Under the pieces are notes generated by a model that did no database searches, was not told where the DNA came from, and saw only the letters and a program-made list of their open reading frames with translations. Below, piece by piece: positions 1 through 50,103 of a DNA stretch of 50,103 bases. The position numbers and the translations under genes were made by a program. This DNA is from Terrimicrobiaceae bacterium (GTDB lineage Bacteria > Verrucomicrobiota > Verrucomicrobiia > Chthoniobacterales > Terrimicrobiaceae): contig JBIIPZ010000022.1 in the NCBI GenBank assembly GCA_044342325.1, forward strand, positions 1-50,103, written 5' to 3'. How positions within the stretch are numbered: the first letter of the stretch is position 1; every line of letters starts with the position of its first letter.

Positions 1-52
1 AGATCAAACTAACACCTCCCTCAGTGGGTGCAAGAATTATTTTGAATTATTT

Positions 53-1264
53 TTAGCGGCGTGGACTGCGGCCACGGCGGAAGAATTTCCGGCCGTCCAT
101 GCGGACTTCGGGCTTGGGTTGTTTGGGTTCGGCGTTCTCGCCATTTGGCGGGACTTGGAATCCCTCGAGCGTGAGGCGTTCGATTTTCTGGCCGATGAAG
201 CGCTCGATGGCGCTGAGTTTTTTTGCCTCGTCGGGTGCGACGAGTGTGAAGGCATCCCCCGACATGTTGGCGCGGCCGGTGCGGCCGATGCGGTGGACAT
301 AGTCCTCCGGGTGTTGCGGGATGTCGTAGTTGATGACATGGCTGACTCCGGCGATGTCGATGCCGCGAGCGGCGATATCGGTTGCGACCATGACTTCGTA
401 TTTTCCGGATTTGAAGCCGCTGAGGGCCTCGATGCGCTGGTTCTGCGAGCGGTTTGCGTGCAGGACGGCGACGGCATGGTTGTTGGCGCGGAGTTTTTTG
501 GCGATCTTGTCGGCACCGTGCTTGGTGCGGCTGAAGATGATCGCGCTCTGGTAATCGACTGCGGTGAGCAGGGCGAGCAGGAGGTCGAATTTGCGGCTCG
601 GATCCACCATGTAAACGCCATGCTTGACGATGGAAGCCACCGAGCGGGCGGCTCCGATCTCGATGCGCACGGGATCTCGGAGGGCAAAGTTGGCGAGCTC
701 CGCGATTTCCGGTGGCAGGGTGGCCGAGAAGAAGAGTGTCTGCCGATTTTTGGGAACCTTCGCAATGATGCGGCGCATGGGCGGCAGGAAACCGACATCG
801 AGCATGCGGTCGACCTCGTCGAGGATGAGGATTTCTATGTCATTGAGGCGCACAGTGCCCTGCTGAAGGTGATCCTCGAGGCGGCCTGGTGTGGCGACGA
901 GGATATCGAGGCCTTCCTTGAGCGCGGCGCGCTGGTTGCCGTAGCCGACGCCGCCGTAAACGCAACCGACCTTGAGATCGGTGAAGCGGCTGAAGTCGCG
1001 CATGGCGGTTTCCACCTGCATGGCGAGTTCGCGGGTCGGCTCGAGGACGAGGCAGCGAAGGCGGCCGTGCGAGCCGAGCTTCTGGAGCGTGGGCAGCGCG
1101 AAGGCGGCGGTTTTACCTGTGCCGGTCTGGGCCGAGGCGATGAGGTCGCGGCCCTCCAAGGCCGGTGGGATGGCGCGCAGTTGGATGGGGGTCGGATCGC
1201 CGTAACCCATCGCTTGGACGCCTTGCAAAATATGCTTGGTCAATCCAAGCGCTGAGAATGGCAT
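53..1264 (-). CDS. DEAD/DEAH-box ATP-dependent RNA helicase (RhlE-like)
   Basis: Q motif (PTPIQ), AQTGTGKT, PTRELA, TPGR, DEVD, SAT and HRIGRTGRA motifs; basic C-terminal tail. Confidence 0.95.
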   Translation of the reverse strand: MPFSALGLTKHILQGVQAMGYGDPTPIQLRAIPPALEGRDLIASAQTGTGKTAAFALPTLQKLGSHGRLRCLVLEPTRELAMQVETAMRDFSRFTDLKVGCVYGGVGYGNQRAALKEGLDILVATPGRLEDHLQQGTVRLNDIEILILDEVDRMLDVGFLPPMRRIIAKVPKNRQTLFFSATLPPEIAELANFALRDPVRIEIGAARSVASIVKHGVYMVDPSRKFDLLLALLTAVDYQSAIIFSRTKHGADKIAKKLRANNHAVAVLHANRSQNQRIEALSGFKSGKYEVMVATDIAARGIDIAGVSHVINYDIPQHPEDYVHRIGRTGRANMSGDAFTLVAPDEAKKLSAIERFIGQKIERLTLEGFQVPPNGENAEPKQPKPEVRMDGRKFFRRGRSPRR

Positions 1265-1279
1265 GTTGTGTTGTTTTTC

Positions 1280-2746
1280 CTATCCCGGGAGGTTTTTGAG
1301 CAACTGCTCGTTGGTTGGATATTTCCGGATGAAAAAGAGAAGGCGCTCGATGGCCTCGATCGGCTTGTGACCTGCGAGTCCACGGCGGATGACGCTGATC
1401 TTGTGCAGGTCTTCCTCGGGGATGAGAAGCTCCTCGCGGCGCGTGCCGGACTGGAAAATATCGATCGCCGGGTAGATGCGCTGGTCGCTGATCTTGCGGT
1501 CGAGAACGATCTCCATGTTGCCGGTGCCTTTGAACTCTTGGAAGATCAGCTCGTCCATGCGGCTGTTCGTCTCGATGAGTGCGGTCGCCATGATGGTGAG
1601 CGAACCGGCCTCCTCGGTATTGCGGGCAGCGGCGAAAAGTTTGCGCGGGATTTCCAATGCGCGGGCATCCACACCGCCGGACATCGTGCGTCCCCCACCC
1701 CCTTGGGCGTTGTTGAACGCGCGGCCGATACGGGTGAGAGAGTCCATGAGGACGAAAACATCCTTGCCCATTTCGACGAGGCGCCGAGCGCGATCGATGC
1801 AGAGCTGGGCGATGCGGGTGTGGGTTTTGATATCCGAGTCATTCGAACTGGCCATGAGTTCGGCTGTGGGAACGGTGCGGCGGATTTCGGTGACCTCTTC
1901 CGGGCGCTCGTCCACAAGGAGAATGAGAAGTTTCATCTCTGGGTGGTTTTTCACCACGGCGTCGGCGATGTGCTGGAGAAGTGTCGTCTTTCCCGTGCGG
2001 GGCGGCGCGACGATGAGACCGCGCTGCCCCTTGCCCACAGGAGCCACAAGATCGATGACGCGTGTCGTGAAGCGCTCGGGAACGGTCTCAAGCTTGATGC
2101 GCTCATTCGGATTGATGACGCTGAGTTCCTCGAAAACAGGCAGGTTTTGAAACTGCTCGGGATCCCCGCCTTCGAGTTCGGTGAGCTTATACATCTGTGG
2201 GCCACGATTGCCTCGGCGGATTTCGCCTTTGATCCACATGCCATCGCGGAGACCGTATTTGCGGACGATCTCGGGTGTGACGAAAATGTCGTTGTTCGAC
2301 TGGGTGAAATTGCGGCGCGCCTCGCGCAGGAAGCCAAAACCTTTGCCGCTAACTTCCACGATGCCCTCGGCATAGACGATCGGAGCTGGAGGCTGCGGTG
2401 GTTGCGGCGGTCTCTCGACCACCGGTGCAGGCATAGGTGCAGGCATAGGTGCAGGCATAGGTGCGGGCTGTGGTGCTTGAACGGTTTCTTTGACCGGTTC
2501 GGGCTTAGCGGGAACGGTTGGCTCAGGCGCTGCTGCGAGCGCTGGAGTCTCAATCGGAGCCGCCTCGGTGTTGGCGGGGGTTTTATCTGAAAGTGGAAGC
2601 TCCGGGGAGTCTACTGCCTTTTTCTGCCTGCGGGCGCGGCCGATCCGTGGAGTGCGGGTGGAGGTGCGGCGGCGCGGGGCTGCCTTGGTGCCTGCGGAAT
2701 CGGCGGCTTTCGCTGCGTTTTCCGGGTTTTGCTGTTCGTCTGTCAT
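1280..2746 (-). CDS. rho: Transcription termination factor Rho with Pro/Ala-rich N-terminal extension
   Basis: GFGFLR RNA-binding motif, GKGQRGLIVAPPRTGKT P-loop, LLVDERPEEVT, FKGTGNMEI, SGTRREELL. Confidence 0.97.
   Translation of the reverse strand: MTDEQQNPENAAKAADSAGTKAAPRRRTSTRTPRIGRARRQKKAVDSPELPLSDKTPANTEAAPIETPALAAAPEPTVPAKPEPVKETVQAPQPAPMPAPMPAPMPAPVVERPPQPPQPPAPIVYAEGIVEVSGKGFGFLREARRNFTQSNNDIFVTPEIVRKYGLRDGMWIKGEIRRGNRGPQMYKLTELEGGDPEQFQNLPVFEELSVINPNERIKLETVPERFTTRVIDLVAPVGKGQRGLIVAPPRTGKTTLLQHIADAVVKNHPEMKLLILLVDERPEEVTEIRRTVPTAELMASSNDSDIKTHTRIAQLCIDRARRLVEMGKDVFVLMDSLTRIGRAFNNAQGGGGRTMSGGVDARALEIPRKLFAAARNTEEAGSLTIMATALIETNSRMDELIFQEFKGTGNMEIVLDRKISDQRIYPAIDIFQSGTRREELLIPEEDLHKISVIRRGLAGHKPIEAIERLLFFIRKYPTNEQLLKNLPG
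2424..2464. repeat. In-frame 12-bp tandem repeat (GGTGCAGGCATA x3 plus partial) encoding PAPM repeats in Rho
   Basis: Three perfect units at 2424-2459 followed by GGTGC. Confidence 0.95.
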
Positions 2747-2937
2747 GATTGGGTTTTGAGAATGGGCCTGTGACGCTTTTTCCCTGTCTAGGCTGAAAAT
2801 CTCGAGGTGATGGTGTGTCGGGAGCTCGTTAAGTTCCGTGAACTTTGAGAAAGGAAGTTCAACGAGATCCTGCGACAGTGTGTCAGTGAAACGCCGCGTG
2901 CGGAGGGGTTCTACATCGCGTGTTTAAGAATGTGTGC

Positions 2938-2966
2938 AATAAAGAGACGCGCCGCCCGCCTGTCAA
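2938..2966 (-). promoter_or_regulatory. Putative sigma70-type promoter of rho (TTGACA-N17-TTTATT)
   Basis: Perfect -35 hexamer on the minus strand at 2966-2961 with 17-bp spacing to an AT-rich -10. Confidence 0.5.
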
Positions 2967-3057
2967 CGCCTATTCTCGCGGAAGCCAATCTTTTTTTCGA
3001 AACACGGCGAGGGATCGGCACTTGAACAGGCAGAGGTGAATCGATAGGCAGGTGGCC

Positions 3058-4041
3058 ATGGCGATGATCCACATCAACCGCGACCGCGAAAATATCGGAA
3101 AATTCAATGACCAGGATGTCGCTGATGGCCTCAAGAGTGGCCGCTTCCTCCCAACAGATTTGGCTTGGCGCGAGCCGATGACGAGTTGGGAACCTCTCTC
3201 AAGCTTCACCGACTTGCCTCCGCCGGAGGAAACCGCAGAGCCAGTCGCGGAGGCCTCCATAACCGCTCCAACTAACGCCAGCGACCGCATTGTGATCAGC
3301 GAGTGCTTTTCCAGCGGATGGGAGAGTTTCCAGAAAAACATGGGCGTCCTCATGCTTGGAACCTTTACTTTCCTCGTGGTGAATGTCTCGCTCTGGTTCG
3401 TCTCGGAACTAGCCCAGAGCGTGGTGCGGATGTTTATGAAGTCAGGTGGGAGCGAGGAACAAATGCTAAAAATAGTGGCAGTTGTGGTAGGGCTGTTTTT
3501 TTCGATTCTGACCTCGACAGTCACCACGATTCTCTCGGCGGGTTTTTTATGGATGTTCATAAAAAACGCACGAGGGAAGACCGAGTTCGCCGATCTCTTT
3601 GCCGGGTTTTCAAGCGGTGTCTGGCTGCAAATCCTCATGGCCGGAGTGGCTTGGGGAGCGATCATGGTGAGTGTGGCCCTCTTCACCCTGGCGCCGGGTT
3701 TTTTTCTGACTGAGAAATACGGATCTCCTATACCTGCCGGGATCGGGGCGCTGATTTTTCTTATTCCTATGGCCTACCTTTCGGTCGGACTGGGTTTTGT
3801 TTTTCCATTGATCCTCGACCGCCGAATTGGTTGGCAGGAGGCGATGCGCACCGCCATTTCGACTGTGCACCGTCAGTGGTTCCTTGTGGCGGGATTGGTT
3901 CTCATCTACACGCTGCTGGCCATTTCAGGAATCTTCGCGTGTTGCGTGGGAATCATCTTCACGATGCCATTGGGATACGCGATCTGGGCCGAAGGCTATC
4001 GCCGCTTGTTTGGTGATCCTCAAGAGTCTTCCGAAAGCTGA
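3058..4041 (+). CDS. Membrane protein with N-terminal GYF_2 (DUF4339)-like domain and multi-TM C-terminal region
   Basis: IHINRDRENIGKF...LAWREPMTSWEPL resembles GYF_2; several hydrophobic segments and a CCVGIIFT motif; start could be 3052, 3058 or 3064. Confidence 0.75.
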   Translation: MAMIHINRDRENIGKFNDQDVADGLKSGRFLPTDLAWREPMTSWEPLSSFTDLPPPEETAEPVAEASITAPTNASDRIVISECFSSGWESFQKNMGVLMLGTFTFLVVNVSLWFVSELAQSVVRMFMKSGGSEEQMLKIVAVVVGLFFSILTSTVTTILSAGFLWMFIKNARGKTEFADLFAGFSSGVWLQILMAGVAWGAIMVSVALFTLAPGFFLTEKYGSPIPAGIGALIFLIPMAYLSVGLGFVFPLILDRRIGWQEAMRTAISTVHRQWFLVAGLVLIYTLLAISGIFACCVGIIFTMPLGYAIWAEGYRRLFGDPQESSES

Positions 4042-4046
4042 CCGGC

Positions 4047-5534
4047 TCAGGTTTTCATCTCATTCAGCAAGTCGGCAAGCGGAACCACAGCGAAGCGCGA
4101 CGAAGTATCCGAAACCGCATAGGGAAGAATGATATTTTCCCCATGCAGAAGAGCACCGCAGCTGTAGACAACATTCGGCACATAGCCTTCGCGCTCGTCT
4201 GATGCAGGTCGAAGGAGCGGTTCGTGCAACCTGCCGAGAATTCGCGAGGGATCGTTCAGATCGAGAAGGACAGCGCCAAGGCAGTATTTCCGCATCGGGC
4301 CGACGCCATGGGTGATGACGAGCCATCCGGCACTTGTTTCAATCGGAGGACCGCAGTTCCCAAGTTGAACGAATTCCCAGGGTTGAGAGGGGCGCAGGAG
4401 AATTTGGGACTCATACCAGAAGTGCAGATGGTCCGAGAACATGAGGTGGATGTTTTCGCCGTCCTGCCGCCCGAGCATGACATAGTGGCCGTTGATTTTT
4501 TTCGGAAAGAGCGCAAGACCCTTGTTGCGGATCGCGGGGCCGTTGAGAGTGCGGATCGAGAACTCATGGAAATCCCGGGTCTGCAGAATTTGAGGAAGCA
4601 CCACGTTTCCATCATAGGCGGTGTAGGTCGCCGTGTAGGAAATTGAGCCATCCGCCTCCTGAAAGCGCGTAAAACGGGCGTCCTCGATGCCATTGACCTC
4701 GCTGGGGGCAAACGGAAAAAGGATTTTCTCGGAGATATCCAATCCATCGGCGAACCGCACCGTATAATTCGCCCTCGCGAGCATGAGGGCACGCTCACCG
4801 GCTTGGCGCACAGAGGGCTGGTCGGCGCTTGTGCGAAGGCGGCGCACATGGTTGACCAAATCCTCCATGAGAAAGCTTTCTGGAAGACCATGCAATGCGG
4901 TGCTGGCATCGGCGTATTCCACACCGAGTTCCTGAAGTTTTCTCAAGAATGTTGCAGTGTCATATCGAGCTGCCGCTTGAGGACGGGGTTGGCAAACATA
5001 ACGGGAGACGGGATCCATCCGGATCTCACCTTCCAGATTAACGATTCCAGAGCGGAAAGTAATGGATGAAATGTGGCCCTCTCCTGTGGCTCGGAGGCTG
5101 AGAAAAAATCGCAGCTCACCTGCTTTGACTCCGGACTGGTCAGGCGCTGCGACCATGCCGGGATTGAAGAGCGCCGTGGATTCCAGCGAGTATTCATTGG
5201 TGAAATACGAGCCGAGCAACAAGCGCCGCGACTCGCTTAACTCAAGATCGGTGGGCAAAAAGGAGCGGATTTGCTCGAAGCGCTCGGAGAAAATATCGTG
5301 GATTTTCTGATGGCGCTCGTGAAAGTCGGCAAAGACCTCCGCCAACTTCGTCTCAACCGCATTCTCATCCAGGTGCATGACACGCGAAAAGAGGCTGAGC
5401 ACACGGGGATTGATTTCCTGAGCTGCAAGAGGCTTCACAATCAGCGACGGAATAAACGGACGCAAAAGAACGCGGCGGGGATCTGGGCCGATCACCAAAG
5501 GAAGTCGGCGAATTCGTGATTCAAGATAGGACAT
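4047..5534 (-). CDS. Glycoside hydrolase family 130 (glycosidase/phosphorylase-like) protein
   Basis: FNPG, GIEDARF, YTAYDG, NKGLALFP, ITHGV and REGYVPNVVYSCGA motifs. Confidence 0.85.
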   Translation of the reverse strand: MSYLESRIRRLPLVIGPDPRRVLLRPFIPSLIVKPLAAQEINPRVLSLFSRVMHLDENAVETKLAEVFADFHERHQKIHDIFSERFEQIRSFLPTDLELSESRRLLLGSYFTNEYSLESTALFNPGMVAAPDQSGVKAGELRFFLSLRATGEGHISSITFRSGIVNLEGEIRMDPVSRYVCQPRPQAAARYDTATFLRKLQELGVEYADASTALHGLPESFLMEDLVNHVRRLRTSADQPSVRQAGERALMLARANYTVRFADGLDISEKILFPFAPSEVNGIEDARFTRFQEADGSISYTATYTAYDGNVVLPQILQTRDFHEFSIRTLNGPAIRNKGLALFPKKINGHYVMLGRQDGENIHLMFSDHLHFWYESQILLRPSQPWEFVQLGNCGPPIETSAGWLVITHGVGPMRKYCLGAVLLDLNDPSRILGRLHEPLLRPASDEREGYVPNVVYSCGALLHGENIILPYAVSDTSSRFAVVPLADLLNEMKT

Positions 5535-7803
5535 GGTTATCGGTGATTGGTGAGTTTTTTCTAAGGGCGTGCATCTCGGCTAGGGCAAGCAGGAAGGAGA
5601 GTGTGGATTCGGCTCCCTGATTTTGATTCACCCGGTTGTCATGGAGGCCGTCGAAGCAGCCACCTGTTGAGGGATCGTAGAGTGGAAGGCGGAGATCATT
5701 GGCTCCAAGGAACCACTCGAACGCACGCTTGGCGGATTCTTCCCAAAACTGATCGCCGGTGGCGTTCAGCGCTTCGATACAGGCGCTCACGGCCGCGGCG
5801 GCCTCAAGCGGTTGCTGATCGTGAAGAGCGGGGTCCGTTCCCCTCTTCCAAAAACCATTCGAGCCGATTGGGCGGAAGCAACCGTCGATACCGGTCTGTT
5901 TTTCCATTAACCATCTCAGTGCGAAAAGACCGGCATTTTTCATTTCGTCGTTTCCAGTGAACCTTCCCGCGAGAATTAAGGCCTGTGCGATCCGAGGGTT
6001 GTCATAGGCAGCGATATCCTCGCACCAAGGCCAGTCGGCTGAGGCATTCCGCTTGAAAAGATCGAACAACCTGCCGGCAAAATCATCCCTGCGGCGATCC
6101 GCATGCAGATCGCCATGCAGTGAACGGAAATACTCATGCAAACCAAGAATAGTAAAAGCCCAGGCGCGCGGTGAAGTAAATCCCTCCACGGCCAGCAGGG
6201 CATTTTCGAAAAGCGAGGCCGCCCAGGAACGAAGACCGGCAACGCGCGTGCGCCCAACGACTGCACCAAGCGCCCATATTGCACGCCCGTGACTGTCCTC
6301 AGACCCGTGTTCCTCAGTCCACTTCCGGTCAAACCCCATGAAATTCCTGAAACGCCCTCCGACACTCGAAAATCCAAAGTGAAGAAAGGCGGCGCTCGTT
6401 GACTGGATGCGAAAGATCGACTCATCGCAAGCGTCGAGTTCCTCGAGTAAAACCGTCAGCAGAAGGCCCCTCGCATTGTCATCCGTGCAATACCCGTGCT
6501 CGAACCATGGAAGAGTGAAAATGGCATGCTGAAATATGCCGGTGGAGTCGGTCATCCGATTCAGATGTTCGAAGCGGAATGCTGGAAGGGGCTCGGTCTT
6601 TCCATAAACAGACCCCCTTGGCGGAAGACGCCTGCCCCGCGCCTGAAAGGCTTGGCGCGCTTCCTCGAAGACTCTCGCGTAGTCCGCTGCCACCTCGGAC
6701 CAAACCATTCCCCTGCCCATGATGTAAGCCTGCTTCCGCATGGCGTGCCGCCGGGATTCATTGGAAAAAAGCTCCAGCACACCAACCGCGATGGCTTTGG
6801 CGTCGCGGAATGGAACAAGCACACCTCGGTCCTCCGAAAGAAGCTCTGCCGCGTGCCAGTAGGGGGTTGAGACCACCGCCTTGCCTGCTCCGAAACAATA
6901 CGCGAGAGTGCCGGAGGTGCTTTGCGACTCGTTGAGATACGGCGTGAGGTAGATGTCTGCGGCACCGATGAATTCGCAGAGTTCCGTATTTTCGACATAC
7001 CGGTTTACAAACATCACATTCCGTTCCACGCCGAGGTCGCGCGCCAACTGTTCGAGAGACCGCCGGTGGTTTTCTCCATCGCGCCGCACTTGATGGGGAT
7101 GTGAAGCGCCTAGAATAATGTAAACGATATCCGGGTGCTCCAGGGCAATTTCCGGCAACGCCCGCAGTGCATACTCGATTCCCTTGCCGGGAGAGAGAAG
7201 GCCGAAAGTGAGGAGCACCGGCCGCCCGGCGACACCAAAGTGGTCCTTGTAAAAATTCGGATCCGCAAACGGGATGTCCGGTATGCCATGGGGAATGACG
7301 GATATTTTGTCATCAGAGACCCCGTGGATATCGCGGAGCATTTCAGCTCCATGATTCGTCATCACCACGAGCTTTCCGGAGCATTCTATAACCTCTGAAA
7401 AAGCCCGGCGCTGCTCGGCAGTAGGATCCGCGAGCACAGTGTGAAGGGTTGTGACCACCGGCATGCGGGCACGGCGAAGAAGATTTGTAATATGTCCACC
7501 GGCCGGGCCGCCGAAGATGCCGAATTCATGTTGCACGCACAGCACATCGGCATGGGAGAGGTTTAAAAAATCCGCAGCCCGCTCGTAGCCTGCGGCGTCT
7601 GGTTCGGGAATTTCAAACCTCACCTCCGGCGGGTATTCATAGTTGCTGCCGGGGTCGGTGACTGTGACGACCGGACAGTCCCAATCGGGACGGTTGACAT
7701 TGAGGGCGTCGCGGAGATCGCGAGTGAATGTGGCGATGCCGCACTTTCTTGGCGGGTAGTCGCCGAGGATCGCCGCCTTGGTTGTAAATTGAGAAGAGTT
7801 CAT
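5521..7803 (-). CDS. GT4 glycosyltransferase fused to a C-terminal alpha/alpha-barrel-like domain
   Basis: YPPRKCGIATFT, QHEFGIFGG, FGLLSPGKG, TSGTL in the GT-B part; GYCTDDNAR, DQQPLE, NQGAEST in the C-terminal part; overlaps the GH130 gene start. Confidence 0.88.
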   Translation of the reverse strand: MNSSQFTTKAAILGDYPPRKCGIATFTRDLRDALNVNRPDWDCPVVTVTDPGSNYEYPPEVRFEIPEPDAAGYERAADFLNLSHADVLCVQHEFGIFGGPAGGHITNLLRRARMPVVTTLHTVLADPTAEQRRAFSEVIECSGKLVVMTNHGAEMLRDIHGVSDDKISVIPHGIPDIPFADPNFYKDHFGVAGRPVLLTFGLLSPGKGIEYALRALPEIALEHPDIVYIILGASHPHQVRRDGENHRRSLEQLARDLGVERNVMFVNRYVENTELCEFIGAADIYLTPYLNESQSTSGTLAYCFGAGKAVVSTPYWHAAELLSEDRGVLVPFRDAKAIAVGVLELFSNESRRHAMRKQAYIMGRGMVWSEVAADYARVFEEARQAFQARGRRLPPRGSVYGKTEPLPAFRFEHLNRMTDSTGIFQHAIFTLPWFEHGYCTDDNARGLLLTVLLEELDACDESIFRIQSTSAAFLHFGFSSVGGRFRNFMGFDRKWTEEHGSEDSHGRAIWALGAVVGRTRVAGLRSWAASLFENALLAVEGFTSPRAWAFTILGLHEYFRSLHGDLHADRRRDDFAGRLFDLFKRNASADWPWCEDIAAYDNPRIAQALILAGRFTGNDEMKNAGLFALRWLMEKQTGIDGCFRPIGSNGFWKRGTDPALHDQQPLEAAAAVSACIEALNATGDQFWEESAKRAFEWFLGANDLRLPLYDPSTGGCFDGLHDNRVNQNQGAESTLSFLLALAEMHALRKNSPITDNHVLS

Positions 7804-7869
7804 CCGTTGCGACCATGCTTTTAGTCGCTGCGGAGGATTTGCGTATGGGGTGATGCCCTCAGCAGAGGC

Positions 7870-8304
7870 TCAATTTCTGTGGTAGGGCGTTCCGGCGAGG
7901 ATCGTTTCAGCGCGGTAGATTTGCTCGAGGGCTACGAGCAGGGCGAGTTCGTGCTGGAGGGTCTGCGGGCCGAGCGACCAAAGCAGATCGGCCCGCGAGC
8001 GGGTGGCCTCATCCCATCCGTCGGAAGCGCCGACAAGGAGTGCAAAACGCGAAACCGAGCGGTTGCGGAGCTTTTGGATTTCCGCCGAAAAGGCGCGGCT
8101 GGCGAAGGTTTTTCCACGCTCGTCGAGAAGCACACGGTGGCAGCCATCGGAAAGCTCGAGCATCCGCTCGTGCAGGCGGGGACCGGTTTTGACAAAGTGG
8201 CACTCAACTTTGGCAAAGATGTTCAGTCGCCCGAGGTATTCCTCGATGCCGATTTTGGCAAACTCAAGCGCAGGCCGGCCAGCGGCGATGATTTTCCAAG
8301 TCAA
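7870..8304 (-). CDS. rlmH: 23S rRNA (pseudouridine1915-N3)-methyltransferase
   Basis: LDERGK, LVGASDG, SLGPQTLQHELA, EQIYRA, GTPYH SPOUT motifs; TTG start overlaps the lipA stop (TTGA). Confidence 0.93.
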   Translation of the reverse strand: MTWKIIAAGRPALEFAKIGIEEYLGRLNIFAKVECHFVKTGPRLHERMLELSDGCHRVLLDERGKTFASRAFSAEIQKLRNRSVSRFALLVGASDGWDEATRSRADLLWSLGPQTLQHELALLVALEQIYRAETILAGTPYHRN

Positions 8305-9188
8305 CGCTGAACCGGGTTGAAGTCCGCCGCGTGGTAGGAACTGCGGACGAGCGGACCGCTGGCGACGAACTCGAAACCCTTGTTGCGCGCAATATCGCCG
8401 TAGTGGTCGAACATCTCAGGAGTGATGTAGGCGACGACAGGCAGGTGGTTCGGCGTGGGGCGGAGATATTGACCGAGCGTGAGGACGCGGACACCGGCTT
8501 CGCGCAGGTCGTCCATCGCCTGAAAAAGCTCGGGCTCCGTTTCACCGAGGCCGAGCATGATTCCGCTCTTGGTCATCAGCTCGGGATGGAGTTCGCGGGC
8601 ACGGGCCAGAAAATCGAGCGAGAGTTGATACTTCGCACGGGAACGCACAAGCGGCGTGAGGCGCTCGACGGTTTCGAGGTTGTGATTGAAAACATCGGGC
8701 CCGGCTTGAAGAACACGCTGGAGTGGTTCGTCCTTGCCGTTGAAATCCGGCACGAGAACCTCGATGACGATTTTCGGGTCCAGCGCACGGATGGCTTCGA
8801 TGGTTTTGCCAAAATGATCGGCTCCACCGTCAGCGAGGTCGTCACGCGCCACAGCGGTGATCACGACATGTTTGAGGCCGAGGCGTTTCACCCCCTCCGC
8901 GACACGCTGGGGTTCATCCTCCTCAAGGGCGAAGGGTTTGGCTGTATCGACGGCGCAGAATCCACAAGCCCGCGTGCAGCGATCGCCTGCGATCATAAAA
9001 GTGGCGGTTCCACCGCTCCAGCACTCCCAGCGGTTCGGGCACTGGGCGCTTTCGCAGACAGTGTGGAGACGGAGATCGGAAATTAGACCCTTGGTCGAAA
9101 AGAAGACCGGATTCGAAGGCAGGCGCACCTTGATCCAGTCGGGCTTCTTTTGCTGATGAAGGGTCGGGTCGATTTTAATGGTGGCCAT
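8301..9188 (-). CDS. lipA: Lipoyl synthase
   Basis: [16 protein letters not shown] and CTRACGFC Fe-S motifs, RSSYHA; start placed at the ATG at 9188. Confidence 0.97.
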
Positions 9189-9303
9189 GGTTTTCCTGAA
9201 AAATGCTTCCCGGCAGCATACTGGCGGCTTGGGAAAAGATGCCATCGATCTTGTATTTCAGCGCAGCGCTGTCAACCATCAACACCCTCAAACCCGATTT
9301 TCC

Positions 9304-10578
9304 ATGACCACATCCCGACAACTTTTCGAAGCCGCAAAAAAACGCATCCCCGGCGGGGTGAACTCGCCAGTGAGGGCCTTCCGGGGCGTGGGAGGCGAGC
9401 CGTTTTTTGTGAAGTCGGCGAGAGGTTGCCGACTGACCACGGTGGATGACCGCGAGCTGATCGATTTTGTGGGAACTTGGGGCCCGGCGATCCTTGGTCA
9501 CGCGGCTGAGCCTGTCATTGAGGCAGTGCGTGAAACGGCGGGACGCGGATTGAGCTTTGGCACTCCAAATCCTCTGGAAGTCGAAATGGCCGAGACGATC
9601 TGCCGCATGGTGCCCTCGGTAAAGAAAGTGCGCATGGTGAACAGCGGCACCGAGGCCACCATGAGCTGCATACGACTCGCCCGAGGGTTCACCGGCAGGT
9701 CGAAGATCATCAAATTCGAGGGCTGCTATCACGGGCATGTGGACTCGCTCCTCGTGAAAGCGGGCAGCGGGGCGCTCACCCATGGCAACCCCGACAGCGC
9801 AGGCGTGCCGGAGGCGCTTGCAAGGCTCACTGTTACACTCCCCTTTAACGATGCTGAAGCCATCCGCTCGGCCTTCGCGGCGAACCCGGGAGAGATCGCG
9901 GCGGTGATTCTTGAGCCGGTCCCTGCCAATGCCGGCCTGTATCTGCCAGAACCAGGATTCCTCGAGGGCCTCAGGGAAATCTGCACACGCGAGGGCGCGG
10001 TTCTAATTTTCGACGAGGTCATGACCGGCTTCCGCTTGGCTCCAGGCGGCGCGCAGGAGATTTACAAAATCACTCCCGATCTCACGGCGATGGGAAAAGT
10101 CATCGGCGGCGGCCTGCCGGTGGGAGCATTTGGCGGAAGGGCGGAAATCATGGACTGCCTGTCGCCGGATGGCCCCGTTTATCAAGCAGGAACACTCTCT
10201 GGAAATCCCATCGCGATGGCGGCGGGTCTTGCCCAGCTGAGGGAAATGGAGCGTATCGGCGGTTGGGCACTCCTCGAAAAAACCGGTGCGGCCTTCGAGT
10301 CTGCCACGCGGGAGGCGATTCAGGGGCTTCCCCTCACCTTCCAGCGCATCGGCTCGATGTTTTGCCTCTATTTTCACGAGGGTCCGGTGCGAAATCTTCA
10401 AGAAGCCATGGGCAGCGACCGTGCACGCTTCGGAAAATTCTTCCACGGTTGCCTCGAGGAAGGCGTTTACTTTGCGCCATCGCAGTTCGAGGCGGGATTC
10501 CTGTGCACAGCACACTCCGCAGCGGACATCGAGCAAACGGCCGATGTGGTGAAAAAGAATCTGGCCCGTGTTTTTTGA
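9304..10578 (+). CDS. hemL: Glutamate-1-semialdehyde 2,1-aminomutase
   Basis: [49 protein letters not shown]. Confidence 0.97.
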
Positions 10579-10616
10579 GGTTACGCCGCCGTGCGTCGCG
10601 TGGTAGAAAATGCGCC

Positions 10617-11792
10617 ATGACAGCATTGTTGGCACTAGAGGATGGACGGGTTTTTCATGGCGAGTCTTTCGGAGCGGAGGGCACGGCTACTGGCGAGGTT
10701 TGCTTCAACACCTCAATGAGCGGCTATCAGGAAATCCTCACAGACCCTTCCTATCGCGGCCAAATCGTGGCGATGACCTATCCGGAAATCGGCAATTACG
10801 GCGTGAATGACATTGATGTGGAGAGCGACAAGCCTCAAGTGCGCGGCTTCGTGATCGAAGAACTCAGCCCTGTCGTCAGCAATTGGCGCTCGGATTCCGA
10901 CCTTGCCGGCTATTTGAAAAAACACGGCATTCAAGGCATCCAAGGTATCGACACGCGTGCCCTCACCCGCCATCTCCGCACTCGCGGATCCATGCGGGCA
11001 TGCATCACCACCGAGACCACTGATCCATCCAAGGCTGTGGAAATGGCCCGCAACGCGTCCTACGAGGGGGTGGATTTCGTCAAAGAAGTCACATCCACAG
11101 AAAAACACCAGTGGGACAAGAATAGCCGCTTGAGCCGTGAGTGGATCATCCGACCTGGCTCGGAAACCGAGGTTGATGCAGATGAAAAAGGTAATGTTTT
11201 CACCGACCTGCCTCCAGCCACCCACACGCTCGCAGCGCTGGATTTTGGAATCAAAAACAACATCCTTCGCTCGCTCCGGCAGAATGGCTTCGATGTCACG
11301 GTCCTTCCCGCAACAGCAACCGCTGAGGAAGTTCTCTCTTTGGGAACGGATGGAGTTTTCCTCTCGAATGGCCCTGGGGATCCCGAGGCTCTCGACTACG
11401 CCCGTGAGACGGTTCGTGGTCTGATCGGCAAGAAACCCCTCTTCGGCATCTGCCTCGGCCATCAGATTCTCGCTCTCGCTCTCGGAGGCAGCACCTTCAA
11501 GCTCAAGTTCGGACACCGTGGAGGCAATCAACCGGTCAAGGACCTCCGCACGGGAAAAATAGCCATCACTTCGCAAAATCACGGCTACGCTGTTGACCCT
11601 GCCTCGCTTCCCGCAGATGTCGAAGTAACCCATGTGAACCTGAATGACGGCACAGTCGCCGGCCTGCGCCACTTGAAACACCGCGCATCCAGCGTTCAAT
11701 ACCACCCCGAGGCATGCCCCGGCCCGCATGATGCCGACTACTTCTTCGCAGAGTTCGCCAAAGAAGTTGCCGCTGCGAAAGCCTCAGCCTAA
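10617..11792 (+). CDS. carA: Carbamoyl-phosphate synthase small subunit
   Basis: LALEDG, GEVCFNTSMSGYQE, SNGPGDP, GICLGHQ, QYHPEA. Confidence 0.97.
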   Translation: MTALLALEDGRVFHGESFGAEGTATGEVCFNTSMSGYQEILTDPSYRGQIVAMTYPEIGNYGVNDIDVESDKPQVRGFVIEELSPVVSNWRSDSDLAGYLKKHGIQGIQGIDTRALTRHLRTRGSMRACITTETTDPSKAVEMARNASYEGVDFVKEVTSTEKHQWDKNSRLSREWIIRPGSETEVDADEKGNVFTDLPPATHTLAALDFGIKNNILRSLRQNGFDVTVLPATATAEEVLSLGTDGVFLSNGPGDPEALDYARETVRGLIGKKPLFGICLGHQILALALGGSTFKLKFGHRGGNQPVKDLRTGKIAITSQNHGYAVDPASLPADVEVTHVNLNDGTVAGLRHLKHRASSVQYHPEACPGPHDADYFFAEFAKEVAAAKASA

Positions 11793-11802
11793 TAATCCCG
11801 CC

Positions 11803-12297
11803 ATGGCCAAGCTCCAGATTTTCTTCCCTGATGGCTCCGAGATCACCCACGACCTCCCGGAGGAAAAAACATCCGTCGGTCGCATCGCCGAAAACCAACT
11901 GCACATTCCGGATGATTCCATAAGCAGTCGGCATGCGGAGATTCTCTTTGAGAACGCGAATTTCTATGTCCGCGATCTCGACTCGACGAATGGCACTTTT
12001 ATAAATGGCTCGAAAACCGAAAGCGCCGTCCTCAAGCATGGCGACGAAGTCCGCTTTGGCTCGGTCGCCTGCCTGTTCATCTCCGAAAACGCCGACTCTG
12101 CCGTAGCACCAGAAGCCGCTGCCATCGAAGAGCAAAAGCCTTCCAGCCAGAGCGTCAGACCGGAAAATTTCACAAGCTGCTCGCCGATCCCCCGCAACAA
12201 AAACGGCAAGGATTTCAGCCCTCTCATCGTCGCCTCGGCGGCACTCATCGGCATAGCAGCAACCGCTGCCGCGCTCTATTTCATCTTTCCGGTCTAA
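11803..12297 (+). CDS. FHA domain protein with C-terminal transmembrane anchor
   Basis: GR, SSRHA, DLDSTNGT and GDEVRFG FHA motifs; hydrophobic C-terminus. Confidence 0.88.
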   Translation: MAKLQIFFPDGSEITHDLPEEKTSVGRIAENQLHIPDDSISSRHAEILFENANFYVRDLDSTNGTFINGSKTESAVLKHGDEVRFGSVACLFISENADSAVAPEAAAIEEQKPSSQSVRPENFTSCSPIPRNKNGKDFSPLIVASAALIGIAATAAALYFIFPV

Positions 12298-12330
12298 GTC
12301 CACTGGACAAGACCTCAGTCACTCATCGCC

Positions 12331-13791
12331 ATGGAAGAAAATTCCCAAAACGAACTCCTTGCCGTCCGCAGGCAAAAACTGGAAGCCCTCCGCGCCGCCG
12401 GCATTGATCCGTTCGGCCAAGCCTACGAGACAACCGGCGCACCCGGTCAAATCCGCGCCGCGTTTGCCGAGGGACAGAAAGTTCGCACCGCCGGACGCAT
12501 CACGGCCCATCGCAACATGGGTAAGAGCCATTTCATCGACCTCTCGGACAGCTCCGGACGCATGCAGGTTTATCTGAACGCCAAGGAAGTGGGCACGGAG
12601 ACGATGGCAGTTTTCGACCACCTCGATATCGGCGACTTCATCGGCGTCGAAGGCGAAACTTTCGTCACCAAAACCGGCGAACCGAGCATCAAGGCGACCA
12701 GCTTCACTGTCCTTTCCAAGTCCCTACGACCCCTCCCCGACAAGTGGCATGGGGTTCAGGATACGGAAATCAAATACCGGCAGCGCTACCTCGACCTCAT
12801 CTCCAATCCGGAGTCGATGGAAGTCTTCCAGAAGCGCATCGCCATCGTCCGCGAAATCCGGCGCTTCCTCGAGGATCGGGGATTCATCGAGGTGGAAACA
12901 CCCATGATGCAAGCTGTTCCCGGCGGTGCGGCGGCAGCCCCGTTCAAGACCCACCACAACGCACTTGGCGTGGACCTCTACCTCCGCATCGCGCCGGAAC
13001 TCTACCTCAAGCGACTCCTCGTCGGCGGTTTTTCCAAGATTTTCGAACTCAACCGCAACTTCCGCAACGAAGGCATATCCCGCCGCCACAATCCCGAGTT
13101 CACCATGCTCGAAGCCTACTGGGCCTGCGCCGACTTCGAAAAAATGGCCGAACTCGTTGAGGAAATGGTCTGCCATGTCGCCCAGACGGTCTGCGGCACG
13201 CTCCAGATCGAGCACAAGGACGGGGAGGGCAATGTCCTCCGCACGATCGACCTCACCCGCCCGTGGCGCCGCACCGATTACGCAGACCTCATCAAAGGCA
13301 TCGTGCCGGATTGGTATGAAAAAACTCACGAGCAGCGCCGAGCCTGGTGCATCAAGAACCATATCGATGTCACCCACTGCCAAGAGGACTTCGAGGTCAC
13401 CCAGCATGTTTTTGAAAAACTGGTGGAGGAAAAAACCATGAATCCTCTGTTCGTGACCCGCTGCCCGAAGGAACTCGTCCCCCTCGCCAAACAAAACTCG
13501 ACGAATCCATCCGTCGTCGATGTTTACGAACTAGTCATCAACGGCCAGGAAATCTCACCCGGCTACTCCGAACTCAACGACCCCGACATCCAGCGCGAGC
13601 GGCTTGAGCACCAGAGCGGCGGCGAAACCCAGAAGCTGGACGAGGATTTTCTCACCACTCTCGAATACGGCATGCCACCCGCCGGCGGCATCGGTATCGG
13701 CATCGACCGCTTGGTCATGATGCTGACCGGCGTCGAAAGCATTCGGGATGTCATCCTCTTTCCTCACATGCGCCCGCGCGCCGGGACCTGA
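12331..13791 (+). CDS. lysS: Lysine--tRNA ligase (class II)
   Basis: YRQRYLDL, EVETPM, LRIAPELYLKRL, FRNEG, HNPEFT, GIGIDRL. Confidence 0.98.
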   Translation: MEENSQNELLAVRRQKLEALRAAGIDPFGQAYETTGAPGQIRAAFAEGQKVRTAGRITAHRNMGKSHFIDLSDSSGRMQVYLNAKEVGTETMAVFDHLDIGDFIGVEGETFVTKTGEPSIKATSFTVLSKSLRPLPDKWHGVQDTEIKYRQRYLDLISNPESMEVFQKRIAIVREIRRFLEDRGFIEVETPMMQAVPGGAAAAPFKTHHNALGVDLYLRIAPELYLKRLLVGGFSKIFELNRNFRNEGISRRHNPEFTMLEAYWACADFEKMAELVEEMVCHVAQTVCGTLQIEHKDGEGNVLRTIDLTRPWRRTDYADLIKGIVPDWYEKTHEQRRAWCIKNHIDVTHCQEDFEVTQHVFEKLVEEKTMNPLFVTRCPKELVPLAKQNSTNPSVVDVYELVINGQEISPGYSELNDPDIQRERLEHQSGGETQKLDEDFLTTLEYGMPPAGGIGIGIDRLVMMLTGVESIRDVILFPHMRPRAGT

Positions 13792-13829
13792 AAAACGCCG
13801 CGCACCCCGGGCCAGCCACACCAAGCCTC

Positions 13830-14975
13830 GTGAAACGAATCTTCGGCCTGCTCCTGTTGCTTCTCGCCATGCAGATTCCCGCCCGCGCGTGGGAGGTAAT
13901 CATGCACGAGGGGCGCCGCCATGTGCCGATTGAAGATGTTTCCAAATTCTACCGCCTGAGAGCCCCCTTGGTGAACGGCCCCGCATTCACCCTGAGCGGA
14001 GCCTCGAAAACCATTCGCGGCCGCGCCGGGACCCGCGAAATCTACATCAACAATGTGAAATACGTCCTCTGCTTCCCTGTGGAGCAGAAGGGCGGGCGGC
14101 TTCTGATTTCGGCCATGGATGTCACAAAAATCATAGAGCCTGTCATGCGACCGGGCCTCATTAAAAACGCCCACGCCGTCCGCACCGTGATCCTGGATGC
14201 CGGCCACGGGGGACACGACAGCGGGGCAAAAGGCCAGCGCGGCATTGAAAAAGAGGCCGCCCTTGATGTCGTGCTCCGCGCCAAGCGCCTGCTGGAGCAG
14301 AATGGCTACACTGTGCGCCTGACTCGCTCGAGCGATGTCTTCATCCCGCTCGAGGACCGCGCCGCTTTTGCCAACCGGTTTACGAATGCCATCTTCGTCA
14401 GCGTCCACTTCAACAAAAGCGGTGGCGGTGGAGCCTCCGGCATCGAGACCTTCGCCCTCGCCCCGCGCGGTGTGCCCTCGATGGATGAGGAAAATTTCAG
14501 CTACAGCGACCTGAAGCTGCACTCTGGCCATGGACAGGATGCCGAGAACATCGCCCTCGCCACGGCCCTTCACTCCTCCATGCTCCGCCACATGCGCCTC
14601 ACCGACCGGGGCATCAAGCGCGCACGCTTCGTCGTGATCCGGGACATCCGTATTCCCGGCGTGCTCCTCGAAGGTGGCTTCATGAACCATCCGGTGGATG
14701 GCAAGCTCATCGCATCCCCCGCCTACCGCGACGCCTTTGCCCGTGCCATCCTTGAAGGCGTGGGTCGCTACCGCAGCGCAGTCTCCGGAGAGACAAGCTA
14801 CCAGGCGCCCTCGGCCGTCGCCTCAGCCACCGATAAAACCTCCATCCCCGACCTGCGCCGGAACATTTCCCCACTTGGAATGCATCCCATACTGAACGAA
14901 GCTATCCAGCGCACTGCCGATTCGCTTAAAACCAAGGAATCAACCGCACAGGAAACCAAACCGGATGCTAACTGA
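13830..14975 (+). CDS. N-acetylmuramoyl-L-alanine amidase (Amidase_3) with signal peptide
   Basis: ILDAGHGGHD, EKE, FVSVHFN, LLEGGF zinc-amidase motifs. Confidence 0.92.
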   Translation: MKRIFGLLLLLLAMQIPARAWEVIMHEGRRHVPIEDVSKFYRLRAPLVNGPAFTLSGASKTIRGRAGTREIYINNVKYVLCFPVEQKGGRLLISAMDVTKIIEPVMRPGLIKNAHAVRTVILDAGHGGHDSGAKGQRGIEKEAALDVVLRAKRLLEQNGYTVRLTRSSDVFIPLEDRAAFANRFTNAIFVSVHFNKSGGGGASGIETFALAPRGVPSMDEENFSYSDLKLHSGHGQDAENIALATALHSSMLRHMRLTDRGIKRARFVVIRDIRIPGVLLEGGFMNHPVDGKLIASPAYRDAFARAILEGVGRYRSAVSGETSYQAPSAVASATDKTSIPDLRRNISPLGMHPILNEAIQRTADSLKTKESTAQETKPDAN

Positions 14976-15792
14976 AAAATCCACCGACCCCATCGGAGTC
15001 TTCGATTCAGGCATCGGCGGCCTGACCGTCGCCGCCGCGCTGCAGAACCTCCTGCCTTCGGAAAATATTTTCTACCTGGGTGATACAGCCCGCGTCCCCT
15101 ACGGCGGGAAAAGCCGCCGCACCGTCGAGCGCTACAGCATCGAGATCGGCGGACTCCTCCTCGCAGAACGGGCAAAGATTATCGTCGTCGCCTGCAACAC
15201 CGCATCCGCCCTCGCCGTTCCGCGCATGAAGGAGATGTTCAAGGTTCCCGTGCAAGGCGTCGTCGCCCCGGGAGCCGCAGCAGCAGTGGCCTCCACAAAG
15301 AATAAAACCGTCGGAGTCATCGGCACACGCGGCACTATTGCCAGCGGCGCCTATGAACACGCGATCAACTCACTCGACGCAGACATCCGGGTCATCAGCG
15401 TCGCCTGTCCCTTGCTTGTCCCGCTTATCGAGGAAGGCATGTTCGAGGACAAAGTGACCGACCTCATGCTCGCCCGCTACCTCGCCCCGCTCCTTTCTGC
15501 CGGCATAGACACGCTCGTCCTTGGCTGCACGCACTACCCGCTCCTGCGCGAAGCCATCGCCCGCACCGCCGGACCTGGCGTGACATTGGTGGACTCGGCC
15601 GAAAACTGCGCCCTGGCCGTCAAAGCCCTTCTCGAAAAAAACACCCTCAACGCACCACCGGAACGCCTCGGAAAACTCGATGTCGCCCTCACAGACGCCA
15701 CTGAGCGATTCCTCCGAACCGCAGCAAAGGCCCTAGACTTGGAAATCGGCGATGTGACCCTCCGCTCAGTCCAGAGCGTCGAGAAGGCCTGA
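14965..15792 (+). CDS. murI: Glutamate racemase
   Basis: FDSGIGG, PYG, VACNTA, LGCTHY. Confidence 0.97.
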   Translation: MLTEKSTDPIGVFDSGIGGLTVAAALQNLLPSENIFYLGDTARVPYGGKSRRTVERYSIEIGGLLLAERAKIIVVACNTASALAVPRMKEMFKVPVQGVVAPGAAAAVASTKNKTVGVIGTRGTIASGAYEHAINSLDADIRVISVACPLLVPLIEEGMFEDKVTDLMLARYLAPLLSAGIDTLVLGCTHYPLLREAIARTAGPGVTLVDSAENCALAVKALLEKNTLNAPPERLGKLDVALTDATERFLRTAAKALDLEIGDVTLRSVQSVEKA

Positions 15793-15805
15793 GACTGCTG
15801 TCGTT

Positions 15806-18800
15806 TCAGGCGTGGTATTCCTGCAGGCTTTTCACGCTATAGCCGTGCTTGAGCATGGCGCGAATTGCTTGAACACTGGCTCGGGCGGCACGGAGGGTGG
15901 TCATGGTCGGAACGCGGGCGGCCGTGGCAGCGCTACGGATTGCGACCTCATCCTCGCGAGGCACTGCGCCATTCGGCGTATTTAGAATGAACTTCACTTG
16001 CCCGTTTTTGATCGAGTCCACGACATTCGGACGGCCTTCGCGAATTTTGAGCATGACGGGAACTTTGAGTCCGTTTTTTGCAAAATAGGAGGCGGTGCCG
16101 GTGGATGCGTGGACTTTGAGTCCCAGCTCGACGAGGTCTTTGGCGACTTCGAGAGCGGCGGGTTTGTCGGAGTCCTTCACGCTAATAAAGACGTCGCCCT
16201 TCAGCGGGAGCGCGGGCTGCGCAGACATCTGGCTCTTGGCATAGGCGATACCGAGATCGGGATCGATACCCATGACTTCGCCGGTGGAGCGCATTTCCGG
16301 CCCAAGAATGATGTCGATGCCGGGGAATTTGATGAACGGGAAGACAGCTTCCTTCACGGAGTAGTAGGAGGGGATGACCTCTTCAGTGAAGCCGAGTTCG
16401 CGAAGGGTTTTCCCAGCCATGACCTTTGCGGCAAGCTTGGCTAGCGGAACGCCGGTGGCCTTGCTCACAAAGGGGGCAGTGCGCGAAGCGCGAGGGTTGA
16501 CTTCGAGAATGTAAACGACCTCGTCCTTGACGGCGAATTGCACATTCATGAGTCCCCTCACCTGCAACTCGATGGCCATGGCTTTGGTGGCGCTTTTGAT
16601 TGTCTCCAGAACTTGTGGCGAGAGCGAGAAGCTGGGAATCACACAGGCGCTATCGCCGGAGTGGATGCCCGCCTGCTCGATGTGCTCCATGACACCGCCG
16701 ATGACGCAAATTTCACCGTCCGAGATGCAGTCCACATCGACTTCGGTGGCATCTTCGAGAAAGCGGTCCACCAGCACAGGACGCTCCGGACTGGCTTCCA
16801 CGGCGGTGCGGATGTAGCGCCGCAGGTCGGCTTCGTCATGAACGATCTCCATTGCACGGCCTCCCAGAACGAACGATGGGCGCACCAGCACGGGATATCC
16901 GATGCGGGCGGCGACATCCACCGCCTCCTGCTCATTCGTAGCGGTGCCGCCTTGGGTCTGGCGCAGGCCGAGTTTATCAAGCATCGCGGAGAAATGTTTC
17001 CGGTCCTCAGCCATTTCGATACTGCGGGGCTGGGTGCCGATGATGTTGCACCCATTGGCCTCCAAGCCTGCGGCGAGGTTCAGAGGAGTCTGGCCACCAA
17101 ATTGCACGATGACGGCATCCGCCTTCTCGCGCTCGTAGATGTTGAGCACATCCTCGAGGGTGAGCGGCTCGAAATAGAGTTTGTCGCTGGTGTCGTAATC
17201 CGTCGAAACGGTCTCTGGGTTCGAGTTGACCATGATGGTTTCCCAGCCGAGTTCCTTGAGGGCAAAAGCGGCATGCACGCAGCAGTAGTCGAACTCGATG
17301 CCTTGTCCGATGCGGTTTGGGCCACCGCCGAGGATGAGCACTTTCTTTTTATCGCTGGCGCGGGTTTCGTCCTCATCGCCGTAGGTCGAGTAGTAATAAG
17401 GCGTGAAGGCTTCAAACTCGGCCGCGCAGGTATCAACGAGACGGTAGGTCGGCACGATGCCGGCAGCCTTGCGGGCCTTGCGGACCTCGGGTTCGGTGGA
17501 TTTCGTAAGATAGGCGAGTTGGCGATCGGAAAAACCAAAGCGCTTAGCTCTGCGGAAGTCGGCGGCTCCAAGCGGCGCAGGCAGTGCGGCGAGGCGCTTC
17601 TCCTCTTCCACGATGAGGCGGATGTGCTCAAGGAACCAACGATCGATCGAGGAAAGCTCGTGAACCTCCTCCACAGTGAGACCGGCGAGGAAGGCGTAGC
17701 GCAGGAAAAAAACTCGCTCGGCACGCGGAGTGCGAAGCTTTTGACGGATCATTTCGACATCGGGCTCGATATCCTTGCCATCAGCTCCGTAGCCGAAGCG
17801 GCCGATTTCAAGAGAGCGCAGGGCCTTCTGAAAGGATTCCTTGAATGTGCGCCCAATGGCCATGGCCTCGCCCACGCTCTTCATCTGAGTGGTGAGGGTC
17901 GGATCGGCCGTCGGGAACTTCTCAAAAGTGAAACGCGGAATCTTGGTCACGACATAGTCGATCGCCGGCTCGAAGCAGGCGGGAGTGACACGAGTGATGT
18001 CGTTTTTCAACTCATCCAGCGTGTATCCGACAGCGAGCTTGGCGGCGATTTTGGCAATCGGAAATCCTGTCGCCTTCGATGCCAATGCGGAACTGCGCGA
18101 GACGCGAGGATTCATTTCAATCACAACCATGCGGCCATTAGAGGGATTGATGGCGAACTGGATGTTCGACCCGCCGGTTTCAACACCGATGGCACGAATG
18201 ACAGCAAAGCTGGCATCGCGCATGGCCTGGTATTCCTTGTCGGTGAGCGTCTGGATCGGAGCCACCGTGATCGAGTCGCCTGTGTGCACGCCCATGGGAT
18301 CAAGGTTCTCGATCGAGCAGATGACCACGCAGTTGTCGGCACGATCGCGCATGACTTCCATCTCGAATTCTTTCCAACCAAGCAGTGATTCCTCCACCAG
18401 CACTTCGCTAACGGGTGAGAGGTCGAGGCCGCGGCGGCAGATTTCATCAAGCTCCTCGCGGTTGTAGGCAATGCCGCCGCCAGCACCGCCGAGGGTGAAC
18501 GCCGGGCGAATGATGAGAGGGAACGTGCCGATCTCGACTCCGACAGCGCGTGCTTCTTCAAGCGTGTGAGCGACACCCGAGCGGGCACAGTCGAGACCGA
18601 TCTCGAGCATGATATTTTTGAAAATAAGCCGATCCTCGCCGCGCTTGATGGCCTCAGCATTTGCACCGATGAGGCGCGCGCCATGGCGCTCGAGGGCACC
18701 GTTCTCGACCAACGCCATGGCTGCGTTCAGAGCAGTCTGGCCGCCGAGTGTCGGCAGGACGGCATCCGGCTTTTCACGCTCGAGAATTTTTTCAATGACC

Positions 18801-19015
18801 TCTGGAGTGATCGGCTCGATGTAGGTCCGCTGCGCGAACTCTGGATCGGTCATAATCGTCGCGGGGTTCGAATTCACGAGCACAACATCGTAGCCCTCCT
18901 CGGCAAGCGCTTTGCAGGCTTGAACGCCCGAGTAGTCGAATTCGCAGCCTTGGCCGATCACAATGGGACCGGAACCAATGAGGAGGATTTTTTTGATCGA
19001 AGAGTCTTTCGGCAT
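15806..19015 (-). CDS. carB: Carbamoyl-phosphate synthase large subunit
   Basis: [17 protein letters not shown], duplicated ATP-grasp halves, [11 protein letters not shown]-terminal MGS domain. Confidence 0.98.
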
Positions 19016-19097
19016 GGCGCGGGAGACTATGCGAACCCCGTCCCGCAGGGCAACGAAATGGTTCGACTAAAAATCCGCCGCGCTTCAGAACAAAAAT

Positions 19098-19400
19098 ATG
19101 GAACAACGCAAATACAGCACCGGCACCAAGGGGCGCCTGAAAAAACACAGTGACGAGTGCCGCGAGTTCATCCGCTCGCATTCCCCGAGCTTCAGCCTGG
19201 CCAACGAATTCATCGAATCCATCGACCCGGAGCGCGAGGACAGAGCTTGGCAGCGATTCATGGCGCCCGAAAGCGTCCTGCCGGAACTCGAGGCTTGGCT
19301 GCAAGGCGAAGCCCCGCCGCCTCCAAAAAACTCCCTGCATCCAAAACTGATCTCAGGTGCCCAACTAGCCACAGAGAGCCCTGGCACCAACCCGGAGTAG
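19098..19400 (+). CDS. Hypothetical protein (100 aa)
   Basis: ATG-initiated ORF filling the gap between divergent carB and bamA; no recognised motif. Confidence 0.5.
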   Translation: MEQRKYSTGTKGRLKKHSDECREFIRSHSPSFSLANEFIESIDPEREDRAWQRFMAPESVLPELEAWLQGEAPPPPKNSLHPKLISGAQLATESPGTNPE

Positions 19401-19465
19401 CATTTTTCCTGATACCCCGTATCAGATCAAACCAACCCGCAATCGGGCAAAGGCGCACCCTTTTC

Positions 19466-19494
19466 TTGACCTCGCGACACGGCTTCAGTATCTC
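19466..19494 (+). promoter_or_regulatory. Putative promoter of the bamA operon (TTGACC-N17-TATCTC)
   Basis: -35-like hexamer, 17-bp spacer, about 40 bp upstream of the bamA ATG. Confidence 0.35.
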
Positions 19495-19535
19495 CGTGCG
19501 TCTGCGTCGCCGATGTGCGCGCCGCCGCCCACACC

Positions 19536-21947
19536 ATGAGAATTCTCCGAAACGCCAAACACCTCTTCATTGCCCTGTTGCTCCCTCTCGTCCTCGCAAC
19601 CGGCACTTCACCTCTTCACGCACAACCCACAGAAGAGTCGTCTGGACCGATTATTAAAGACATCGCGGTCGAGACAGTCGGCGCTCCGAGTATTTCCAAA
19701 GATCGCGTTCTGGCGAACCTCGCCACGAAGGTCGGCAAGCCCTACAGCGAGCGCACCGCCGAGCAGGATGTGCGCGCCCTTTACCAGACCGGCGGCGTTT
19801 CCAATGTTCGCATCTTTGCCGAACCACTCGGTGATGGCGTGAAAGTCACCGTGCTCCTCCAAGGCCGCCCGGTTGTGGAGGAAGTCATCATCGAAGGCGC
19901 CCAAGACATCCCGCTCAACCGCGTGCGCCGCGACCTCGGAGTGAAACCCGGCGATGTCGTAAATGACGAAAAAATCGAGCAGGACCGCCAAAAAATCCTG
20001 ACCCTTTATGAGGATCGGAATTACTCCGATGTGAACGTGCAGTATCGCGTGGAGGAAATCCCAGGAAAAAACCGCGCCCGCGTGATTTTTGCGATCACAG
20101 AAGGCCCCAAGCTCATTGTCAAAAAGATCGTTTTCAATGGTAATGACTCAGTCCTCTCCAAGGACCTCCGGGCCGTAATGAAGACAAAGCCGCTTGATAT
20201 TCTTACCTTTTTCAACAAAAGCGGACGGCTTACCCCATCGCAGGTCGAGGAAGACCGCGCTGCCATCCGCACCCTCTACCAGAATCGAGGCTTCGCCGAT
20301 GTGGATATCTCACAGATTGAAACACAACCTCTGGAAAAAGGCGGTGTTGAACTCGTCGTCAATATCACAGAAGGCACGCAATACCGGGTCAACAACATCG
20401 CCGTCGATGGCGTGAACATTGTTCCAGCGGGCGAGGTTTCCAGCCTGCTCAAAATGAATGTCGGCCAGCTTTTCACTCCGAAAGGTATGAGCGAAGACAT
20501 CAAGGCCATGAGAGATTTCTACGGTAGCCGTGGCTATGTCGATATGACGATCGCTCCCGAGGTGCTGCCTGCCGGCCCTGGGGCTGTGAATCTCACTTAC
20601 CGTTTGGAAGAAGGAGTTCAGTCCTACATTAACCTCGTTAATATCCAAGGCAATACAAGAACACAAGACCGCGTGATCCGCCGTGAATTGGCAGTTAAAC
20701 CCGGCGAGGTTTACGACACGACGCTCGTGGATGTAAGCAAGAAGCGCCTGGAGAACCTGAACTACTTCTCCCGAGTGGAGACTCAACCCACCGATACCGT
20801 CGTTCCGGGCCGCAAAGATTTGAATGTAATCGTTGAAGAAAAACGCACCGGTTCATTTAACTTCGGCGCAGGTTTCAGCACGATCGACAGCTTGATCGGC
20901 TTTGCGGAAATCCAGCAATCCAATTTTGATGTTACGAACTGGCCAAACTTCACCGGTGGCGGCCAGCGCTTCCGCATTCGCGCCCAATACGGTCTCCTGC
21001 GTCAGGATTTCGTTGCATCCCTCACCGAGCCATGGTTCCTCGGATATAAGCTCTCCGCCGGCGTCGAAGCCTACTACCGGAATGCCGACTTCCTTTCGAA
21101 TGTGTATGCTCAGGAAAACGCAGGCTTCGCCCTGCAAACACGCCAGCAAGTCTGGCGCGCACTCTCCGCCCGCACGGAATACCGCTTCGAGCGCGTCGTG
21201 ATTTACGATCTCGGCGACGACCTCTACAACGACTATTATGGTGCCAATGGCGTATTTGGAGGCACCAGCAGCAACGGAAAATATGGTCCCGTCATCAAGG
21301 ACGCCGAGGGCACCTACTACAAGAGCGCCATCACCAGTTCGCTCGTTTGGGATACCCGCGATAGTCTCTTCCTCACCCGCAAGGGAGAACTCCTCGAACT
21401 CACCGGCTTCATCGCAGGCGGTTTCCTCGGAGGCACTGTCCAAGACTACGGTATCTCGGTCGAAGGCTCGAAATACTTCCCGCTCCCATGGGACATGATT
21501 TTCATGACCAAAGCCCAAGTGGCCGTGGTCGATGGCTGGGGTGGCGGCGAGTCCAATGAAGACGACGGCTACGGAAACGGCGTTCCAATTTTTGACCGCC
21601 TTTACCTTGGCGGCGCAAACAACATGCGAGGCTTCGACTTCCGCGAGGTCGGCCCTGTGGATGTAGATGACAACCCGATCGGCGGCAACTCGCTCGCCTA
21701 TGTGACTCTGGAACTCACCTTCCCGATCATCACTCGCGTCCGCGGAGCGGTCTTCACCGATGCTGGCTTCGTGAACTCGGATGCCTACGATTTCGGAAGT
21801 GCAGGCGCCAATGTGGACGTGGGCATCGGTCTGCGACTCGACCTGCCAATCGGCCCAATCCGCGTCGATTATGGTGTACCGGTTGTCTATGACAGCTGGA
21901 ATGGACCTCCCGGAAAATTCAACTTCAACATCGGATACCAATTCTAA
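19536..21947 (+). CDS. bamA: Outer membrane protein assembly factor BamA
   Basis: Signal peptide, POTRA-like repeats, MRGF motif, C-terminal FNFNIGYQF; followed by skp and lpxD. Confidence 0.96.
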   Translation: MRILRNAKHLFIALLLPLVLATGTSPLHAQPTEESSGPIIKDIAVETVGAPSISKDRVLANLATKVGKPYSERTAEQDVRALYQTGGVSNVRIFAEPLGDGVKVTVLLQGRPVVEEVIIEGAQDIPLNRVRRDLGVKPGDVVNDEKIEQDRQKILTLYEDRNYSDVNVQYRVEEIPGKNRARVIFAITEGPKLIVKKIVFNGNDSVLSKDLRAVMKTKPLDILTFFNKSGRLTPSQVEEDRAAIRTLYQNRGFADVDISQIETQPLEKGGVELVVNITEGTQYRVNNIAVDGVNIVPAGEVSSLLKMNVGQLFTPKGMSEDIKAMRDFYGSRGYVDMTIAPEVLPAGPGAVNLTYRLEEGVQSYINLVNIQGNTRTQDRVIRRELAVKPGEVYDTTLVDVSKKRLENLNYFSRVETQPTDTVVPGRKDLNVIVEEKRTGSFNFGAGFSTIDSLIGFAEIQQSNFDVTNWPNFTGGGQRFRIRAQYGLLRQDFVASLTEPWFLGYKLSAGVEAYYRNADFLSNVYAQENAGFALQTRQQVWRALSARTEYRFERVVIYDLGDDLYNDYYGANGVFGGTSSNGKYGPVIKDAEGTYYKSAITSSLVWDTRDSLFLTRKGELLELTGFIAGGFLGGTVQDYGISVEGSKYFPLPWDMIFMTKAQVAVVDGWGGGESNEDDGYGNGVPIFDRLYLGGANNMRGFDFREVGPVDVDDNPIGGNSLAYVTLELTFPIITRVRGAVFTDAGFVNSDAYDFGSAGANVDVGIGLRLDLPIGPIRVDYGVPVVYDSWNGPPGKFNFNIGYQF

Positions 21948-22046
21948 CACCAAGGTTGCAGGCCTTCTACGACCTTGACCAAAATCAGCTTCCGTGCCAT
22001 TAACCCACGGGCTTACTTTTAACCCAACAAACAAAATATAACTACA

Positions 22047-22652
22047 ATGCTCAAATCACTACTCTCAGCAGCCATTCTCACCACAGCCGTGCTCGCGTTC
22101 ACGCCATCGGCCAACGCCCAGATGAAGGTCGGTATTCTCGATATGAATGCCGTTTTCACCCAATACTACCGCACGAAGGATGCCGAGGCTAAGCTCAACG
22201 AATCCCGCGCCGCCGCGAAAAAAGAACTCGATGACCGCCTCGAAACTCTCAAGAAGGCGATGGAAGAGATTAACAAAATCAACGCCGATCTCGAAAAGCC
22301 CGAACTCAGCAAAGACGCCAAGGAAAAGGCCGCCAAATCGCGTGATGAAAAAGTCGCCGAGGCTCGCAACCTCGATCGTGAAATCGCGGAGTTTCGTGGC
22401 ACCCGCGAGCGCCAACTTCAAGAGCAGTTCGTCCGCATGCGCAAAGACATCATCGACGACATCATGAAGATCGTTAACGACAAGGTCAAAAGCGCAGCCT
22501 ACGACATCGTCCTCGACAAATCGGGCATGAGCATAGGACAAGTCCCCGTCGTCCTATTCTCCGCGCCAAACCTGGATTTCAGCAAGGATATCATCGACAC
22601 GCTGAATAAAGACGCAGGCAAGGCCGCTGCAGCAGCACCTAAGAAGCCCTAA
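22047..22652 (+). CDS. skp: OmpH/Skp periplasmic chaperone
   Basis: Signal peptide, KVGILDM, long charged helical region, YDIVLD; canonical bamA-skp-lpxD order. Confidence 0.92.
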   Translation: MLKSLLSAAILTTAVLAFTPSANAQMKVGILDMNAVFTQYYRTKDAEAKLNESRAAAKKELDDRLETLKKAMEEINKINADLEKPELSKDAKEKAAKSRDEKVAEARNLDREIAEFRGTRERQLQEQFVRMRKDIIDDIMKIVNDKVKSAAYDIVLDKSGMSIGQVPVVLFSAPNLDFSKDIIDTLNKDAGKAAAAAPKKP

Positions 22653-23665
22653 TGACTCTCCGTGACCTCGCCGGGCGTGTAAACGCCCGGCTCGCTCCGG
22701 AAGCGGGAGATGTCGAAATCTCAAGCGTGGCATCATTGGCTGATGCCAATCCTGGTGACATCTCCTTTTTCGGTAATCCCAAATACATAGGTGCGCTAAG
22801 GAAGACTCGTGCGACTGCAGTTTTTCTCCCCGAGTCATTTACCGAGGAAATCCCCTCGCACGGCCTCTTTGTGGCAGATCCAGCAGCGGCTTTTGCACAG
22901 ATCCTGCCCCTTTTTACCCCGCAGCCCATCGTTCGTGAACCTGGCATTCATCCGACTGCAATCATCTCGCCCGATGCCGAAATCGCCGAGGGTTGCTTCA
23001 TCGGCGCCCATGTGGTCATCGAAGCAGGAGCCAAAATCGGAACCCGATCCATCATTGAGGCGCAGTGCTTTATCGGACAACAAACCTCGCTTGGCGAAGA
23101 CTGCCACCTTCACCCACAAGTCACAGTCCGCGAGCGCTGCCGCATCGGTAACCGCGTCACTCTCCAGTGCGGAGTCGTGATCGGAGCGGATGGATTCGGC
23201 TACGAGTTCCGCGACGGAAAACAGCAAAAAATCCCTCAAACCGGCACCGTGCAGATCGACGATGATGTCGAAATCGGTGCCAACTCCGCCGTGGACCGCG
23301 CCCGCTTCGGCCGCACTTGGATTCAATGCGGCACCAAAATCGACAACCTAGTTCAGATAGGTCACAATGTAACGATTGGTGAACACTGCATCCTTTGTGC
23401 CCAAGTCGGCATCTCTGGTAGCACGCGCATCGGTAATTATGTCACGCTGGCCGGAAAAGTGGGCCTCAGTGGCCATATCGAGATCGGTGATCAAGTCATG
23501 ATTGGGGCCATGTCCGGCTTGGCCAAAAATGTGCCGCCAAAAACAATCATGTTCGGCGCACCAGCTCAACCCATCCGCGAATACAAAGAAAACTACGCTC
23601 TGCTGAAAAACATTCGCAAACTCTACAATCGAGTCAAAGCCCTCGAGGCAAAGAACCCCGAGTAG
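22652..23665 (+). CDS. lpxD: UDP-3-O-acylglucosamine N-acyltransferase
   Basis: Hexapeptide repeats, GADGFGY, EIGANS, KIDNLVQIGHN. Confidence 0.96.
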   Translation: MTLRDLAGRVNARLAPEAGDVEISSVASLADANPGDISFFGNPKYIGALRKTRATAVFLPESFTEEIPSHGLFVADPAAAFAQILPLFTPQPIVREPGIHPTAIISPDAEIAEGCFIGAHVVIEAGAKIGTRSIIEAQCFIGQQTSLGEDCHLHPQVTVRERCRIGNRVTLQCGVVIGADGFGYEFRDGKQQKIPQTGTVQIDDDVEIGANSAVDRARFGRTWIQCGTKIDNLVQIGHNVTIGEHCILCAQVGISGSTRIGNYVTLAGKVGLSGHIEIGDQVMIGAMSGLAKNVPPKTIMFGAPAQPIREYKENYALLKNIRKLYNRVKALEAKNPE

Positions 23666-23735
23666 TGCATGCATCACGAAAACAGTTTTTTTGATAGAAT
23701 GTGAGGAATTCCAATTCAGTTGCCGACTCCTCATC

Positions 23736-23765
23736 CTCCGTGCTCTCTGTGTCCTCTGTGGTTAA
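23736..23765. repeat. Solitary 3 x 9-bp tandem arm CTCCGTGCT-CTCTGTGTC-CTCTGTGGT-TAA
   Basis: Directly visible 9-bp periodicity in the lpxD-prmC intergenic region. Confidence 0.7.
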
Positions 23766-23798
23766 TATTGCTGATTTCGGGGGCATCCCGCTTCCTTG

Positions 23799-24627
23799 AT
23801 GACCACGCTTGAAGTCCTCAGCGCGGCGACCTCCTATCTTGATAAACAAGGCGTGGAGAGCCCGCGCCTAAATGCCGAGTATCTTCTCGCTCATGTTCTC
23901 GGCAAAAAAAAACGCATCGACCTTTACCTCGAGTTTGAGCGTCCGCTGGGCGAAAAAGAACGCGCCCCGCTGCGCGACCTGGTGAAGCGCCGCTCCGAAG
24001 GCACCCCGCTCCAGCATCTCCTCGGCACAGCGGAATTCTGCGGCCACCTTTTCACCTGCGATGGTCGGGGACTCATTCCCCGACCCGAGACCGAGCAACT
24101 CGTGGAACTCATCCTCAAAAGCTCACCCGACGCGCCGAGCGTTCTGGATGTCGGCACAGGCAGCGGAGTGATTGCCATCAGCCTAGCGCTCGCCGTCCCT
24201 GCCTCCAAAGTCTCGGCTTGCGACCTCTCGCCAGCGGCCCTCTCGCTGGCCCAAGAAAATGCCGCCCGCCACCAACTCGATGCGCGCATGAATTTTTTCC
24301 AATCCGACCTCCTGACCGCCGTTTCAGATACCTTCGCCGTCATCGTCGCCAACCTCCCCTATATCCCAAGCGCCGATATTTCCGGCCTCTCACGCGAGGT
24401 CCAAAAGGATCCCCTCACCGCGCTGGATGGCGGCCCGGACGGTCTCGTGCTCGTCGAACGACTCATCACCGAAGCCACATCCCGACTCGCTCCCAGCGGA
24501 CTGCTCGCACTGGAAATCGGACACGACCAAGCCGAGCGTGTCATGGCACTCCTCGCTGCCAACAATTATCGAGACATCGCAGCCCATCGCGATTATCAAG
24601 ACGTTCAACGATTCGTTTCAGCAAGAC

Positions 24628-24635
<8 letters not shown>
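23799..24635 (+). CDS. prmC: Release factor glutamine methyltransferase
   Basis: LIPRPETE, DVGTGSG, ANLPY (NPPY variant), ALDGG, LEIG. Confidence 0.95.
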
Positions 24636-25887
<1,252 letters not shown>

Positions 25888-25937
25888 GCCCCGACAAAAA
25901 ACAACCGTCGGAAATTATTTTTTTTTTACAATCCCAG

Positions 25938-25966
25938 TTGACTCCCGCTCAATCTTCGCCTTTACT
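25938..25966 (+). promoter_or_regulatory. Putative tRNA promoter (TTGACT-N17-TTTACT) preceded by a T-tract
   Basis: -35-like hexamer with 17-bp spacer about 20 bp before the tRNA; upstream A/T tract resembles an UP element. Confidence 0.45.
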
Positions 25967-25984
25967 GAATGCTCTGCTTTAAAC

Positions 25985-26061
25985 GCAGCCATAGCTCAAT
26001 TGGATAGAGCATCTGACTACGGATCAGAAGGTTTGAGGTTCGACTCCTCATGGCTGCACCA
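25985..26061 (+). tRNA. tRNA-Arg (anticodon ACG)
   Basis: Acceptor stem GCAGCCA/TGGCTGC, D-arm AGCTCAATTGGATAGAGC, anticodon arm TCTGA-CTACGGA-TCAGA, GGTTCGACTCC T-arm, encoded CCA. Confidence 0.98.
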
Positions 26062-26298
26062 CTCTCCCTCAGCAAATTTCCTTCCGCGTCTGAAGAGGGG
26101 CATCGCCGTCTCTGCCTTGCTCGACGGGTTGCGATGTTGAGGCTGTTTTAGACAGGTAGTTTGTTTTTCCTGACTGGTCCAAGCACCCCGAACTCATCTT
26201 GAGCTATTGATCTGATCTATGCCTGCCCTCAACCTGACATGTAGTCAGCAATCTTCTTGCTTCATGTTTTGGCCACTTTCGGTGACACCATAAGATTC

Positions 26299-26811
26299 AT
26301 GTCGCATCCCCGAGTAAAAATTATTTTTTTGCTACTGATTCTTTGCGCCAATCCGCTCCAAGCTGATCAGGTGATTCGTTCGGCGCAGACGAAACTCGCC
26401 GCGCTCGGATACTACAAAGCCCGCGTGGATGGGTCTCCGGGAAGCATGACCAGCGCGGCGATTCGAAGATATCAACTTGCAAAGAACCTCAAGGTCACAG
26501 GCTCGCTGAACCAACAGACGCTGGATGCACTTGGAATCAACGCTCCGCCGCCTGCTCCGGATTACTCAAAAATAAACGCACTCTTCGATGGCGGCACGCT
26601 CTCGGGCAAGGACTCCGCCGCCCAGGTTGAAGCGATTCGCGATGCGCAGCGGGTGCTCGCGGAGTCCGGCCTCTACGCCGGACCTCACAACGGCCTGCCC
26701 AGCGCAACACTCACGGCCTCGATCAAAGAATGGCAACTCGCCCAAGGCTTGCCTCAAACCGGCAAACTCGACACCCACACACTCGCTGGCCTCGGAATCG
26801 CTAGGAATTGA
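26299..26811 (+). CDS. Secreted protein with two peptidoglycan-binding (PG_binding_1-like) domains
   Basis: Signal peptide; two copies of Q..L...G.Y....G......T..AI...Q....L..TG.L...TL..LG. Confidence 0.85.
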   Translation: MSHPRVKIIFLLLILCANPLQADQVIRSAQTKLAALGYYKARVDGSPGSMTSAAIRRYQLAKNLKVTGSLNQQTLDALGINAPPPAPDYSKINALFDGGTLSGKDSAAQVEAIRDAQRVLAESGLYAGPHNGLPSATLTASIKEWQLAQGLPQTGKLDTHTLAGLGIARN

Positions 26812-26815
26812 TTTC

Positions 26816-27280
26816 ATGAAAAAGCACGACCGCATCTCGGCCTTTGTCGAAACACTCGAGGCCTCGGACACCACAGGGTTCCATCCTTGCTACGCCGGGT
26901 ATTTCGAGTGTTTCAACCAAGGCGACTACTACGAGGCGCATGATGTATTGGAGCACCTCTGGCTGGAATGCAGGGACAAAAACTACCTCTACTTTAAAGG
27001 CCTCATCCAGATCGCCGGCGCCTTTGTGCATTTGAAAAAACAACACGCCCGACCAGACCACCCGACCGATGGGCGAAGACTCCATCCGGCGGCGAGGCTC
27101 TTCGCGCTGGGAGTCAAAAATGTTTCGCCATTCGGCCCGACGCACATGGGGCTTCACATCGAGACCGTCTGCGAACTCTGCACGGATTGGAGGGACAAAA
27201 TTGTGGCGTCGGAATTCCGAATCAACCCTTGGCATCCGGGCGCAGGTCCTCGCTTGGAGCTTCAAAAAAGGGAGGCGTGA
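26816..27280 (+). CDS. DUF309 family protein
   Basis: FNQGDYYEAHDVLEHLW and KGLIQ motifs. Confidence 0.88.
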   Translation: MKKHDRISAFVETLEASDTTGFHPCYAGYFECFNQGDYYEAHDVLEHLWLECRDKNYLYFKGLIQIAGAFVHLKKQHARPDHPTDGRRLHPAARLFALGVKNVSPFGPTHMGLHIETVCELCTDWRDKIVASEFRINPWHPGAGPRLELQKREA

Positions 27281-27324
27281 GCTTGACGGCGGCACGCTTT
27301 GGCGTTTCATAAGCCCGAAATTCC

Positions 27325-27948
27325 ATGAAGAAACCGACTCTCCATTTTTTACTGACCGCCGTCGCGGCGACAGCAATCGTCAGCCTCACCGGATGCGAAA
27401 CAATCAAAACCGCCTCCCACTCGCACTCCTTCAAGTTCGACCCGCCTGACAAGACTCCGAAGAATCCATCTGCCGTGAAGGTAAAAATCAGCACCGGCGC
27501 GCAGCGTCTCTATGTGGTCGAAGGAAACGAGGTCCTCATCGCCACACCTGTGACAGTCGGCAAAACGGCAAGCCCGACGCCGCAGGGTGATTTCAAAATC
27601 TACTCGAAGCAAGCCCACCGCCGTCGCGTGAGCCAACCCGATGCAGGATATCCGATGACCTACTGGATGGAATTCAAGCCAGCCTACGGCATCCACTGGG
27701 GATTCATGAAGCCCTCACCTGCGACCCTCGGCTGCGTGCGCATGCCGCTGATCGCCGCCAAAGAAGTCTTCGCCATTGTGCCGAAGGGCGCTCCATTGAA
27801 TATCGCCAAGAGCCAACCTTGGGATGAGACGATCGGCAAATCCCTGCCCGTTCTCGACGATGGTCCGCTCCCGAACCCACCAAAATCCTACCTTCACAGC
27901 CCACAGGTCTTCAGCGACGCGGCCAAGGGCAAAATGTGGAATTTCTAA
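27325..27948 (+). CDS. L,D-transpeptidase (YkuD family) lipoprotein
   Basis: Lipobox LTGC, VTVG...TPQG, IHWG...TLGCVRM catalytic region. Confidence 0.85.
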   Translation: MKKPTLHFLLTAVAATAIVSLTGCETIKTASHSHSFKFDPPDKTPKNPSAVKVKISTGAQRLYVVEGNEVLIATPVTVGKTASPTPQGDFKIYSKQAHRRRVSQPDAGYPMTYWMEFKPAYGIHWGFMKPSPATLGCVRMPLIAAKEVFAIVPKGAPLNIAKSQPWDETIGKSLPVLDDGPLPNPPKSYLHSPQVFSDAAKGKMWNF

Positions 27949-29273
27949 CGCGCGAGTTCCTGTAGCAGCACTTTGTTGAGCCGGATGCCGGCGAGAAAAT
28001 TTTCCACCGGGAAGTTCTCGTTTGGCGAGTGGGCGCGGCAGTCAGGCGAGGCCAGCGCCAGCAACAGCGCAGGATGGCCGAGGATTTTTTGAAAATCCGA
28101 GAGAATGGGAATCGACCCGCCTTCGCGAGTGAGGGCTGGTTTTTTGCCGAAGACCGCTTCCAAAGCGCGACATGCGGCAACGCCCTGCACACCTTTAGGA
28201 TCGAGAAAAAACGGCTCGCCTCCATGTCCATCGATGATCTCGAGCCTTACGCCAGGCTGTTTATGCTTCTCAAAATGACGCCGCGCCTGTTTCAGCACGG
28301 TCTCCGGATTTTGATTCGCCACCAGGCGGAATGTGACCTTGAAGAACGCCTCGGCGGGAAGCACGGTTTTACTCCCCTCGCCTTGATAGCCGCTTCCGAT
28401 GCCGTTGATTTCCGCCGTAGGACGAGCCCCGATGCGTTCGACCGAGGAATAACCCGCCTCGCCCCAGAGTTCGCTGACGCCCGCCTGCTCGGCAATGGCT
28501 TGGTCACTCACAGGCGACTCGGCTGCAGCCTCGCGCTCCCAAGCCTGCATGGGCTGGACATCATCATAAAATCCCTCGATCGCCACGCGCCCCTGCGAAT
28601 CATGCAGACTGGCAATGATGCGCGCCGCCGCCGTCGCGGGATTCGCCACAGCGCCGCCGTAAATGCCGGAGTGCAGGTCATGCGAGGGACCGAACACCCT
28701 GACTTCCATCGCCGCAATGCCCCGCAAGGCGTAGCTCAGCGTGGGATAGCCATCGGCCGCCATGCCGGTGTCCGAGATGGCGATGGCATCGCAGGCCAAC
28801 TCTGCGCGGTGTTTTTCCAAAAAATCCGCCAGATGACCGCTCCCGACCTCCTCCTCGCCCTCGATCAAAAAAATCACATTCACTGGCAGCGGCCCCTCCG
28901 CCAGCGCCTCGCCGACTCCAAGAATGTGCGCTAGGATTTGCCCCTTGTTGTCCGAGGCACCGCGTCCGTAGATTTTTCCGTCCCGGATTTGCGGATCGAA
29001 AGGCGGCGTGGTCCAGAGCTCGAGTGGCTCGGGCGGCTGGACATCGTAGTGTCCATAAATGAGGACGGTTTTCTTCGAAGGATCGCGCGGCGTTTTTCCC
29101 AGCACGATGGGATTTCCCGGCGTTGGCTCCTTGCCAGCCTCCAAACCGATCTGCCGAAGCTTCGCTACGAGCCAGTCCGCACAGCGCACCATATCGGCAG
29201 CATGGACGGATTGGGCTGAAACACTGGGAATTCGCACAAATTCGAGCAATTCGGCAACGCGGGGATCATTCAT
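27945..29273 (-). CDS. M20 family dipeptidase
   Basis: YGHYDVQP, GRGASDNKGQ, EGEEE, DLHSG, GGSIP, HSPNE. Confidence 0.93.
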   Translation of the reverse strand: MNDPRVAELLEFVRIPSVSAQSVHAADMVRCADWLVAKLRQIGLEAGKEPTPGNPIVLGKTPRDPSKKTVLIYGHYDVQPPEPLELWTTPPFDPQIRDGKIYGRGASDNKGQILAHILGVGEALAEGPLPVNVIFLIEGEEEVGSGHLADFLEKHRAELACDAIAISDTGMAADGYPTLSYALRGIAAMEVRVFGPSHDLHSGIYGGAVANPATAAARIIASLHDSQGRVAIEGFYDDVQPMQAWEREAAAESPVSDQAIAEQAGVSELWGEAGYSSVERIGARPTAEINGIGSGYQGEGSKTVLPAEAFFKVTFRLVANQNPETVLKQARRHFEKHKQPGVRLEIIDGHGGEPFFLDPKGVQGVAACRALEAVFGKKPALTREGGSIPILSDFQKILGHPALLLALASPDCRAHSPNENFPVENFLAGIRLNKVLLQELAR

Positions 29274-29383
29274 AAAAAACTATATATTGTGGTTTATTGG
29301 AGGCGACTGCACAGGATGTGGTATTTTTTCCTTGCGCAGCCAAGCAGCATTTTTAGGCTCGTCGCACTTCTAACCGGTATCCC

Positions 29384-32300
29384 ATGTATCTGCAATCTCT
29401 GGAAATCATCGGCTTCAAATCCTTCGCCGCAAAAACCGTCCTCAACTTCCACCGGGGCGTCACAGCTGTCGTGGGCCCGAATGGTTGCGGCAAGTCGAAT
29501 GTCCTCGACGCCATTCGCTGGGTGCTCGGCGAGCAGTCGGCAAAAGCCCTCCGAGGCGGCGAGATGTCGGATGTCATTTTCAGCGGCACGGACAGCCGCC
29601 CGGCACTCGGCATGGCCGAGGTTTCCATGACCTTCGCAGAGTGCGAAAAGGAACTCGGCACCGAGTGGAACGAAGTCCGCATAACCCGCCGCGTTTATCG
29701 GGACGGTAAGAGCGAGTATTTCATCAATAAAACCGCATGCCGTCTGCGCGACATCCACCAACTCTTCATGGACACCGGCGTGGGCCGCAGCGCCTACTCG
29801 ATCATGGAGCAGGGCAAGATCGACCAGATCTTGAGCAACCGCCCGGAAGACCGGCGCGCGATCTTCGAGGAGGCGGCCGGCATCACGAAGTTCAAGGCCC
29901 AAAAAAAAGAAGCCCTCCGCAAGTTGGAATACACCGAGTCGAACCTCGTGCGCGTCCAGGACATCATCAAGGAGGTCAAACGCCAAATCGGCTCCCTGCA
30001 ACGCCAGGCCGCCAAGGCCCGCCGCTACCAATCGATCATATCGGACCTGCGAATTTTCGACACCCACATCTCGCATAAAAACTACCGGCACCTTTCGGAC
30101 GAGCTGGAGACTCTTAAAAACCAGCTGAACCAAGGCGAGGAGGCCCGCCAAATCCATGAGGTGGAAATCGCCCAGCAAGAGTCCGAACTCTCGGACTTCC
30201 GCCAGCGCCTGCAAGAACTGGAGGCCGAGGCCGGAACGATCCGCGACGGCATGCAGACCCTCCGCAACCGCATTTTTTCAGCCGAGAACCGCATCGGCAC
30301 AAACCACGAGCGCAGCTCAGAAGCCACCGCCCTCATCGACCGCTACCGCTTGGACATCAGCCAAGCCGAGGAAAAAATCCGCACGCAGCAAGAGCAAATC
30401 GAGCAGACGGACAACCTTCTTGAGCAAATGATCGAGAGCCTCCGCACCCATCAGGAGACGCTTGATGAGCACACCGCCCGCCTCAGTTCCGTGCGCGAGG
30501 AACGCATCGCTGCCGAGCGCGAACTCACCACCCAGGGCGCAGAGCTCTCAAACGCCGAGGCGCGTCTGAATTCGCTGCGCGGGGAGATTTCCGCAGCCAC
30601 CGGACGCCGGGAATCGGGCGAGACGCGTCTTCATTTGCTGCAAAATGAAATCGAAACCGCCTCGCGCTCTGCTGCTGAGATTTCCGCAAACCTGGAAGAT
30701 CTGAAACGCCGCTCGGATGCCGCCCACTTAGCATTAGAGCACGCCCAGGCTGAAACCGCCTCCGCCATGGCGGACCACGAAAACGCCCAGCACGAACGCC
30801 AGAACACTGAGGCCATCCTCAACACAGCAGGCAAGGAAGCCGCCGGCCTCGAGTCCCGCCTTGAGGTCTTGCGCCAGCTTCAGGAGCAAGGCGAGGGCTT
30901 GGACGAAGGCACCCAGGCGGTGCTCAAAGGCCTCGACAACCCAGATTTTTTCCATAGCGCCATCGAGGGAACGCTCGCCCAGCACATCCAAGTCGAAGAA
31001 CGCCTCATTCCCGCCATCGAGGCCGCGCTTGGCTCCGCGCTGCAGGCCGTCATTTTCAAGGACCCCGGCGTTGCCGAAGCAGCCTTGGCGACTCTCAGCG
31101 GCAAGAAGCTCGGCCGTGCAGCGGTAATACCCTCCTCGTGGATCTCCGGGAGGGGAGAACAGGCGTCTCGCCTGTTCAGCCAGACTCCCGAAAACTCACT
31201 GGCTCCCGAACCACCCCTCCCCTTCGGCGTGTTTGGCCGGGCGAGTGATTGCGTGAAGGGTGATGACGACAGCTCTCACCTTGCCCGCCACCTCCTCCGC
31301 GATGTGCTTATCGTCGAGAGCCTCGAAGCCGCCTTCCGCCTTCGTTCAGAGAATCCATCGTTCGCGTTTGCCTCACTCGACGGGGGCTTTATCAGCCACA
31401 TTGGCATCATCCACGGTGGACAGTCCGGCGAGAATGCCGGGCAGTCCACCCTCCAACGAAAAATCCGTATCGCGGAGCTCGAGATCTCACTGACCGAGGC
31501 CACGGCGCGCATCGAATCCCTCGCTGCCGCCCGCGCTGCCGCAGCGTCGGCGATGGATCAGGCGACAGACCGCCTCAAGCAAGCCCGCGAAGCCATGCAG
31601 GCCGCGCAGATTGAAACGGCCTCGACCGACAATGAGCGCCGCCACGCCGAGCGACAGTTTGCGGATGTAGAAGCCAAGCGGGCCTCGTTCCAGCGCGAAG
31701 CCGCCAGCATTGAGGAGGGGCTCCGCGGCAGCCTCGCACAGCTCAGCGAACTCGAAGGCCGCATCGCCGAGGCGACCTGCGCCATCGACTCCCTCCGCGC
31801 TGCACGCAGCGAATCTGAGACCCGTATTCAAGTCGTGCGCGAGAAAGAAAGTTCCGCCTCCGATGCACTCAATGAAATCCGCGTCCGAGTGGCCACCGAG
31901 CGCCAGCAGCAGGAAGGCCTCCACCGCCAGCGCGGCCCCATGGCCGCCCGCATCATCGAGCTCAACGAACTCCTCGACGCCCGCCGTCTCGATATTTCGA
32001 ATTACGAAGGCCGTATCGACTCTCTCGCCGCCGAGAATGCATCCCTCGAAATCTCCATCGGCGAATGGCGCAGCGAATTGGAATCCGAAGAAGCCCGCCT
32101 GAGCGCCGTTCTGGCCCAGCGCTCCGAAGTCAGCGAGAGCGCCGGGGCCATCGAATCGGCCCTCCGCGCCGCCCGCCAACAACTCGCCAATCTTCAGGAG
32201 CAGCGCAGTCGCATCGAGGTGAAGGCCGCGCAGACAGAAATGCGGAAGGAAAACATCCGCACCCATGTCTCCCAACGCTACCAGCTCGATCTCGAAGCCT

Positions 32301-33247
32301 TCGAGCCAGACACCTACGCCCTCATCGTTGCCCTCCGCGAACGCAGCCAGCGCAAACCCGAGACCCCGGAGGGCGATCAACCCGCTGCCGAGGCCCCTGA
32401 GGAAACCGAGCGCCCCGCCATCGCCGTTCCCGCCGAAGGCGAAGGCATCCCGTGGGACCGCATCGAGGAACTCGTCGCCGAACTCACCGAGCGTATCGAC
32501 TCGATGGGCCCGGTGAATATGGACGCGATTCAGGAATACGACGAACTCGAGCAGCGTTACATTTTCCTCGAAAAACAAAACGCCGACCTCGTCACCTCCA
32601 AGGCCGAGCTGCTCGAAGTCATCTCCAAAATAAACAACACCACGAAGACCCTCTTCGCCGAGACCTTCGAAAAAATCCGCGAGAACTTCCAATTCATGTT
32701 CACCGAGTTGTTCGGCGGTGGACGCGCCAACCTTCTGCTCACCGACGACTCCGACCCGCTCGAGAGCGGCATCGAGATCATCGCCAAACCCCCCGGCAAG
32801 CAGCTCCAGAGCGTCACACTCCTCTCCGGCGGCGAACGCACCATGACCGCCGTCTCACTCCTTTTCGCCATCTACATGGTGAAGCCCAGCCCGTTCTGCG
32901 TGCTCGACGAAATGGACGCCCCACTCGACGAATCGAATATCACCCGCTTCATCAAAATCCTCGACCGCTTCGTCGGCCAGAGCCAGTTCGTGACCATCAC
33001 CCACAACAAACGCACGATCTCCCGCGCCGACCTCCTCTACGGCGTCACCATGGAAGAACACGGCGTCAGTAAACTCGTGAGCGTGAAATTCAGCGGTAAA
33101 ACCGACGACAACTCGAAATCCTCCGAAAGCGTCGCCAAAGCCCTCGGCAAATCGGAAAACCTCGCCAGCGAGGAAGCAGCCGCCATCGCCCAAGCTGCAG
33201 AAACCATGCAACCCGAACTCCTCGAGGAAGAACCTGCGGCCACATAA
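29384..33247 (+). CDS. smc: Chromosome segregation protein SMC
   Basis: GFKSF, GPNGCGKSN Walker A, long coiled coils with hinge, LSGGE signature, LDEMDAPLD Walker B/D-loop. Confidence 0.97.
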   Translation: MYLQSLEIIGFKSFAAKTVLNFHRGVTAVVGPNGCGKSNVLDAIRWVLGEQSAKALRGGEMSDVIFSGTDSRPALGMAEVSMTFAECEKELGTEWNEVRITRRVYRDGKSEYFINKTACRLRDIHQLFMDTGVGRSAYSIMEQGKIDQILSNRPEDRRAIFEEAAGITKFKAQKKEALRKLEYTESNLVRVQDIIKEVKRQIGSLQRQAAKARRYQSIISDLRIFDTHISHKNYRHLSDELETLKNQLNQGEEARQIHEVEIAQQESELSDFRQRLQELEAEAGTIRDGMQTLRNRIFSAENRIGTNHERSSEATALIDRYRLDISQAEEKIRTQQEQIEQTDNLLEQMIESLRTHQETLDEHTARLSSVREERIAAERELTTQGAELSNAEARLNSLRGEISAATGRRESGETRLHLLQNEIETASRSAAEISANLEDLKRRSDAAHLALEHAQAETASAMADHENAQHERQNTEAILNTAGKEAAGLESRLEVLRQLQEQGEGLDEGTQAVLKGLDNPDFFHSAIEGTLAQHIQVEERLIPAIEAALGSALQAVIFKDPGVAEAALATLSGKKLGRAAVIPSSWISGRGEQASRLFSQTPENSLAPEPPLPFGVFGRASDCVKGDDDSSHLARHLLRDVLIVESLEAAFRLRSENPSFAFASLDGGFISHIGIIHGGQSGENAGQSTLQRKIRIAELEISLTEATARIESLAAARAAAASAMDQATDRLKQAREAMQAAQIETASTDNERRHAERQFADVEAKRASFQREAASIEEGLRGSLAQLSELEGRIAEATCAIDSLRAARSESETRIQVVREKESSASDALNEIRVRVATERQQQEGLHRQRGPMAARIIELNELLDARRLDISNYEGRIDSLAAENASLEISIGEWRSELESEEARLSAVLAQRSEVSESAGAIESALRAARQQLANLQEQRSRIEVKAAQTEMRKENIRTHVSQRYQLDLEAFEPDTYALIVALRERSQRKPETPEGDQPAAEAPEETERPAIAVPAEGEGIPWDRIEELVAELTERIDSMGPVNMDAIQEYDELEQRYIFLEKQNADLVTSKAELLEVISKINNTTKTLFAETFEKIRENFQFMFTELFGGGRANLLLTDDSDPLESGIEIIAKPPGKQLQSVTLLSGGERTMTAVSLLFAIYMVKPSPFCVLDEMDAPLDESNITRFIKILDRFVGQSQFVTITHNKRTISRADLLYGVTMEEHGVSKLVSVKFSGKTDDNSKSSESVAKALGKSENLASEEAAAIAQAAETMQPELLEEEPAAT

Positions 33248-33567
33248 AGCACAAAGCCCCCTGACTGTGCACGCGTCAGGCTACCGCCTCGCTTCGAGAG
33301 GAGCAGCTTGGCCGTTTTCATTTTTACTCGGGCAGTGGCTCAAGCTCCGGAAAACACCTCAGTTTCCTTGATAACAGGGTTTGGAGCTCGTCGAGTGGAT
33401 CGCGGTAAGGGATGCGTTGGCCGCAAGGGAAAGGCGGGCAGTTGCAAAAAAAGGATAGACGGTGGGACACTGATTTTTTCACGGCTTGATCTTTCCGGGA
33501 TGTCACCTCAAAGTCCTGCCCGCACTCCACCCGAGGAGATTGCAAATCCATTTTTTCCTACAAATTA

Positions 33568-36309
33568 ATGAACACCTCCGTTCCCGCTCGTGCAAACGAG
33601 ACGCTGATCGACGAAATGCACCAATGCTGGCAGGCCGACCGGCATTCGGTGTCACCCGACTGGGCCGCCTTTTTCGAGGGTTTTGAACTCGGGCTTGCCC
33701 GTTTGAAAAAGGAAGAGGAAGCCGCCGCCTCAGGCATCGCCGCCTCACCGCTCCAAGCCCGTGTGGACGCCTTGGTCGCCACCTACCGATCGATTGGCCA
33801 TACCGCTTCGCATCTGAATCCCCTCGCCCCCGCCGCGCCGGAGAACCCTCTACTGGCGCCGTCTGAATTTGGATTCACCGATGCGGACATGAAGGAGGTC
33901 GTCTCATCGCGTCATTTCCAGCAAGGACGCCAAATGCCGCTGGGCGAAATGATCTCCGCCCTTCGCCAAACCTACTCCGACACGCTCGGAGTGGAGTTTT
34001 CCCATATCGAAAATCCCGAAATCCGCGAGTGGGTCGCAGCGCGCGTAGAGAACCGCCGCCGCGCCGACAGAAACTCCGCCGAACTGCACCGCGATGTTCT
34101 GGGCAAAATCTACGAGGCCGAGACATTCGAGTCTTTCATTCACACAAAATACGTTGGCCAAAAACGCTTCTCTCTTGAGGGCGGAGAGTCGCTCATGCTT
34201 TCGCTCAATGCCATTCTTGAGAATTGCCCCAGCCTCGGCGTGCTCGAAATCGTCATGGGCATGGCGCACCGCGGACGATTGAATGTGCTGACCAATTTCC
34301 TGCACAAGCCCGCGAGCCTCATTTTCAACGAATTTCAGGACAGCTTCAATCCGGAGTTGGTAGGCGGCAACGGGGATGTGAAATACCACCTCGGCTACCA
34401 AACCACGCGTGAACTGCCAGGCGGAGACAAGGTCGAGATTCGCCTCGCGGCAAACCCCAGCCATCTGGAAGCGGTGGACCCAGTCGTCGAAGGCAAGGCC
34501 CGCGCCCGCCAGCGGATTCTCCAAGATACCGTGGAACGCAAAAAAGTGGTCCCGATTCTCGTTCATGGTGATGCCGCCTTCATCGGCCAAGGCATCGTTG
34601 CGGAGACATTCAACATGTCACAGCTCGAGGGCTACCGCACCGGCGGCACCATTCATCTCGTGGTGAACAACCAGATCGGCTTCACCACACTGCCTGCGGA
34701 CTCCCGCTCCACGCGCTACTGCACCGACATAGCCAAGATGATCGACGCTCCGATTTTCCATGTGAACGGCGAAGATCCCCTCACCGTCGTGGAAGTCGCA
34801 CAGATCGCACTGGAGTTCCGCCAGAAGTTCGGCCGCGATGTGGTGGTTGATATTTACTGCTACCGCCGACATGGCCACAACGAGACGGACGAACCGGCAT
34901 TCACCCAACCCGACCTCTACAATGTCATCCGTCGCCATCCTCTTCTGAGCACGAAATTCGCCCAAAAGGCAGCAGCGCTCGGCACTGTGTCGGAAAAAGA
35001 CGCCGCCGACATCAAAGCCAAACTCATCGCCAAGCTTGAAGCCGAACTCAGCGAGGTCGCAAAGCCAAGCGATGGCAAAAAGAAAAAGAGCCCGCTCAGC
35101 GGCTCCACGGCGATTTTTCAACCACCCTACTCCCACGATCCCTGCAACACAGAGATCACCAAGCGCACTCTCGACAAGATCGTCAAAGCCATCACCGCTG
35201 CTCCCGAGGGCTTCAATGTCGTTCAAAAAATCCAACGCACGGTGCTCGATCGCCGTCTTCAAGTTTGGAAGGACGGCGGCCCCTACGACTGGGGTCTCGC
35301 CGAGGCTCTCGCCTTCGGATCACTCCTTCTCGAGGGCACGCCTGTGCGACTCTCCGGCCAAGACAGCCGCCGAGGCACATTCAGCCACCGCAATGCGGCT
35401 CTCTATGATGAAAAGACCCGCGAGCGCTATATCCCGCTGAAACACATCTCCTCCAAACAGGAAACCTTCTGCGTCTATAATAGCCCGCTTTCCGAATACG
35501 CCGTGCTTGGTTTCGACTACGGCTACTCGATGGATTTCCCATCCATGCTCTGCATCTGGGAGGCGCAGTTCGGTGATTTCTCGAACGGAGCTCAAATCAT
35601 CATCGATCAGTTCATCGCCTCGGCAGAATCGAAATGGGGCCGCCCCAGCTCGATTGTCCTGCTCCTACCACATGGCTACGAAGGCCAAGGCCCAGAGCAC
35701 TCCAGCGCACGCTTGGAGCGCTTCCTGCAACTCTGCGCGCAGGACAATATGCAGGTCTGCAATCTCACCACACCTGCACAGTATTTCCATGTGCTGCGAC
35801 GACAGATTCACAGAGGCTACCGCAAGCCACTCGTGATCATGACACCCAAGAGCCTTCTTCGTGCAGAGGACGCCTCCTCCCGCGTGGAGGATTTTACGAA
35901 TGCGCGCTTCGAGGAAATTCTCGACGACCCTTCGGTGAAAGACGCCAAGAAGATCAACCGCGTCATCCTGTGCTCAGGCAAAGTCTATTACGATCTCCTG
36001 AAAGCCCGCGCCGAGGATAAGGCCCGCGCCTCAGCTGCTATCGTCCGCATCGAGCAACTTTATCCGCTCAACGACTCGAGCCTCAAGGCGATCTTCAAGC
36101 GCTACCCGGAGGCCAAGGACATCGTCTGGTGCCAAGAGGAACCGAAAAACAACGGAGCATGGGCATTCATAGCGCCCCTCATCGCCGAGATTTCCGGCAA
36201 AATACCTGCCTACGCCGGCCGCCCGGAAAGCGCCAGCCCGGCTGCCGGTTCCTCCGGAAAACACAAAGAACAACAAGCCTCACTTCTCAACCAGGCCTTC
36301 ATAGCCTGA
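33568..36309 (+). CDS. sucA: 2-oxoglutarate dehydrogenase E1
   Basis: KRFSLEG, GMAHRGRLN, NPSHLE, HGDAA, WEAQFGDF, GQGPEHSSAR. Confidence 0.97.
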   Translation: MNTSVPARANETLIDEMHQCWQADRHSVSPDWAAFFEGFELGLARLKKEEEAAASGIAASPLQARVDALVATYRSIGHTASHLNPLAPAAPENPLLAPSEFGFTDADMKEVVSSRHFQQGRQMPLGEMISALRQTYSDTLGVEFSHIENPEIREWVAARVENRRRADRNSAELHRDVLGKIYEAETFESFIHTKYVGQKRFSLEGGESLMLSLNAILENCPSLGVLEIVMGMAHRGRLNVLTNFLHKPASLIFNEFQDSFNPELVGGNGDVKYHLGYQTTRELPGGDKVEIRLAANPSHLEAVDPVVEGKARARQRILQDTVERKKVVPILVHGDAAFIGQGIVAETFNMSQLEGYRTGGTIHLVVNNQIGFTTLPADSRSTRYCTDIAKMIDAPIFHVNGEDPLTVVEVAQIALEFRQKFGRDVVVDIYCYRRHGHNETDEPAFTQPDLYNVIRRHPLLSTKFAQKAAALGTVSEKDAADIKAKLIAKLEAELSEVAKPSDGKKKKSPLSGSTAIFQPPYSHDPCNTEITKRTLDKIVKAITAAPEGFNVVQKIQRTVLDRRLQVWKDGGPYDWGLAEALAFGSLLLEGTPVRLSGQDSRRGTFSHRNAALYDEKTRERYIPLKHISSKQETFCVYNSPLSEYAVLGFDYGYSMDFPSMLCIWEAQFGDFSNGAQIIIDQFIASAESKWGRPSSIVLLLPHGYEGQGPEHSSARLERFLQLCAQDNMQVCNLTTPAQYFHVLRRQIHRGYRKPLVIMTPKSLLRAEDASSRVEDFTNARFEEILDDPSVKDAKKINRVILCSGKVYYDLLKARAEDKARASAAIVRIEQLYPLNDSSLKAIFKRYPEAKDIVWCQEEPKNNGAWAFIAPLIAEISGKIPAYAGRPESASPAAGSSGKHKEQQASLLNQAFIA

Positions 36310-36325
36310 TATCCTGCCTTAACCA

Positions 36326-37426
36326 ATGAACATCGAAGTCAAAATCCCGAGCGCCGGCGAATCCATCACATCCGGAGTTCTATCCATCTGGCATAAAAAA
36401 AATGGCGAACGCGTATCCCGCGACGAACTCCTCTTCACCTTGGAGACGGACAAAGTTTCCCAAGAGGTGATGGCCGCTGACTCCGGCATCCTCCACACCA
36501 AGGTCGCCGAAGGCGAGGAAGTGAAGATCGGTCAAGTCGTGGCCGAGATCGAGCCAGCGGCTGAAGGCGCCACCGTCGCGGCGGCTCCAGCTCCCGTCGA
36601 AGAAAAGGCTCCAGCCCCCGTCGTCGAAGCGCCAAAGCCAGCAGCTCCAGTTGCCACGCCACCGCCCGCTGCAAAAGCCCAAGCTCCAGCGCCGAAGCCG
36701 ACAGAGGCTCTATCCGCGCCGAGCGATTCCCGCGCCACTCGCAAGAAACTCAGCCCTCTGCGTCGCAAGATTGCCACCCAACTCGTCATGGCACAGCAGA
36801 CAGCGGCCATCCTCACCACTTTCAACGAATGCGACATGAGCGCCGTCATGGCCCTCCGCAAGGAACTCCAAGAAGACTTCAGCAAAAAGCACGGCGTCAA
36901 ACTTGGCTTCATGAGCTTTTTCATCAAAGCCGTCGTGGATGCGCTGCAAGCCATCCCGTCCATCAATTCGCGCATCGACGGAGATGAACTCATCACGAAC
37001 AACGCCTACGATATCGGAGTCGCCGTCGGCACCGAACGCGGGCTCATTGTTCCCGTGCTCAAGGATTGCGAGAAACTCTCCTTCGCCGAGATCGAAGCCA
37101 GCCTCGCCGGCTTCGCCGTGAAGGCCCGTGAAGGCCGCATCTCGCTCGAAGACCTCTCCGGCGGCGTGTTTACAATCAGCAACGGCGGCGTTTATGGCTC
37201 GCTCCTCAGCACCCCCATCTTGAACCCGCCGCAATCCGGCATCCTTGGCATGCACAAAATCCAAGAGCGCGCCGTCGTGGTCAATGGCCAGATCGTGGCC
37301 CGCCCGATGATGTATCTCGCCCTCAGCTACGACCATCGCGTGGTGGACGGCAAAGAGGCCGTGACATTCCTCGTCCGCGTCAAAGACTGTCTCGAAAATC
37401 CTGCCCGCCTCCTCCTCGGAGCCTGA
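36326..37426 (+). CDS. sucB: Dihydrolipoamide succinyltransferase E2
   Basis: Lipoyl domain ETDKV, Pro/Ala linker, [13 protein letters not shown]. Confidence 0.96.
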
Positions 37427-37433
37427 TCACACC

Positions 37434-37853
37434 ATGAAAGTTGCCCAAGAATTTCGCGAATTCATCTCACGCGGAAATGTCATCGACCTCGCAGTCGGTG
37501 TCATCATCGGCGCCGCCTTTGGAAAAATTGTTAACAGCCTCGTCTCGGATGTCATCATGCCGCCGATCGGCGCCGTGCTGAAAGGCGTGAACTTCAGCAA
37601 TCTCTTCGTGGCGATTGATGGCAAAACCTACGAGACACTGGCGAAAGCAAAAGAAGCTGGCGCGCCAGTCATCACCTACGGCTTGTTCATCAACCAAGTG
37701 ATCGAATTTTTCATCATAGCCGCCTGCGTTTTCGCGCTGGTGAAAATCGTCAACCAAATCAAACGGGCTCCAGCGCCTGCGACCGCCGAACCTCCCGCTC
37801 CCACGCGCACGGAAGTCCTCTTGGAGGAAATCCGCGACGCTTTGAAAAAATAA
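37434..37853 (+). CDS. mscL: Large-conductance mechanosensitive channel
   Basis: EFREFISRGNVIDLAVGVIIG and LLEEIRD. Confidence 0.97.
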   Translation: MKVAQEFREFISRGNVIDLAVGVIIGAAFGKIVNSLVSDVIMPPIGAVLKGVNFSNLFVAIDGKTYETLAKAKEAGAPVITYGLFINQVIEFFIIAACVFALVKIVNQIKRAPAPATAEPPAPTRTEVLLEEIRDALKK

Positions 37854-37957
37854 GCTCCCGACAAGCGCTCATCCTCCGCAACCACCACGCCGGATAACTT
37901 CTTAGAGATTCTTCCAACTGACTCGAACGCGGCCGTGGCTCCTCGCACACCAAAACG

Positions 37958-38359
37958 ATGTGCTCCGTTTTTAAAAATAAAAACCTCGTCCTCAAACCGG
38001 GGCGTGTTTTGAAGGGCGCAAGCACCCACGGACAGGTTTCCGGCGTCTGGGCGGGTTTTGCGCGCTCGGAGATTTTAGACTGGTGGCACCGGCAGGGCGC
38101 GGAGGAAGTGGAACTCACCGCGACATCATTCGCGGAGCGTTCGAGCAGAACCGGACAACTCGTCTGGGAGGACATTCCAGAAGGCCATATCATCAGCGCC
38201 ATCCTCGACCACAGGCAAAATCCCGCCCTCCTAAAAGTCGTAACCCGTGCCGCAAATCCCGACGAACTATCCAAATTCGAACATCCCCGCCTGCCCTTGC
38301 TCCGAAAACGCAAATTCGCCGCTATCCTCCCCGGCGAAGAGGAACCCGAACTTTTTTAA
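37958..38359 (+). CDS. Small SRAP/YedK-like (SOS response-associated peptidase fold) protein
   Basis: Cys2, ARSE, FAE and VVTRAAN...HPRLP, matching SRAP motif order; only 133 aa. Confidence 0.6.
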   Translation: MCSVFKNKNLVLKPGRVLKGASTHGQVSGVWAGFARSEILDWWHRQGAEEVELTATSFAERSSRTGQLVWEDIPEGHIISAILDHRQNPALLKVVTRAANPDELSKFEHPRLPLLRKRKFAAILPGEEEPELF

Positions 38360-38470
38360 GTATCTGTCATTAAATAAATTTTGCGTCTTACCTTTTCATA
38401 GTTGCATTCCCGCGCTTGATCAATCCTGGGAATGTCCAAAAACGACTTGAACTCCTGACAGAAAAAAACC

Positions 38471-38707
38471 ATGCAAACCATTCGCAAGCATGGGGAAATC
38501 CAAGCGGCTTACAATAATTTGGCCACACTGGATTCGCTATGCTTCGAGTCAGAATTCAAGAGGAGGTTCTTGAATATTTGCGAAGCCTCCCGCACCAATC
38601 CCTGCATACACGCAGGCAATCAACCGTTGCTCTCCTGCATGTATACAGGTGCGAAAAAATGGCTTTACGAAGTTTTTCAAAGCAAATGGAGAGAAGTGGA
38701 AAACTGA
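38471..38707 (+). CDS. Hypothetical protein (78 aa)
   Basis: ATG in the usual CCATG context after an AT-rich intergenic region; no motif. Confidence 0.4.
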   Translation: MQTIRKHGEIQAAYNNLATLDSLCFESEFKRRFLNICEASRTNPCIHAGNQPLLSCMYTGAKKWLYEVFQSKWREVEN

Positions 38708-38770
38708 AGGCTTCGAAGGTTATTCCTACAGAACGCGCCTTTTTGGTTTCAAGAACGCCCGGCGGCGGCA

Positions 38771-39589
38771 ATGATGCAGCACTCGTTGATCTTCCATTCT
38801 GTGAATATTTTTCCACTGCTCATTTCGGGAACAGCCTTGGCGATGGCCATGATGGTTGTTGTTTGGTTTTTTGCGCGCCGGATGAACAATGCAGGGATCG
38901 TGGACATCTGGTGGTCGTTCGGATTCACGCCGGTGGCCCTTTTTTACGGGATCTTCGGAAGCGGCCATATCGTTCGGAACGCCCTCATCGCGGCGATGGT
39001 TTTCGCCTGGAGTTTCCGGTTGGGGATGCATCTCTACAAACGCGTCATGTCGCATCATCCGGAGGAGGACCCACGCTACACCGCGCTGCGCACACAATTT
39101 CCAAAGCACACTTGGCTGATGTTTTTCGGGTTTTTCCAATTGCAGGCGGTTCTGATTGGAGTCTTGAGCATTCCTATCGCGCTGGCGTGTGCGAATCCGT
39201 CTCCAGGGATTGGATTTTTCGAAGTGGCCGGGGTCGTTCTCTGGCTGGTTGCGATCGGCGGAGAGTCCATCGCCGACATGCAGCTCAAACTTTTCAAGGC
39301 GCAACCGGCATTGAAAGGCCGCGTGTGCGATATCGGGCTTTGGAAATATTCGCGGCATCCGAACTATTTCTTCGAGTGGATGGTCTGGATCGCCTACTTC
39401 GTGTTCGCTCTTGGCTCGCCGGGGAGCTGGGTCGGTCTCGCCAGTCCGCTTTTAATGCTCTATTTTCTGACCTGTATGACCGGCATACCGCCTGCGGAGG
39501 CCAGATCCCTTGCCACACGCGGAGACGCCTACCGCGACTACCAACGACGCACCAGCCCATTCATTCCCTGGATTCCTAAAAAACCATGA
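38771..39589 (+). CDS. DUF1295 family membrane protein (steroid 5-alpha-reductase-like)
   Basis: NAGIVDIWW, EDPRY, ADMQL, GLWKYSRHPNYFFE, YQRRTSPFIPW; true start may be GTG 38801. Confidence 0.9.
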   Translation: MMQHSLIFHSVNIFPLLISGTALAMAMMVVVWFFARRMNNAGIVDIWWSFGFTPVALFYGIFGSGHIVRNALIAAMVFAWSFRLGMHLYKRVMSHHPEEDPRYTALRTQFPKHTWLMFFGFFQLQAVLIGVLSIPIALACANPSPGIGFFEVAGVVLWLVAIGGESIADMQLKLFKAQPALKGRVCDIGLWKYSRHPNYFFEWMVWIAYFVFALGSPGSWVGLASPLLMLYFLTCMTGIPPAEARSLATRGDAYRDYQRRTSPFIPWIPKKP

Positions 39590-40635
39590 TCTCCATCGAC
39601 GACCTTCTCGCCCGAAATCTCCTGCCCGACGCCGCCATTCGCATCGGCATACGCAACCTCTTGGCAAAAAAGCTCCGCGAGGAGACAAAGCCCGACGCCA
39701 TCGCGCAGAGCGAGGCCCTGAGCGCATTCATCGAAGAACTGAAGCGCAGTCCAATCGCCATCAAGACCGAAGCGGCCAACGAGCAGCACTACGAGGTGCC
39801 GACCGATTTCTTTAAACTCGTCCTCGGACCACGCATGAAATACAGCTCCGGCTACTGGCCGCGCGAGGACACGACTTTTGCCGAATCAGAGGACGCCATG
39901 CTCGCCCTCAGCTGCGAGCGCGCCCAACTCACCGATGGACAGGATGTGCTGGAACTCGGCTGTGGCTGGGGAAGCCTCACGCTCTGGATGGCGGAAAAAT
40001 ACCCGAACTCCCGCATCACAGGCGTTTCCAACTCCTCCACTCAAAAAGCCCACATCGACGCCGAAGCAGCGCGGCGGGGATTCAAAAATGTGCGCATCCT
40101 GACTGCAGACATGAATGAATTTGAAGCCGGCGACACCTCGTTCGACCGCGTGGTTTCCGTCGAAATGTTCGAGCACATGAAGAACTACCAGCTCCTCATG
40201 GCAAAAGTCGCCCGCTGGCTGCGCCCCGGAGGAAAGCTCTTCGTTCACATCTTCACCCACCGCGAATTCGCCTACCATTTTGAAGGCAAGGACCCGTCAG
40301 ACTGGATCACCCGCTACTTTTTCGAGGGCGGCACCATGCCCTCGGACGACCTCCTGCTCTACTTCCAGGACGACCTCACCATTCGAGGCCACTGGCGTGT
40401 GTGCGGCACTCACTACCAAAGAACCTCGGAAGCCTGGCTGGAAAAAATGGACGCCAACGAGGCAGTCATCACTCCCATTCTTGAGGCCACCTACGGCAAG
40501 GAAAACACCGCCAAGTGGCGCGCCTACTGGCGGGTCTTCTTCCTCTCATGCGCGGAACTCTGGGGCTTTAGCAGCAGCAACGAATGGCTCGTGAGCCATT
40601 ACCTTTTCGAGAAGAACATCCGCCGCTCCAGTTAG
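39586..40635 (+). CDS. SAM-dependent methyltransferase, cyclopropane-fatty-acid synthase (CMAS) family
   Basis: ANEQHYE, LGPRMKYS, LELGCGWG, VSVEMFEH, YFF.GG.MP; ATGA overlap with the DUF1295 gene. Confidence 0.92.
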   Translation: MISIDDLLARNLLPDAAIRIGIRNLLAKKLREETKPDAIAQSEALSAFIEELKRSPIAIKTEAANEQHYEVPTDFFKLVLGPRMKYSSGYWPREDTTFAESEDAMLALSCERAQLTDGQDVLELGCGWGSLTLWMAEKYPNSRITGVSNSSTQKAHIDAEAARRGFKNVRILTADMNEFEAGDTSFDRVVSVEMFEHMKNYQLLMAKVARWLRPGGKLFVHIFTHREFAYHFEGKDPSDWITRYFFEGGTMPSDDLLLYFQDDLTIRGHWRVCGTHYQRTSEAWLEKMDANEAVITPILEATYGKENTAKWRAYWRVFFLSCAELWGFSSSNEWLVSHYLFEKNIRRSS

Positions 40636-40665
40636 CGCTAGGCTGGAAAGAGAGGTGGCTTTGGG

Positions 40666-41781
40666 CTAAAAAAATCCACCCGAGCTGCGCAGACCGCTGA
40701 AATACCACTCGGCCAATTCCCTGCCGCCGAGAAGCCAGAGGAGGGCGCCCAGCGCAAGAAACGGCCCAAACGGAATCCGGACGCCGGCACGGTCCCTGGC
40801 CAGAGCGATGCCGGCGAAACCCGCAATGGAGCCGATGATGGATGCCGCGAAAAGGGTGAATAGAACGGCCTGCCAGCCCAGGAAGGCGCCAATGCAGGCG
40901 ATGAATTTCACATCGCCGAACCCCATGGCCTCTCTGGGAATCACGACCGCCTTCATTTTGCCCGAGATGCGCTCGAGCTGGTCCAGTGACCCGCTGGATG
41001 TTTCAAACTCATAGCGGTTGTGCCAGAATTTCAGCTTGCCGCGAATTTCGGCACCATCAGCTCCCAGTGCGGCCCCGTCGACTTCAATCGTGAGCACATC
41101 GCGCTCTCTCGAAAAAATATCCATCCAATCCAGTTCCTCGCCCGCCAGCGTTAGCACGGCGCGATCCCCCTGCCTCCTCCATTCAAAGTCTTCCGCTTCG
41201 GGAAATGCATGCCGGATTTTTCCAAATGCCAGCTTCCCTCCCTCCACGACCAGGAAGAGCAGTCCAAAGCCAAGGGCGGCCCCTCCGAGCGAATAGGCCA
41301 GAGACTCCCAACGCGAAACGGAATCCATCATTTCCGGGACAAGCGCGGCGAAGACAACCCCCGCCACTGCACCGCCCCATGTGATTTCATCCGGAATGAT
41401 GAAATGCTCGAAATCAATAAAAGTCGCCACCACGAGCAAGCTCACAAAAACCCAATACACGACCGCCAAAGGCAAACCGAAACGCTCCCACACGACGGCA
41501 AAGAGCAATGCCGTCAGAGCCTCAACCAAAAAGTAACGGAACGGAATCCGCCATCCACAGCCTGAACACTTGCCGCGCAAAGCAAGCCAACTGAACAGCG
41601 GCAGGTTCTCATACCAGGGAATGACCCGCTCGCAACCGGGACAAAACGAGCGCCGAGGCTCGTTCAGGCCTACCCCGCGCGGCATGCGGTGGATGCAGGC
41701 GTTTAAAAACGAACCAACGATAGCCCCGAGCAGTAGGGCAAAGATCCCGAACACAAATTCACTCGTCGAACCGTATGGCAT
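40666..41781 (-). CDS. pilD: Type IV prepilin peptidase / N-methyltransferase (A24) with internal insertion
   Basis: GSFLN, CPGC...CSGC Zn motif, FIDFEHFIIPD and AMGFGDVK catalytic aspartates, PFGPFL. Confidence 0.93.
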   Translation of the reverse strand: MPYGSTSEFVFGIFALLLGAIVGSFLNACIHRMPRGVGLNEPRRSFCPGCERVIPWYENLPLFSWLALRGKCSGCGWRIPFRYFLVEALTALLFAVVWERFGLPLAVVYWVFVSLLVVATFIDFEHFIIPDEITWGGAVAGVVFAALVPEMMDSVSRWESLAYSLGGAALGFGLLFLVVEGGKLAFGKIRHAFPEAEDFEWRRQGDRAVLTLAGEELDWMDIFSRERDVLTIEVDGAALGADGAEIRGKLKFWHNRYEFETSSGSLDQLERISGKMKAVVIPREAMGFGDVKFIACIGAFLGWQAVLFTLFAASIIGSIAGFAGIALARDRAGVRIPFGPFLALGALLWLLGGRELAEWYFSGLRSSGGFF

Positions 41782-41982
41782 GAACTCGCAAGAGCGTAGG
41801 GAGGAACGCCGCAGGTGGAAAGGCGCAAGGCTTCGGATTTCACCCCATTGAGAGGCTTCAGAGAAGATTGTTTGGTGTGAATGTGAGCGGGGGCTCGTTG
41901 ATCGACCCACGCGAACAAACTGCGGATTCCGGCTCCGGTGGCTGTGACCGCAGACAATGAACCACACCGGCCAAAGACAATA

Positions 41983-42432
41983 ATGAACACACTGATCCGT
42001 TGGAATCCCTTCCGGGAATTCGAAACCATGACGAACCGCATGAACAGCATCTTCCCGAGACCGCCATTAACTTGGAACATCGATGAGACGCTGAACACAA
42101 ACGAGTGGAGCCCGCTCGTGGATGTAGAGGAAACCGACAAGGAATACACCATCAAGGCTGAACTCCCCGAAGTGAAGCGAGAGGATGTCAAAATCCAAGT
42201 GGAAGACGGCTCACTCCGCATCTCCGGCGAGCGCAAACTCGAGAAGGAGGAGAGTGGACGCCGTTTCCACCGCCTTGAAAGAAGCTACGGCGCTTTCGAG
42301 CGTTCGTTCTCCCTACCCGAGGGCACGAGAAAAAACGAGGTCTCGGCCGAGTTTAAGGACGGCCTTCTGAGGGTGCACCTGCCGAAAGGCGAGATTGCAA
42401 AACCAAAAGCGCTGGAAATCCCGGTTAGCTAG
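41983..42432 (+). CDS. Hsp20/alpha-crystallin small heat-shock protein
   Basis: P.VDV.E, AELP, ISGER, ERSYGAFERSFSLP, DGLL. Confidence 0.95.
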   Translation: MNTLIRWNPFREFETMTNRMNSIFPRPPLTWNIDETLNTNEWSPLVDVEETDKEYTIKAELPEVKREDVKIQVEDGSLRISGERKLEKEESGRRFHRLERSYGAFERSFSLPEGTRKNEVSAEFKDGLLRVHLPKGEIAKPKALEIPVS

Positions 42433-42488
42433 GGGAAAGCCGTCCTCGTGCGTGCCCGCAAGGGCACGCACGTTAGACCTCCGCCGCC

Positions 42489-43817
42489 ATGCAAGACATC
42501 CGCCAAACCCTGCGCGCGTTCTACAAAAGCCCCGCTGTGCGCGCGAGAATGCTGGAATTTCTTGGTGGAAAAACTCCCTCCACAGCGACATGCGACTACA
42601 TCACGGCAGATGGCGTGGAATGGCCGGTTCGCGAGCCCCGCATGCCGGACGAGCTTTTCCACAGTCTTGAGGAAGGCTTGGATATCTGCCGCTCGCTCTC
42701 CGACCGGGAATCCCTCATTGCCCATCTCGACATCGAGTATGTGAACTTTGATTTCGCCGCCGAGGCCTATCTGGACCCCAAAAGAACTTTTGAACTCCAG
42801 GAACCCGTGGCCAAAGCCATCCATCGAATCCTCGAACACTGTGGCATCCAAGCGCTCCATGTTCTCAGCGGACGCGGCCACCACTATGTCTGGCGAATCC
42901 GCCGCGACTCGCCGGTCTTTTCAGAACTTTGCGACCTCGGGTCAAAGGCCGCCAGCGATGGACATGCCCCGACACAAATCGAAAAGGCATTCGCAGGCCT
43001 AGGGCTGGTGATGGAATTTTTTGGCCGTCTCATTCTTGAAATGGCCCGCCCGCATTGCCGGATTCCAATCGAACTGACGGCCGTGGAAGTCGCGCCTTCG
43101 CAGCGTGGTCGGGAGATGATTTCTATCGACCTCTCCGAGTATGGCGACCCGCTGTCGACGCGCACGGTGCGGGTTCCGTTCAGCGGATATCTCAAGCCTT
43201 GGCAACAATCCTACGCTGTCGGTGTGGATAACATCGGTAAGATCGGGCCGATCATTTTCGTGCCTGCGGGGGAGAACGAAACCTCCGGCGCCGTGGCCGC
43301 CATGCGCGACCCCGAGCGCGCCGCGCGATGGGCGGAGCACTTCTCGACAGATATTCCCGACGCCACCTCCGGCACCGGTGAACTTCTAAGGGAATACGAA
43401 ATTTCCGACCTACGCGCCTTCCACGATTTTTTTTACTCCAGGCAACACGACCCCGTTGCCAGCTGGCCGCACACCTACGACCACACGCCTCTCGAGACCC
43501 TCCCGGAGAGTGTTCGCGATGCACTGCTTTTTCCAAACGATCTCCTTCTCCGCCCAACAACCATTCGCGCCGTCACCGAAACCCTTGTGCCCAGAGGTTG
43601 GCATCCCAGACATGTCGCCGGCCTCATCCGCTCCAAATTTGAGCGCGACTATGGCTGGGGAAAGCAATGGAAGGATTACTCCCCAAAGATGCGGGCGGAT
43701 TTTTATGTGCGGATTTTCTCGGGCTTGAAAACCAGTGTCGCCGACGAAGCTGCAAGCATCGCGGAAGCGGAACTGGAGGGATCGCACACACACCATTTTG
43801 AAAGGGTTCTCATATGA
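42489..43817 (+). CDS. Hypothetical protein with archaeo-eukaryotic primase (AEP)-like catalytic motifs
   Basis: LIAHLDIE (motif I, D81/E83), SGRGHH (motif II), ISID (motif III, D214), RVPFS. Confidence 0.6.
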   Translation: MQDIRQTLRAFYKSPAVRARMLEFLGGKTPSTATCDYITADGVEWPVREPRMPDELFHSLEEGLDICRSLSDRESLIAHLDIEYVNFDFAAEAYLDPKRTFELQEPVAKAIHRILEHCGIQALHVLSGRGHHYVWRIRRDSPVFSELCDLGSKAASDGHAPTQIEKAFAGLGLVMEFFGRLILEMARPHCRIPIELTAVEVAPSQRGREMISIDLSEYGDPLSTRTVRVPFSGYLKPWQQSYAVGVDNIGKIGPIIFVPAGENETSGAVAAMRDPERAARWAEHFSTDIPDATSGTGELLREYEISDLRAFHDFFYSRQHDPVASWPHTYDHTPLETLPESVRDALLFPNDLLLRPTTIRAVTETLVPRGWHPRHVAGLIRSKFERDYGWGKQWKDYSPKMRADFYVRIFSGLKTSVADEAASIAEAELEGSHTHHFERVLI

Positions 43818-44677
43818 CAAACTGGCCTATCGGTCTTTCCACAGGGTGCTTTTACATGACCAATATACTCGACTGCCTGGAGACAATACGCGCGAGCGGC
43901 TTCAGCATGATCGAGGTGGTTTTTTCCCCAGCGCATCTCGATTACAAAAACCTCAGCGCCGTGCGAGAGGCAGCGAACAAGATCGATGCACTCGGCATGG
44001 AGGCCTACTCGTTCCATGCCCCCTTCGCGACTGACATCGACATTTCCTCACCTGATGCGGGATGCCGCGAATACGCGCTGGATGAGATTCTCAAAGCGGT
44101 CGAAGCAGCAGCCGTGCTAGGCGTGCACTATTTTGTCATCCATCCAGGACCTGAAAATGCCGATATTCCCTCGCGCGAGGAGCGCCTCGTGCGGATCGAA
44201 AATGTCGTCTCCGTCCTCAATCGCGTCGCCATGCGATGCAGCGAGGTCGGCATTCGCTGCGTGCTCGAAAACAAACTCCCTCACCTCCTCTTCGGAAACT
44301 CCAGCGATATCGTCTGGATCCTTGGCGCCCTGGAGACGAATCAAGTCGGCGCCTGCCTCGACACCGGCCACGCGTTTCTCTCCGGCGAACTTTACAACCT
44401 CGTTTACAAGCTCACGCCCTATCTGCGCATGCTCCATGTGCACGACAACCGCGGCCACTCGGATGAGCACTGCCCGCCCGGCGATGGTCGGATCGACTGG
44501 GGAGCCTTCCTGCGCGAACTAATCCAAATCCATTTCCACGGCGTCTTCATTCTGGAAATTGCCGGCGGCAAGGAACCCGAGCAAATCATGGCCAGCGCCC
44601 GCAGAGGCCGTTCCTTTTTGAGAGAACACGCCCGCCGCCTCACTCTTGAGATGTCGACGCCGGTTCCCCACCGCTGA
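43814..44677 (+). CDS. Xylose-isomerase-like / AP endonuclease 2 TIM-barrel metalloenzyme
   Basis: HAP, HPG, LEN, CLDTGH, HVHD, DEH, ILE motifs; ATGA overlap with the upstream gene. Confidence 0.88.
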   Translation: MTNWPIGLSTGCFYMTNILDCLETIRASGFSMIEVVFSPAHLDYKNLSAVREAANKIDALGMEAYSFHAPFATDIDISSPDAGCREYALDEILKAVEAAAVLGVHYFVIHPGPENADIPSREERLVRIENVVSVLNRVAMRCSEVGIRCVLENKLPHLLFGNSSDIVWILGALETNQVGACLDTGHAFLSGELYNLVYKLTPYLRMLHVHDNRGHSDEHCPPGDGRIDWGAFLRELIQIHFHGVFILEIAGGKEPEQIMASARRGRSFLREHARRLTLEMSTPVPHR

Positions 44678-44780
44678 TGTAACACCAACCGTTTGGGCCT
44701 CGCAAACGCGCCATGTCGAAATTGTAACACTTCATTCGTTGAGCCAAGGCAGTGCGGAAAAATAGGTTTCCGCTACGCCA

Positions 44781-45437
44781 ATGACTCTCTCGCTTCGCAA
44801 GTCTAAAAAACAACGCGCCTTCTCGCTGTTAGAACTTCTTGCCGTCACAGCCATCCTCGCACTGCTCGCAGGCCTGCTTTCTCCAGCCCTACAAGGCCTC
44901 ACCAGCCCGACCGGACGCAAGGGCGCTGTAACTATCGTCATGAACACGCTCGAGCAAGCCCGCGTCTCGGCCATCGAAACCGGCGGCGAAGTCGTAGTGG
45001 TCTTTTGGAAAAAAAATGGAACCGATGCATCACAACCCGATGAACAAGATGCCATGCTCATCCTCCGCAAAAATGATGTCGAAGCCTGGGAACCCATCAC
45101 CCGTTGGATCAAGCTCCCGCGCGGCGTTCTGTTCCATGGCGAGGATTCAGAGTCCAAAATTCTATATGACAATTCAGGCCTTGCTGCCGTGAGCGACTCA
45201 ACAATCGACTCCCTTCCTGGAAAACCTTCCAAACACAACCTCGGTGCCATTCATTTCTCCGCCACCGGTGCCGTGCAACTACCCAGCACCTCAAATGGGC
45301 TCCGCATCGCCCTTACAGAAGGCCAGCGCGGATCGGATCGATCTCTCATCGTCGACAAGCAAAAAGACGGTGGCCACGAGATCATCTCCCTCGCCCGCTA
45401 CACGGGACGCGCTACATTGGATGTCAGCATGTTGTAA
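44781..45437 (+). CDS. Pseudopilin, Verru_Chthon cassette protein D-like (FimT/GspH type)
   Basis: Basic leader, AFSLLELL type IV pilin N-terminus, LEQARVSAI helix. Confidence 0.8.
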   Translation: MTLSLRKSKKQRAFSLLELLAVTAILALLAGLLSPALQGLTSPTGRKGAVTIVMNTLEQARVSAIETGGEVVVVFWKKNGTDASQPDEQDAMLILRKNDVEAWEPITRWIKLPRGVLFHGEDSESKILYDNSGLAAVSDSTIDSLPGKPSKHNLGAIHFSATGAVQLPSTSNGLRIALTEGQRGSDRSLIVDKQKDGGHEIISLARYTGRATLDVSML

Positions 45438-45446
45438 GCTTCTGGC

Positions 45447-45965
45447 ATGACGCAGGCAAAAAGCCACTTCCGACCTGCCAACTCCCCTCTAGTCCACAAA
45501 CATCTTCCCGCATTTTCGCTGGTCGAAGTCGTGATCGCACTCGGCATCATATCTTTCGCCGTCATTGCCATCGTCGGCATGCTCCCCGTTGCCCTGAAAT
45601 CCTCCCAAAACAGCATGCGAGAGACGGATGCCACACTCATCGCCCAAAGGATTTTTTCAGAACTCAAGACAGGATCCGGCGGCAACAGATCCGTCACCAC
45701 GGACCCCAGTGGCACCTTGAACCAAACGATCAACCTCGCCGCGAATAGCACAAACTACCTCGCATTCACACAAGACGGCACAGTCCAAACGCATACAAAC
45801 ACACCCACCCCGAATCCCTCCTACGACTTCTACGCGCAGATCAGCGTCTTCACGAATACAGGCATCAGCAACCTCTCCCGCATCCAAATAGAAATCACCT
45901 ACCCCCCTTCCGCACCGCCCGCAGCAAGAACAACGAACTCTTTTGTAACGCTTTTAGGATTTTAG
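45447..45965 (+). CDS. Pseudopilin, Verru_Chthon cassette protein B-like
   Basis: AFSLVEVVIALGIISFAVIAIVGMLPVAL N-terminus. Confidence 0.82.
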   Translation: MTQAKSHFRPANSPLVHKHLPAFSLVEVVIALGIISFAVIAIVGMLPVALKSSQNSMRETDATLIAQRIFSELKTGSGGNRSVTTDPSGTLNQTINLAANSTNYLAFTQDGTVQTHTNTPTPNPSYDFYAQISVFTNTGISNLSRIQIEITYPPSAPPAARTTNSFVTLLGF

Positions 45966-46424
45966 ACAGAATTAACAAAACTAACAGAATTTATGAAAAC
46001 AGATTATGATCTGGCAGGTAGAATGATCGGCGCTGCTATGGAGGTCCATAGATGTTTAGGGCCGAGGTTTGTTGAATCTATGTATGAAAATGCACTGGCT
46101 ATCGAGTTGGAGGCCTCCGAAATTATAGCTGAAAGACAAAAGTCCATCAAGGTCAAGTATAAGGAGCAGTGTGTCGGTAATTTTTTTGCGGATTTAGTCG
46201 TAGATCAGACGCTTATTGTTGAACTGAAATCTATTCAATCCATCCTGCCCATTCATGAAGTCCAACTTGTAAACTACCTTGCAGCAACCGGCATTGACGA
46301 GGGCGTCCTATTGAATTTCGGATCGGAGAGCCTGCAATTCAAAAAGAAATTCCGAAAGCCAAAACAGTAACAAACCACAAGGGCGTTTATAAATTTTGAA
46401 ATTTCTGTTAATTCTGTCCAAAAA
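45960..46424. mobile_element. GxxExxY gene bracketed by ~33-bp imperfect inverted repeats (putative mobile unit)
   Basis: Left arm TTTTAGACAGAATTAACAAAACTAACAGAATTT (45960-45992); right arm reverse complement TTTTGGACAGAATTAACAGAAATTTCAAAATTT (~46391-46424), 27/33 identical. Confidence 0.55.
45993..46370 (+). CDS. GxxExxY family protein (PD-(D/E)XK nuclease fold)
   Basis: IGAAMEVHRCLGPRFVESMYENAL, ADLVV...IVELKS, QLVNYL, GVLLNFG; visibly more AT-rich than its neighbours. Confidence 0.93.
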   Translation: MKTDYDLAGRMIGAAMEVHRCLGPRFVESMYENALAIELEASEIIAERQKSIKVKYKEQCVGNFFADLVVDQTLIVELKSIQSILPIHEVQLVNYLAATGIDEGVLLNFGSESLQFKKKFRKPKQ

Positions 46425-47160
46425 ATCTTCTGCCTTTTCCTTATTGGAAGTCCTTGTCGCCATATCGGTTCTATCCATCATTCTCGTCATTCTTCTCAAC
46501 ATCGTCCAAAATGCCACAAGCCTCTGGCGCGGAGCTGAAAACAAGGTCGAGGCTTACCGCGAGGCGCGGGCGGCTTTGCAGGTGATGTCATCTGATTTGA
46601 AAAACATTCTGCCAACGACGAATACCGATTTTTTCCGAACGAATCTTACCAACACCCCGAATATCGGCTTCCTCGCCGCGCTGCCCATCAGTTCGCAAGA
46701 CACAACATCCAGCAAAAGCGATATTTGCGCCGTTGGTTACTTCGTCGCCTACGACAACAAAAGCCCCGTCGCCGGAAACAACGGACGCCAATCCTACAAT
46801 CTCTACCGCTACTTTGTCGAAAGCAACGAGACCTTCGCGAAACTCGCGAACAAGCCGCAAGACGTGCTCAACCTGAATACCAACAATTTCGAAATCCTCG
46901 CCCGTAATGTAATCGATTTCAATGCAAACTATTTTACAACAGATGGAACCAATCTTTCCACATGGACCCGCCACCCGGCGACAAACATGCCACACCTCGT
47001 AGAAATCAAGATCACATCGGTCAACAACGAAAGAACCATGCGCTTCGGAGCACGCAATGCGGATGCCGAATGGAAGGATTTCTCCTCAAATACAAACTCA
47101 CCCGACTACTTAAAAAACACCAAAACTTTCACCACAAGAATCAAGCTCAACACACCGTAA
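46396..47160 (+). CDS. Pseudopilin, Verru_Chthon cassette protein C-like (PilW/GspJ type)
   Basis: AFSLLEVLVAISVLSII, REARAAL...SDL, VGYFV, LYR, LARNV, PHLVEI. Confidence 0.82.
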   Translation: MKFLLILSKKSSAFSLLEVLVAISVLSIILVILLNIVQNATSLWRGAENKVEAYREARAALQVMSSDLKNILPTTNTDFFRTNLTNTPNIGFLAALPISSQDTTSSKSDICAVGYFVAYDNKSPVAGNNGRQSYNLYRYFVESNETFAKLANKPQDVLNLNTNNFEILARNVIDFNANYFTTDGTNLSTWTRHPATNMPHLVEIKITSVNNERTMRFGARNADAEWKDFSSNTNSPDYLKNTKTFTTRIKLNTP

Positions 47161-47163
47161 ACT

Positions 47164-47245
47164 TTTTAGACAAAATTAACAGAATATATCAAAAAACAGC
47201 CCAAATTCTAATAAATTCCCTAAATTTTGTGTATTCTGTCTAAAA
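47164..47245. repeat. Empty inverted-repeat pair of the same family as the GxxExxY arms (MITE/REP-like)
   Basis: TTTTAGACAAAATTAACAGAA at 47164 and, on the reverse strand, TTTTAGACAGAATACACAAAATTTAGGGAATTT at 47245-47213. Confidence 0.8.
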
Positions 47246-47249
47246 TCCC

Positions 47250-50103
47250 ATGATAATCCGCTGCCAACAAAAAGCTTCCGCGCTTGTCACCACGCTCTTC
47301 GTGGTGGTGGTCTTGAGCACGATCATCGTAGCCTTCCTCACCAGTATGAACCTCGAGCGCCGTATCGCCAAAAGCATACAATCCAAATACCAAGCTGAAT
47401 TGGCAGCGGAGGCGGGAATGCAGGATTTTCTGGCGCGCCTTGAAAACATAAAAACTGATGGACCTTACTCGGCGTTTTATGTTTTAGGTTCAAATAAAAA
47501 TCCTTATCTTTTTCTTGGAAAGCGCATTTTTTCTTCAAACGGCACCATAACCAAGCGGGTGCCTCTCTTTTCGACCGGGGTAACAAACTTCAATACGCTC
47601 ACAAATTTCGATGCAACTTTTTTATCATCCAGTTCGATCGCGATTCAAGACATAGACCGCTCTGGGACATTGGTTTCCCGCAATCTTTCAAACTCAAACG
47701 ACATCTGGTGCGACATTAACAAAACCAACGCCCGTTTTCCAAGCGGTCTTGTGGGACTTCGCAACACCTTCACAAACACAAATACAATTCCACTCCTTTC
47801 TGCGAATTGGATTTACATTAAAAATGCTGCAGGAAAAGTGGTGGGCCGGTATGCCTATTGGGCGGATGACGAATGCAGCAAACTCGATCTGCGCTATGCC
47901 GGTTCCGCCAACAACCTCACCGGCAACCACACACGCTCGAACGGATCGACATTCAACGAACTCGCCCTCACTCCGCTCACAAATACGCCAGCTTCCACAG
48001 CGAATCTAACCTCCAGCAACTTGGCAAATCTCCTTGCCTTCACAAACACCTCGATCCAAGCCTTGCCGCTCAGCCCGCAGCATGCACAATATACCATAGC
48101 GGCCGCCGGAAATTTAACCGAAGCACAATGGCAATCCATCAAACCATTTGTGACAATCTACTCACGCCACGACGAGCGCTCTCCCGATGGCAAACGCAGT
48201 GTCAACCTGAATGCGCTCGTCACCTCCACAACGGATGCGGCTCCAATCGCCAACCAAACCCTAACCATCCGCGATGCAATCACCAACAACCTGCCAAATT
48301 TTGGCGAGCGCTTTTACTCCGCGGCCAATGGAACCGCCACAATTCCAACAACAGCCCACCAAAAAGCGTATGCCACCCGCATCGCAGCCAATATCCGCGA
48401 TTTTGTGGATACAGATAATCAGGCAACGATTATTCGATCCGACGACACGGCTTATTCTGGGAACTCGCCGGATTTTATGCCGCACGACCCTACTATTCAG
48501 CAGGATGAAGACATACCGATCGCTTTCGGCAAGGAAATCGGTCTGACACTTTCCGAATACACCCGCGTCACCCGTGTGGTCAACCAACCAACTGGCGCAC
48601 ACCCGCCATCAAGCACGACACCGGTTTCCATTCAACTTCGCTTTGGTCATTATGTCGAACTCGCCAATATTTCTGGCAAGACTATTTCCACGAGCGACCT
48701 GGGAAATGATCCACACATCCTTTTGAGTGGAAGGGGAAACTGGATCAATGCCTTCGCGGGCGGTAGCCCGGATAAACTACGCCTTTCAGATTTGAAAATG
48801 CGCCTGCCCGCCAACCTCTCCATCCCACCCGGCGGCCATGTTTATATTACAACGGATGGCGGGCCATTTCCCTGCGATAGCCAGAACGATCTCCTGGGAT
48901 CAATCTCCACCAATCGCTACCAACTCACATTCGGCGCCAACCCCGGACAGTGGAATCTCATGAACACCAATGGAAATACGCCAATGGCAACCAGCACCGG
49001 ATACGAGGACTATTTCATCAGCACGCGGGCAATAAATAGCGGGGCAAGCAAAAGATACGCCGTTTACAACTCGGAATCGCTGTCCAGTCCAAGTTATCCC
49101 AACCAGCAGGAGCGACTCATTTTGGCGAACTCGAGCGGGATCATCGACTGCGCCTTTCGCATCTACAGCACTCTCCGTCAATATGTCATGCGAGACGAAC
49201 AGAACCCCTCGTGGTGTTCCACAGGTCTCAACGATGCAGAATCTGCAACTGAAAACAACGCTCCAAATTCCTCAACCTCCGATCCTCGATTCACCCGCGG
49301 CGACCTTCGCTCCAATTTCGAAATCATCTCGGTGGTGAAAAAATCCACCTCCCAGTCATGGAAAAACTCGGGTGATGGAACAGGTAACTCGCTCAATTCC
49401 GCACCCCAGATATCGCTCGGGAGCACAAATTACAATTACGCCTTAATGTCAGGCTATACTGGCAATGCATTGTGGCAAAAAGGCCTCTACGAGTTCACCA
49501 CTGACCCTGCTGGCAACCATTTTGTTAAAAACACCAATCTCACTTCGCTGGCCGAACTCGGCTATATCTACGATCCCATCCGTCACGACATAGAAGGTTA
49601 CAGATCAATGGGCGCGACACTCCGCATCGGACAGTCTGACTCCGCCACGAACAACCGGGCCACAAACAGCACGGCAAACTTCCAAAACTGGCTCGGAGGC
49701 CGAGGCAGCGACTCTGCGACGAATACCGCTTATTCAAAGAATGCGTTTCTACTGATGGATGTCTTCCGCACAGACACAAATACCTCCGGCAGAATCAACC
49801 CGAACAGCATCGTTCGTGATGGAGTCGGCATTGTCATGCGATCCGCACTCACCGGTTTTTCATACGAGGGGAATGCCACAAATGGTGCCTCCACGCTCTT
49901 GGGAAACTCCACGCTGAATCCGACAAATACAGTTGCCGCAATCCGCGACTTTGCCACAAATTCCACCAACGGCTTCATAGTGTCCGTTGGCGACCTTTCG
50001 AGGGTTCCGGCGTTTTGGTCGTCCAACAACAGCACAGCCAACATAGTGCCCGGAACAGTCATGAGCGCGGCCTCGGATGCCGGCAAGGAGGAGCTCCTAC
50101 GAC
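47250..50103 (+). CDS. Large PilX/GspK-like protein, Verru_Chthon cassette protein A-like (partial, runs off window end)
   Basis: Absent from the ORF track because no stop is reached; ATG 47250 gives MIIRCQQKASALVTTLFVVVVLSTIIVAFL, and the same frame gives GRYAYWADDECSKLD, IAANIRDFVDTD and finally DAGKEELLR. Confidence 0.85.
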   Translation, partial: MIIRCQQKASALVTTLFVVVVLSTIIVAFLTSMNLERRIAKSIQSKYQAELAAEAGMQDFLARLENIKTDGPYSAFYVLGSNKNPYLFLGKRIFSSNGTITKRVPLFSTGVTNFNTLTNFDATFLSSSSIAIQDIDRSGTLVSRNLSNSNDIWCDINKTNARFPSGLVGLRNTFTNTNTIPLLSANWIYIKNAAGKVVGRYAYWADDECSKLDLRYAGSANNLTGNHTRSNGSTFNELALTPLTNTPASTANLTSSNLANLLAFTNTSIQALPLSPQHAQYTIAAAGNLTEAQWQSIKPFVTIYSRHDERSPDGKRSVNLNALVTSTTDAAPIANQTLTIRDAITNNLPNFGERFYSAANGTATIPTTAHQKAYATRIAANIRDFVDTDNQATIIRSDDTAYSGNSPDFMPHDPTIQQDEDIPIAFGKEIGLTLSEYTRVTRVVNQPTGAHPPSSTTPVSIQLRFGHYVELANISGKTISTSDLGNDPHILLSGRGNWINAFAGGSPDKLRLSDLKMRLPANLSIPPGGHVYITTDGGPFPCDSQNDLLGSISTNRYQLTFGANPGQWNLMNTNGNTPMATSTGYEDYFISTRAINSGASKRYAVYNSESLSSPSYPNQQERLILANSSGIIDCAFRIYSTLRQYVMRDEQNPSWCSTGLNDAESATENNAPNSSTSDPRFTRGDLRSNFEIISVVKKSTSQSWKNSGDGTGNSLNSAPQISLGSTNYNYALMSGYTGNALWQKGLYEFTTDPAGNHFVKNTNLTSLAELGYIYDPIRHDIEGYRSMGATLRIGQSDSATNNRATNSTANFQNWLGGRGSDSATNTAYSKNAFLLMDVFRTDTNTSGRINPNSIVRDGVGIVMRSALTGFSYEGNATNGASTLLGNSTLNPTNTVAAIRDFATNSTNGFIVSVGDLSRVPAFWSSNNSTANIVPGTVMSAASDAGKEELLR

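Follow-up and report, generated by a model that had tools for sequence, protein, structure and literature searches.

A GxxExxY gene between inverted periodic repeat arms in a pseudopilin operon of Terrimicrobiaceae: a putative nuclease accompanied by clade-specific repeats

Why does a small gene encoding a putative nuclease lie between inverted repeats in the middle of a pseudopilin operon, and do the gene and the repeats belong together? The locus is found in a stretch of 50,103 nucleotides from a Terrimicrobiaceae genome, which is referred to here as the window. The features that raise the question follow one another closely near its 3′ end:

44781..45437, + strand: pseudopilin gene, Verru_Chthon cassette protein D-like (PF07963 N_methyl motif; TIGR02596, 34.8 bits)
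45447..45965, + strand: pseudopilin gene B (TIGR02598, 35.5 bits, under cut-off; orthologues in relatives)
45958..45992, + strand: arm 1 (inverted-repeat search, nhmmer profile, sequence read)
45993..46370, + strand: GxxExxY gene, 125 amino acids, PD-(D/E)XK fold (PF13366, TIGR04256)
46392..46425, − strand: arm 2, inverted partner of arm 1 (inverted-repeat search, nhmmer profile)
46396..47160, + strand: pseudopilin gene C (PF07963; TIGR02599, 55.7 bits, under cut-off)
47163..47188, + strand: arm 3 (inverted-repeat search, nhmmer profile)
47213..47247, − strand: arm 4, inverted partner of arm 3 (inverted-repeat search, nhmmer profile)
47250..50102, + strand: large minor-pilin-like gene A with a GspK/ComGG-like N-terminus (frame leaves the window; weak NCBIfam matches)

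The neighbors of the GxxExxY gene carry the prepilin N-methyl motif (profile search) and correspond, in the same order, to the Verru_Chthon cassette proteins D, B, C, and A, all under the curated cut-offs (70 bits for the D model, 51.4 for the B model, and 256.5 for the C model; for the protein A model, 22.9 bits against a cut-off of 332.3). The window operon resembles the Verru_Chthon cassette of Verrucomicrobia (TIGR02596, TIGR02598, TIGR02599, TIGR02600) in its D, B, C, A order and its prepilin-type N-termini, but differs from it in that all four scores fall below the subfamily cut-offs. We are not aware that a GxxExxY gene or domain has been described as belonging to this cassette, and a literature search found no such case.

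As the original prediction had proposed, four related arms of about 33 nucleotides (nt) with a 9-nt period are located at the gene junctions, and inverted-repeat search, nhmmer, and a reading of the sequence agree on them. Each arm consists of a run of T and GAC, followed by 9-nt steps (e.g., ACAGAATTA, ACAAAACTA, and ACAGAATTT) that are made of the 7-nt core ACAGAAT and two further nucleotides, with three steps in each arm flanking the GxxExxY gene. The arms are direct runs of these steps and have no short imperfect palindrome within each of them. In the window, they were retrieved as inverted pairs of 38 to 43 nt with 81 to 82% complementarity, and the arm profile matches them with E values between 1e−6 and 6e−4 (nhmmer). 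Chance is excluded as the source of the arms because a reversed-pattern control had 0 matches in all 41 genomes, versus 17 matches of the real pattern in this genome. No Rfam families were found at the arms.

The arms reach exactly from the stop of one gene to the start of the next. Gene B has its stop codon (TAG, 45963-45965) inside arm 1, which fills the entire spacer between B and the GxxExxY gene and ends, as had been predicted, at the base before the ATG (45992 and 45993, respectively). Arm 3 starts 3 nt past the stop codon of C, and arm 4 ends 2 nt ahead of the ATG of gene A. Arm 1 is kept at the same site in eight other congeners, and one metagenome contig (run X5) has an extra ACAGAATTA step at arm 3. 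Arms 3 and 4 form a hairpin unit without a gene (RNA fold, −13.25 kcal/mol, z = −3.77), and the region is best explained as one GxxExxY cassette and an adjoining gene-less arm pair.

To our knowledge, GxxExxY proteins are a large family of small proteins without known function. The window protein has PF13366 as its sole Pfam match (127.5 bits, cut-off 22) and scores 129.8 bits with the GxxExxY model TIGR04256 (cut-off 35). Its gene is indeed AT-rich, as had been noted earlier (GC content of 0.43; GC3 of 0.46 versus 0.60 to 0.65 in its neighbors). Residues D67, E77, and K79 are intact and invariant across 19 aligned sequences. The predicted replacement of the motif Gly by Arg was confirmed at residue 25, with E28 and Y31 present; the other 18 aligned sequences have Gly at this position, and contigs of another lake metagenome (run X14) read G at position 46065, which restores Gly. 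The predicted structure of the 125-residue protein (pLDDT of 91.2) matches Cas4 SSO0001, lambda exonuclease, RecE, and Hjc in Foldseek (E values of 8.5e−5 to 3e−2, TM of 0.43 to 0.58), and a sequence search found no solved relative. The catalytic residues and the modeled fold agree with the PD-(D/E)XK-type core expected at the outset and place the window protein in the PD-(D/E)XK superfamily as a putative nuclease. Where the family is mentioned in PMC8934634 and PMC3424549, its function is called unknown or the domain is merely named. Literature on GxxExxY, PDDEXK_3, pilin together with PDDEXK, or Terrimicrobiaceae yielded no description of the gene-plus-arms layout.

A search with the window-type arm profile alone had detected arms at 4 of 30 GxxExxY loci of the genus, all at the pilin junction, and the arms were initially read as dispersed repeats unrelated to the gene. 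This reading was wrong because the search covered one arm type only, and other loci carry arms of other words. When flanks were instead scored for inverted complementarity (score of at least 14) and compared with 100 shuffles, inverted periodic arms were found at 25 of the 28 evaluable loci of the genus, and 27 of these 28 loci scored above all 100 shuffles. In a phylum-wide sample (28 loci, 28 genomes), 25 loci had such arms; clear arms are absent at three loci in each sample. Only 1 of 300 control open reading frames (ORFs) of this genome reached the same score. The expected co-location of the arm motif with GxxExxY genes was borne out, and throughout the family the gene is accompanied by its arms as one unit.

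Each protein clade has an arm word of its own. This word reads ACAGGAT or ACAGAAT at the pilin locus and CACGGAG between purQ and purL, while CACGAAA, CGCAGAT, and CGCGGAG are the words of other GxxExxY clades. Mapped onto a 70-protein tree, the arm labels can be explained by 12 changes (shuffled mean of 33.4; as few as 12 in 0 of 200 shuffles), a result that does not by itself imply specificity because gene-adjoining arms are co-inherited under any model. The ACAGRAT and CACRAAA clades each have members from other families.

The clade-matching arm word is also present without the gene in the same genome, both as hairpin pairs and as single arms. The arm profile detects about 25 ACAGAAT-type arms at 13 loci of this genome, including the four arms of the window, and the genes adjoining the other 12 loci are unrelated (mutS, a ligand-gated channel, and flagellins, among others). 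A triple pattern of CACRGAG, the word that flanks the second GxxExxY gene of this genome between purQ and purL, has 33 matches (control, 0), whereas two words whose gene clades this genome lacks have 0 and 1 matches. Across the 41 genomes of the genus, where counts are confounded by the relatedness of the genomes, ACAGRAT-type arms number from 0 to 65 per genome: all 20 genomes with a pilin-locus GxxExxY gene have at least 6, and 16 of the 21 genomes without it have at most 4. Against this pattern, G001, G007, G013, G038, and G042 have 13 to 21 such arms, although the pilin-locus gene was not found in them. The two genomes with the CACGAAA clade have 5 and 4 arms of that word, and none of the other 39 has more than 1. 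Genome G011 (90% complete), in which no GxxExxY gene was found, has 1, 0, and 0 arms of the three types. Outside the genus, three genomes holding the CACGAAA clade have 152, 7, and 4 matches to its word, and three holders of the ACAGGAT clade have 20, 13, and 39; two comparison genomes, whose clade content was unchecked for CACGAAA, have 0 and 1 matches for either word. The gene-less units are about 90 to 150 bp long and share their termini with the gene-bearing units, and their interiors are mutually unrelated. The outer ends are TTTTAGAC...GTCTAAAA in the window type and TTAAC...GTTAA in the second type; since both are themselves palindromic, a target-site duplication is indistinguishable from the repeat.

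By analogy, we lean slightly towards a system that works like REP-associated tyrosine transposases (RAYTs) with their REPINs, in which the protein would recognize its own arms and gene-less pairs would spread in trans. RAYTs belong to the IS200/IS605 Y1 HUH family and are paired with REP or REPIN sequences. In the window system, the nuclease would recognize the 7-nt words repeated periodically in arms of its own type, probably while arm pairs are folded or extruded, and would cut at the outer boundary (TTTTAG|AC in the window type and TTAAC|C in the second type). Gene-less arm pairs would then be copied or moved in trans, and the gene-bearing master copy would stay put. A REP/RAYT-like partnership of gene and arms with a different protein fold had been proposed for this locus, and it stands as an association, given the flanks, the clade-specific words, and the matching gene-less copies.

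Could the GxxExxY gene merely lie between two copies of an unrelated dispersed intergenic repeat, or of a promoter or leader element? We consider such a coincidence very improbable. The 12 window-type loci beside unrelated genes would fit it, but flanking arms at 25 of 28 GxxExxY loci in both samples versus 1 of 300 controls, and an arm type that tracks the protein clade, would not. Orientation seemed to favor it as well, because the T-run end faces a start codon in 9 of 10 single arms of this genome when judged by eye, yet an automated count in this genome gave 10 of 22 outer versus 5 of 22 inner, and in other genomes 2 of 14 arms face a gene start under the automated rule. With a bias that is weak under the automated rule and not reproduced in other genomes, a promoter or leader function was rejected, even though sigma-70-like hexamers can be read in the arms. 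In a consensus scan, these hexamers point into the arms, and a TTGAAA-N16/17-TAAAAA reading on the other strand is possible by eye. The ACAGGAU word resembles the CsrA consensus, and a csrA gene is present in this genome. CsrA sites were rejected because GGA is missing from the window type (ACAGAAU) and most single arms lie antisense to the gene next to them.

The tight fit of the arms between stop and start codons also invites an explanation at the RNA level, in which the stem of arms 1 and 2 would hide the starts of the GxxExxY gene and C and the stem of arms 3 and 4 the start of A. The stems would thereby couple translation to the upstream gene or create a processing site, as the stems of rRNA intervening sequences do, and the nuclease function would be unrelated to the arms. 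The stem of arms 1 and 2 appears both in the minimum-energy fold (z = −2.51) and in the RNAalifold consensus of seven operons, the hairpin of arms 3 and 4 has the z of −3.77 given above, and conservation of the arms far exceeds that of synonymous sites. However, almost all stem pairs are invariant, and the only three compensatory pairs are each found in one sequence; G044 has no hairpin between C and A. This explanation leaves unaccounted for the gene-less arms of matching type elsewhere and their absence where the gene clade is absent, and we regard it as quite unlikely.

The window copy itself is old. The original prediction had treated the GxxExxY gene as an interruption of an otherwise coherent operon, but a recent insertion is contradicted by its synteny at the B|C junction in 20 of 41 congeners (the same junction in every genome that holds the pilin-locus gene) and by its synonymous divergence, which is like that of its neighbors (dS of 0.54 to 0.57 versus 0.37 to 0.63). 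With a dN/dS of 0.08 to 0.17, and with arms that are near-identical where synonymous sites are saturated, the window copy is a vertically inherited, single-copy resident of the pseudopilin operon under purifying selection. The B-GxxExxY-C-A arrangement is intact in contigs from four studies. Four runs from these studies yielded no contig with an excision or inversion joint, although rare variants are invisible in contigs, and the sole joint found there (side of 22 nt) fits another arm locus. Nothing points to the shuffling of pilins that had been suggested.

These observations bear on whether the gene and arms are an autonomous selfish cassette, which would move as a unit when the nuclease makes a break and repair or transposition follows, with the gene-less hairpins as MITE-like internal-deletion derivatives and the window copy as an old, immobile, and partly co-opted insertion. 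Such a cassette would account for the same arm and protein types in different families of the phylum and for the termini common to gene-less and gene-bearing units. It would also suit the varied occupancy of the B|C junction, which is empty in G013 and is filled in the relatives G007 and G001 (85% nucleotide identity) by an ORF6N gene beginning directly behind the first arm step; G015 has part of an ORF6N gene with a duplicated 3′ end of B behind it. The proposed comparison of this junction yielded filled (GxxExxY or ORF6N) and empty alleles. No clean pair of filled and empty sites with matching flanks was found; the comparisons at mutS, purQ/purL, and the C74 hairpin failed because synteny is lost there or many other repeats are nested in the spacer. 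There is one copy per clade per genome, and both clades are at fixed junctions (the purL side at 19 of 30 loci; B|C in 20 genomes). Together with neighbor-like dS, low dN/dS, and the arrangement kept across four studies, this makes an autonomous cassette unlikely. The RAYT-like system that we favor slightly has evidence against it as well, in that we saw no movement of a gene-bearing copy within the genus and no excision or inversion joint.

Within the operon, one arm has acquired a coding role. Arm 2 overlaps the TTG start of C and its first 10 codons (leader peptide MKFLLILSKK), so that the downstream arm now codes for the leader peptide of pseudopilin C. The leader of C is MKFLLILSKKSSA with the cleavage motif A|FSLLE; TTG is the only canonical start ahead of this motif, and the start and leader are kept in relatives. 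At 12 congener loci, GxxExxY and pseudopilin C are fused in frame, and the same arm encodes the linker. One could go further and propose that GxxExxY genes with periodic arms are a widespread class of PD-(D/E)XK nuclease-repeat pairs whose cassette is, in the present freshwater verrucomicrobial lineage, wired into pilus biogenesis through leader and linker, and that the fused nuclease would be a cytoplasmic pro-piece of about 140 residues, cut off by prepilin peptidase at A|FSLLE, which would tie nuclease supply to pseudopilus assembly. We hold this extension to be speculative and unlikely. The window presents a case of co-option: a repeat arm here encodes a prepilin leader, whose counterpart in relatives is the linker of a nuclease-pseudopilin fusion that is found in many metagenome clusters.

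The clade-specific periodic repeats give the GxxExxY family a concrete hypothesis, namely, a sequence-specific nuclease that acts on its own arm type. If true, bacteria would have a second, RAYT-independent way to maintain populations of palindromic repeats, and many of the short intergenic repeats of Verrucomicrobiota would be accounted for as well. Among known systems, integron attC sites are similar in that a small ORF lies beside an imperfect palindrome whose ends are conserved and whose middle varies, and in that the occupant of the junction is exchanged (GxxExxY versus ORF6N). The genome does encode an integron integrase (G000:C30:2039-2974, 415.9 bits versus a cut-off of 265), but a link to it was rejected because the arm profile has no match on C30 and different repeats adjoin the integrase. 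Miniature inverted-repeat transposable elements (MITEs) and their parent insertion sequences likewise have terminal inverted repeats and short gene-less derivatives that share the ends of the gene-bearing unit; here, however, there is no transposase of a known family and no target duplication that can be read, gene-less units have mutually unrelated interiors, and the gene-bearing unit is single-copy and syntenic. The closest likeness that we draw is to REP/REPIN-RAYT systems, in which a single-copy, vertically inherited gene is also flanked by a short repeat in inverted orientation. Single copies and inverted doublets of this repeat are likewise spread over the genome, the repeat type differs from one gene clade to the next, and repeat numbers vary widely among related genomes. 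RAYTs themselves were rejected as the agents, because Y1_Tnp (PF01797) genes do not lie beside the arms and are present in arm-rich and arm-poor genomes alike. The window system differs from REP/RAYT pairs in its enzyme, a PD-(D/E)XK protein of about 125 amino acids rather than a Y1 HUH transposase; in its arms, which repeat a 7-nt word in tandem 9-nt steps and have no internal palindrome, whereas a REP is itself a short imperfect palindrome; and in that one of these arms is translated.

The genome holding the window (G000) is a draft of 2.93 Mb in 78 contigs with 56.5% G+C, the window being contig C76, and its nearest relatives are lake MAGs recorded as Terrimicrobiaceae or Spartobacteria. 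The open reading frame (ORF) at 45993-46370 encodes a GxxExxY protein (PF13366, 127.5 bits; TIGR04256 GxxExxY, 129.8 bits), and its neighbors encode prepilin-type proteins in the Verru_Chthon cassette order D, B, C, A, all four under the curated Verru_Chthon cut-offs. The four related arms noticed earlier at junctions of this pilin operon around the GxxExxY gene were recovered at the following coordinates.

Arms in the window, located by inverted-repeat and profile searches
45958-45992, + strand: arm 1
46392-46425, - strand: arm 2
47163-47188, + strand: arm 3
47213-47247, - strand: arm 4

Each arm consists of a T-run and GAC followed by 9-nt steps, whose 7-nt core is ACAGAAT or a near variant. 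The stop codon of gene B lies within arm 1, whose last base directly precedes the ATG of the GxxExxY gene. In the window's form of the operon, the coding sequence of pseudopilin C begins inside arm 2, at a TTG that relatives with the same operon form also keep, and takes its first ten codons (leader MKFLLILSKK) from that arm. The gene is AT-rich, as had been noticed earlier (GC3 of 0.46 versus 0.60-0.65 in neighboring genes), and the protein indeed carries Arg in place of the motif Gly, at residue 25; catalytic residues D67, E77, and K79 are all kept. A minimal PD-(D/E)XK fold is predicted (pLDDT 91.2), with Cas4 SSO0001, lambda exonuclease, RecE, and Hjc as the top structural matches of the model (TM 0.43-0.58). 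A sequence search for a related solved structure found none.

In this genome, the window-type arm profile matched about 25 arms, spread over 13 loci and including the four in the window. The 12 other loci adjoin unrelated genes, such as mutS, a pentameric ligand-gated channel gene, a flagellin cluster, and a cation efflux gene, and the whole genome has only two GxxExxY genes. Only 4 of the 30 GxxExxY loci of the genus matched this profile, every one at the pilin junction, and we therefore initially read the arms as a dispersed repeat with no relation to the gene. The test misled because the profile is blind to other arm sequences, and the reading was dropped once other GxxExxY loci showed differently worded arms.

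The upstream 150 nt of every GxxExxY gene were compared with the reverse-complemented downstream 150 nt. Among 28 evaluable loci of the genus, 27 scored above all 100 shuffles. A score of at least 14, a threshold fixed after the control distribution was known, was reached by 25 of the 28 but by a single one of 300 control ORFs taken from this genome (control median 8, 95th percentile 10), which supports the proposed co-location of arms with GxxExxY genes. A coincidence of arms and gene is, in our judgment, highly improbable. Flanking arms were also present at 25 of 28 evaluable loci in a wider sample across Verrucomicrobiota (29 more loci, 29 genomes). All flanking arms of the genus sample are series of ~9-nt steps abutting the ORF, and the word varies with the GxxExxY clade.

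Arm words by GxxExxY clade
Pilin locus: ACAGGAT or ACAGAAT
Clade between purQ and purL: CACGGAG or CACAGAG
One further clade: CACGGAGG-CACAAAGA
Another clade: CACGAAA
Another clade: CGCAGAT
Another clade: CGCGGAGG

On a FastTree phylogeny of 70 GxxExxY proteins, in which many forks are unresolved because the alignment has only 110 columns, arm labels change 12 times versus a shuffled mean of 33.4 (0 of 200 shuffles as low). Members from other families occur both among the 18 rows of the ACAGRAT clade and among the 5 of the CACRAAA clade. Given that arms are co-inherited with the adjacent gene under any model, the tree result indicates a lasting unit and not specificity by itself. The GxxExxY gene and its arms form a unit, and the arm word is clade specific.

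Arms without a gene follow the same types. CACRGAG, the word that also flanks this genome's second GxxExxY gene between purQ and purL, occurs here 33 times in the triple pattern and 89 times in the double pattern (reversed control, 0), with many copies arranged as inverted pairs 90-150 nt apart with ends TTAAC...GTTAA, and two arm words of gene clades missing from this genome occur 0 and 1 times. The second gene lies at G000:C52:28960-29440, where the purQ stop codon falls within the arm end; one of the 33 triple-step matches is in the window, at 23736-23760 (-). Across 41 genomes of the genus, ACAGRAT-type arms range from 0 to 65 (controls, 0). By raw counts in related genomes, with no phylogenetic correction, all 20 genomes with a pilin-locus GxxExxY gene have at least 6 such arms, and, among the other 21, 16 have at most 4 and five have 13-21 (G001, G007, G013, G038, and G042). 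Among these five exceptions, the gene is replaced in G001 and G007, and the junction is empty in G013. The two genomes holding the CACGAAA clade have 5 and 4 CACGAAA pairs, and none of the other 39 has more than 1; G011 (90% complete), where no GxxExxY gene is present, has 1, 0, and 0 arms of the three types ACAGRAT, CACRGAG, and CACGAAA. In other families, three clade holders have 152, 7, and 4 CACGAAA matches and three holders have 20, 13, and 39 ACAGGAT matches, versus 0 and 1 for each word in two comparison genomes outside the genus, which were chosen by hand and whose own GxxExxY clades are unchecked. By these counts, all of them likewise phylogenetically uncorrected, gene-less arm copies match the type of the genome's GxxExxY clade. 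These copies are left unexplained if the arms instead act as an RNA stem masking the start codons of GxxExxY, C, and A; such a stem is predicted by folding but shows almost no informative covariation, and we consider this explanation improbable.

The window's operon form, a separate AT-rich GxxExxY gene bounded by ACAGAAT-type arms, is shared by eight more congeners (G031, G033, G034, G037, G039, G041, G044, and G050), with identities to the window copies of 63-86% for GxxExxY, 49-85% for B, and 58-90% for C. Against G037 and G039, GxxExxY has dS of 0.54-0.57 and dN/dS of 0.13-0.15 (0.08-0.17 across all usable pairs), and its neighbors have dS of 0.37-0.41 (B), 0.38 (C), and 0.59-0.63 (D), with dN/dS of 0.12-0.23. 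Even in the comparison with G033 (dS of 1.3-2.4), the arms are nearly identical. Because relatives have the gene at the same junction and its dS is comparable to that of its neighbors, the window copy is no recent interruption of the pilin operon but old and fixed. The gene is inherited vertically in single copy under purifying selection, and its arms are conserved past synonymous saturation. The second GxxExxY clade is just as fixed: it adjoins purL at 19 of its 30 loci, and at 11 of these purQ is present as well.

In a second operon form (12 loci: L029:2209-3360 and 11 others), a single open frame of ~385 aa spans GxxExxY and pseudopilin C. No stop separates the domains, ATG, GTG, and TTG are absent from the 27 codons preceding A/FSLLE, and the downstream arm is read as a linker whose length varies by whole codons among species. 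The arm-encoded linker is basic and proline-rich, and the A/FSLLE cleavage motif is intact. To our knowledge, prepilin leaders of ~140 residues, as this one would be, have no precedent. Fusions of PF13366 and PF07963 form >80 clusters at 90% identity in public metagenomes, and the same domain pair is seen again among the window protein's 32 long relatives, mostly of 380-460 aa.

Comparison of B-C junctions, proposed earlier, did reveal empty and differently filled alleles. In G013, B directly adjoins C, and in G007 and G001 (85% nucleotide identity over B) a 337-aa ORF6N gene stands in place of GxxExxY and arm 2, starting immediately past the first arm step (L026:1707-2720 in G007; L027 in G001). 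In G015, an ORF6N fragment (L029:1393-1930) comes before a duplicate of the B 3′ end, the arm, and the fused gene, as if the truncated copy had been integrated by recombination at that end. Four lake metagenome runs, each from a different study, yielded contigs with the window arrangement; one contig of 6842 nt covers all of 45300-47500, and a second covers 45555-47464. A run X5 contig has one additional 9-nt step (ACAGAATTA) in arm 3 at 47169, and in a run X14 contig G replaces A at 46065, so that residue 25 is again the motif glycine. A search of the contigs of the four runs, in which rare variants are invisible, for excision or inversion joints gave a sole joint (45990-46403, with a side of 22 nt) that fits another arm locus. 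The cassette might move autonomously as one whole, with the hairpins as deletion derivatives, although we regard this as rather unlikely. Both this explanation and the RNA stem are compatible with co-option at the RNA or protein level.

By analogy with RAYT, which copies or moves REPINs in trans, we find it somewhat probable that the GxxExxY nuclease recognizes its own periodic arm word and cuts the arms at their outer boundary, and in this way copies or moves, in trans, arm pairs that lack a gene. Of the REP/RAYT-like partnership in the original prediction, the association stands, and clade-specific words and matching gene-less copies are added to it; the gene-bearing unit is a fixed single copy, and no movement of it was seen within the genus.

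Several other elements were noted, most of them near arms. A GC-rich module of ~62-70 nt, with GAATC on both sides, is nested in ACAGAAT-type arms after the first step (G000:C49:1290, C47:10063, C74:2792 and 4232, and C9:4641; C-A junctions of G037, G039, and G033) and looks like a second small element targeting arms. Arm-bearing tandem units of ~290 bp (G000:C9:4650-5310), one with four to five TTGACAGAA steps, fall in the 1.25-kb spacer separating two genes of a five-flagellin cluster; G033 and G050 have comparable arrays. A dispersed ~130-nt repeat (G000:C74:4292-4426, 1422-1560, and 2590-2696) adjoins arms and the GC-rich module; many congeners carry it too, with 78-86% identity. On C74, a pentameric ligand-gated ion channel gene (1308-2745; Neur_chan_LBD, E 4.8e-22) is enclosed by two inward-facing ACAGAAT-type arms ~1.4 kb apart. 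One 3.7-kb contig ends in a group II intron catalytic domain (G000:C49:3595-3699, locus L009; Rfam RF00029, 52.6 bits against a gathering score of 40).

We rejected a cassette of the genome's own integron, given that the integrase contig is without arm-profile matches and its adjacent repeats differ. The integrase is at G000:C30:2039-2974 (415.9 bits; cut-off, 265), and small reverse-strand ORFs with attC-like repeats, unlike the arms, occupy the contig start (C30:1-1500). We found no published description of the GxxExxY-plus-arms layout, and the portions of two papers that concern the GxxExxY/PDDEXK_3 family call its function unknown or merely name the domain (PMC8934634, PMC3424549). This window contributes a GxxExxY cassette fixed within a pseudopilin cassette, an arm serving as leader-coding sequence, a nuclease-pseudopilin fusion in relatives, and a link between gene clade and arm type quantified inside one genus. 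Like REP/REPIN-RAYT, the system combines a flanked single-copy gene with dispersed repeat singlets and doublets that are specific to the gene clade. The Y1_Tnp genes present in this genome have no linkage to arms. The enzyme fold here is PD-(D/E)XK, unlike in REP/REPIN-RAYT, and the repeats are direct periodic words, not a small palindrome. Because these two defining features differ, the GxxExxY-arm system, to which REP/REPIN-RAYT is the closest known one, would be RAYT-like in its working yet is not a RAYT member.
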